Below are positions 1-64,000 of a stretch of 64,000 nt of DNA, in pieces. Position numbers and translations under genes: made by a program. The DNA lies in assembly GCA_963514005.1 (NCBI GenBank), contig OY740811.1:11594001-11658000 (forward strand), in the 5' to 3' direction. Position 1 is the stretch's first letter, and every line of letters starts with the position of its first letter. The notes beneath the pieces are model-generated. The model saw only the letters and a program-made list of their open reading frames with translations, did not search any database and was not told the DNA's origin. The DNA is from Raja brachyura. Lineage: Eukaryota.

Positions 1-12504: not shown

Positions 12505-13528
12505 CAGGGGTGGGGAACCTTTTCATGTTGGAATGAACATTAAGTCAGTTGTGATCTAATAAAGCTGCACAGAAGAAACTTCAATTAGGTATACTTCAAA
12601 TTGTACATTCATTTGTAAAAATCTAAGTACTAAATTTCAAGAAAATTATTAAAAATTGTTAATTCTAAAGTTAACTAACCTCTTAACGATTTTGTTGTGA
12701 ATGCTTTCTAGAGTCTAGTCACATTAGAACTAAATCATGAGTTCAACAAGTGTTAAAATAGCCCTCGTGACTTACTAATGTTTTAATTGTAGCCGTCAAT
12801 CAGGGAGGATTATTTAGTTGAATCTTCTTTTACTCTTTGGTATTTAAAATACGTTCATTTTGGTCTCCAAATCTGAGGAAGGACATTATTGCCATAGAGG
12901 GAGTGCAGAGAAGGTTCACCAGATTGATTCCTGGGATGTCAGGACTGTCTTATGAAGAAAGACTGGAGAGACTCTGTTTATACTCTCTAGAATTTAGGAG
13001 ATTGAGAGGGGATCTTATAGAAACTTACAAAATTCTTAAGGGGTTGGACAGGCTAGATGCAGGAAGATTGTTCCCGATGTTGGGGAGGTCCAGGACAAGG
13101 GGTCACAGCTTAAGGATAAGGGAGAAATCCTTTAGGACTGAGATGAGGAGGACTTTTTTCACACAGAGAGTGGTCGGTCTCTGGAACTCTCTGCCACAGA
13201 GGGTAGTTGAGGCCAGTTCATTGGCTATATTTAAGAGGGAGTTAGATGTGGCCCTTGTGGCTAAGGGGATCAGAGGGTATGGAGAGAAGGCAGGTACGGG
13301 ATACTGAGTTGGATGATCAGCCATGATCATATTGAATGGCGGTGCAGGCTCGAAGGGCCGAATGGCCTACTCCTGCACCCAATTTCTATGTTTCTATTTT
13401 AAGATTAAAATAAAAAATAAATAAAATACGAATAAAAAATATATTCATAAAAGATTTGTTCCACAAAATTTGGATTCATTCAAAAGTCCGCACTTAAAGG
13501 CCTAGAAGGCCACAGGTTCCCCACCCTG
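12505..13528. mobile_element. Non-autonomous hAT DNA transposon containing a nested CR1
   Basis: TIRs caggggtggggaacct / aggttccccaccctg and a perfect 8-bp TSD atctaaac at 12497-12504 and 13529-13536. Confidence 0.9.
12857..13398 (+). mobile_element. Young CR1 LINE 3' end
   Basis: Uninterrupted frame FWSPNLRKDIIAIEGVQRRFTRLIPGM...LEFRRLRGDLIETYKIL...WNSLPQRVVEA, followed by the 3'UTR and a tttctatgtttcta tail. Confidence 0.95.
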
Positions 13529-13654
13529 ATCTAAACCATTCATAAGTAACCGCATTTCCAGTAAGTCGTTACACCCCGAAGCAGCTCGATAGTACAATGG
13601 TAACACATTCAGTTTAAGAAGTGTTCTCCAGAAGGTGAGAATTCACTTGTTAAA

Positions 13655-13865
13655 TGGGGAGACACAGCAGCACAACAGGAGAGCTGCTTCCTTACAGCAT
13701 CAGAGACCCAGGTTCGGCCATGACCACCGATGCTGTCTAAATGGAGTTTGTATGTTCTCCCTGTGCCCGCATGGGTTTCCACACTATCTCTATAGCCCAT
13801 ATGGTCATCTTAGTTGGCATGGACAGATTGGGTTAAAGGACTTGTTTCCATGCTGTATGACTGAC
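13655..13865 (+). mobile_element. Degenerate V-SINE
   Basis: gagctgcttccttacagcatcagagacccaggttcgg...ggagtttgtatgttctccctgtg. Confidence 0.7.
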
Positions 13866-14085
13866 TACACGTTGCCATGACAAGACAATACTTGGCTGCA
13901 ATATTATGAGCTAGAAATGATTCCTAATTCCAAAGTTGCAGTTTTCCACAAATGTTTTAGGGTTGATGAGACCCTATAGTGTTTCAACATCTATAACATC
14001 GTTTGCATTCTGTGACAATCATTCACCAAGATACGGTCTAATTATTTAGTGGTTGCACTCAGTAGAAACACTCTTGTGGAATCTT

Positions 14086-14185
14086 AGTCTGAAGAAGAAG
14101 GGTCGCGACACTAAACATCACTTCTTCATGTTCTCCAGAGACACTGCCTGACCTGCTCAGTTACCCCAGCACTGTCTTTTTGTAG
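14086..14185 (+). mobile_element. Penelope pLTR fragment
   Basis: agtctgaagaagaagggtcgcgacactaaacatcac...ctgcctgacctgctcagttaccccagcac. Confidence 0.65.
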
Positions 14186-14847
14186 CTCAAACTCCTGTAG
14201 CCTAGTCCAACAGTTTAAAGGATGGATTAAGATTGCAGTTTCAAACCAAGCCTTGGTATTCAATGCTGATCATGTTCAGTGGCTGCTGGTGCTGTGCACA
14301 ACATGTGTTTGATTCTGTTGAAATAACGTTGCTACACTTTTGGGAGGTGCCACTGGAATGCTGCAGTACCTCCAAAATATGCAAACTACACAGCAAGTGG
14401 TTAAAGAAAGACAAGAGAACAGCGAGTCCAAGTATTACAGTTCTGGCCTGTACTTGTTCATCCGTTACGTCATTACTGCCAGGTTAAACTGTGCAACCCC
14501 AGCATCTCTCAAGAGTACAAAGAATGACACAATAAAGTGAAGCAAGTTGTTGGCCGTTTAAGCAATTCAGAATAAGTTGTGAAAGTTCAAGTGCAACTCT
14601 TTAAACTTTGCCACAAAGGATGCTGTAATTCAGTTGGTGACTCGCTGAGAAGGCAATGGTGAGCAAAACTAACATTCCATCAGCCCCCAAGTCAAAATCA
14701 AACTTTCTTTTAAAGAGCCAAAAAGATTGAACAAAACAGCTAAACATCCTCCATTCCAGTCTTCACTTTTTGAATTTTACCAGAAAAAAAAATGAAAGGG
14801 CAAAGAATAATTAAAAACCCCAGAGTGATTTATTTTCATAACTGATG

Positions 14848-15130
14848 CGAGCAGAATTAGGCCTTTCGGCCCATCAAATCTACTCCGCCATTCAATCATG
14901 GCCGACTCAACGCTCCCTCCTAACCCCCATTCTCTTGCCTTCTCTCCATAAAACCGGACACCCACACTAATCAATAAATTTATCTCCACGTTAAAAATAT
15001 CCACTGACCTGGCCTCCACAGCCTTCTGCAGCAATAAATTCCACGGATTCACCACCCTTTGACTAGAGAAATTCCTCCTAAAGGGACGTCTTTTAATTCT
15101 GAGGCTGTGACATCTGGACCTACACTCCAG
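14848..15130 (-). mobile_element. CR1 LINE 3' fragment
   Basis: VVNPWNLLLQKAVEARSVDIF...YGEKAREW plus the CR1 3'UTR. Confidence 0.85.
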
Positions 15131-15169
15131 TTAGAGGTATAAAGTAAAACTTAAAACTACTCACTAATA

Positions 15170-15376
15170 CAGTGCCTCCCCAGATTATGACAGGATTCTG
15201 TCCCATGAACCACTCATAATCCGGACAGTTTGCTAGACAGAAGTCCGCCCACGGAGATGCCAGTTGGCAAAGAATACATACAACAGTCGGCAAATCCATT
15301 CCAATAGTCATCCAAATGTTCAGTAGTATGTCGGGGTTGCACACATGTTAGGCGTTCATAACACGGGGAGAAGCTG
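15170..15376. mobile_element. Tc1/mariner-pogo (Tigger-like) MITE
   Basis: TA-flanked imperfect TIRs: ta|cagtgcctccccagattatga ... tcataacacggggagaagctg|ta. Confidence 0.6.
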
Positions 15377-17886
15377 TATATTTAATGTCAATTCCCAAAA
15401 GAAAGTCACCTTTGGAACAGAATATCCACAAACTACACTGTTCCAGGTTTCTGGATCAATCTATGCATCAAGTACGCATAACAATGTTTGAAAGGAAATG
15501 AATGGATTTTGTGGTGGAAGACTGCCCAGACAACTTTTTTTTTTTTTAAACTTAATGATAGTTGAGGAAGTAAGCACACTTCCAATAGCTAGAACAGTTT
15601 TCTCAGAACTCATCCCTTATTTATGGCACCCAGCCGTGTCATCAGTCTCAACCCAGTCTCCACATTGCCAAGACTACTCCATTAACAACTTGCTCCCAGA
15701 CTAAAAGCATCCAAGCGTCTCAAACCATTGCTTTCAATCCCCAGAATACACGTGACCGTCTGTTGGCAACTCTGATCCTAACTGCTCAGAAACAGTCTCC
15801 TATTTGCCAGAGATGATCCTCCATCTAAAATGTACCACACCAGGAATGTCATTTCTACGGGAGCTTAGCAACACCACTTTTGTCGTAGCCCATTAGCTGT
15901 TCAAATCCACAAACCACTTGTTTTATCAGCATGTCTCACACTGCACCCTTGCACTTCCCCAACTTAATCTCACCTCAACATTTGTCACTGTCCAAGAGCA
16001 TTCTGTTTGCCCGTTACTGTGCCAGCTAGTCCAAACATCCAATTCAAATGCCTCATTTCAAATTGCATTTTTCGTAAAACCGACCCCTCCAACCCCAATG
16101 TAACTTTGTCCAGTCACAATTCATGTTGTGTCCACATTGCTTCAAAGTAGATATCATTTGCCATTTCTAATCCTTTGAAGATGGTCTTCAAGACATCCGG
16201 TTGAGGCTGTACTATATTTTCCTACATTTCCTTGTATAACAAACACATTTGTTTGCAAATACTGAGACTTCAGTATTTGTTAAACCACAGGTTGAATATT
16301 CTGCTGTTTTATTTACCTTGCAGGGTTGCAGATTATATTTAGCACGCAGTTCTGAACATGTCAAATAAGAGCAACATGGCTAATTTGGATTTTGTTCGAG
16401 AATATTTAATACTGAATTCAATTATGCACCCCTCTACAGCATAGAGATTAAACAAATTGTTATGCTGTAAAACATACTCCAATAGGCTTCACAGCTGTAT
16501 TTAAAGTAAACAAAGTCCTGCAAGATGAAGAAATACTAGAGTCGAAATGAAACAGTTACAAGATCAAGAAGCAGGTCATACTGTGATCAGTAATAGTGGG
16601 TAGAAGGGAAGAGATATAACACCATCTAGCTGGTGTGTTATTTTAGATTACCAAGTCTGTAGACTGGATCTAATCGCTAGATTTGACAAGTCTACACTTC
16701 AGACCAGTCTGCTACCTCTTACTCAAGGGCTTTCCCCTAACCCAACTCAAAACTTTCAGCTTGCTTGAACCACATTGGCTCCTCAACTAGAAGACTTAAA
16801 GAAGACTACAAATCTCCTCCAGACTGATCCGAGCACCAATTCTGGCCTGCCAACCGTGACAATTTAAAGTTTCTCCACTCAAAGCAACTGTCCCATCATT
16901 TATGGAGACCAAATGCTCTTGTGTTCTTAGAGATGCAATGGATATTCCTGGTATGATTTTGTGACTGAACTTACACTTGTTTAATTAAACTCCAGACAAA
17001 TAGTTGCTCATTAATGTGCAATGTAACTGCTATATTATTAATTCAAGTTACCAGTGTATGCAGTAGGATCTGTTCCAACTTGAACACCTCTACAGGTGTT
17101 CAAATTAGTTCATCTTTAAAAGCCTTCAGAATCTGACAAAAAGATCATAAAAAACAAATATGCAGTTGCAACTAGGGTGGTCCCCGCTTTCATTTCAGAT
17201 TTGCTCTATAGATTTTGCTTGATTACATTCATTATTCACGGCAGGTGACAAAAATTATTTCTGCAAGGTATTGGAAGAATGTTGCTGCCGACAGAATCAT
17301 GTCACCGTGTGCGTCAATACCCATGGGAGGAGGTGGCAATAAATCTTAACGTCCCATTTATCTAAACTAACTCCACCTGCCCAAATACAAGTCACGTTTT
17401 GGACCATTAAATATTTAATACTGTGCACATGCATGGAGGTGGTCTGGAAAAAGCCATTTCAAAGAGCCACATATTCTACGTTCCCAGAATAAGCAGCATT
17501 TTTCACACCAAAACACCCGTTAATAATTAGAACAAAATCGTTGCTTATCTGACAGAATCAAACCAGACCTGGTATCTAGTTTCTACCCAATGACTCAACT
17601 AAAATGGAGAACTGTATTGTGAACCGTTCCAGCCATAACTCAAAATATGATTGAGCATCATTTCATTTTCATTTAAAATTGACTTAATTTGCAACTTCAG
17701 AAAGGCAATGTATTTCAATTGATTAAAGTGACCATGGGACTAATTAAATAACCTGTATTTGTGAATGGACAAAACATTTGAATTAGTCAGATAATAGGCA
17801 TCAGTTTTCAAACTTGCCTGAAGTTAGACGAGCTGAAAATAAAGGTTGTAATAAATTAGACTCCAAATTCGTGTTAGCTTACTTAC

Positions 17887-18577
17887 GTTCAAGTCCATTG
17901 ATGTAGCGCAGTCGGATTTCACAGTGACCCCAGACGGCACTTACAATAGGATAAAGCTTTTTCCCTTTCAGTCCTCTATATGCTATTCCCAGATAGTGTC
18001 CATCCACCATATAACTCAGAGTTCCTTCGTCCATGTCCAAAACTACTAGGAATGCATCAGGCACAATAAAAGTCTCATGGGGCTCCAGGTAAGCTGGATA
18101 GGTCTGGCTTGGCTGATTTTTGCCATCATAGTATAGTTTGTTACGTCCAAGGTCCCAGCCCCAGGATTCACAATTACTTCCAACAAGTGCCGTGTAACCG
18201 ACAGAGTGCAAAGGAGAATCTCCTGTGGCAACGCCAACCACTGCATGTGTCCCGCGCTGTCTCATTGCCCAAGTAATTTCCCACACGTGTAGTCCTCTGG
18301 TGTATCCGACCTTGCCTCGTATGCCATCGGTACTCTGCGCCACTGGATGCCGATGAAATATTAACTTATCATCTTCTTTAACAAATACATTCAATGATCG
18401 GTCATCATTGTTCCACGAGTGCGATAACTGGACCTCGCAGGAAACTGGCGGCATGTCCAGTAGCATGTCCAGCCGAGCTGGCTTACAATAGTCGAGCCCC
18501 TGCTGCTCATGTCGAAGGGGCCTGTAAGGATCTCTCACATCCACAGTCTTGAGTCCAACAGCAACTCGTTGTCCCAT
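17887..18577 (-). CDS. SPSB1: SPRY domain-containing SOCS box protein 1, first coding exon (SPRY/B30.2 domain)
   Basis: Translation [33 protein letters not shown]...[11 protein letters not shown]...RGLHVW...[13 protein letters not shown]...SWGWDLGRN...LDMDEGTLS...[14 protein letters not shown] closely matches vertebrate SPSB1 as I recall it. Strong Kozak context (ttcaccATGG). Donor GAAC|GTAAGT at 17887/17886, phase 1. Confidence 0.96.
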
Positions 18578-18718
18578 GGTGAAACTTCAGAGCAGAAAGA
18601 AAAGGAGCCAAACAACCAAACCTCCTTTCACCCAGCCTTCCAATTCGCTCGGCCTCAAATCAAACTCTCTCAAGTCGGTCAAAAACATCAGGCAAATGGA
18701 AATATTTAGCTTCACTTC
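18578..18718 (-). other. SPSB1: 5'UTR portion of the first coding exon of SPSB1
   Basis: Plausible acceptor tgtctttttaatgtgcttctatcattcag|GAAG at 18719/18718, 141 nt upstream of the ATG. Vertebrate SPSB1 has a non-coding first exon far upstream. Confidence 0.7.
18587..18688 (-). other. Upstream ORF, 33 aa (MFLTDLREFDLRPSELEGWVKGGLVVWLLFFLL*)
   Basis: ATG at 18688-18686 and TGA at 18589-18587, in the same frame as the main ATG and ending 9 nt before it. Translation is not demonstrated. Confidence 0.5.
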
Positions 18719-19039
18719 CTGAATGATAGAAGCACATTAAAAAGACACATCAAACATTCATTCTTCAGATATTGTTTGCAAGACAATTCTACAGCTAATA
18801 TTCATACAGAACTTGCTAATCAAAAACATTAAACACAATTGAAAAGTTAACCAAAAATAAAATAGGGACTTCTCTGGGAGAGAGGCAGCCAAGATATTTA
18901 TCAAGCCAGGGCAATGCCTCCATTAAGCCCTCTAAGAACGTGTTTCAAAAGAGGTCACTTCATTTTAAGCCCTGGTAAAACAGACTTAGTTTAACAATCT
19001 CACCCCGCTGCCATCTCCAGAACCAGTCGAGGGAATCTT

Positions 19040-19265
19040 CACTGCACTGCTCATGGCAAGCACAACCTTTTTGGGCAAAATGGTGCACAACGCTGAAGGT
19101 GTAGTCTCAATGCAAACCTATAATTGTAACATGACATTTTGCCCGCACCCAAATCTTGTCGTAGGCCAACATGCCATTTGCCTTCATAATTACTTGCTGC
19201 ACACGCACATTTGTTTACAAGTAAACCCAAGTACCCTTCATTCACAATGCTCAATCTTGGCACTT
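19040..19265 (-). mobile_element. Old CR1 RT fragment
   Basis: Degenerate match to the CR1 ORF2 region (ggccaacatgccatttgccttcataatta). Confidence 0.45.
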
Positions 19266-22200
19266 ACAAACACTGCTTTTGTTTTGTGCAAAGTGAGTAA
19301 CTCAATTATTTCCATCTTATATTACTCCTGGCCATTTATTGGCTGTGTTCCCTTAAAATCTCAATTTTCACCTCTGTGCCCAATCCCATCTAGTTTAGTG
19401 TCAACCTGAGAAATAAGGCAAAAAGGGACCAAAGGTCAAACTGCAAATAGCTGGGGCTCCAAGCACAGATTCCTCCAGACTCTCACTTCTCATCCAAGAT
19501 CCATTTCTTCCTACCCAGACTTCTCCAATAACTTTTTCTCAATTCCTTTCAATAATTACCCCTCTTGCCCTTTGTTGACCATGTTTGTGCATGGGATTGT
19601 GTTGGAAGCCTTGAACCCAAACATATTACAACTGGTTCCCTTTATATATATTCTACTGGGAGTTTACTCAAGCCATTCCAGTAGATTAGTTAAGTCTGGT
19701 TTCATGGATCCATGCTGATTCTGCTCAATCTTAATGTGTTGTCGAGTGATATCCTACTTTGCAGACATTAGACCATATACCCAGTTCTCCATTTACAAAG
19801 GACATATTTGCAACCCTCCAAATCTAGCATGCCAGAATCTATCGAATTTGCGTGACCAGCAGAGTGATCACTCTCTGAAGTTAGCCCTTTCAAATCTCCA
19901 GAATGCAAAGTCCAGAATTTAGAATGAAAATGTTTTAATTTACATGTTTTCACATGATTAATTAGGGCTGCTACTTTTCTTCAAGCTTCCACCGCTTTTG
20001 CACTATGAAAAGGCAAGGTGATCATCACTAAAGGAATGACCCAGACCTTGATTATGCCAGTCAAGAGACTCCCCAACAGAACACTCATGTTAACAGTAAG
20101 ACACACCAAATAGTTTTTACAAGTTATTTTTTAAAAACTTAATGCAATGAACTGGCATACCTCACATTGCTTTAATCCCCACTGCGCCAAAACATGCTTT
20201 CAAATGATCTGGAAAGAAAACAAAAAAATCAAAACCAAGACAACACATTCATCATTAGCGAATTCAGTCTATTTATATTTAGCAGAAGATGAATTGAAAC
20301 CAATTAATATAGTGCAGCACATACTAAGTACTCTCTGCTTTGAAAGTCTTTAACTGCAAAGTATTTAAAGCTAACATTGCAAAATAACAATTTAAAGAGC
20401 AACTCTTCTACAAAAATTAAAGTCAAGATGAAGCAGACATTACCAAAGATAGCTTTAAAATGTGGTTAGGAGAACAGACATGTCCCATCTGCAATACTGG
20501 CAAAAGTGCTCTTAGTAAGGAATCTACGTACTAGCAATTAAATAGGCATGACAGTGTGCATGTATATTAGGTATAGGTTACGTCAGTATTTGACAAGACA
20601 CGCCCATTCTTCAGGGCGAAAGAGTAGACTATTCATCAGGACAAACCCAACGTGGCCTGAACAATCGAGACGGAAACAAAACAGTGATACTAAACTTGCT
20701 AAACTTCTTGCATGGCTTAGGCTAACTAAATTGTTATAGCTTTTTAGATAAAGAAGATCGCTTGGAGAATTAGGTGATCGACTGGTGATACTTGCAGCAA
20801 AACCTCCCTAAATGCTTATCCTGGAATGCTATACAGACAGGCAATACTAGTTCTAATAGATTAAACACTTCATTCTCAACCATCCAGTAAATCTGGAACT
20901 TAAACTTCACATGACCTACTGCTACAAAGCAGCTAATGTATTAGAAGGCATGAAGAACTATAAAGTGCACCTTTCAACATAGATTGCAAACATAAAAACT
21001 ATTAACAAGTGTCAAGCTAAATATGCTAAATATTTGCAGCATATTTCAGCACATGCCTCTGACCCCTCTCCCACCCCCACAAAAGATATCACCAATCCCA
21101 TTATCATAGCTGTTTATTTTTATAAAGGAGCATAGTAGAAGTCCAAAGTGATATGCAATATTTAGGATTAACTATGCAATCTCCGCTTTAACTGTGCAGA
21201 GAATTCATACAGGCCTCCTCGAACCAAGGCATAGACTCATAAAAAGGAGTTTATTAACAATGGATAATGATTGGAATAATTTACAAAGGCTTTGGGAATA
21301 GATAATATCTACCAGTTAACGCTGCTGAAGGTGCACACAAAACATGTTACTATACAGTGCAATATCCTGCAACTGCATTCATTTTTATTCTTGCAACTTA
21401 AATTAGTAGAAGCACCAGCATTGAAAGACTTGTCACAAAATTCAAACTACAAAGTGGATACAAAACCAGTGCAACTCTAGCCAAAACTGGATAGGGTAGC
21501 ATACACATGGTCTGGTTTATTCACATACTGGGGAGATTGTAATCTAAAAATCAACAAAGCCCAAGATGAAAGCTCATTCATTTTATCTTTTACCAATCCC
21601 CAGTTGAGATTCACCGGGGAGGTCAAAATACCCGACAGGTTCTTTCCAGACCAACTACAAATGAAAATGTTTAATTTGGTCATAGAAAATGCATATCAAA
21701 TTATAATTCTTACTGCCTTGCAGTACTGCGCGAATGAATAAAATTGACTAATTTTGCAGTTTATCTGTTTCCCCACATTGCATTCCGCAAGAAAACAAAT
21801 TTATTTGGTATAAAACAGATTCTGGTTTATACCAAAGATAGACAAAGTGCTAGAGTAACTCTGCGGTCAGGCAGCATCTATGGTGAAAAGGGGTGAGCAA
21901 CATTTGGGCTGGGACCATTCTTCAACACGTAGTAATATGCAAATTCAATTTGGGCAAGACTCCATTATCTGAAGAAGGGTCGCCTGTACTAGCCCTTCAA
22001 GCTAGTTGTCAAGTTACCATGTCTTGCTACAGTGACCTCAAGCAAAGATTTGAGAATTTGAACACACTATTTGTGTTGTGGCATCTTGCAGCACAACAAG
22101 TTCATAACTTCACAGCAAAGGTGAAGGCTCACCATTAGAAACAAATATTACGCTGGATAATTGAATACATACAGCAGGACAAATGCCTATCTACCTAACC

Positions 22201-24619
22201 AGAGTCTGATGGGACATTTTAAATGACATTAAAAAAGTTTAAGTCCTTATCATCAGCTCACCTCAACTCTGCCATTGGATCAATCAAGCTACAAGCTGCT
22301 GCCAGTAGGTTATTTGGCCACTAATTTGCCTGGGTGCAAGTTAATGATGGAAATCTGCGTAGATTTAGACCATGTGGACAGAATAAAGTGGGCTTTATGT
22401 AGAATTAGTGTTGATGCACGGCTGGCCAGCATAACTGTAGTCAGTTTGTGTTGCATCTCTACGACTACCAACTGATCCAAAATAGCCTGCAGAGCAAAGG
22501 CTTATATTCCTCAATGTAAAGCCAGACAATAAATCATGCCCAACAGGACTTGAACAGGGTGTTTGGCAGTGATCAGAACTTAATTTTATACACTCCCAAT
22601 CCTCAAATAAATTCAAGGGGTGGACTCAAACGCAGCAGCCACTGAAGCATCCATCTGAAAGAGGAAACAAAGAAAAATCTTGCAATTCTACGGTGTGCAT
22701 GTGGTCAGCCTTGGTTAAATAATGGCGTTTCAACAAATTCATGTGCAGTCTTTCCTTCATTCCTTCCATTTTGACAAAAAGTTTGAATTGCTTTGAACAA
22801 ATATCCCGGACCAATTTAAGAATTCACAAGTGGCTTGATAGCTTCAGAATTCCCCACCCCTGCATGCAGTTAGCATATTAATTTAGTAATTCCAAAAGTC
22901 ATACAACTAGTTTTAATTAAATGGTTTGTAATACAATCTACTAAAATAAAGTGATTTAGGAGATTGGATCTTTTGCACGATATCATTTTACATGAAGTCA
23001 AATTCAAGTCATCCAAGGGAATTTCAAAGTTTGTTTGCGCACTAAGAAATCTACTGTATTGCCAATGTATGATCAGGTAACTACAGAGACTGGAATTCTG
23101 AAATGGAGACCAATGCTGTGGGGGGGGGGGGGGGGGGGGGGGGGAGAGCAATCGACAGATGAGGCAGGATATGGGAAGAGTTAAATGTTTCATGAAACAC
23201 AAGAAACTACAGATGCTGGAATCTTTAGTACAAAAACTGGAGGAATTCAAGTCAGGCAGCATCTGTGGAGGGAAATGGATAGATTATATTTTAGTTAGTC
23301 CTGACCCAGTCTGTTCATTTCCCTCCACAGATGCTGCCTGGACTGTTGTTACTGCTCCAGTGGTGTCTGGAACATTAACTGTTTTTTCACAAATGCTGCA
23401 GGAACTGTTGAGTACTTCCAGCATCTTTTGTTCTTATTAAAATTTAAAATAGATCGACATAAACCAGCTGCACAATTGCAATAAAATGGCATTTAAATCA
23501 AACTTCAAATAGTCTATTTTAAATCACAGGCAGTTAGCTACAATTGCTGCAAGACAAGGCAAAAATCCTTGCATTAAGTTAGGAGGGATTCCCCCATTCT
23601 AACATAGAGGTTCTGAAAGCAACACATTTACATTTGGATCCCAAAATGATTGTCGCCAAATCATTTCTGAACTGCAGTCCTACCACAGGAAGAGTGCAAA
23701 CAATTAGTATGTTTCATGGAACAGTTTCAGTCACTCTTTCTACGAGGACTTCTGGCCAGGAAACAGACTCCTTTCGTAGAAACCAGGAACTGGAAATGTT
23801 GGTTGGCAAAGAAAAGTGCTGGAGAAACTGATCGGGTCAAGCAGCATCTCTGGAGAATACGGAGAGGAAAAGTTTCGGGTTGGGGCCCTTGTTCAGCCAG
23901 CTTGTCTACAATATAGTTATACGGGCATTACTATCAATAACCAACACTAAGGAAACTCTACACCTCTCCAGATGGAAGAGCCAATTGAAGAGGACAGAGG
24001 CAAAGAAAATTTGGCCCAAAGTGGCAAAGAAAAAATCTTGTAATACTAGACTTCAATTTTAATATATTATTATTCCTAAAAGGATACACAATTCCCAAGC
24101 TGTCCTGCTACAAGTTAAAAGTGAGCAAGAACAAAAAAGTTTATCAGCTGTTCGCAACATCTCTGGAGCAGCAATGCCTTTTTTTCAAAAGGTTGGCATC
24201 AAGACCAACTCAAATCCATTCCTTTGGAGTGGCCGCCCCAAGCATTCCCTGCTTAGCATAATGTTAAAGTTCCAAGGTGGTCCCTCAAATGATCACTCAA
24301 TTGACGAGTTTGAGCCATCTTTCACCAAGTCTCCAGCACTGACCAAGAAAAAACAGCCATGCATTTATTTTACACAAATCCACCATAGTGTGACAAATGA
24401 CATGGAGTCAACGCAATCAAAAATCAAAGGACGTAAGAGGACCCTAACAAAGAAATGAACTAGTCTAACTGGCAAAGTGAACATGATACCCAAACGTCAC
24501 TCTGATCAAGCATGAAACACATCAGTTGAAACTATGCTCAGAGGGCCATTCAAAAAAGGCCACTGAATTCTTCATTAAACTAAACAATTTTACACTCAAA
24601 TCTACATTCAGCACCTTTC

Positions 24620-24890
24620 AGTTTAGTTCACTTTAGAGATAAACAGGCCCTTCGGCCCACAGACCCCCGCACACCAATACGATCCGACACACATTAAGGA
24701 CAATTTTTACATTTATACCAAGCCAATTAACCTGCAAACCTGTATGCCTCAAGTATGGGGGAAGACCGTAGGACTCGAAGGAAACCTAGGCAGATCACGG
24801 GGAGAACCTACAAACTCCTTACAGGCAGGTGCTGGAACCCTGGTCTCCGGCGCCGCAAGGTTGTAACTCTAAAGGGACGCCACCGTGCAA
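24620..24890 (-). mobile_element. V-SINE
   Basis: agtttag tail, aaacaggcccttcggcccac and cacggggagaacctacaaactcc, the reverse complement of the SINE body. Confidence 0.8.
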
Positions 24891-27800
24891 CTCGGTTGTC
24901 AAAAAATCAGATTCATAAGCAAAGATCACTTCACTGACATGAGTTATGGCAACTCATTAGTATAAACGCAGATAATACAACCAAGGACACAATTTATTGC
25001 CCTTCACCACCCCAAAGCTGTCAATGCTTTTAGTGGGAACTACTATAAATTTGCAAAGGCCCAAACCATGCCATGAACCATATTATTGCAGTTAGTGGCA
25101 GTGCGCCATTCTTTCCTCGCAAAATATACTCCTATTTGAATTGGAATTAAATCCATCACTTTCTCGTGCAAAAGAGCTAGCTAGGTCTATGGCACAAAAC
25201 GATGGAAGCTGCCAAAGTAGCCACAAAATTAATGTTACATAAAGTTTAAGAGGAACTGCCTACCATTTTCAGTCAGATCCAGCAGGTAGAGTAACGTGGT
25301 GTAGTCTGGAGACGAGAGATGGTCACACACTTGTGCACCAAAGCCCAAATGTGGCTGGTCTATTACTATAGTAACTAGAGGGTGGAAAAACAGTATGGAA
25401 TATTTAGGCCAAGCCTGTTTGCCAAGTGTGCATATGACGGAGGACATGAAGTCATGCAAGTCGTCAACATCACAAGGGGGAAACTCGTTAGGCAACTTCG
25501 CTGGTCCAACAGCAAGTAAACAATTTCTATTTATAGAATGGCCCAAGGTATTTCACGGACCCATCAAGTCAAATAAAGATTTGATCCCAAGCCACATCGG
25601 TTAAGGTTAGAGGAGCAAAGCCGTAACCCCTTTTGAAAACGGTCACTTTGGTTATGAGAAGATTTGTGGAAGGTCAATCCACAGTTGAAGGAGGAGCAGA
25701 CAGCAATTAAATTCAGGGATGCTCAAAACAAAGTTATTCACGATGTTGGACCGACAAGATTACAGGAAGCGTTGCGGAGCTACAAGTAAACAGAGATAAA
25801 CATCTCCGCAAAAGCTAAGCACTGATAAAGTGGAAGACAACAGCATTTTAGTGCAAATGAGCAAGACATGGACCAAAGTCAAACATCTTGAGATTAATAG
25901 CTCCAATATACAGCTTAAAAACTAGTTTGAAGTTGAATGACCATTTTAAACATGGGTAGGTTCAAATTTTAGTCTGAATTAAAGATTTTTTTTAAAAAAA
26001 GAATCCACCACCTACAACAATATGAGTTTTGAAGGCACATTTCCACAACAGCAAAACACTGGGTCCGAATATTTGCCAATTCATTCAGCCTCCAGAAAAA
26101 TAAATCTCCCATCAGGCAGAAACATTAAAAAAAAATTGGCATGCAAATTGGAAGCTGCAAGTATTGCCGTGGTTTTGGGAATAACTGAGCATTGCAGAGT
26201 CTACAAGCAGATATCAAGCTCCCTTCACTTCAAATAATTGGAGTCATTTTTCTAGTGCCTTAACAAATAAAAAATGGGTTTTTAGTAAAGTCAACAAGGA
26301 CCTCGAAAAAACAGGTCATTTTTAAACAACCTCAATAGTTACCAGGCTAAACTTGAAGAACACAGGATCACAACTGCTAACAACTAACCAATAAACAATT
26401 GCAGCTCAAAGGACATGCATTCTGCTCTTATAAACAAGCTAATATTCTGGATTTTTCAATGAGGTATGGGCATTTTATAGTCACAATTCCTGTGATGAAC
26501 GTTGTAATTACGAGGAAACAAGATGTCCGGAAACATTTATCACAATTAGTGTTTTGCACAAATCACCATCCAAATATTTGACCAGGGAACATATTTGTGT
26601 GCTGTATATAAGGCAAGGAAGTCCCAATTTCCACTTAGAGAATTCAATCATCTTTCCAAGCCAACGACAATTTGACGCAACATGGTTTTGATTGGTAAAT
26701 AGTGGCATGTTGCTTGTCATGTATATATTGGCTAAGCCATCCTACTTAATGGTTAAATTCTCCTACTTTGCTCGGCACCATCCAACACGGCAGGACTGAC
26801 TTCTCTCAACGCTTCCTGCTTCAGTAAAGCATTCAGCACTCCTCCAATTTGCCAATATCCATGGACTGCAAGCAAGGACTTAAGTAAAGTTGCACGCTCT
26901 TCTAATTGGACAGCAAACTTTACCATTTGGAGCAGTGTTTGCCAAACAAAAATGTTCACCGAAAACCCCAAGAAGTAATTTTCAAAAAAAGGGCATTTTC
27001 CTAATAGGTAAAACACAAAATAGGAAAATGGAGGTTGGGTGGAAAACAACCTGTGCAAGAGATTTTACAATAGAACAAAATACACAGTTGCACAAACCTC
27101 AAAAAGGATTAGTGTTACCCAGTCCTGGGCTGATTGAGCATGGTGCACATTTTCAAACCCGTCAACTAGCTCAGGTTTGTAAAATACTGTGCAGAAACTC
27201 AATTTAGGTCAATCGTGTGTGCTTTTGGATCCATAACATGGCAAGCAAGTCCTTACCAGCTCCCTACTTTTTCCATATTAGCTCTGAAATGGCTTCAATG
27301 CCTGGGCACTGAATAAGAATCGCAAAAGTCACTCATGTCAGACAAAATACTACATATTCTGCAAATCATACATTAATCAATAGTAGCCATACTATGTCAA
27401 TTAACAATTCAATGCCTCCTTGAAAGACTCCTGCCTATATTGACAGGATATTCTTCCAAAATGTTCCATTTAAATAAATATTGCAGGCCTAAATTTTACT
27501 TCGATCCATTTTCAATTAATATCCTAAAGTCAACAGGTGCACACACTAGTCATCATAACAATAACATTAGAGCTATGATAGTGATTTAAAGGGAAATAAC
27601 CCGGAGGATCGACATGTAGCAAACTTAAGACAAATCAGACGCAGTTACCACAAGCCTACTTGTATACACAGACGCACAAAGAAATGCAATCCCTCCACCT
27701 TGACATTCAGTCATCCAGCTATCACAGCTCCGTAGAATAGAAAATCTCAAGATTCAAAATCCACGAGAAATTCCTTTCAAGTCTTTAATGCACAACTCCT

Positions 27801-27939
27801 TCTGAAGCCAAGCCTTCTAGTTGACTAGATTTTCTAGGCAAGCATTATATCTCAATACACGTGACAATAAACTAAACTCAGCTCAACTGTCAGCATTCAC
27901 GTTAATCCCAGGCTTCAATTACACCACGCGATCAGTAAC

Positions 27940-28560
27940 TCCAATAATGGCCTAACCTGCTTAACCTTAATTATAATAGCCCCTTGCTTGCAGGAGTAAA
28001 TAATGCAATTTTCTCTTGAAAGGAAACCAAAACTGTACACGGTACTCCAGTTGCCGTCTCCAATTCCATGCAGCTGTAAAGGTACTCCCACTTCTATACA
28101 CCAACCACTGGCAATTGAGGCCATTTTATTATTTGCTTTCCTAAATACTTGCTGGACAAACATGCAAACCTTACGCTTCAGTTAAATGAAAACCCAGATC
28201 CCCCCCACAGGGCATCTGCTGACTCTCCAGAAAGCAATATTCTGTATTTCTATTCCCATTAGGACGAATAACCTCACATTCCCCAACATTAGTTCTCTGC
28301 CAAATATTTGCCCACTCGCTTATCTTTTTGCAGCCTCCGAACATTGTTACTTCCTTTTTACTTGGCTTCACATTCTGGCGAAATGTGGCGAGGTATTTGG
28401 CCTGGTTATCCAAGTTATTAATATGGACTGTATACTCAGGACCTCAGCACAGATTCCTGGAACATCCTACTCACTGCAGCTCGCTGATCTGGAAATGACT
28501 TCTCCAGACTTTGTCTCACAGCCAATTCTCAATCCATGTTATTATTTCTCCCACAACTCT
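27940..28560 (-). mobile_element. Old CR1 RT fragment
   Basis: Remnant peptides ISEWANIWQ..NVGECEVI and VQQVFRKANNKMASI. Confidence 0.65.
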
Positions 28561-28700
28561 CGGCAGCAAGGACTAGGTTTAAACTAAAGATTATAATGTG
28601 GCACTAGAAGTCATACAAAGATGATAATGCTCCAATAGACATCTTTCAAACCATCATCAACATTTTATGACTGTAACAGAGGCAACATTTGTAGCCAACT

Positions 28701-29770
28701 CTACTATTGACAGACATCTACTACAAACCTGACTCCCATAGCTATCTTGACTAAACTTCTTCCCAGCCTGCTGTCTATCCCCTACTCCCAATTCTTCCAT
28801 CTACGCCGCATCTGCACCCAGGATGAGGTTTTCCATACCAGGGCCTTGGAGATGTCCTCATTCTTTAGGAAACTGGGTTTTTCTTCCATTATAGATGAAT
28901 CCCTCAGTGGGGTCTACTCGATATCACGCAGATCCGCTATTACTCTTCCCCCCCCCCCCCCCCCGATTCGTAACAAGTACAGTCCCCGTTGTCCTCACCT
29001 TCCACCCCATCAGCCGTCGCAAACACCATATAATCCTCTAACATTTTCGCCACCTCCAACAGGATCCTGCTATTGGCTACATCCACCCCTTTCGGCTTTC
29101 CGCAGAGACCATTCCCTCTGTAACTCCCTGGTCAACTTGTCCCTTCCCATCTATTCCACCCCCTCCCCCGGTACTTTCCCATGCAACCGCAGGAGATGCA
29201 AAATCTGACCCTTTACCTCCCCCCTCGACACCATCCAAAGACCCAAACAGTCTTTCCAGGTGATGCGGGAGGTTCACTTGCACCTCCTCCAACCTCATCA
29301 CTGTATCCGCTGTTCCAGGCGTCAACTTCTCTACATCGGCGAGATCAAGCGCAGGCTCAGCGATCATTTCACTGAACATCACCACTCAGTCCGTCCTAAC
29401 CAAGCTGATCTCCCAGCACTTCCACTCCCCCTCCCATTCCCAATCTGACCTTTGTCCTGGACCTCCTCCATTGTCAGAGTGAGACCCAGCGCAAATTGGA
29501 GGAACAGCGCCTCATATTTAGCTCGGGTAGCTTATACCCCAGTAATATGAACATTGACTTCTCCATCTTCAGATAGCCCTTGCTTTCTCTCTCCATCCCC
29601 CCCCCCCCTTCCCAGTTCTCCCACTAGTCTTACTGTCTCCGCCTACATGCTATCTTTGTCCCGCCCCCTCCCGTCCGAAGAAAGGTCTCGACCCAAAACG
29701 TCACCAATTCCTTCTCTCCATAGCTGCCGGCTCACCCGCTGAGTTACTCCAGCATTTTGTGTCTATCTCC
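28701..29770 (+). mobile_element. Penelope-like element (probably Neptune clade): RT C-terminus, Cys-rich linker, GIY-YIG endonuclease and pLTR; pseudogenised
   Basis: TDIYYKP-DSHSYLD; IPYSQFFHLRRICTQDEVFHTRA; GTFPCNRRRCK; FTCTSSNLI-CIRCSRRQLLYIGEIKRRLSDHFTEH; ends with ccgaagaaaggtctcgacccaaaacgtcacc and the arm shared with the hairpin elements. Confidence 0.92.
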
Positions 29771-29789
29771 TATAACCAGCATTAGTACT

Positions 29790-30325
29790 AGAGGTGCACA
29801 CTGATGCAATTATAAAGCTCAACACTTCTACTTAAAAAAAAAATTAGGTAGATTCGGTACTTCAACAAATACTCAAACATCTACAGGTGTATACTAGAGA
29901 ACAAATTGACTGGTTGCATCATGGCCTGGGTCAGCAACTCAAATGCCCAGGAACAAACATGAATACAAAAAGTAGAACTGCCACTGGCACTGATCTTCCC
30001 AATGGATCTATTGGAGTTGCTGCCTCAAAAAAGGTAACTACTATCATCAAGGACCCACACTACCCTGGCCACACTCCAGCTTCACTCTACAGGAGTCTGA
30101 AAATTGACCTCCAGGTTTAGCAATTTCTTCTTCCCTACAAACAGCCTATTCAATACTACAAACACCAACTGGACTTTCAAACTACAAACTGTTTTGGTTG
30201 CACTAAGAATTTGGGACTTTTGTTGTGTTTTCGTTGATGATGCCATCCATTGAGTAGTGTTTACAGACTCGTTGTACTGCTGCGTATGAACTCCGTTCAA
30301 TAAAAATAGCAATTAAACACTAGAC
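29790..30325 (+). mobile_element. Degenerate Rex1/Babar 3' fragment
   Basis: ctacaggtgtatactagaga...ctggttgcatcatggcctgg...atcatcaaggacccacactaccctggccacac...tacaggagtctgaaa. Confidence 0.6.
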
Positions 30326-30548
30326 TCTTGAAGGTGGAATAACAAATCTCTACAATACACACACGGGGCTCCACAAACTCGACTTGGCGTGGGGGTGGAG
30401 AGGAAGGCGGTGAAACAATGTAGGGTGTGAAACAGGCTCTTGCTATGGTTCCAGTCACCTCCCAATACACTTGCTTCCTAAATCAATAGAACTACAGGAC
30501 AGATTAACAGAATCAAGATCAAAGATCTGCCTTGCGTACAAGGACTTA

Positions 30549-30794
30549 AGGGTCTGTCCCACTTACGCGATTTTTTTCGCCGCTGTCAGTCATAGCAGGT
30601 CGCCAAAAATTTTCAACATGTTGAAAATCTAGCAGCGACCAGAAAAAGGTACGACTCTTTGGGCGACTACTCACGATCATACAGGCATACCTTTTTCTGG
30701 TTGCCATTATATTTTCAATTTTCGGCGACCTGCTGTGACTATGACGGGTACCGGCAGTCGCCGAAAAAAAAATTGTGCAAGTGGGACAGGCCCA
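30549..30794. mobile_element. PIF/Harbinger-type MITE
   Basis: TIRs agggtctgtcccactt / aagtgggacaggccca, TTA duplicated on both sides, long internal inverted symmetry. Confidence 0.85.
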
Positions 30795-31544
30795 TTATAG
30801 TTCTCACCTGCTCTGAAAGTAGCATACAAGTTTGTGAGCAAAGTAGAAAAAAAATTATACAAATGTAGAAAATTAAAAGGGCAGAAACATTTCATCCACA
30901 AAATGCAAAAATCAATTAGTATTTCTATACTGTTAGCCATCCACAAACACTCAAGCTGGGAACAGCTGCTGGCTACAATCAGCAGAGAGGATTTCTGCCA
31001 GAAATTCCCCCATTCTCTTAATCCTTCAGTGAGAATGGAAACAGTGAAACCAACCAAGTTCAAGGCATGAAACAAGTTTAATGTTCTTGGCATTTGCCCC
31101 ATCTCCTCAAGGGGCCAGAATTGCCTGGTGTGCCATTACTCAAATTGCTGCTTGGCACCAAGAAATTGACCCGTTGCATCAGGAAAAAAGGCTGTCACGC
31201 TGTTATGCAGTTACCAGCGAGATTTACTGGGGATTAAGAGCGTGCGAGTGGTGGCCAATTTCTGCTCATCCCAGGGGTCAATTGTAATGAAACTATACCA
31301 GCGCTCAGGCTGAGATTAGCTAACCTCATGCCAGTTTACAAAAAAAATGTTACCCTACTTTCAAGAACTTTGAACAGAAACATCAGGATTTCTGCTGACA
31401 AAGCAAGTCCATTCTGCACGTATCCAAATGGACAAAAACAATATATATTTTTAATTGGGTATGGTTTTTAAAATATTCAAATTGGGATTCAAAACTGATA
31501 CAAAATCAGGATTCTATACCCTCTGTACATGGATTTCATCTGCT

Positions 31545-31870
31545 GTGCTTGGATATGATGTTTCTGGTAGTGGGAGAGTCCAGGAGCAGAGGACACGGCC
31601 TCAGAATAAAATGATGTATCTTAGGAATAGAGAGGACGAGGAATTTCTTCAGCCAGAGGGTGGTGAATCTGTGGAATTCATTGCCCCAGATGGAGATGGA
31701 GGCCAATTAATGGGCATTTTAAAGTGGAGATTGATAGGTTCTTGATTTGTAAGAGAGCCAAAAGGTGGCAGGGAGAAGGCAGAAGAATGGGGTTGAGTAG
31801 GGAAGTGGATCAGCCATGATCAAATGGTGGAGCAGACACCATGGGTCAAATGATCTAATTCTACCCAGTC
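31545..31870 (+). mobile_element. CR1 LINE 3' fragment
   Basis: ggagagtccaggagcagaggacacggcctcagaataaa...cagagggtggtgaatctgtggaattcattgcc. Confidence 0.85.
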
Positions 31871-33667
31871 TTATTACCCTTCTCAGCAAGTTTTTCTAAA
31901 ACCGCAATGACAGAAATATTCTGGCAAAGTAAACTAGTTCCATTTTAAAATTGCTGATGGGTATAAAAGCCCAAGTTTCTTCCTCACTAGATAACTTCAA
32001 TTCTCAATTTTTTTAATTTCAAGACAATATGTATATAAAATGAAAAAACAATAAAGCAAATGTTGTTTAGAGGCGGATGTTTGGATTAAATGGCAGAGAA
32101 AACGTACAGTATTCAGTTTGTGCAATATTTAGCTGTGGGAATAATGAATACAAGGATGTTTCAAAACCCATGACATCATGGGCATTGTGGAAACAGTAGT
32201 GTTTAAGGTTTGCTCAATCCATAATTTTGTTCTAGTGTACCAGAATTCTGCGTTAAATGACTCATGCCGCCCAGTCAACAGCCTTACTACCACACTGCGA
32301 AAGTCTAGACAGTGGACTCTGACACAGACTGCCCAATTCAACATTTACAAAGAGAGCGAGTTAGAAGAGGCAAAGAAAAGGAAATGAATTCCTCAGTCTC
32401 CAACATCGACGGGTGACTTGTGAGTCTGTAACTGCATTGATGGATGCGGCTTGTGGCGGCACAGAGCAGTTGTGGAGGACACTGACACATCGCCTGGCCA
32501 GGCCGACCGACCATTGCAATTCTTACCCAGTTCTTTTTCTGACAGAAGGGGCCTTTAATGATCAAATTAAAACTACTTTTAAAATTTGAATTAGGAAGAG
32601 TACAGGATGGCACCCACAACGTAGTGACTCGTGTAGTGAATCAGCGTGGGCTACTATCCGATACTAGTATGATTTTGCCTAATTTATAGCAGGATTATCA
32701 CTAAACGGTATGCAAAAATAAGAATTTCACTGTACTCTGTACACATGAAAAGTACCACTGAACTCCCAACTCTGAGGTAGTATTAAAAAAAATCTGAGAT
32801 GCAATAATTAAAACATCTACTTGCTGCGGGTGGGTTATTCTGCTGGAAACAAGATATTTATACATTCTCTTTCCCCTCCCCCACCACCAACCTATGCAGC
32901 AAGTTTGTCATGAAATAATCAAAAGAATGATTACCCACCCTTCAGCCTGGATGCAAATGAGAAGTCTTTCAGCAAGTTCTTGGGAGTGTGTGAATAGAAA
33001 AATCGACGGAACGCACCGAACCATACAAGAGTGGTCAGGCTACTGCATAATCTATTAAATTACTGGGTAGTACCAAACTCCGAATCATTGGGGAAGTGAA
33101 AGGCAAAGAGCACGTGTTCCAACATGCTGGGAGAGAATTTGAATTTCAAATTGTCTCTGGCATTTACCCAAGTCTTACCTAATATCTGACAGGTCAATTC
33201 CACAAACAACATTTAGGAAAGTTCATAAACATGAGTAAAATAGCATTTTAGTTATTACACTAAATACACAAATGGCATTCTGTTCCTATCTTGAGAGTGG
33301 GGCCATGGAGTAGAATCCAGTTTAGCGAGAAACACCTCCATTGCCAAGACCCTCGTCTTTGTCTCAAATAAACCGCACTCAATTCCTGGATACAAAAACC
33401 CTCATTGACATTAAATAGGAAGCGGGAAAAAAAAGACACATTTGACCACCCCACATTCCAGCATTATCAATGGTTTCAAATGACTGTACGGAAGTTACTC
33501 GTTCTGAAGTTACCTCAGATTAACTTTCCACAGATGCTGCCTGACCAGCCGAGTGTGCAGCAGCTTCATTGTTTTTATGACAAACACAGCACGCTTTGGC
33601 CAGTTTCCCTTCAACATCACCCATGACACCAACTCATAAGCTAATTCTCCACCAAGTCAAGAATCAG

Positions 33668-33973
33668 GCGGTCATGGTGACTCGGGGTTAGAGATGCTGC
33701 CTTACAGCGAATGCAGCCAAGGAGACCCCGGTTCCATCCCGACAGAGTGCTGTCTGTACGGAGTTTGTATGTTCTTCCCGTGACCTGCGGGGGTTCTCAG
33801 AGATCTTCGGTTTCCTCCCAAACTCCAAAGACGTACAAGTTTGTAGATTAATTGGCTTGGTAAATGTAAATATTGTCCCTAGTGGGTGTAGGATAGTGTT
33901 AATGTGCAGGGATCGCTGGTCAGCACAGACCCGATGGGCCAAATGGCCTGTTACCACGCTGTACCTCTAAACT
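33668..33973 (+). mobile_element. V-SINE
   Basis: tRNA head, V domain and ctctaaact tail; colinear with 10138-10424. Confidence 0.88.
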
Positions 33974-34124
33974 GGAAAAAGTCAGCCCATTTAACCTTTG
34001 TTGTTCTTCCTATATCATGCACATCCTTGAAGTTGGGAGACTAGATCCAGACACAATATCCCAGGTGCCATCATGAGTACATGACCTCCTGCACTAAAAG
34101 GCTAGCACCACTATCCATTATGGA

Positions 34125-34302
34125 GAGAAGGTGGACGCAAAATGCTGGAGTAATTCAGCGGGACAGGCAGCATCTCAGGAGAGAAGAAATTGGTGACATT
34201 TCGGGTCAAGACCCTTCTTCAGTCTCAACCCGAAACGTCACCCATTCCTTCTCTCCAGAGATGCTGCCTGGCCCGCTGAGTTACTCCAGCATTGTGTCTA
34301 CA
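34125..34302. mobile_element. Penelope-derived hairpin element
   Basis: Inverted arms around gtgacatttcgggtcaagacccttcttcagtctcaacccgaaacgtcac. Confidence 0.8.
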
Positions 34303-34911
34303 CATGGTTTGTGTTGTGATGAGAATTTAATTTATCTTCCATACCTTTATTCATACCAAATACATTAAAATGTTAACAATTTTCAATAGAGCAATAGTTT
34401 CAGTTGCACAGGTGGGAAAGCACAGCAACAGGAAGGTTATAACAAAGGTTATAGACTTTACTGCAAATCTTTGATCAGTCGTTTATCAATTGAGCATCCA
34501 TTTTGTGGAGAGGCAGTTTCTTACATTTGGCTGGAATACTCATTATTACATCCACACAGGCATAATCGTTGATCTACCTTAAATTAATATGTTAAACTTT
34601 AGAACTTGTGAAGGACATCAACTGATGTGTCCGTTGAGCAATTCGTCCACTCTGGACAACGTGGACCAAATTTAGAATGTTAATAAAAAAACTCCTGTTA
34701 TAAAAGCAAGTGTTGCAACAATGAGAGTACACCCCACATCCAAACTAGAGCTGGTATGATAGTGCAAATTATTGTAATATCAAACAATCCAATTGAATAA
34801 ATTTCAAAACATGACCCAATTCAAATGTACTGCAATCCACAAACAGCAGGAAGTCTCAAAATGTATTTAACTACTACATAGTTGCACGTTGCAGTACACA
34901 AAACCTATTAA

Positions 34912-35104
34912 AGGACCTGTCACACTTGGGTGTCATTTACGTGTCATGCAGGTGGCAGGCGAAGATTTTGTGAATCCCAAAATCCTGGGGCACCGCGTGC
35001 CACTGCATAAGTCACCACGCACGTGTAATGCGTGTAACACACATTGTTCATCGTGAAATGTAAATGATGTTGTGTAAATGACGCCCAAGGGGGGGCCAGG
35101 CTCT
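34912..35104. mobile_element. PIF/Harbinger-type MITE, second subfamily
   Basis: TAA on both flanks; TIRs aggacctgtcacacttgggtgtcatttac / gtaaatgacgcccaagggggggccaggctct. Confidence 0.7.
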
Positions 35105-36071
35105 TAAGTGCTTTAATCCTAAAATACAGTTCCACTGACGATTTTCTGGCACCCTTGGATCCAGAGTCTTACAGGATTATCTGTTTTTCTAGACCAGAAG
35201 TCACAGCCTCAGAGGAGTTGAACGGGTACTGGGATGGTCCCCAATGGTGCAGAGGGGCTCAGACACCTGCTCGCAAAGTCAGACATGGGAACTGATCTGC
35301 CAGCTCCGGCCAGACCAGGGCCCCAGCTGCAGAGCGCAGATTCGACCTGCTGAGTGGCTGTGGAAGTCCCAATGAGACAGAGATTGGCTGGTCTACCCAG
35401 CCTAGGAGCCACATATTCTGGGGGGGGGGGGGGGGGTGGTGATTTCAAGCGCACTCACCATTTTGTCTGGACCACGAGTTGCTGGAAAAATTGCATGAGG
35501 ATCTGTACTGTAAGTGACAAGATGCAAAACAATTTGCAACAGTAACTTGTGGGAATCTTAAAAATAACTAGTCCAAACTGATCAGACTACTGCTACATAG
35601 GGAAGCCAGGTCAACATGGCGAGAACAATGGTCCCAATTCCAGACTTCAATATCAAAGTCCTTGATCTCAATTGTTTCTTCAAAGACTGCATGCACTGTT
35701 GCACAAATTTAATTACACAACGCCTGCAGATCAACTGAAGGCCAAGAGACATTAACAGTTTCTTCTATTGTCTATTAGAAATGACTAGTTAACAATTTAT
35801 ATTGATTGTTGTTACGATACATTAATTCTCCAAATTTATATCAATCACCGTTTAGTCCAGGAGACATTATTTCCTGTACTCTTAACTACAGTATTTGTAA
35901 GTGCCCATACCAGATTTGGTTTAGGGCAACCCTCCAGGTACAAAAATAAATAAAGTCATCAACAGGACAGCCTGTAAATGCACTTAAAACAATGGATCAA
36001 ATTCACACATACAAATGATCAGGAAGGACAACTAAAGTTCATTCATTAATACACATTTCTGATGAAACAAT

Positions 36072-36143
36072 GGTAAACAAAATGCTGGAGTAAGAGTGAG
36101 AAGGAATGGGCAACGTTTTGGGTCGAGACTCTTCTTCAGACTG
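36072..36143 (-). mobile_element. Short Penelope pLTR insertion with 16-bp TSD
   Basis: tttctgatgaaacaat at 36056-36071 and 36144-36159. Confidence 0.8.
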
Positions 36144-37189
36144 TTTCTGATGAAACAATCAAGCCTTGTTACAAGACTGAAAGAAATTTAATATTTTCCC
36201 CACTTGACATTTAGTCAGCAAGAACTGTCCAAACATTTCAGACATTATGATTAGAGCAATCACCACATCCAGAGAAATATTCAATGTAACTGGATAGGTT
36301 AAAGAGTATTAAAGAATTTCATGCCAACTGAACCTTGGGCAATGGTATGTTTAGTTATTTAACTACACCAAATAATACGAAGCTTTAAATGGAGAATAGA
36401 TTCAGTCAATCTATGCCCTAGTTTAAAAATTAGCCAAATTCTATATGTACTTGGTCTGTTAACTACAAACTTTCCTAAACATAGTCTACTATTAACCATC
36501 AAATGTACTTTATGCCATTCCCATCATTGTTACATTTCAGGTCAGCTTAACTTTCTCAAACCAAGTGACTTAGTAAAATTGTCACAAGTGTGTATCTTCG
36601 AGGAACAAAATGTCAAGCTCTGGCCCTATAACTGGTATGAATGGACGAGCCTTCAGCCTGTTCCAGATAGTCACACTCAGCAGTTCCACACAAATGCTTC
36701 TTTATCATTGGCGCAGATATCAACCTAGGACACATCTTCAGTTGATTAGCGTGATGCCATCAGTTGCAGGCGGGGTGGTTGGGGGAGAAACTGCTCCACG
36801 TAAATAGTATCTTCCTTTAATACAATTAGCAAGCTTCAAGCAAGTAATTTGTTGCAAGACAATGGGAAAGTGATTACATTTATTTCTGCCATGTTTTAAC
36901 AGCGTTAGGCTGGAGATTCTTTATCCATACCGAAGAGATCCATTTAAAACATATAGTTTTGTTATTAGCACAAGACTACAAAAAAAAAATACAAACCAAA
37001 GTAAAATAGGGATACTTAAAAAGAGAACCAAAAAATGGCCATCCAAGCCACTCCCTCCCCACATAATTCCTCTGCGAATAGAATACCTGTTCCTATATCT
37101 CCACCCTTAAATCCATCAAGGAAGCCAGTTACACTTCCAGGTAAATGAGGAAGAGGCAAGGTAGAAGGATAGTGGTAGAAATGTGTATG

Positions 37190-37980
37190 TAGTCAAAGCC
37201 AAACAAACTTTATTGTCATTTAGAAATACATCGATAAATGCAATTCCAAACTAAATTCCGTTGCATTTGGCTCCCCATGCAACACATTAATAAACAGAAG
37301 GATAAAATGGATAAAAGGATAAATAGACAATGGTGGCAGCCCATTACATGGCATTCAGGAGTAATAGCTCGTGGGAAGAAGCTTTTGCAGAACCTTGATG
37401 TTCTGCTCCTTATGTTACGATATCTTTTGCCAGAGGGCAGCAGAGAGAACAGTCAGTGATGGAGATGTGTGGGGTCTTTTATAATACTGCTGGCCTTAGA
37501 TACGCAACGTTTGGTCGCAATATCCCCAATTGAGGGGAGAGAAGTCCCGATTATTTTTTCCGCTGTCCTCACCACTCTCTGCACGGACTTCCAGTCGGAG
37601 GCTTTACAGTCCCCAAACCAGACAGATACAGCTGGTCAAATACTCTCTATGGTGCCCCTGTGAGGATGGGATGGGGGAGGTGAGCTCTTCTCATCCGCTG
37701 CAGAAAGTGCAACCGCTGCTGCGCTCTCTTAACTGTTGATGAGATGTTATTTGACCAGGTCAGACTGTTAGTGATCTGCACCCCCAGGAACTTAGTGCTA
37801 CTGACCACCTCCACATCGCTGTCATTGATGTAAAGTGGTGTGAGACTGTGCCGATTTTTCCTGAAGTCGACGATGACCTCCTTTGTTTTTTCGACATTCA
37901 GGATCAGGTTGTTCGTATTGCACCAGTCCACCAGTTGTTTCACCTCCCCTCTGTAAGCCAGCTCATTGTCGTCCCATGTG
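37190..37980 (-). mobile_element. Rex1/Babar LINE 3' fragment
   Basis: DDNELAYRGEVKQLVDWCNTNNLILNVEKTKEVIVDFRK...KFLGVQITNSLTWSNNISSTVKRAQQRLHFL; the 3' tail has AATAAA. Confidence 0.9.
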
Positions 37981-38652
37981 AGCTGTATCAAAGGAGAGAG
38001 GGCCCCAACATAACTTCCTTAAAATTGGATCATTCAATGTTGGATTGTAAGCTACACAAGCAGAATCAGAGATGCTCTTCCAGTTTGCAAATGAGGGCCA
38101 CAACAGAAATGTTAGTATGGGAATCAAGGATAAATGGTAAGCAACTGGAAGATCGGCAGGCCTTGCTGACGGATTGCAAAAGTCAGGGGATTTGGGAAGC
38201 TGCTTTTACCCACATTTTATTGAATTAATGTTGATGGTAATACATCAAGCTGGGGACCTTTAGTTTTTAAATTATTGACAATGTGAATAAAACATGTTAG
38301 ATCTGGCATTTCCCCATCTTCACTATTGGAAATTCCCTGAACTTCAATCCTCCCAACTATTTCAACCGTGGATAAAAGCCAACTTTCCAAATGTACACAG
38401 GATTTTTGTCACCACAACTCCACAGCACAAGCAACATTTCCAGAAACCCACCATAGCTTTACTTACGAAGCTCACCCTGAATATTTATAGACTATACAGA
38501 ATGGTGTTTACAAATGTAGGAGACTTGAAGGCTCAAGGTAAAAAGCACAAATTTAGAACCAAAATTTTTGTCACACTTGTTTAACATGTCTGCACCTTTG
38601 TAGAGAAAAAAAAAAAAATTGGCCACCCACTCCCAACCACCTCTACCCACTG

Positions 38653-38816
38653 GGCTGGAGAAACTCAGCGGGTGCAGCAGCATCCAAGGTCTGAAGAAGG
38701 GTCTCGACCCGAAGCGTCGCCTATTTCCTTCGCTCCTTGGATGCTGCTGCACTCGCTGAGTTTCTCCAGCCTTTTGTGTACCCTCGATTCTCCAGCATCT
38801 GCAGTTCCTTCTTTAA
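38653..38816 (+). mobile_element. Young Penelope-derived hairpin/hammerhead element with 15-bp TSD
   Basis: TSD cacctctacccactg at 38638-38652 and 38817-38831; short inverted arm followed by ggtctgaagaagggtctcgacccgaagcgtcgcct and tail. Confidence 0.92.
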
Positions 38817-40073
38817 CACCTCTACCCACTGAATCGGTCCAATTCTGAAGCAGACCTTTGTAGCAATAAACTAGAGTGCCACAGGATTACTTGAGAAAAT
38901 AGTAGTTAAGCTAAGTACTCCACAAGCAGTATCAAATGGCACCATTTTAAAAGTACAAACATCAACCAAAGCTGTTACCATTCTCATCTCTGGTAGAAAC
39001 AGAAGCCCCCAACATACAACTACTGAAAGCACAGCAAACCAGTCTTGTCCACAAGCAAGCTGCAAATTTTAGAAGCTCCTTAGGTAGACATTACTGTTCA
39101 GGATTCTCCTCAATCTAGTCCTTTCCTATCCCCACTAAGAGAGAAAATCAACAGTGGAGAATTTGATGCATCTTATGAAATACATTTGGAAAAGACTCAG
39201 CCCACAGGAAGTGGATGACAACAAAATACTTTCAGAGCACAATGTAGAACAGTTTAGTCCTGGACCAGACAGGCATTAAAGTCACATCGTTTGGGAGAAA
39301 TGGCGGCTACTATTGTTATACTGCATTCTGCCTTACCCAACTAACCACTCTGATCAACAATTCCAAGGCAAATAGACCACAAACTTTAAACATGCAACAG
39401 TAACTTTACTCCTGCGCACTACAAAAATTCCATTGCAAAAAAACAGATCATTTATTCATCAACCCAAATTTTAGACAACACCCCCCCCCCTCCCCAGCAA
39501 ACCAGTCAGTCTAGCCTTGCCATACTGACCATTCAGCAAACGGGCCACATCCCAGCTACGAAATAACGTTTTGTAGAAGCAAACTGCAGTGCCATTGGAG
39601 AATTTCAGTCACAAATCCAGTCTCACTGTCCACATTTGGAAAGAAGATTTACCAGAGAATCCCAGACACTATAAGGTTGACCTTCAATACAAACCAACCC
39701 AACGGTGAAAACAGCATCTCGACATATTATAACAGGGAATGTAGTGGCCAATATACTCGACCAACACCTCCCAGCACCAAAGGTCCCTCCCCAAATCACA
39801 ACACAACTACACCAAGTGTAGCCAGCAACCTCACTCGCAATGCATTACCTCTTCACCTCTTAAAAGGTAGAGACTTACAATTATAGGGACTGTGGAATAT
39901 CTGCCACAAATTAATTTGCCTTTAAATTACAGGTTTACATTTTCTCATGTCAGCACAAACCAAAACTCAATGTCAAATGGGGGCAGAGTCTTAAAACCAA
40001 TTTCAATTTAAGCTTTACAAAGAAATAGAGCCAATCTCATTAGAAACTATTCAGCCTTTCATCAATTCCTGAT

Positions 40074-40141
40074 TGTCATCAATTTCAGCACAAAGACAAT
40101 AAATGCATGTCATCAATTTCAGCACAAAGACAATAAATGCA
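40074..40141. repeat. Perfect 34-bp tandem duplication
   Basis: tgtcatcaatttcagcacaaagacaataaatgca occurs twice in direct tandem. Confidence 0.95.
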
Positions 40142-40193
40142 TTTGCACAAAGACGTAGGCGCCTCTCTTCTTGATTTGTTTACTGAAGTATAA

Positions 40194-40490
40194 AGGGCCT
40201 GTCCCGCGCACGCAATTTTTTAGAAAACTGCCGGCACCCGTCATAGTCGCAGCAGGTCGGCGAAAATGTTAAAACGGTTGAAAAACCAGCAGCGACCAGA
40301 AAAAGGTACGACTCTTTGGACAACTCATGACCATACAGGCATCTCCCCGTGACCACGGGGCGAGTATGGTCGTGTGTAGTTGCCCAAAGAGTCGTATCTT
40401 TTTCTGGTCGCCACTGGATTTAACACTTTCACCGACCTGCTGCAACTATCATGGGTGCCGGCAGTATCCGAAAAAAAATCACGCAAGGGC
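40194..40490. mobile_element. PIF/Harbinger-type MITE (same family as 30549-30794), right TIR truncated
   Basis: taa|agggcctgtccc at the left end; shared internal agcagcgaccagaaaaaggtacgactctttgg and its inverted copy. Confidence 0.8.
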
Positions 40491-41589
40491 AAAAATACTA
40501 AAAGAGAGCTGATGTTTCCACACGTTTGAGTAATTTTGAAAATTCCCGCATTGATTGCATCTTTAAGATTTGCATTTACAGCTTTGACAATGTTTACAAT
40601 ATGCAATTCTCTAATGTGTGCATAGAACAAATCTTGATAAATCTAATTCAATTATTGATGCAAAACCTGATGCAGGTCGATTGACTCGAGGCATAACTAA
40701 AACCCTGCTTGGCATTTCAGAGTGGCTGCATGGTAAGAGTTACAAATTCCAGGATGCCGTCTTTAAACAAAACACTACTCATCCCCAAAGTCCTTACCCA
40801 CAGTCACAGATTACTACAAGGAATCTTTCTGGGTGCTGGGTACTCAAACAACATTTATCCTTTGAACTTCACAAGATTCCAGCAGCCAACCTTGATACAT
40901 CAGGAACCAAGCGTAGCTATTTTAGTACAAGTATTCGGCCCACCAAAAATCCAAAAGGTGCTAAAAACAGCAGCTTGTAATATTTAATTATGTGCAAAAT
41001 GGAGACTGCCAACTGGAGATTTTGGGGCCCCCCTGATAATGCATTGGCTGAAGTTAACTGGCAGGTTGCCAACCAAAACACATTCAGCATCCAGGTCAAC
41101 CCCTCAATTATGAGATCACCTGGTTTGTTAGCACTGCTGCATTTGATTAATACTGACTGAACACTTCGATTGCCTGTAATTATACTGTGGAAAGACTTTA
41201 TAACATGTTTGGAGTGGAAAATTGAAGATTTTTTTTTTTCAAACTCTGGTGTAGACGCATAAAATTACCCCTTACGAATGTTAACTATACTGCCAATTTG
41301 GACTATGGGTACAAAATACAGCTCTTTTACAAAATAAAGTGCTGGAGCAACTCGGTGGATCAAGCAGCTCTGGTGAACATGGATCAATGTCTCAGGTCGG
41401 GATGCGTAACATCGCCTATCCATGTTTTCCAAGGATGCTGCCTGAACTATTGAGTTACTCTAGCACTATGCCCTTTTTTTGCCCATTTCAACTGCTAGGG
41501 TGACCAAGGCACATGAACATGACAAACTAACATTGGCAGTGCACAAGGAAGGCAAGTAGAAGACAGTAAATTGTAATTGTGGGCTGCAT

Positions 41590-42315
41590 CAGTGAGGGGT
41601 GGGAAGCTGAATACAAAGTGGCCAGTCAACGACTTTGTTGAGTGGTATGGGCTGAATTGCCTGCAGCTCAACACTGACAAGACCAAGGAGTTAATGGTGG
41701 ACTTTTAGGAGGAGGGAAACCTCGATACATCAGGGACCCATGCCCAGTCTCCATCAATGGTGTGAATGTGCAGTTTACCAGGGAGTACAAATACCTTGGA
41801 GTGTACCTGGACAGTAAACTGGACCAGGAACGCTGGGGCAGTAAGATGCTGCAGAGGTTCTACCAATCGGTGACAGCCAGTGCAATCTTCATTACTGTCA
41901 TGTGCTGGGGCAGCAGGGCAAAGGTCAGGGACGCCAATAGGATTAACAAACTCACCAGGAAGGCTGGCTCCGTGAGTTGGATCCATGAGGTGTGGTCCTA
42001 GAGGGGAGGATGCTCCTCAAACTACAGAACATCGTGGATAATGCAGCTCACCCCCTCCATGACACTGGTCAACCCGAGGAGTACCTTCAGCAGCAGACTG
42101 GTTCCACCAAGATGCAGGACAAAACGCCACAGATCCTTCTTCCCTGTGGCTATTATACTTTACAACTCCTCCCCCGTCTGTCGTGTTGTATACAGAGACC
42201 AACTCTTCCCCCACACCCCCCACCTCACCCCCAATCTTTGCACATGTCAATCCTTTCCACACGTCACTTTGATTTCATGTATTTTGGGGGGGGGGGGGGG
42301 GGTTTAACGACTGTT
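41590..42315 (+). mobile_element. Rex1/Babar LINE 3' fragment
   Basis: FVEWYGLNCLQLNTDKTKELMVDF; EYKYLGVYLDSKLD; MLQRFYQSVTASAIF; RSTFSSRLVPPRCRTKRHRSFFPVAI. Confidence 0.88.
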
Positions 42316-42509
42316 GGCAGATTCAGCAACAATTAACGTTTTTAAACTGACGTTGAATGCAAAATTCTAAATATAAGTTCAATGTGAAGTTCGCAAAATA
42401 CAGCTTTAAGCACAATTATAGAACACAGGCTCCATTTTCAAGATCAACTGTGACACAGGCCAAGTATTGACTGCTAATCCACATTCCCTGTTTTTCACTG
42501 ATGAATGAT

Positions 42510-42777
42510 ATAGCGCTGAAACAGGCGCGTCGGCGCACGGAGTCCACGACCAGCTATTCCCCGCACATTAACACTCTCCTACACACTAGGCACTTACAAT
42601 TATACAAAGCCAATTAACCTACAAACCTGTGGAAGGAAACCAGAGATCCCAGAGAAAACCCATGCATGTCTCGGTGGGAATGGGCAAACTCTGTACAGAC
42701 AAGCACCCGCAGTCAGGTTTGAACCCGGGTCTCTGGCATTGTAAGGCTGCACCTCTACTGCTGCGCCACCGTGCTGT
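42510..42777 (-). mobile_element. V-SINE
   Basis: Reverse-complement head gcacggtggcgcagcagtagag...cccgggttcaaacc. Confidence 0.8.
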
Positions 42778-43519
42778 CATGAAAGTCAAGGATGAACAGG
42801 TGCAAGAAATGCGGAAGCATGATGCACAGATTAAGCTAGGTTCGACAAAAATGCAATTTGAACATTCAGCATCTTTTCCCCACCTTGTCCACTATTTCAG
42901 CGTCCACTTTGTGCATCCACCACTGCCTCCATGTTGCAACTTTGAGCCACTATTGAAGACTGCAGACTGTGCAGTGAGGGTCACTCTGCTATTCAGCTAG
43001 GTAAGGAGTTTAGGATTTGGATTCAGTGATGAAGCAATGGCGAAGTTCCCAAACAAGCACACTGTAATTTATAAAGAACCCATGGAGTGAAACATTCCTG
43101 TGCCCTTCCAGTTCAAGGATCTGGGAAGTGCCGAGGATGCTTTGCTAAGCTGCTCAAGCAGATTCAGCATTATGGTGCTGATGATGTAAACGATGAACGC
43201 GTGTTCAAGGTGCTAGTTCCAGCAGTGTTGAGCCACAATTTATGTTTAGTTTTCCTTGCAAGACTTATAGAAAAATCAGATATTTGAAGGAAACAGCAAG
43301 AGCAAGTCAGGCAGATTCAAACAGTTTAATATAATAAATGCAGGCTGTAGGCAGCTTTGATTTTGTGTACACTTCAACATGACAAGAAAACAAACTGGAT
43401 CTGTCCATGCAAGTAACAAGCATTAAGCATGTTCCACTTGAAAACAAAGCAAAGTCATGTATCAGAAGAGTCATATTGGAGGAAACAAACAGTCTTCTTG
43501 CCTTCAGAATAACCTCCAG

Positions 43520-43720
43520 CAACACAGCAGTAGAGTTGCTGCCCTAGTGCCAGAGACTTGGGTTTTATCCAGACCATGCGGGTTTTAACATTTTCACTCA
43601 CGTTCCAAAGATGTACAGGTTTGTGGTTCAATTGGCATTGGTGAGTTGTAAGATAGTGTTAGAGTACCAGGTGATCGCTGGTCGGCACGGACTGGGTGGG
43701 TCCAAGTTTCCACACTATCA
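43520..43720 (+). mobile_element. Degenerate, internally deleted V-SINE
   Basis: cagcagtagagttgctgcc...ccaaagatgtacaggtttgt...gatcgctggtcggcacggact. Confidence 0.7.
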
Positions 43721-44722
43721 CTGAAGTCAGTTTCAATTGCTGGAGCAACGATTTTTCTCATTTTACACAAATGCTTCATCTGATGACAATATTATGGCAG
43801 ATCATTGGTGCAAGTCACTTCGCAAATCTTATATCAGAAAAGATGAAAGCCAGCAACACCTACTCTGCCAGAACATATTTTAGCCTTTAAGGAAAGGTTT
43901 AACAAAGACTTTATTTGAAACAAACATGGCCTAATCAGGCAATGATCACCACCAAATGGGAGCATGTTATATGGACAGAGGCAGCAAAAAACTTTTACAC
44001 GCTATCTAGTCAAGTCATAATATAATACTACAATCAAGCCACACAGGTAGGCAAAGGGAAAAATACCAGAGCACAGTATATAGTGTTACAGCAAAAGTAC
44101 AGATATTAAAAAGCACAAGAGCTGTAATAATGTAGGTTGGGGCTGCACACGTGTCTGAAAAGGGTCTCGACCCAAAACCTCACCCATTCTTTTTCTTCCG
44201 AGATGCTTAGTGTACAAGATAAGTCCCAGCCATGCATGTGCAGATTTTTATCTATGCCTTTGACAAATGTTAAATGTTAGGGCGAGGGCAACGTTGGGCA
44301 CACTTTTACCCCCGTTGTCTGCCGACGTGCATTGTGGCCCATCCTCGACCCCCAGATGAACTGGAAGACGGCCCAGGTGATCCCTGTGGCATAGGAGGGA
44401 GGAACAGGCCACACTTGCGCCAAGTACAGAAGCCCCGAGAGCACATGTGATGCACACCTTTGATCTCACAAAATAAGTTGTAGCACTCAAGTTTCCAGAA
44501 TGGGTTTTGATTCAGAGGTGAACAATCAACAATAAGGCAAGACTAACACCCAGGAACAAAAGGCTGCTCTCACCAATTGGTACGGAACACCTTTTACTAC
44601 AGAGTCTGATCAACTTCCTTCAGACTTAGTCTATTGCGACCACATCCTGAATTTCATTTCTTTATCTTTCTAGCAAGCCAATTGTGGCATCTTCATCAGA
44701 TGCTGCTACATACAACCCACTG

Positions 44723-44946
44723 GGGTTACACAAAAGGCTGGAGAAACTCAGCGGGTGCAGCAGCATCTAAGGAGCGAAGGAGATAGGCGACGTTTCGGGT
44801 CGAGACCCTTCTTCAGGTCTGAAGAAGGGTCTCGACCCGAAACGTCGCCTATCTCCTTCGCTCCTTAGATGCTGCTGCACCCGCTGAGTTTCTCCAGCCT
44901 TTTGTGTAACCCTCGATTCTCCAGCATCTGCAGTTCCTTCTTTAAC
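44723..44946 (+). mobile_element. Young Penelope-derived element: perfect 94-bp inverted repeat, hammerhead motif, 34-nt tail, 15-bp TSD
   Basis: Arms 44723-44816 and 44819-44912 are exact reverse complements; TSD acatacaacccactg at 44708-44722 and 44947-44961. Confidence 0.95.
44815..44850 (+). ncRNA. Minimal type I hammerhead ribozyme motif
   Basis: AGGT-CTGAAGA-A-GGGT(CTCG)ACCC-GAAAC-GTC^-GCCT: catalytic core CUGAnGA and GAAA, 4-bp stem II, palindromic ACGU stem III, GUC cleavage triplet, stem I AGGU/GCCU. Activity is untested. Confidence 0.75.
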
Positions 44947-46229
44947 ACATACAACCCACTGTTAGGTTTGCACCTTTTCTTAGAATTAAGGCAGGTTAAC
45001 ACTACATGCCCTGAAGAGATGAATAGCCAATAGAACAACATTTAATCCTTCAAGTTGATTTTCAGAACTTTGATAGTGAATTACAGGCTACGATTGTTCC
45101 TAACTTCTTATATAACATTTCATTTCCTTTTGGATCCTCAAATGTCATCTTGGGTTTCTCCAAGATGACAAATCTCTGCTAATATCGCACTGGTAGATAA
45201 AACAGAACCAACCTCACACAAGTAAATATACTTCTCTTAGAGCACTTCAAATAAGAAAACAGCACATGTTAATAACCTCCAGATTCTGTATTGGACAAAG
45301 AAACAAATCAAGCCTCACTTGCAAGGCCCTGCCAGATGGCTGTGGAGGCTGCTCAAGGCACAGATGAAAGCTAGTTTAGTTTCCACGCAACACAGTCAAC
45401 TAAACCCTTGTTATAGCAGAACATGGGGAGTGGAAAATAGCCGTTACAGCCAATTGTCCGAGTAATAGAGTATCATTGCACAAGTAGTAGCAACAAAGAA
45501 CCATAGATGCTGTTTAATACACAAAAGGACAGGGCTGGAGTAACTCAGCATCTCTGGAGAACACTGATAGACGTTTCGAATAGAGACCTTATTTCAGACA
45601 CACGATCTGGAACTGGACCGAGAATCCATGTGACTTGACGGCCCTGGCCTGTTGGTGGCCAAGGGAAAGAGGCAAGGATCAGTGGAGTCAGTTACTCCAG
45701 GCACTAATTCATTACGTGGTTTGATTAATTGCAAGCCCCCAAGTACCACATGCAAACTGCCTTTGCCCTGCATTTTATAGTTAAATACACATGATCCACT
45801 AATTTGTTGCAACATTTCTGAACAGATACGAGGCACACCATTTTTAACGTACAGGCAATTTACTAGCTGTCTGTCAGAGTTTCAATGTACACCAGACCTC
45901 TCTACAGAATGGGTTTAAAAATGATTAAGAGCCACTGTCTTTCAAATGAAAATTAGAGTCTCCTCCGCTACCTCAGCAAGATAATAGCTGGGAAGTCATC
46001 TCAGTGCTTTAATCTTCAGTAATCCTGATCAGGAAGTGCTATTTCAGATACTTTAGCATCTGGACAGTGGAAATTGCTGCTGCATTGACCATATCATCAA
46101 CTGAAATACTTTGAACCTCTAACTCAATATACAGTAGGCACCTAGTAGATGTGCATCATTCCGAAATGAACTAACTTCTGGTGTGCAGTCATCTACATGC
46201 ACCCAGGGCAGTTATGAAAAGATCAGTCA

Positions 46230-46305
46230 TCTTGTTGGAAACAAGAGGATAAATATTGACCAGAACCAGGGAGAAATGCTGCATTTCAACTAAAGAAGTG
46301 CCACT
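46230..46305 (-). mobile_element. Possible ancient Deu-domain SINE fragment
   Basis: Reverse complement tggcact...tctccctggttctggtcaatatttatcctc resembles the Deu domain of AmnSINE1/SacSINE1 as I recall it. Confidence 0.4.
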
Positions 46306-46999
46306 TTTTTTGCAAGGGAAAAAAGGGAAGAACTTAAAGATAAAACCTCATGTTAGTCTAGATTGTGATCAAGTACACAGTCAATTCAACTTGAGAATAT
46401 GAGAATATACAGAGTATACAAAAGACAGGCAAAGTGTTCACATCTCAGGAACTTTAAAATTCAACAAGCACCCAATGTTTAGGCAAGGTTCAGTTTCTAG
46501 AGCTGAAAAATTCCCTTTGTGGCAGAGTTTCAATTCCATGAAGTGAAAAAGAACTCCCACAGAAAAAGGGAAGTACAGCATGCAGACATCCCACAGTCTG
46601 CACTGAGGAGTCAACTGGTGAAAACAGAAGAGGCCACAATCCTCTTTAGTTGGTCCTTGTCGAAGTGAAATATTACACTACAAGACTCCACATTGAATCA
46701 ACAAACTTGTACTATTCACTTACTGATGCATAACAGTCTCCCAGGGAGAAGGGGGAAAGAATTAGTCAAAGGAGTCGACAGCAATGTTGGGAGAATAAAA
46801 CAAAGGGTTTCTATAAAATCGAGGCTTGGTCAATGCAGTGGGCCAAAGGGCCAACTTCAGTGATGTACAACTATGTTTCATTTTAAATTAACGCACAATG
46901 GATTTAACAGACCAACAAGCTCCTGCTGGAATTTCAATACTTGACTAGCATTAAATGCCTGGACTGAATAAAGATACATTACTTTGTATCGCAGGATAA

Positions 47000-47452
47000 G
47001 TTACACACTAAAAGTGCTGGAGTAGCTCAGCGGGTCAGACAGCATCTCTTCAGAATGAAGGGTCCCAACCTGAAACATCGCCCATCCATGTTCTCCCTTG
47101 ATGCTGCCCGTCCTGCTGATTTACTCTGGCACTGTGTCTATCTTTGGTGTAAACCAGCATCTACAATTCCTTTCTACACATGTTACATGTCAATGTTCCA
47201 TGATCAACGATGCAATAGCATTAAGGCAGTGTGAACTAATGACAAAATTACCTGCTTAAAAACAACATTCCCAGTTCTTTAAAAAAAGGAATAGGTGACG
47301 TTTCAGGTCAAGACCCTTCTTCAGACTGAAGGGTCTCAACCCAAATCGTCACCTATTCCTTTTCTCCAGTGATGCTGTCTGACCAACTGAGATACTCCAA
47401 CTTTGTGTCTATGTTTGGTTTAAACCAGCATCTGCAGTTCCTTCCTACACAC
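47000..47452 (+). mobile_element. Two adjacent Penelope-derived hairpin elements (~47000-47181 and ~47285-47452)
   Basis: Shared arms, hammerhead-like centres and aaaccagcatct...ttcctt..ctacac tails. Confidence 0.8.
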
Positions 47453-48237
47453 TTGCCAGCTCTTTTCTTCTCTCGTTTCCTAACTTTGCACTACACTATC
47501 CATATATCCCCGTACTGTTGCAGAGCAGAGTATTTAGCAATCCAGTTCAGCACATACAATGCTTGCTCAGGTACTTGCATCCAAAAATGCATGGTGGATT
47601 GTAAAAATAACACAAACCCAATCATTTGCCCAAATCATGACACAACATATTAAATGACAAATTAAAAGGCAGTGCTCTTACAATTGCACATGTTGGCACA
47701 AAGGCCATTTCTAACTGAAGTGGCTGAACTACCAATATTAAGAATTTTAAAAGGCACTTAACTTGCATGGACCACCCCCCACCCACACCCCAGGCTCAAG
47801 AATTGACAACCATAGCACTGACAAGTTGTGCAAAGAATGAGATTCAGATTGGAGAACCACTGATTGATAAATTCATTATTAAGATGCACGATCACCAACT
47901 CACAACAACCAAGAGACCAGCTCACTTTGGACTTCTAACCATATCACAGACAGCAGGAGAGAGCAGATACCAGTGCATCAAATCCAAACAGAGGGTCAGC
48001 TTGTCGGGCCATCTGTATACAGAACAAACTGGGTGGACAAAGCAGGTTTGTGCAATGGACTAGATTGACAAAGATGTGGCTGACACATCCTCCCATGGTC
48101 AGTACAACATATCCTGTTGTGCTGCAGCAAGTAAGAATTTCATTGTTTTATCTGGGACATATGACAGTAAAACACTCTTGACAACAGCCAACCTGGGACA
48201 GTAGGAGCAATAGTGACACAATAGCTTAAAAGCTCAA

Positions 48238-48860
48238 CATAGAAAATGGGTGCAGGAGGCGGCCATTCGGCCCTTCGAGCCAGCACCACCATTCATTGTG
48301 ATCATGGCTGATCATCCCCTATCAATAACCCGTGCCTGCCTTCTCCCCATATCCCTCGACTCCACTAGCCCCTTGAGCTCTATCTAACTCTCTCTTAAAT
48401 CTATCCAGTGACTCGGCCTCCACTGCCCTCTGTGGCAGGGAATTCCATAAATTCACAACTCTCTGGGTGAAAACGTTTTTTCTCACCTCAGTCTTAAATG
48501 ACCTCCCCTTTATTCTAAGACTGTGGCCCCTGGTTCTGGACTCGCCCCACATTGGGAACATTTTTCCTGCATTTAGCTTGTCCAGTCCTTTTCCAATTTT
48601 ATATGTTCTATAAGATTCCCCCTCATCCTTCTAAACTCCAGTGAATACAAGCCTAGTCTTTTCAATCTTTCCTCATATGATAGTCCCACCATCCCAGGGA
48701 TCAATCTCGTGAACCTACGCTGCACTGCCTCAATCACAAGGATGTCCTTCCTCAAATTAGGAGACTAAAACTGTATGCAATACTCCAGATGTAGTCTCAC
48801 CAGAGCCCTATACAACTGCAGAAGCACCTCTTTACTCCTATACGGAAATCCTCTTGTTAA
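48238..48860 (-). mobile_element. CR1 LINE 3' end
   Basis: RKDILVIEAVQRRFTRLIPGM...LEFRRMRG / FPMWGESRTRGHSLRIKG...WNSLPQRAVEA, with one frameshift. Confidence 0.95.
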
Positions 48861-49884
48861 ACAGTTTGAACCATTGATGAAACATAAATGACCTTATGAT
48901 TAAAAACTATCAAGTACCATCGCAAAACCCTCCTCCATTGACTGAATCGTGTAAATACATTGTCATGGATAAATTGCATAGCATAAAAGTGTAAGACAAG
49001 AGACTCCAGTGACAGACACTATAATTATACTAGACTTGGTTGAAAGACATCCAAAATCTAATGACAATTTGTACTACCGAGACAGTAAACCCTATGTCTG
49101 ACACAAAACAGCACTTACTGGATTATGCCCAAGTCTGAATTCCAACAGAAGGAGGAAAGGTTACTTTGGCAACTTTCCATCAATCTCTGCACAAAGCACT
49201 TGAGGAATTTCACATGGACAGAATATTAACTTCCATAACCAATGGAAAATAATCTTTTTTGGAAGGTAGTAAGTATTAAAATAGAACAGCCATTACACAA
49301 TATTGGGACCCACTACACTGCTGCTCATAGTCCATAAAAGGAAGATGAGATTTTTCTAGTCTGGTGAAGTGTTCCAAATGAATTTGCCTAGTCACAGCTA
49401 GACCTGGTATGAACCAAATCACTCAAGCTGGCAACGGCGGCTCAAAATTAACACTACAAAACACACCATTTAAGCCATTTGCTTTTAAGTATTTGCCTTC
49501 ATGAAGAAAAACAAACTCCATTTGGACCAAGTTGTGTGTCAAATTGCACTGCAAATCATTCATGCATGTTTTATTGGATCATACAGTCAAAATGCACATT
49601 AAGTTGCTGAATTAAATTTGATGGCCAGACATTAATTATGTCATAAGACATAGTCACATTTACACCTTCATGGAAAACATTGATCGCACCCAGTTTATGT
49701 GGTGGAACATTTCCTTGCCTCGATGCATAAACGATGACCCTTAAAGCATAAGGGGCCTTGAAGCTCGCACCATTTTGCTTGTCAGAAAGAATCCTCTGCT
49801 TTCTAGTTGTGACTACTTTGCGTCTGCAGATGATCACAATATTAGCCAGTGTTTGTATCGGTGAACTCCCATGTTACAGCATCT

Positions 49885-50150
49885 ACCACAAAGCTGTAGA
49901 GCTGCTGCCTTACAGCGCCAGAGACCTGGGTTTAATCCTGACTACGGGTGCATGAAGTTTGTACTTTCTTTCGGAGGCTGTAGTATTCTCCAGCTGCCTA
50001 GTTTCCTCCCACATCCCAAAAACATGCAGGTTTGTAGGTTAATTGGCCTCTGTAAACTGCCCTTGGCGTGTAGGATGGAATAGCATAGAACTAGCGTACA
50101 GGTGACTGATGGTCAGCATGAACACTATGGGCTAAGGGACTCTATCCACA
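49885..50150 (+). mobile_element. V-SINE
   Basis: gtagagctgctgccttacagcgccagagacctgggtttaatcctgactacggg...tttcctcccacatcccaaa. Confidence 0.8.
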
Positions 50151-53100
50151 CTCGCCTGCTCACTAGTTTCATGTTATCCCACTTTCACATCCACACACAC
50201 TAGGGCACAAGAAGGCATCCAAAAAAAGCAAAGATCAACAGACTGCCCTGGGGTTTCTACAAGGCCTCAGTATACAAAACACCTTCAGCCAAAGTACTTC
50301 TGATGTACTTTGCACCAACAATCTAATACATTTCCATGCAGAGATTTAAAATATTAAAACTCGGGCAATATTCCATATCAGACTATAGAATTTTAATGCA
50401 ACAGATGACCGAATATTTAACTGCATCTGAACTTCTGGGGATTTGGAACAGAAAATGTAAAATTGCAGTCAGTTTTAATTTCTGTCCCAATTTTCGGAGG
50501 TAATTTCTTTCGGCTTGTGGAATGCTCAAAGGAATCAGTTCCATGAAATCACCTCTGATTTTTATTCATTACCCTTGCATTCAATGCCAGGATTAATAAG
50601 GTTATTTAGCCCAATGCCTTTTTTCTACCATCCAACTTTATTTAGCAATTCTTTATTCTGCTTCTTGTGCTTGAACTGATTTGCAGCCATTTTACTGGCC
50701 TTTTACCACATTTATTATCATTTACCCACTGTGACAAGTTAAATCTTCAAGCCATTACATATTTGACCAAAAACATGTCCTCTTCCTTGGCACTCTTTGG
50801 GTCAACCTTTGTTACCTGCCCAAACATAACCCTGCAACTCAGCATCACATGTTTGGTCACCAAGATTCCCATTAAAACTCTTGGGACACAAAACAGACAC
50901 CAAGAGAAACAAAGTTGCTGCTGTGATATTATGAACAAATCTAAACGAGCGGACTCCTAACAGATAATAACGCATGCTGCCAAAAATAGTACTTTAACAT
51001 TTAGCAACTCAGTGGGATAGGCAGCATCTCTGGAAAGAAGGAATGGGTGATGCTTCGGGTCAAGACCCTTTTTCAGACTCCATCGATCATTGGTTTAAAC
51101 CAGCATCTGCAATTCCTTCCTACTACACCTTTAAAAAAAAAATTTTAATAACAGATACAGCGCAGAAACAGGCTCTTCGGCCCACCAGGTCTGCGCCGAC
51201 CAGGGATCCCCGCACATTAACACAATTTTCTGTGATGCAAACCCATGTCATCCGCACATGCTTGAAGAAATGAGATTTTATTTTTTTTATTTTTATAAAT
51301 TGGTTTTACTTTCCTCACACAAATTTCAAATTATTCAGAGCCAGATTACAGGCCCCAATGCAAATGCCACGATGACAAATTTCTGTCATCTGAACTACTG
51401 TAACATGCATATATTGTACACTTCTACCCCTTCAAGCATCAAAAGAAAAATGTTTCAATAGGACTGGCTGATATTGCATATATTTAAAGACAAGCTTAAT
51501 ATTGCGATTATTTGCAGATGCAAAGTAGTGAAAATTAAAGCAGAGGATTCTTAACATGACAGAATGGAGTGAGCTAGGAGGTCCATTGTGATTTAATGGT
51601 TACTTTTTTGTATCAAGCCAAGGAAATGTTCCACACAAACACAAGGCAAGATCAAGAATTCTATCCTGACATGCATCTCTATGGTCTCATTACTTCACCA
51701 GGAGACAGTTTCAACACTACAAACAGCTGTTATTTTTGTGCTACATCCAAAGATACACAGGCAAAAAACACTTTATTCTCAACAAGAGAAAACAATCCTA
51801 CTTAGTACTAAGCAAGTATATCACTTAGTAATAACATTGATCTACAGTTGAAGTGGACTTTCCCCACATCAAACCCCAGCAGCCATTCAAGTAATCTTTC
51901 TCCAAAGGGAGCACACCATGCTGTGACACCACCTGCTTTCTAGCATCTCGTACTTTGTCCGGAAGCCAAGAGCAGCCTCTCACACTCTGGCCATCTTCTG
52001 TCCATCCATCAACCTTGCGTTGGTTTTCTCACTGAGATTGGGCACCATTTAACTATCCAAAAGGTCCCGAAATATGATAATTAGCAGCTAAAGGACACAA
52101 GGGGATTATATTCACAATAAATTAGGTCACAAAAAATTGGATGCCGATGGAAGAATGAGACAAATTGTTTAATCGGACGACTGGTTACTCGCATTGCTCC
52201 AAGTCTGAAACTGATAATTGATAGAGAATCATCCCAATTGGATTACCATTACATCAGGCCACACATATTACAGGAGGACTCACTGCAGTAGACCAGACCC
52301 TCAGAGTTTTAGCAGATCTTTTACTTCCATGCCATTTTGTACCAACAATAATCCTTCAAATCCCTTACATTGTTAAATATACCCCCTACCACCCCTAGAT
52401 CACTATTGGTTAATGAATTCTAAAGGTTCGGGGTAAAAACATGTGAAAGAAAACCACTGTAGTCGTGAACAACAATCTCCATTTGACCAACACACGATTC
52501 TGGACACCAGCTGGGGGAAAACATGACAACATTCACCCCACATCAACCCTCAAAAGGAAAAGCTATGAATGGGACCAGCACATTCTTCCAAATGAAATTT
52601 AGAAAGACAATTCCATTACTCCAAGAATAAAATCCAATGCAATTTCAGCACACCTCATCACAAGGCAAAAACACAAAACTTGGAAATAATAAGATGTCTT
52701 ACTAGGGCACTAAGCAAGTTAGAGAAAGATGGCTCGACCCTCGCACACAAACTGTTCCTCACCAAAGCAGAAATGCTATTAACCTTCCCAATAGCTGGGA
52801 ATATCTGAGTGTTCACTTTGTGGCTCATGTCCAAGAACACCCAGATCTTTCCAAACATCACCTTACAAATATGCCATTTTTCAATAACATTTCTATCAAA
52901 TTGGACAAATTTGCTTTTCCACATTATATTCCATTTTACATCCGCATCAGTATAGCTTTCCTCATCTTGATCTCATTCTGAAGGACCTGATAGACGTGCT
53001 GTCTGTCCATTCACTGCACGGATGTTGACAAGCTCACTGGGTTACTCTCACACTGCTTTTTGCTCGGGATTCTGGCATCTGCAGTTTCTTGCACCTCCAA

Positions 53101-53309
53101 AGCTTTTCTACTTCCTCCTCACAGCCCTCATTGCAATCCAGCAACTATTCAGAAATTATGAACAGCACACTTAATTCACCTCTTCCATATCAATAAGGAC
53201 TACACACATGGAGCTGCTGCTCGGGTTAGTTTCGCTCTGGTCTTCATCCCACTTCTACAATTTACATCTCACTCAAACTAATCTTAATTTACTAATCCCT
53301 TTACCACAC

Positions 53310-53520
53310 TCATCTTGCACAACTACCACTTCTGGTATTTTGTTGGTTCACATGTTTGATCAATGGTGTTTTATAATTAATGTTTTATTATTATTATTAA
53401 TGTTTAGTGTTTTCTGAGTCATTCGTAACTGTCACTGTATGTCATGTTGTTGCCTGTGGGTGGAGCACCAAGGCAAATTCCTTGTATGTGAATACTTGGC
53501 CAATAAACTTACTTACTTAT
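53310..53520 (+). mobile_element. LINE 3'UTR remnant with (TTAC)n tail
   Basis: caaattccttgtatgtgaatacttggccaataaacttacttactta. Confidence 0.6.
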
Positions 53521-54222
53521 CTGTTGTGCCCTGTATTTTAATCCCTTCCCTCTGTACTTTAAATGCAGTTTTACTCCAACTTGTTCCAGTTTTGGTTATC
53601 AACACAAAATGTTCCCCATTTCTTTTGAGAAGTTGGCAGAACCAAGCAGTTCCCACTGCTGTCTTTATAATTCCAGCATTGAATGAATGGTAACCTGTAA
53701 TCTTTCCCAACACTTAGTAAGAAAAATAGCTGCTAGATTGTTTTAGAATCTTATAATGACCTACAGCAAACATTACAAATCAGAATAGATGGGATGATTC
53801 CAGGCACACTGATCAAAAAGTCAGGGAGGAAGGTACACGTTCCAAACATTATTTCCTTGTTGCCAGGGTCACTGACGAAAACACCATCGAGAACACTGCA
53901 CACCCGACAATGCAAGCACAAGTCAATATTCTTTACTCGAGATTAATGCTCGAGACCAGGGTAAAGCAGAATCACTCCTCCCAAGGCTGCTACTCACCAT
54001 ACAGTGGAACAGTGAACTACACAAATCCAAAAGAAAATGCACAGTCAGCACAGCTTCCATTCAGAAACATGCTACCACGAGTTTCATGCAGTAATAAAGA
54101 ATTGCCATTGAGCATCTCTAAAATAACCAAACATCAAATGTTTCATGTCCCAATTATGTATTGATGCAATTAGTACTGCAATATTTGTAGGAAGAAAGGT
54201 TAACCAAATGTCAGTATTTAAC

Positions 54223-54410
54223 GTAGACAAAAGTGCTGGAGGAACTCAGTGGGTGCAGCAGCATCTATGGAGCGAAGGAAATAGGCAACGTTTCGGGGAG
54301 AAACACTAAGGTTTAATTCGCTCCATAAATGCTGCTGCACCCGCTGAGTTCCTCCAGCACTTTTGTCTACCTTCGATTTTCCAGCATCTGCAGTTCCTTC
54401 TTAAACACTT
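54223..54410 (+). mobile_element. Penelope-derived hairpin element with 14-bp TSD
   Basis: TSD tgtcagtatttaac at 54209-54222 and 54411-54424; arms gtagacaaaagtgctggaggaactcag / ctgagttcctccagcacttttgtctac. Confidence 0.9.
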
Positions 54411-54567
54411 TGTCAGTATTTAACCTTCTCCAGCAAAAAGCTACACCACTACAACCTTACAATAAAAATAATGACTAAAAAAAAAAAAACACTTCCAGTT
54501 CATGAACACAAATAATGATCAATGTTCCTGCCCTGCATTGCACCAGTCCATAGTTCATTGAGAGCAA

Positions 54568-54851
54568 TAGAAAATAGGTGCAGGAGTAGGTCATTCGGCC
54601 CTTCGAGCTTACACCGCCATTCAATATGATCATGGCTGATCATCCAACTCGGTATCCTGTACCTACCCTCTCTCCATACCCCCTGATCCCTTCAGCCACC
54701 AGGGCCACATCTAACTCCCTCTTAAAGAGAGCCAATGAACTGGCCTCAACTACCTTCTGTGGCAGAGAATTCCACAGATTCACCACTGTGAGAAAAATGT
54801 TTTTCTCATCTCGGTCCTAAAAGACTTTCCCCTTATCCTTAAGCTGTGACC
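54568..54851 (-). mobile_element. CR1 LINE 3' end
   Basis: Close reverse complement of 13100-13395. Confidence 0.92.
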
Positions 54852-55265
54852 CAAGTAGCCTGGCCAGGCTTTTGCCAGAGACCCCAATTAAGGCAGTTGC
54901 AATGGACACCACCACCACCCATCCCAAAATGCCAAGCCACCAAGACCGAGGCTCTCAAAACCTCTCGTGGAAAGCACAACATTCCACTAATTCATAGGAA
55001 TTTGACTCGCTTCTCAAAATGGTGTCGAGACTGGCACTAGTCCAGTTTAAATACCGCCAGCTCCCAAATTACTCATCCGCCCAACCAGAATGTCCCATTG
55101 TTATCTTAGCTCAGAACTCAAGAATTAGTGGAAGCCCTCACTGGGACTGCCTGCGAGTTCCCCAAGAGGTGGATCAGGCATTCAAATATTTGTCACTGGT
55201 TTAAATAATAATTTCCCCCAAATGTAACCTCATGTCATTTAATTTAAAAATAAAATCCCAAGTCT

Positions 55266-55729
55266 CGACTGGCTCCCTGTGCGGTTCCGAATAAATTTCA
55301 AGATCCTCCTTTATGTCTACAAAGCCCTTAATGGGCTTGCCCCCACCTACATCAAAAGTCTGCTTACCCACCACACCACCTCCAGGTCCCTCAGATCGGC
55401 CGACTTGGGGTCACTGAACATCCCGCGGTCCAGGCATAAGCTCAGGGGCGACCGGGCCTTTGCGATTGCAGCTCCTAGACTGTGGAACAGCATCCCTCTT
55501 CCCATAAGAACTGCCCCCTCTATCGACTCCTTTAAGTCGAGACTTAAAACTCATCTCTACTCCCAAGCCTTTCTTGACGTCCTCTGAGCAAGGGCTATAT
55601 GTATGTAGTGATGTTTGTATTTAATCTATGAACCACTGTTGTATAACTTTAATACCTCCACCAATGTAAAGCACTTTGGCCAACAAGAGCTGTTTTTTAA
55701 ATGTGCTATATAAATAAAAGTGACTTGAC
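55266..55729 (+). mobile_element. L2-clade LINE 3' end
   Basis: WLPVRFRINFKILLYVYKALNGLAPTYI...RSLRS...GDRAFAIAAPRLWNSIP...FKSRLKTHLY; 3'UTR tgtaaagcactttg...tgctatataaataaa. Confidence 0.92.
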
Positions 55730-57998
55730 AAGTCTTAATACCAGGCTGCTCTGACAGACGAACAAATATGTTAGCCTCAAAACGGTCACACAGGACCAGA
55801 CACTTAACAGCTGCGAACTGTTTTAAACAAGTTTAGGGAAATGATAGATCAGCTTGCTTTTACTGTTGGCATGGGTATTTTCCAGATTAACTAAGATGAT
55901 TTCAGTCATGCCCTCAAAACAAGTCGTAGCTACAATAACATATATGCTGCAGAGAAGGAATTTCTGGTGAAGGAATTATTATTCTGGAAGAATTACTCCC
56001 ACTTAGTATGGCACTAAAGAACATGGACAGATGTGTTGCGCCTCCAACATGCTGGCTCAGTCTCACGGAGGCTGTGCACTAGAAAGATTCTCACTATGTC
56101 ATCTACATGTGCAGTCTTGGGCCGTTAACTGTAACAATTGACAATGCTCAGCGATTTGAGATGGAGAGAATTTAAAAAGAAACATGTGCCAATCCTTGAC
56201 CATCACAGGCCACAGAACTACCCAAAAGTAATTACAGAAAAAAGCTGTCAAGACACAATTTCAAATTTGGGTAAAACAAAAACATACAAAGGGCTGGAGT
56301 AACTCAGCAGGTCAGACAGCTTCCACAGAGATCATGGAAAAGGTGACTTTTGGGTCAGGACGTTTCATCAGACTCAGCTTCTGAATAGCAACTATTGTGG
56401 GGTGGGGGGGGGGGGGGGGGGGAGAGAAGAAGATATAATAGATGTGGCAACTCAAGAACAAGGCAAGTCTATCCCTTTATTGTTCATTGCCAGTACCTAT
56501 GTCAATTATACACTGGACTCCAGAAGAGATTGAAGGTGCGCACGCCACGAGAGTGCTGCCACAAGTTGTTCAAAATAGTCCATCCACCCAGCAAGCCAGA
56601 TTACTTTTAAATACTCAGTTTGCCCAGTGGGTTCACTCCAACTTGGGTCAAGCTTTGTAGCACCTTTGTATTCTAGACCAGTTATGCCCCATACCCCAAC
56701 CAACCATTCTAGGTGGTGAGAGCAGGTATTGAGGGGGGTGGTGTTGGGACACCAGAACCAACCGTTGATCCTTCCTGAGATGTTGTGGGCCCAACTCAAC
56801 AAAACGCCAGTGCAGGGAGGTGCCCAACAGAGAACCCCAATAATATAATGGCATATTATAAAACTATTTCGTTGTTTTGATAGACGTGTATAAAATTGTT
56901 TTATAGTTTAACTGCATTTTTAAAGGCATTTTAAATTCTCATGTAGCATTGGGATTGGGTTGCCTGGTTTGTGTGTTTGTTCACATGTATATAGTTTATT
57001 AGTGAATACGAGGTCAGTTATTGTCCTACAGCACAAGTGTGTAGGTTGGATACTCTGTTGGCATTGCCTTGGTTTTCTTAGTTGAGCGCTTATCCTGGTG
57101 TTGGAGCACACGCCTTGTGTTTTAACAGTAATACCCACCTACATTTACAATTGCCATGATCAGCCCTGCTTCCTTGACAAACTCACCTCTTGTCTTTCAG
57201 ACACTAAAATCTTTTTTAGCCCATTTTTGTGCTCAAACGTATATGCAACTTCTTTGGATGAATTTCACAAGAAGAAGAAAATAAGCCATTGCTGCTGTTC
57301 GGGGTGTCCAGCAAAGATCTGTAATAGTTCTGACGTGGATTATGGCAGACACTAGCCTACTGCCCGCATTAATGCGGCTGCAACCTAGTGTGAACTTCAG
57401 GCCCTGGGGCATTTCGTGTTTACAGAAGACTTCTGGGACACGGTCCAGGAATCCATTAACAGTGGGGGGGCAGTGGAATGAACACTGTGGCATTTCTTGA
57501 AAGTGACAAAGCCATTTGATACAAAGGCCATTTTTCCTTTGATATATTCCTTTGCCCCCCCCCGCAATCAATACGACACCTGGTGTTTGGCCATCAACTG
57601 CATGCTTGCACTTCAAAATTGACAACCAAAGCCTCGCCTGTTGCATTGTTACAGAACAGATCACGCGTCTCCAGCCTTTTGTGTACACACGTTTCCATCA
57701 TTGTGATGCAAACTGTGCACAAGAGTGAATTGAAGAAGATTCATCGTCTACACCCAGAGGTGGGATTACAGCAGACTGCATCAATCGGTTTCACAGTTTT
57801 TCCAGTAGAGAAAATCCCCTCGGTCTCCTTAGTCAAGATGACAGAGGATTCAAACTCCAATAAAACGGCAACTGAAATGTATCAGGAAACAGATTCATCC
57901 GAAGCAAAAAAAAGTTTAATACAAATTCAGAATTATTTAGATTATGCACCAAGGATAATTTCAAGAGGATTGAACAAGCAATAAACACATTTTAGCGG

Positions 57999-58183
57999 CG
58001 GTAGACAAAAGTGCTGGAGAAACTCAGCGGGTGAGGCAGCATCTATGGAGCAAAGGAAATGGGCAACATTTCAGGTTGAGACCCTTTTTCAGACTGTTCA
58101 TTGAAAGCTGCCTCACCCGCTGAGTTTCTCCAGCACTTTTGTCTACCTTTAATTTTCCAGCATCTGCAGTTCCTTCTTAAACA
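57999..58183 (+). mobile_element. Penelope-derived hairpin element
   Basis: Arms ggtagacaaaagtgctggagaaactcagcgggtgaggcagc / gctgcctcacccgctgagtttctccagcacttttgtctacc plus tail. Confidence 0.88.
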
Positions 58184-59254
58184 ATACATTTTAACTGCTG
58201 ATGGTTGAAACCAGATTTTTCTGACTGTAGAGCAGGAATCTTACCCAAGGACAGGTGCAAGACTTAACAGGTAGATACTGGAAGATGATTATTCAAAGGG
58301 GAACTGGAGAAAAAGTTGGTCTGTGTGAGACGAACTAGAAGGAATTTTGTCCCATCTAATTGTGAATCTTTGGATTACACACATCTAACCATCTTTAAAA
58401 TGTACTCAATCTGGCGATGGATCTGAACTTAGGTAAACAGGCAAGAACATTGAATGAAGACAGTGGATGTCAACCATGTCACTGACTGAAGACCATACCA
58501 TAGGAGACCCCATTTATTTTACTACACAAGTAACACCGAATCACAGCCAGAAACCCAACCTTTGGTTTGCACAACTGACCATTGATGCTTGCAATCCTAA
58601 GACCAACAAAGAAGAGTCTCGATCCAAAAATGTTGCCCATCCCTTCCCTCCAGAGATGCTGCCTGTGCCGCTGAGTCTCTACTAATGGACAATTTTTGCA
58701 TATTAACTGTGAAAGTATTCCATCAGAGTATTAACAATGCAGCACTGTATCCAAATGTCTAACTGATAACAGCCCTCGGGGATTGATGTTGCCAGCACGT
58801 GCATGCAACATGAACACTCATCACCATTTAAATGTCCCCGTCAACCCTGGAGGTGGAACTTCCCTCAAGCAGAGAACTCAAACAGCCAATACCCAGATAC
58901 CCCTCAGGCGGGCCATAAACCACAGCAACAGAAGACTCATTGTTGACCTTCATGTGATGACTCAGAAGATCCTGGGCCTCAAGGTAGTGTATCAGGCACG
59001 TCATCACTTACTGGTTCTACACAAATACAACCTGGACAACATACACAACTTATTTATTATTATTATTTTTTAAGTACATTAAAAAAATGATTCTATACAA
59101 TTAAAGTTCTCAAGCCATGCTAGTAAATATTTTTCCATCTTCCTATCATGGGCTTTAATTTCTTTGTTGCCCACTTTTAAAATGAATATCCACAGCACTT
59201 CACAGGCAATTCATTCCAATGATTAGTTATCAATAATGCATGATCATTCCTATC

Positions 59255-59790
59255 CATGCTTACTCTCTCTGACTACCTCTCAATTCACGCCTACCATCGG
59301 GAAGAAGGTACAGGAGTCCGAAAACTGACCACCAGGTTCAAGAATAGCTCCTTTCCAACAACCATCAGGATCTGTGTAGGGAGGAACTGCAGACGCCAGT
59401 TTACACTGAAGATAACACAAAATGATGGAGTAACTCAGCAGGACAGGCAGCATCACTGGCGAGAAGGAAAGGGTGACATTTCAGGTCGAGACCCTTCTTC
59501 AAAGAAGGGTTCCGACCCGAAATGTCACCCTTTGCTTCTCTCCAGAGATGCTGCCCGTCCTGTTGAGTTACTCCAGCATCATTTCTCTAACCAGCAGGAT
59601 CTTGAACACTAGCCACAACTATTGACTCTCGCCAATTGCACAAATGATTTTTTTTCGGTTCTGGTATTCTGCTTATTAATGTAACAAAAACAAGAAATAA
59701 ATTATCTGTGTGCATTGAGTCTACAGGCCAGCAAAACTTATGCAAGAATGTAATCGTCATCAGTACATCCGAAAATTAAACACTTAACAG
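59255..59790 (+). mobile_element. Rex1/Babar 3' end interrupted by a Penelope hairpin (59374-59588)
   Basis: ctaccatcgggaagaaggtacaggag...accaccaggttcaagaatagc; the insertion is flanked by aaccatcaggatct / aaccagcaggatct. Confidence 0.75.
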
Positions 59791-60234
59791 CTTGGAAATG
59801 ATGTTATGTGGACAGAGTCACCAACAGCCAGCCTCTTATTTAAAAATGTATATTGAAGAGACCATCTTTGTTATTGCATTTGTTCAATACGGTACTCCAA
59901 TTTCTGTAAGCATGACACCACAAATCCGAACCAACTTAATCATCCAAAATTTAGAATATCAACCCAGCACATCCCACACAAGAACTACGAATCCCAATCA
60001 AAAGTAGGACAGAAAACACCTGAAATCTAACGCCACCACAACTTGGCAGAGCAAAACATGAAGGGTTGTTCAAAGTTGAACAATTCATGTACAATTGATA
60101 GCTGGTGTACAATTCGTAGCCAGAAACCCAGCCTGGCTGCAGAATGGGGCCACAGCATCCTACCCCAAACCAGCTCAGGTGATGTCTGCGAGTCGCACTT
60201 GCTCTATGATTATGCATTAGACTAGTGCACAGAT

Positions 60235-60808
60235 GGAGCAGCAGTAGATGTGTTGCCTTAAACCCCTGTCCCACAGTACGAGTTCATTTCAAGAGCTCTC
60301 CCGAGTTTGCCCTGATCTGAACTCGGAGATTTGCAATAATGGCCACTCGTCGGTACTCGGGGCTCTCATGGACATGTTGCAACATGTTGAAAAATCTTCA
60401 CACGTCTTCCCGTGCTTACCTGCCATTAGCGAGTCTTCCCTAGTACCAACGTACCCGCTACGTTCATTCTCCGTGCTTACAACGAGTTTGATTTTTTTTT
60501 AAATAATTCTGGAGAGCTCTTGGAATGAACTGGTACAGTGGGACAGGGCTATTACAGCGTCAGAGAGCTGGGTTCAATCTGGACTATGGGTGCTGTCTGT
60601 GTGGAGATTGTATGTTCTCAGTGACCACATAGGTTTTCTCCCAGTGCTCCGGTTTCATCCCACATGGCAAAGCGTGCAGGTTTGTAAATAGCTCCTGTAA
60701 ATTATTCCTAGTGTATGGTATAGAGCTAGTGTATGGGTGATTGCTGGTCGGTGCGGACTCAGTGGGACGAAGAGGCAGTTTCCACGCTGTATCTCCAAAA
60801 CTAAAACT
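60235..60808 (+). mobile_element. V-SINE split by the MITE
   Basis: The head resumes at ttacagcgtcagagagctgggttcaatc, followed by the V domain and aaactaaaact tail. Confidence 0.8.
60261..60551. mobile_element. PIF/Harbinger-type MITE, third subfamily, inserted in a V-SINE head
   Basis: TIRs aacccctgtcccacagtac / gtacagtgggacagggcta. The SINE sequence gcc-TTA-cagcg is split with TTA duplicated. Confidence 0.88.
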
Positions 60809-61289
60809 GGTAAGGATATCCAGAACCTGCTGCTCTCAAAATTAATCAAAAGGTTTTTGAGAAGAGCAAACCAAAGGTGAACCTTGCCTCTGGGAGAAAT
60901 GGGTTCCTCATGAATGTAGCACCTCACGACAGGCAGCGCAACAGGTTTAACATAACACAAACTGAATCCCCAGCAACGAACAGAATGACGTGCGACCTGA
61001 TGACAATGGGTTGGCAGAAATGCAGAGTCACACTGTTATCAAAATGCACCCTTAAATAGCACGACCAATTAGCATTGGGACATTTAATATAATGAATTGT
61101 GCTGCCTCATAGAATGTCCATGGCTCATATGGCCCATTAAATATAGACTCAGAAACTTTGAACAAAATGCTGGTGCCAGTCGCACAAATCTGCTCATTCC
61201 AAGTAATGCTGCCATTACAAGTACAACCGATCTAATGCTCACAGCAGGATATGCATTCAACCACAGAACCACCAACATTACGTTAGAAC

Positions 61290-61745
61290 ATTAACAGTAT
61301 AGAACAGGAACAGGCCCTTCAGCCCACAATCAAGTTTGTGCCAAACATGATGCCCAGTTAAATTGAACTAATCTGCCTGAACAGGATTCATTTCCCTCTA
61401 TTCCCTGCATATCCATGTGCCTATCCAATAGCCTCTGAAATGACACTATTATACCTGCCTCCACCACCACTCGTGGCAATGTGTTCCAAGTGCCCACTCC
61501 TCTGCAAGAAAACTTCACGCACACATCTCCATTAGACATTCCCTGTGAAAATATGTACAAATCCAGAATCAACAAATGTACCCGCTGGGTAGGTAAAATT
61601 GACCCCAGGTTGGGATCCCTTGCCTTAAACCAATGTTCCTTCGCATTGGAAACTTCCACCCTGGGGAAAGACGTTCCGACAGTCTACCCTACCCATGCCA
61701 CTCATACGTTTCTACAGGTCTATCAAAACTCTCCTCAAACTTGAA
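61290..61745 (-). mobile_element. CR1 LINE 3' fragment
   Basis: GVGTWNTLPRVVVEAGIIVSFQRLLDRHMDMQGIEG plus 3'UTR. Confidence 0.8.
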
Positions 61746-61807
61746 TATTCCATGATGCTGGCAGAACCACCAACAGCCAATCCTTTGCATTTAAAATAAA
61801 ACAAAGA

Positions 61808-62065
61808 GGGCAGCACAGTGGCACAGCTGGTCGAGCTACTTCAACACGAGACCCATGGTTCTATTCTGACCTCCAGCGCTGTCTTTGTGGAGTTTGCACT
61901 TTCTCCGTGTCCATCTGGGTTTCCTTCACGTGCTCCAGTTTCTTCCCACATCCCAGAGTATGGAGCAGATAAGAAAGTGGAACATGGAGCTAATGTGAAT
62001 GAGTTATCAATGGTCAATATGGACATGATGAAACAAAACAGCCTGTTTACACACTCTTTCTAAAG
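61808..62065 (+). mobile_element. Old V-SINE
   Basis: ggcagcacagtggcacagctgg...gtggagtttgcactttctccgtgtccatctgggtttcc. Confidence 0.75.
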
Positions 62066-62354
62066 TTAAAACCACCAACATATGTTGTCAGAACCAAAGG
62101 CCAGACAGTCGCTTTTCAAATAAAACTGAAAGAACCGCATGAAGTCACATTTACATTACATCCCAAAGCTATTTTTGGGCACTTCAAATATCCAGCACAG
62201 CTTCATTTCAAAAGATCTTTGACAAAGTCAAGACATTAACTCTGCTCCTCTTTACAAAGATGCAGTCCAACTAGCTAAACCTTTCCAGCATTTCCCATGA
62301 TAACAGGAATCTTTTCTGCCTAAACAATGTTTCACCTGTATCCAATTATCAATT

Positions 62355-62720
62355 AAGATAGACACGAAATGCTGGAGTAACTCAGTGGGTCAGGCAGGTG
62401 ATATTTCAGGTCTGGACCCATCTCCAGAGATGCTGCCTAACCATCTAGGTTACTCCAGCACTTTGTTTGTATGCTATTGCTGGAAGAAACCAGCATCTGC
62501 AGCTCTTCATTTCTCCATCTATCACATTCCAGGCTTTGTCCCAATCCTACTTTGCTTTCCCAGCTTTCTCTCCACCTCCCTCCCCACTATAATTAGTCTG
62601 AAGAAAAGACTCAACCGAAAACACCCCCCACCCCCATTTCAGATGCTCCCTGACCCATCAAGTTCCTCCAACACTGTGCATTGCTCAATATTCCAGCATC
62701 TCCAGTTTCTCGTGTCTCTA
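62355..62720 (+). mobile_element. Degenerate Penelope-derived hairpin/pLTR fragments
   Basis: atagacacgaaatgctggagtaactcagtgg...ttactccagcac and agtctgaagaaaagactcaaccgaaa. Confidence 0.7.
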
Positions 62721-64000
62721 AATAAGGATGAAATTGTGTTACCCAATTCTATAAATTGCTAAATACTTCATACTCCAGAGGACATAGTCATAGTGAAATA
62801 GATTTATCTACAATCATCAACCATTGTCTTCCCAATACCCTCCTTCTCAAACCACATACAACCAACAGTTAGATCCTCGAAGTACCACAGTAAAATTCCA
62901 ATAATCCATAGTTTGAAAACCCTACTTTAAGATTCTGACCCCTGCAGGACACCATTTGCCAAGTTCTCACCAAACTCAGAATTACTGGGAATGTTATCGT
63001 AAACAAACATGAATCAAGATGCTGGGTTATTAATAGGATTAGCATCTAATAATTTGAAAAATCAGCTGGTCTGGTACCAAAGTTTCAAGGATGCCAGAAC
63101 ACTACTTGTATAGTAAATTCACCACAGAACTAATGCAAACTACTGGAGCATTATTGCAACTTACGCTCACATAATAAACCTAGAGACTAGATCTATATCT
63201 TCCAACATTCTTCCCCTTCCTCCCCCCTTCTGCCATCATTATTTTTAGCAAGGCTGGAAGACCCAAACATTGCCAAACACCGTTGCTGTTTTTTTTTTTT
63301 AAAGCACCAAAAAGCTTCAGACCCTGATCCAGATGAGTATGCATTTACCATCTGTGCAAACTATCAAACATAGCTGCAGAGAACAATGCTGAGGTTCCAG
63401 TCTTAAAAACAGGCCATATGAGGAATCGCTGCACAGCAACGGAGTGAGTAAACAGAAGAGTGGGGGCAGTTGAATAAAGCAAATGAGCACAATTGAGGCT
63501 GGCCTGAAGATCTGGAGAAGGCACTCTGCGGTAGCATCAAACACAGAGTGGAGGCTGCCCAGAGGAATTATGTAGTAATCTACAGGTTGAATCAAGCCAA
63601 TCTGAAAAGTAAATTATAGGAAGGGTGGGGTGGTGGGGGGGGGGGGGGGGGGGGGAAGAGAGACACACATACGGAACAAAATGAGACACAAAACTCAGTA
63701 TGACAATAAAGTACAAAACACTGCAATAATAGATGTACCATCTCCCAAGACTAGACACTAAACTGCAGTGCCAGCTGCCCTCAAGTGGATACAGCAGACC
63801 CAACCACATTATTTCAAGGAGTAGACAAGCTCACATCACCTTCCTCCCATGCTCCGGCCAAAAGTATTTTGTTCTCTCAACCAGGTCATTACCACACTTT
63901 AAATTATCGCTTTGAGAATAACCACGGTGGTGCCCAGATCTGGAAATCACAACAATAAACTTCCATAGACTGTCGTTGGCTGCAAAAGACTTTGGTCTTT

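What the first reader, a model, noticed from the sequence alone, without database searches (positions are those of the whole stretch)
44708..44961. Hammerhead-ribozyme-bearing Penelope-derived mini-retroelement forming a perfect 94-bp palindrome
Seen: a ~224-bp insertion made of a 94-bp arm, a 2-nt spacer, the exact reverse-complement arm and a 34-nt unpaired tail, between 15-bp direct repeats. The forward arm begins with a complete minimal type I hammerhead (AGGU CUGAAGA A GGGU-CUCG-ACCC GAAAC GUC^ GCCU), with an extra A before stem II and a palindromic ACGU stem III. The same arm terminates the RT/GIY-YIG Penelope fragment at 28701-29770. Known: Penelope-like elements carry minimal hammerheads in their pLTRs that are thought to cleave as dimers, and they often insert with an inverted pLTR and a short 3' tail. 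Inference: these units are a ribozyme-headed non-coding retroelement family mobilised by a Neptune-type PLE, which looks superficially like a MITE and could be misannotated as one.
Basis: partly seen in the sequence, partly recalled or inferred. Interest (0 to 1): 0.75.

Follow-up and report, generated by a model that had tools for sequence, protein, structure and literature searches.

The report
Head-to-head Penelope terminal-repeat insertion
This is a very young insertion of two back-to-back copies of the short ribozyme-bearing end of a Penelope-type retrotransposon in a cartilaginous fish: a known kind of element, but so abundant and regular here that its copies could show how these elements build their inverted ends.

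Summary
The anatomy is exactly as reported: perfect 94-bp arms, a 2-nt spacer, a 34-nt tail and a 15-bp duplication. The arm is the pseudo-LTR (pLTR) end of a Neptune-type Penelope-like element (PLE) of a cartilaginous fish. It is not a MITE.

The window holds 46 arms at 30 loci. Fifteen loci are head-to-head, 13 of them with a tail on one arm only, and 7 loci have clear 14-16 bp duplications.

The minimal hammerhead motif is real by sequence, but Rfam misses it, copies show no covariation, and the hairpin buries it. No arm starts at the cleavage site (0 of 46). About 15 start at the ribozyme's 5' edge, so templates were uncleaved.

Best model: both nicked target strands prime short cDNAs at the two internal start sites known for PLEs. 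These run to the RNA 5' end and are joined head-to-head, so each palindrome is built at insertion rather than copied as a unit.

Inverted pLTRs, tails, duplications and minimal hammerheads are all published PLE features. New member of a known kind, with a useful mechanistic lead.

The parts
44708..44722 (+). Left copy of the 15-bp target-site duplication; ends in ACCCACTG
   Evidence: 15/15 identical to 44947-44961
44723..44816 (-). Tail-less pLTR arm, inverted (positions +1 to +94 counted from C3 of the hammerhead core)
   Evidence: 94/94 complementary to the right arm
44785..44816 (-). Minus-strand minimal hammerhead core; only 1 stem-I pair; predicted cut after 44789 (read on the minus strand)
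   Evidence: descriptor scan
44817..44818 (+). Spacer GT; equals the first two bases of the family's usual 5' start (GT before CTGAAG)
44815..44850 (+). Plus-strand minimal type I hammerhead; core 44819-44846, predicted cut after 44846; the AG at 44815-44816 is shared with the left arm
   Evidence: descriptor scan and folding; no Rfam hit; no covariation
44819..44912 (+). Tail-bearing pLTR arm; all 6 CpG intact
44913..44946 (+). 34-nt PLE 'tail'; the element end probably runs 2 nt further (AC), overlapping the duplication
   Evidence: the same tail end is seen in other copies
44947..44961 (+). Right copy of the target-site duplication
28704..29573 (+). 5'-truncated, frameshifted Neptune-type PLE ORF: RT thumb end, Cx4Cxx(C) linker, GIY-YIG endonuclease
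   Evidence: tblastn with Stegostoma tigrinum P0001, E 3e-43; full-length relatives carry RVT_1 plus GIY-YIG; alignment
29574..29672 (+). Pyrimidine-rich 3' UTR (82% C+T) between the ORF and the hammerhead
29673..29788 (+). pLTR arm that ends the ORF fragment; about 84% identical to the focal arm; hammerhead core decayed
38638..38831 (+). Closest sister insertion (124/129 identical): short inverted arm, full arm plus tail, 15/15 duplication also ending in ACCCACTG
54209..54424 (+). Same subfamily, head-to-head, tail on the right arm, 14/14 duplication, filler at the junction
57984..58198 (+). Same subfamily, head-to-head; the tail-less arm reaches the hammerhead edge, the tail arm starts near +50; duplication 13/16
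36056..36159 (-). Solo tail-less arm running from the hammerhead 5' edge to the arm end, with a 16/16 duplication
62353..62710 (+). Inverted arm plus an ORF-less partial tandem (arm and tail, 86-nt pyrimidine-rich spacer, arm and tail); period about 215 nt, retrozyme-like

Best explanation
It is a very young, ORF-less insertion of two copies of the pLTR end of a Neptune-type Penelope-like retrotransposon, made by that element's RT and GIY-YIG protein. SHOWN here: pLTR homology, head-to-head layout, one-sided tail, 14-16 bp duplications, two preferred 3' ends and one preferred 5' end. INFERRED steps: (1) The endonuclease nicks both target strands about 15 bp apart. (2) Each nick primes reverse transcription on uncleaved pLTR RNA, one at the tail end (about +128) and one at the arm end (about +94), the two internal start sites reported for PLEs. 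(3) Both cDNAs run to the RNA 5' end at the ribozyme's 5' edge, or stop earlier. (4) The two cDNA ends are joined head-to-head by end joining with little or no microhomology and filled in. The focal copy is the case where both ran to the edge. The hammerhead is inherited cargo, probably dimer- or protein-dependent in the parent transcript and not used to make this insertion. Confidence in the identity alone is about 0.93; the number given covers identity plus route.
For: ORF, UTR and arm are contiguous at 28704-29788. 46 arms at 30 loci, 0 hits in 5 controls. 15 of 30 loci are head-to-head, none tail-to-tail; 13 of 15 have the tail on one arm, 2 on neither, 0 on both (read). 3' ends: 17 of 46 at +82 to +102, 17 of 46 at +118 or beyond, 12 elsewhere. 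5' starts: 20 of 46 at +2 or earlier, of which 15 are clear true ends; 0 of 46 at the cut site. Duplications scoring 10 or more at 7 of 30 loci against 1.5% in the null. In at least 4 of the 13 tailed pairs (11k, 12k, 54k, 58k) the tail-less arm reaches further 5' than the tailed arm, which simple fold-back of a tail-primed strand cannot give. In young loci the arms resemble each other at least as much as other copies: 94/94, 41/41, 52/54. In vitro, the Anolis PLE protein nicks and extends both strands, is modelled as a dimer, has two RT start sites that delimit the tail, and does not need hammerhead cleavage (PMC11167929).
Against: The in vitro data come from the Poseidon clade, not Neptune. 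Asymmetric junctions and fillers could instead come from later central deletions of unstable palindromes, which would remove the polarity argument. The profile starts at -4, so 5' ends were judged by the lack of pyrimidine-rich upstream sequence, known from only 4 copies. No duplication scoring 10 or more was found at 23 of 30 loci. In old loci the arms are no closer to each other than to other copies. No RNA data were available. Arkhipova et al. read such junctions as self-priming (PMC3846280).
Confidence: 0.55

Rival explanations
1. Same PLE origin, but the second arm is made by fold-back or self-priming: one cDNA runs from the tail to the ribozyme edge, folds back and copies itself, stopping 34 nt short. 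Later central deletions diversify the junctions.
For: Perfect arm identity at the focal locus. The family start reads CAG-T-CTG, a micro-palindrome. Self-priming was proposed for rotifer Penelope inverted junctions (PMC3846280). Arms share private variants in young loci.
Against: At least 4 tailed pairs have the longer 5' reach on the tail-less arm. No terminal fold-back hairpin is predicted for the cDNA ends of the 5651 copy, and the focal cDNA folds only into the ribozyme's own stems. Solo tail-less arms with perfect duplications exist (36k), so the arm end works as an independent RT start.
Confidence: 0.25
2. One reading: the palindromic unit is a discrete non-coding retroelement family, copied as a whole by a Neptune PLE in trans.
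For: ORF-less copies dominate: 1 ORF fragment for 30 loci. A subfamily (38k, 44k, 54k, 58k) is distinct from the ORF-linked arm. An ORF-less tandem exists at 62k. Non-autonomous PLE derivatives are known (PMC8557442; bioRxiv 2026.07.22.740005).
Against: All 14 printed junctions differ. The outer end of the left arm differs between the two youngest copies (about +83 versus +94). RT would have to traverse a hairpin of about -203 kcal/mol. A single-arm short RNA remains possible and is compatible with the best explanation.
Confidence: 0.1
3. A non-LTR retrozyme route: hammerhead cleavage of tandem transcripts gives circular monomers, which are reverse-transcribed and inserted.
For: The motif is a minimal type I hammerhead. 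The 62k locus has a period of about 215 nt, close to the 220-240 bp coral repeats (PMC7229834). Retrozymes were found in the one chondrichthyan sampled (bioRxiv 2026.07.22.740005).
Against: No tandem array of the unit in the window; only 1 of 30 loci has a partial tandem. The focal locus is inverted, not tandem. 5' ends cluster at the ribozyme edge, which a circle does not predict, and never at the cut site.
Confidence: 0.07
4. A MITE or other DNA transposon with terminal inverted repeats.
For: Perfect long inverted repeat, small size, high copy number, flanking duplication.
Against: One-sided tail in 13 of 15 pairs, solo arms, variable arm ends and contiguity with a PLE ORF. Duplications of 14-16 bp are longer than those of DNA-transposon superfamilies (2-11 bp, recalled).
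Confidence: 0.02
5. An assembly or library fold-back artefact.
For: Perfect palindromes can arise as sequencing chimeras (recalled).
Against: It is bounded by a 15-bp duplication and a tail, flanks are unique, and 14 other loci of graded age show the same layout.
Confidence: 0.01

Closest known systems
EN+ Penelope-like elements with inverted pLTR, tail and TSD (D. virilis Penelope, A. vaga Pen2/Pen2a; PMC2377424, PMC3846280, PMC8557442)
   Same: Head-to-head inverted pLTR, a 30-40 bp tail on one side only (34 nt here; a 34-bp repeat in D. virilis; 31 bp in A. vaga), flanking duplication, 5' truncation.
   Different: Published examples flank an ORF or captured DNA and have 8-10 bp duplications in A. 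vaga. Here nothing lies between the arms, duplications are 14-16 bp, and this ORF-less form is half of all loci in the window.
[quoted passage not shown]
   Same: CUGANGA and GAAA core, extra base before stem II, G10.1-C11.1 pair, palindromic zero-loop stem III. That paper already notes pairs of motifs on opposite strands 100-700 bp apart and many solo motifs from truncated PLEs.
   Different: Stem II is 4 bp here (7-8 bp in Schistosoma). Stem I is only 2 bp in the family majority. The two motifs abut directly. No cartilaginous fish entry was found in the searchable supplement.
Anolis Poseidon PAc (Frangieh et al. 2024, PMC11167929)
   Same: Hammerhead upstream of two internal RT start sites that bound the tail; both target strands nicked and extended; ribozyme cleavage dispensable in vitro.
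   Different: Poseidon clade (no linker Zn-finger); AT-rich target preference. Head-to-head ORF-less products and a 5' end pile-up were not described in the parts read.
Animal non-LTR retrozymes (PMC7229834; bioRxiv 10.64898/2026.07.22.740005)
   Same: Short, non-coding, type I hammerhead, PLE pLTR-derived, dispersed monomers common.
   Different: Defined by head-to-tail tandem units and circular RNAs. The focal locus is head-to-head and its arms lack the upstream part of the monomer.
MITEs
   Same: Small, high-copy, hairpin-forming, flanked by a duplication.
   Different: Asymmetric ends, variable arms, long duplication and retroelement ancestry.

Membership tests
EN+ Penelope-like element (derivative) | Arm is the terminal repeat of an RT plus C-terminal GIY-YIG ORF | tested here: met
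   ORF end, UTR and arm contiguous at 28704-29788. 6 of 10 relatives scanned hit both RVT_1 and GIY-YIG at E<0.01, 2 only GIY-YIG, 1 only RVT_1, 1 neither. The ORF-linked arm is about 84% identical to the focal arm.
EN+ Penelope-like element (derivative) | PLE-type RT core | tested here: inconclusive
   The core is absent from the window (5' truncation); present in relatives.
EN+ Penelope-like element (derivative) | Inverted pLTR with an optional 30-40 bp tail on one side | tested here: met
   34-nt tail; 13 of 15 head-to-head loci have a one-sided tail.
EN+ Penelope-like element (derivative) | Target-site duplication of variable length | tested here: met
   14, 14, 15, 15, 15, 16, 16 bp at 7 of 30 loci; 3 weaker candidates.
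Neptune clade | CX2-5CxxC linker motif upstream of GIY-YIG plus two cysteines inside GIY-YIG (shared with Nematis; PMC8557442) | tested here: met
   C-x4-C-x2-stop in the fragment, aligned with C-x4-C-x2-C in most relatives; CIRC before YIG.
Neptune clade | RT phylogeny groups with Neptune rather than Nematis | not testable with these tools
   No RT core in the window and no named Repbase references. Only Neptune and Poseidon were reported in vertebrates (bioRxiv 2026.07.22.740005).
Minimal type I hammerhead | Conserved core, bulge before stem II, G10.1-C11.1 pair, palindromic stem III | tested here: met
   Descriptor scan, 3 hits against 0.025 in controls; the family majority keeps every core base.
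Minimal type I hammerhead | Stem I of 4-5 bp | tested here: inconclusive
   4 bp at the focal plus strand, but 2 of the bases are shared with the other arm. Third pair in 2 of 15 copies. A near-identical outside copy reads like the 2-bp form.
Minimal type I hammerhead | Covariation in the stems | tested here: not met
   1 cell with a change on both sides among 140; covariation score equal to the shuffles. Copies are neutrally decayed, so power is low.
Minimal type I hammerhead | Match to Rfam hammerhead models | tested here: not met
   No hammerhead family among the 22 matches up to E=5.
Minimal type I hammerhead | Self-cleavage as a dimer or with protein | not testable with these tools
   The active dimer fold scores -14.5 kcal/mol against -26.3 for the best dimer fold; needs an assay.
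Non-LTR retrozyme | Head-to-tail tandem units, each with an intact hammerhead | tested here: not met
   No array; the focal locus is inverted; the one partial tandem at 62k has a decayed motif.
Non-LTR retrozyme | Circular RNA monomers | not testable with these tools
   No RNA data.
MITE | Fixed symmetrical terminal inverted repeats | tested here: not met
   One-sided tail, variable arm ends, solo arms.
MITE | Short constant duplication | tested here: not met
   14-16 bp, differing in sequence.
Discrete palindromic non-autonomous family | Shared junction and shared termini among copies | tested here: not met
   14 of 14 printed junctions differ; later central deletions could mask sharing.

The most novel reading that the evidence does not exclude
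The pLTR's transcription start lies at the ribozyme's 5' edge. There the parent reads as a full initiator match (2 of the 3 scored copies that keep upstream sequence), with MTE- and Bridge-like motifs overlapping the hammerhead. The arms would then be 'strong-stop'-like run-off cDNAs from the 5' pLTR, paired by twin priming on a PLE protein dimer. Copies that keep or regenerate the initiator at their junction could be re-transcribed as roughly 130-nt self-sufficient, promoter-and-ribozyme SINE-like RNAs, a pLTR-only parasite filling several percent of this fish genome. This would explain in one model the inverted pLTR, the one-sided tail and solo pLTRs of all PLEs, and show that the ribozyme sequence doubles as a core promoter.
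Probability: 0.25. Interest if true: 0.75.

Novelty: new member of a known kind. Interest (0 to 1): 0.42.

Why it matters
How PLEs form tandem and inverted pLTRs and tails, and what their hammerheads do, is stated as unresolved in PMC8557442 and PMC11167929. This family covers 6.5% of the window, so, if the density holds elsewhere, one genome offers a very large set of short, complete insertions whose two RT starts, 5' ends, junctions and duplications can be tabulated. The empty cut site (0 of 46) is genomic evidence, matching the in vitro result, that uncleaved RNA is the template. Practically, such loci invite misannotation as MITEs or microRNA precursors (one search gave sub-threshold miRNA matches at sister loci). 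If transcribed within a host intron, they are long double-stranded RNA and unstable DNA palindromes. The element class itself is not new.

Tried and rejected
Rfam scan: no hammerhead; only sub-threshold hairpin matches. Pfam on the ORF fragment: nothing for the 165-aa stretch or the three read-through frames, and GIY-YIG only at E 0.13 for a 51-aa piece; identity rests on tblastn and relatives. Covariation in the hammerhead: none. Conserved stem between arm and tail: 6 pairs, 0 compensatory, in 13 copies, so not supported as a structure. Idea that the empty target sites are decayed old copies: 0 of 7 rebuilt sites hit the profile; local scores for 3 of them were reached by 1.9%, 43% and 3.8% of controls, not significant. 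Idea of ongoing arm-to-arm conversion: old loci show no excess arm identity, rejected. Wider duplication search at 10 further loci found 1 clear case (12k) and 9 without. Tandem arrays of the unit: none. Upstream UTRs of 62k, 29k and 5.6k do not align convincingly; only 5651 and 9494 share about 80 nt. The DPE position matches at most 4 of 5 in all 15 copies scored; promoter motifs were sought after the fact and are degenerate. Literature searches for this family in cartilaginous fish or for ORF-less inverted pLTR pairs gave nothing specific. Repbase, Dfam and subscription papers were not searchable, and Lunse et al. 2017 is not held, so absence from print is not established. One supplement file of PMC4209133 and the bioRxiv supplements could not be seen and may list such motifs. 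No structure prediction, complex prediction or prokaryotic genome scan was run.
Full report
OBSERVATION. The described anatomy is exact. Arms 44723-44816 and 44819-44912 are 94/94 complementary, the spacer is GT, the tail is 34 nt (44913-44946), and a 15/15 direct repeat lies at 44708-44722 and 44947-44961. The next-longest perfect short-spacer inverted repeat in the window is 11 bp, and the duplication finder reached a score of 14 in 1 of 400 random pseudo-loci. All 6 CpG of the arm are intact in a window with CpG observed/expected of 0.38. With perfect arms and a perfect duplication, this marks a very young insertion (inference).

HOST. The window holds SPSB1 coding exons at 17888-18577 and 1087-1209 on the minus strand. 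The best named relative is from the shark Heterodontus francisci at 93%, and the next listed hits are at 83%. The host is therefore a cartilaginous fish. The locus lies 26 kb upstream of the start codon; whether it is intronic is not shown.

PARENT ELEMENT. A Stegostoma tigrinum protein (P0001) aligns to 28704-29573 in three frames at E 3e-43: end of the RT thumb, a C-x4-C-x2-stop linker and a GIY-YIG domain with internal cysteines. There is no RT core, and tblastn with all 150 listed relatives found no other PLE ORF piece in the window. Of 10 relatives scanned, 6 hit both RVT_1 and GIY-YIG, 3 one of them, 1 neither. The linker motif marks Neptune or Nematis (PMC8557442, passages), and only Neptune and Poseidon were reported in vertebrates (bioRxiv 10.64898/2026.07.22.740005, parts 1-3 of 5). 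So Neptune is likely but untested by phylogeny. After a 99-nt pyrimidine-rich UTR comes an arm 76/91 identical to the focal one, a different subfamily rather than 'the same arm'. The end of P0001 (LMKGLRPKR) resembles the focal hammerhead read in frame (LKKGLDPKR). This suggests the same ORF-UTR-ribozyme order in the zebra shark (inference).

THE FAMILY IN THE WINDOW. A profile from seven copies finds 46 arms, against 0 in 5 controls, at 30 loci covering 6.5% of the window. Read: 15 of 30 loci are head-to-head, none tail-to-tail; 13 of 15 carry the tail on one arm, 2 on neither, 0 on both. 3' ends are bimodal: 17 of 46 at +82 to +102, 17 at +118 or beyond, 12 elsewhere, some of them by profile overshoot (+1 is C3 of the core). 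Duplications scoring 10 or more occur at 7 of 30 loci and measure 14-16 bp (null rate 1.5%). Three more are weaker (13/16, 10/11, 11/14) and the rest show none. A solo tail-less arm has a 16/16 duplication (36056-36159). These features exclude a MITE. They match PLE inverted pLTRs with a one-sided 30-40 bp tail (PMC3846280, passages and Discussion; PMC8557442; PMC2377424, passages and one section; PMC8969392, passages).

THE HAMMERHEAD. A minimal type I descriptor matches 3 places, both focal arms and 34222 (-), against 0.025 per control window. The family majority keeps every core base. The features listed as typical by Cervera and de la Pena are present: bulge before stem II, G10.1-C11.1 pair and palindromic stem III (PMC4209133, parts 1-2 of 4). 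That paper already reports motif pairs on opposite strands and many solo motifs. Results against: no Rfam match, no covariation among 16 copies, and decay concentrated at CpG sites, as for neutral DNA. The AG of the proposed AGGU stem I is shared with the opposite arm. The family majority, the 58k member and a 28/29-identical outside read-through indicate AGTCTG and a 2-bp stem I. The sister at 38k also reads AGGTCTG, so a real subfamily variant joined by microhomology is possible; unresolved. The active dimer fold is -14.5 kcal/mol (-6.7 with 2 bp) against -26.3 for the best dimer fold, and the whole insertion folds as one hairpin of about -203 on either strand. Dimer cleavage by PLE hammerheads is cited from a review (PMC6765202, passages); the primary paper was not held.

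THE INFORMATIVE PATTERN. 20 of 46 arms start at +2 or earlier and 0 of 46 at the cut site (+27 to +31). Of the 20, 3 continue into pyrimidine-rich UTR, 1 is profile overshoot and 1 is doubtful, leaving 15 clear ends at the ribozyme's 5' edge. Their upstream flanks are unrelated DNA or the opposite arm. Three more look like edge starts by eye. The templates were therefore not cleaved, in line with the finding that ribozyme mutants do not affect insertion by the Anolis element (PMC11167929, parts 1-2 of 4; its supplements gave no hits). The edge could be the RNA 5' end. Two of three scored copies that retain upstream sequence match the initiator YYANWYY 7/7 with the A at that edge. The intact arm gives 9/12 to MTE and CGACC at +18 (Bridge part I is CGANC), while DPE reaches only 4/5 (consensus strings from PMC4581360, passages; the DPE string is recalled). 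D. virilis Penelope has an internal TATA-less promoter, though its start site is upstream of the ribozyme. This was sought after the fact and is a lead only.

MECHANISM. Shown in vitro for a Poseidon element: both strands are nicked and extended, and RT starts at two internal sites that bound the tail; the protein is modelled as a dimer. Inferred here: nicks about 15 bp apart each prime a short cDNA, one from the tail end and one from the arm end. Both run towards the RNA 5' end and are joined head-to-head. All 14 printed junctions differ, several with filler bases. In at least 4 of 13 tailed pairs the tail-less arm reaches further 5', which fold-back of a tail-primed strand cannot give. The caveat is that palindromes often lose their centres later (recalled), which would keep fold-back alive (0.25 against 0.55). 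Whether the RNA was the autonomous message or a short non-coding one is a separate open question. The ORF-less partial tandem at 62353-62710 (period about 215 nt) shows that such derivatives exist, as described for retrozymes (PMC7229834, passages).

NOVELTY. Every component is published for PLEs. I found no description of this family, or of ORF-less head-to-head pLTR pairs as a dominant product, in searches. Repbase, Dfam and subscription journals were out of reach. Verdict: new member of a known kind; interest 0.42, carried by the 5' end pile-up and the chance to test PLE integration models on many natural products.

Noticed in passing
window 38645-38652 and 44715-44722: The duplications of the two youngest copies both end in ACCCACTG, one CpG change from the arm's own ACCCGCTG motif. 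The chance that two random 8-mers are equal is 3.8e-5 (post hoc). This may reflect target preference or insertion into decayed copies; the empty-site test was not significant.
   Followed up: partly
window 62353-62710: Inverted arm plus an ORF-less head-to-tail repeat with an 86-nt pyrimidine-rich spacer and a period of about 215 nt; it looks like a decayed retrozyme-type derivative.
   Followed up: partly
window 5578-5658 and 9420-9499: Two copies share about 80 nt (75%) of pyrimidine-rich sequence upstream of the hammerhead, a UTR different from the ORF-linked one. At 5651 it ends in a pyrimidine tract plus CAG, which also reads as a splice acceptor; in D. virilis an intron ends at helix I.
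   Followed up: partly
window 6420-6526: Solo arm whose first 7 bases are an inverted copy of the end of its own candidate duplication (10/11), suggesting template switching onto the target.
   Followed up: no
window 17888-18577 and 1087-1209 (minus strand): SPSB1 coding exons, 93% and 95% identical to the Heterodontus francisci protein.
   Followed up: yes
window 12822-13403, 48225-48770, 6817-7171, 54567-54852: Repeated fragments, 75-88% alike, with a translation resembling the 3' end of CR1/L2-type LINEs (label recalled; no significant Pfam hit; coordinates).
   Followed up: no
window 37647-38018 (minus strand): Fragment of another retrotransposon: ALKBH8_N at E 3e-11 and weak RVT_1.
   Followed up: no
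window 1345-1593, 10141-10421, 24641-24853, 33673-33973, 42548-42773, 60548-60799: A further dispersed repeat of 150-300 nt, 66-76% alike, unclassified.
   Followed up: no
window 40074-40142: Perfect 34-nt tandem duplication, two copies.
   Followed up: no
window 38659-38766, 54239-54354, 58018-58130, 34188-34248: Sister palindromes give sub-threshold Rfam matches to microRNA and plastid UTR families; a source of false miRNA calls.
   Followed up: yes
P0001 (Stegostoma tigrinum LOC125456532): An annotated 'uncharacterized protein' that is a PLE ORF read through its UTR into the hammerhead region.
   Followed up: partly
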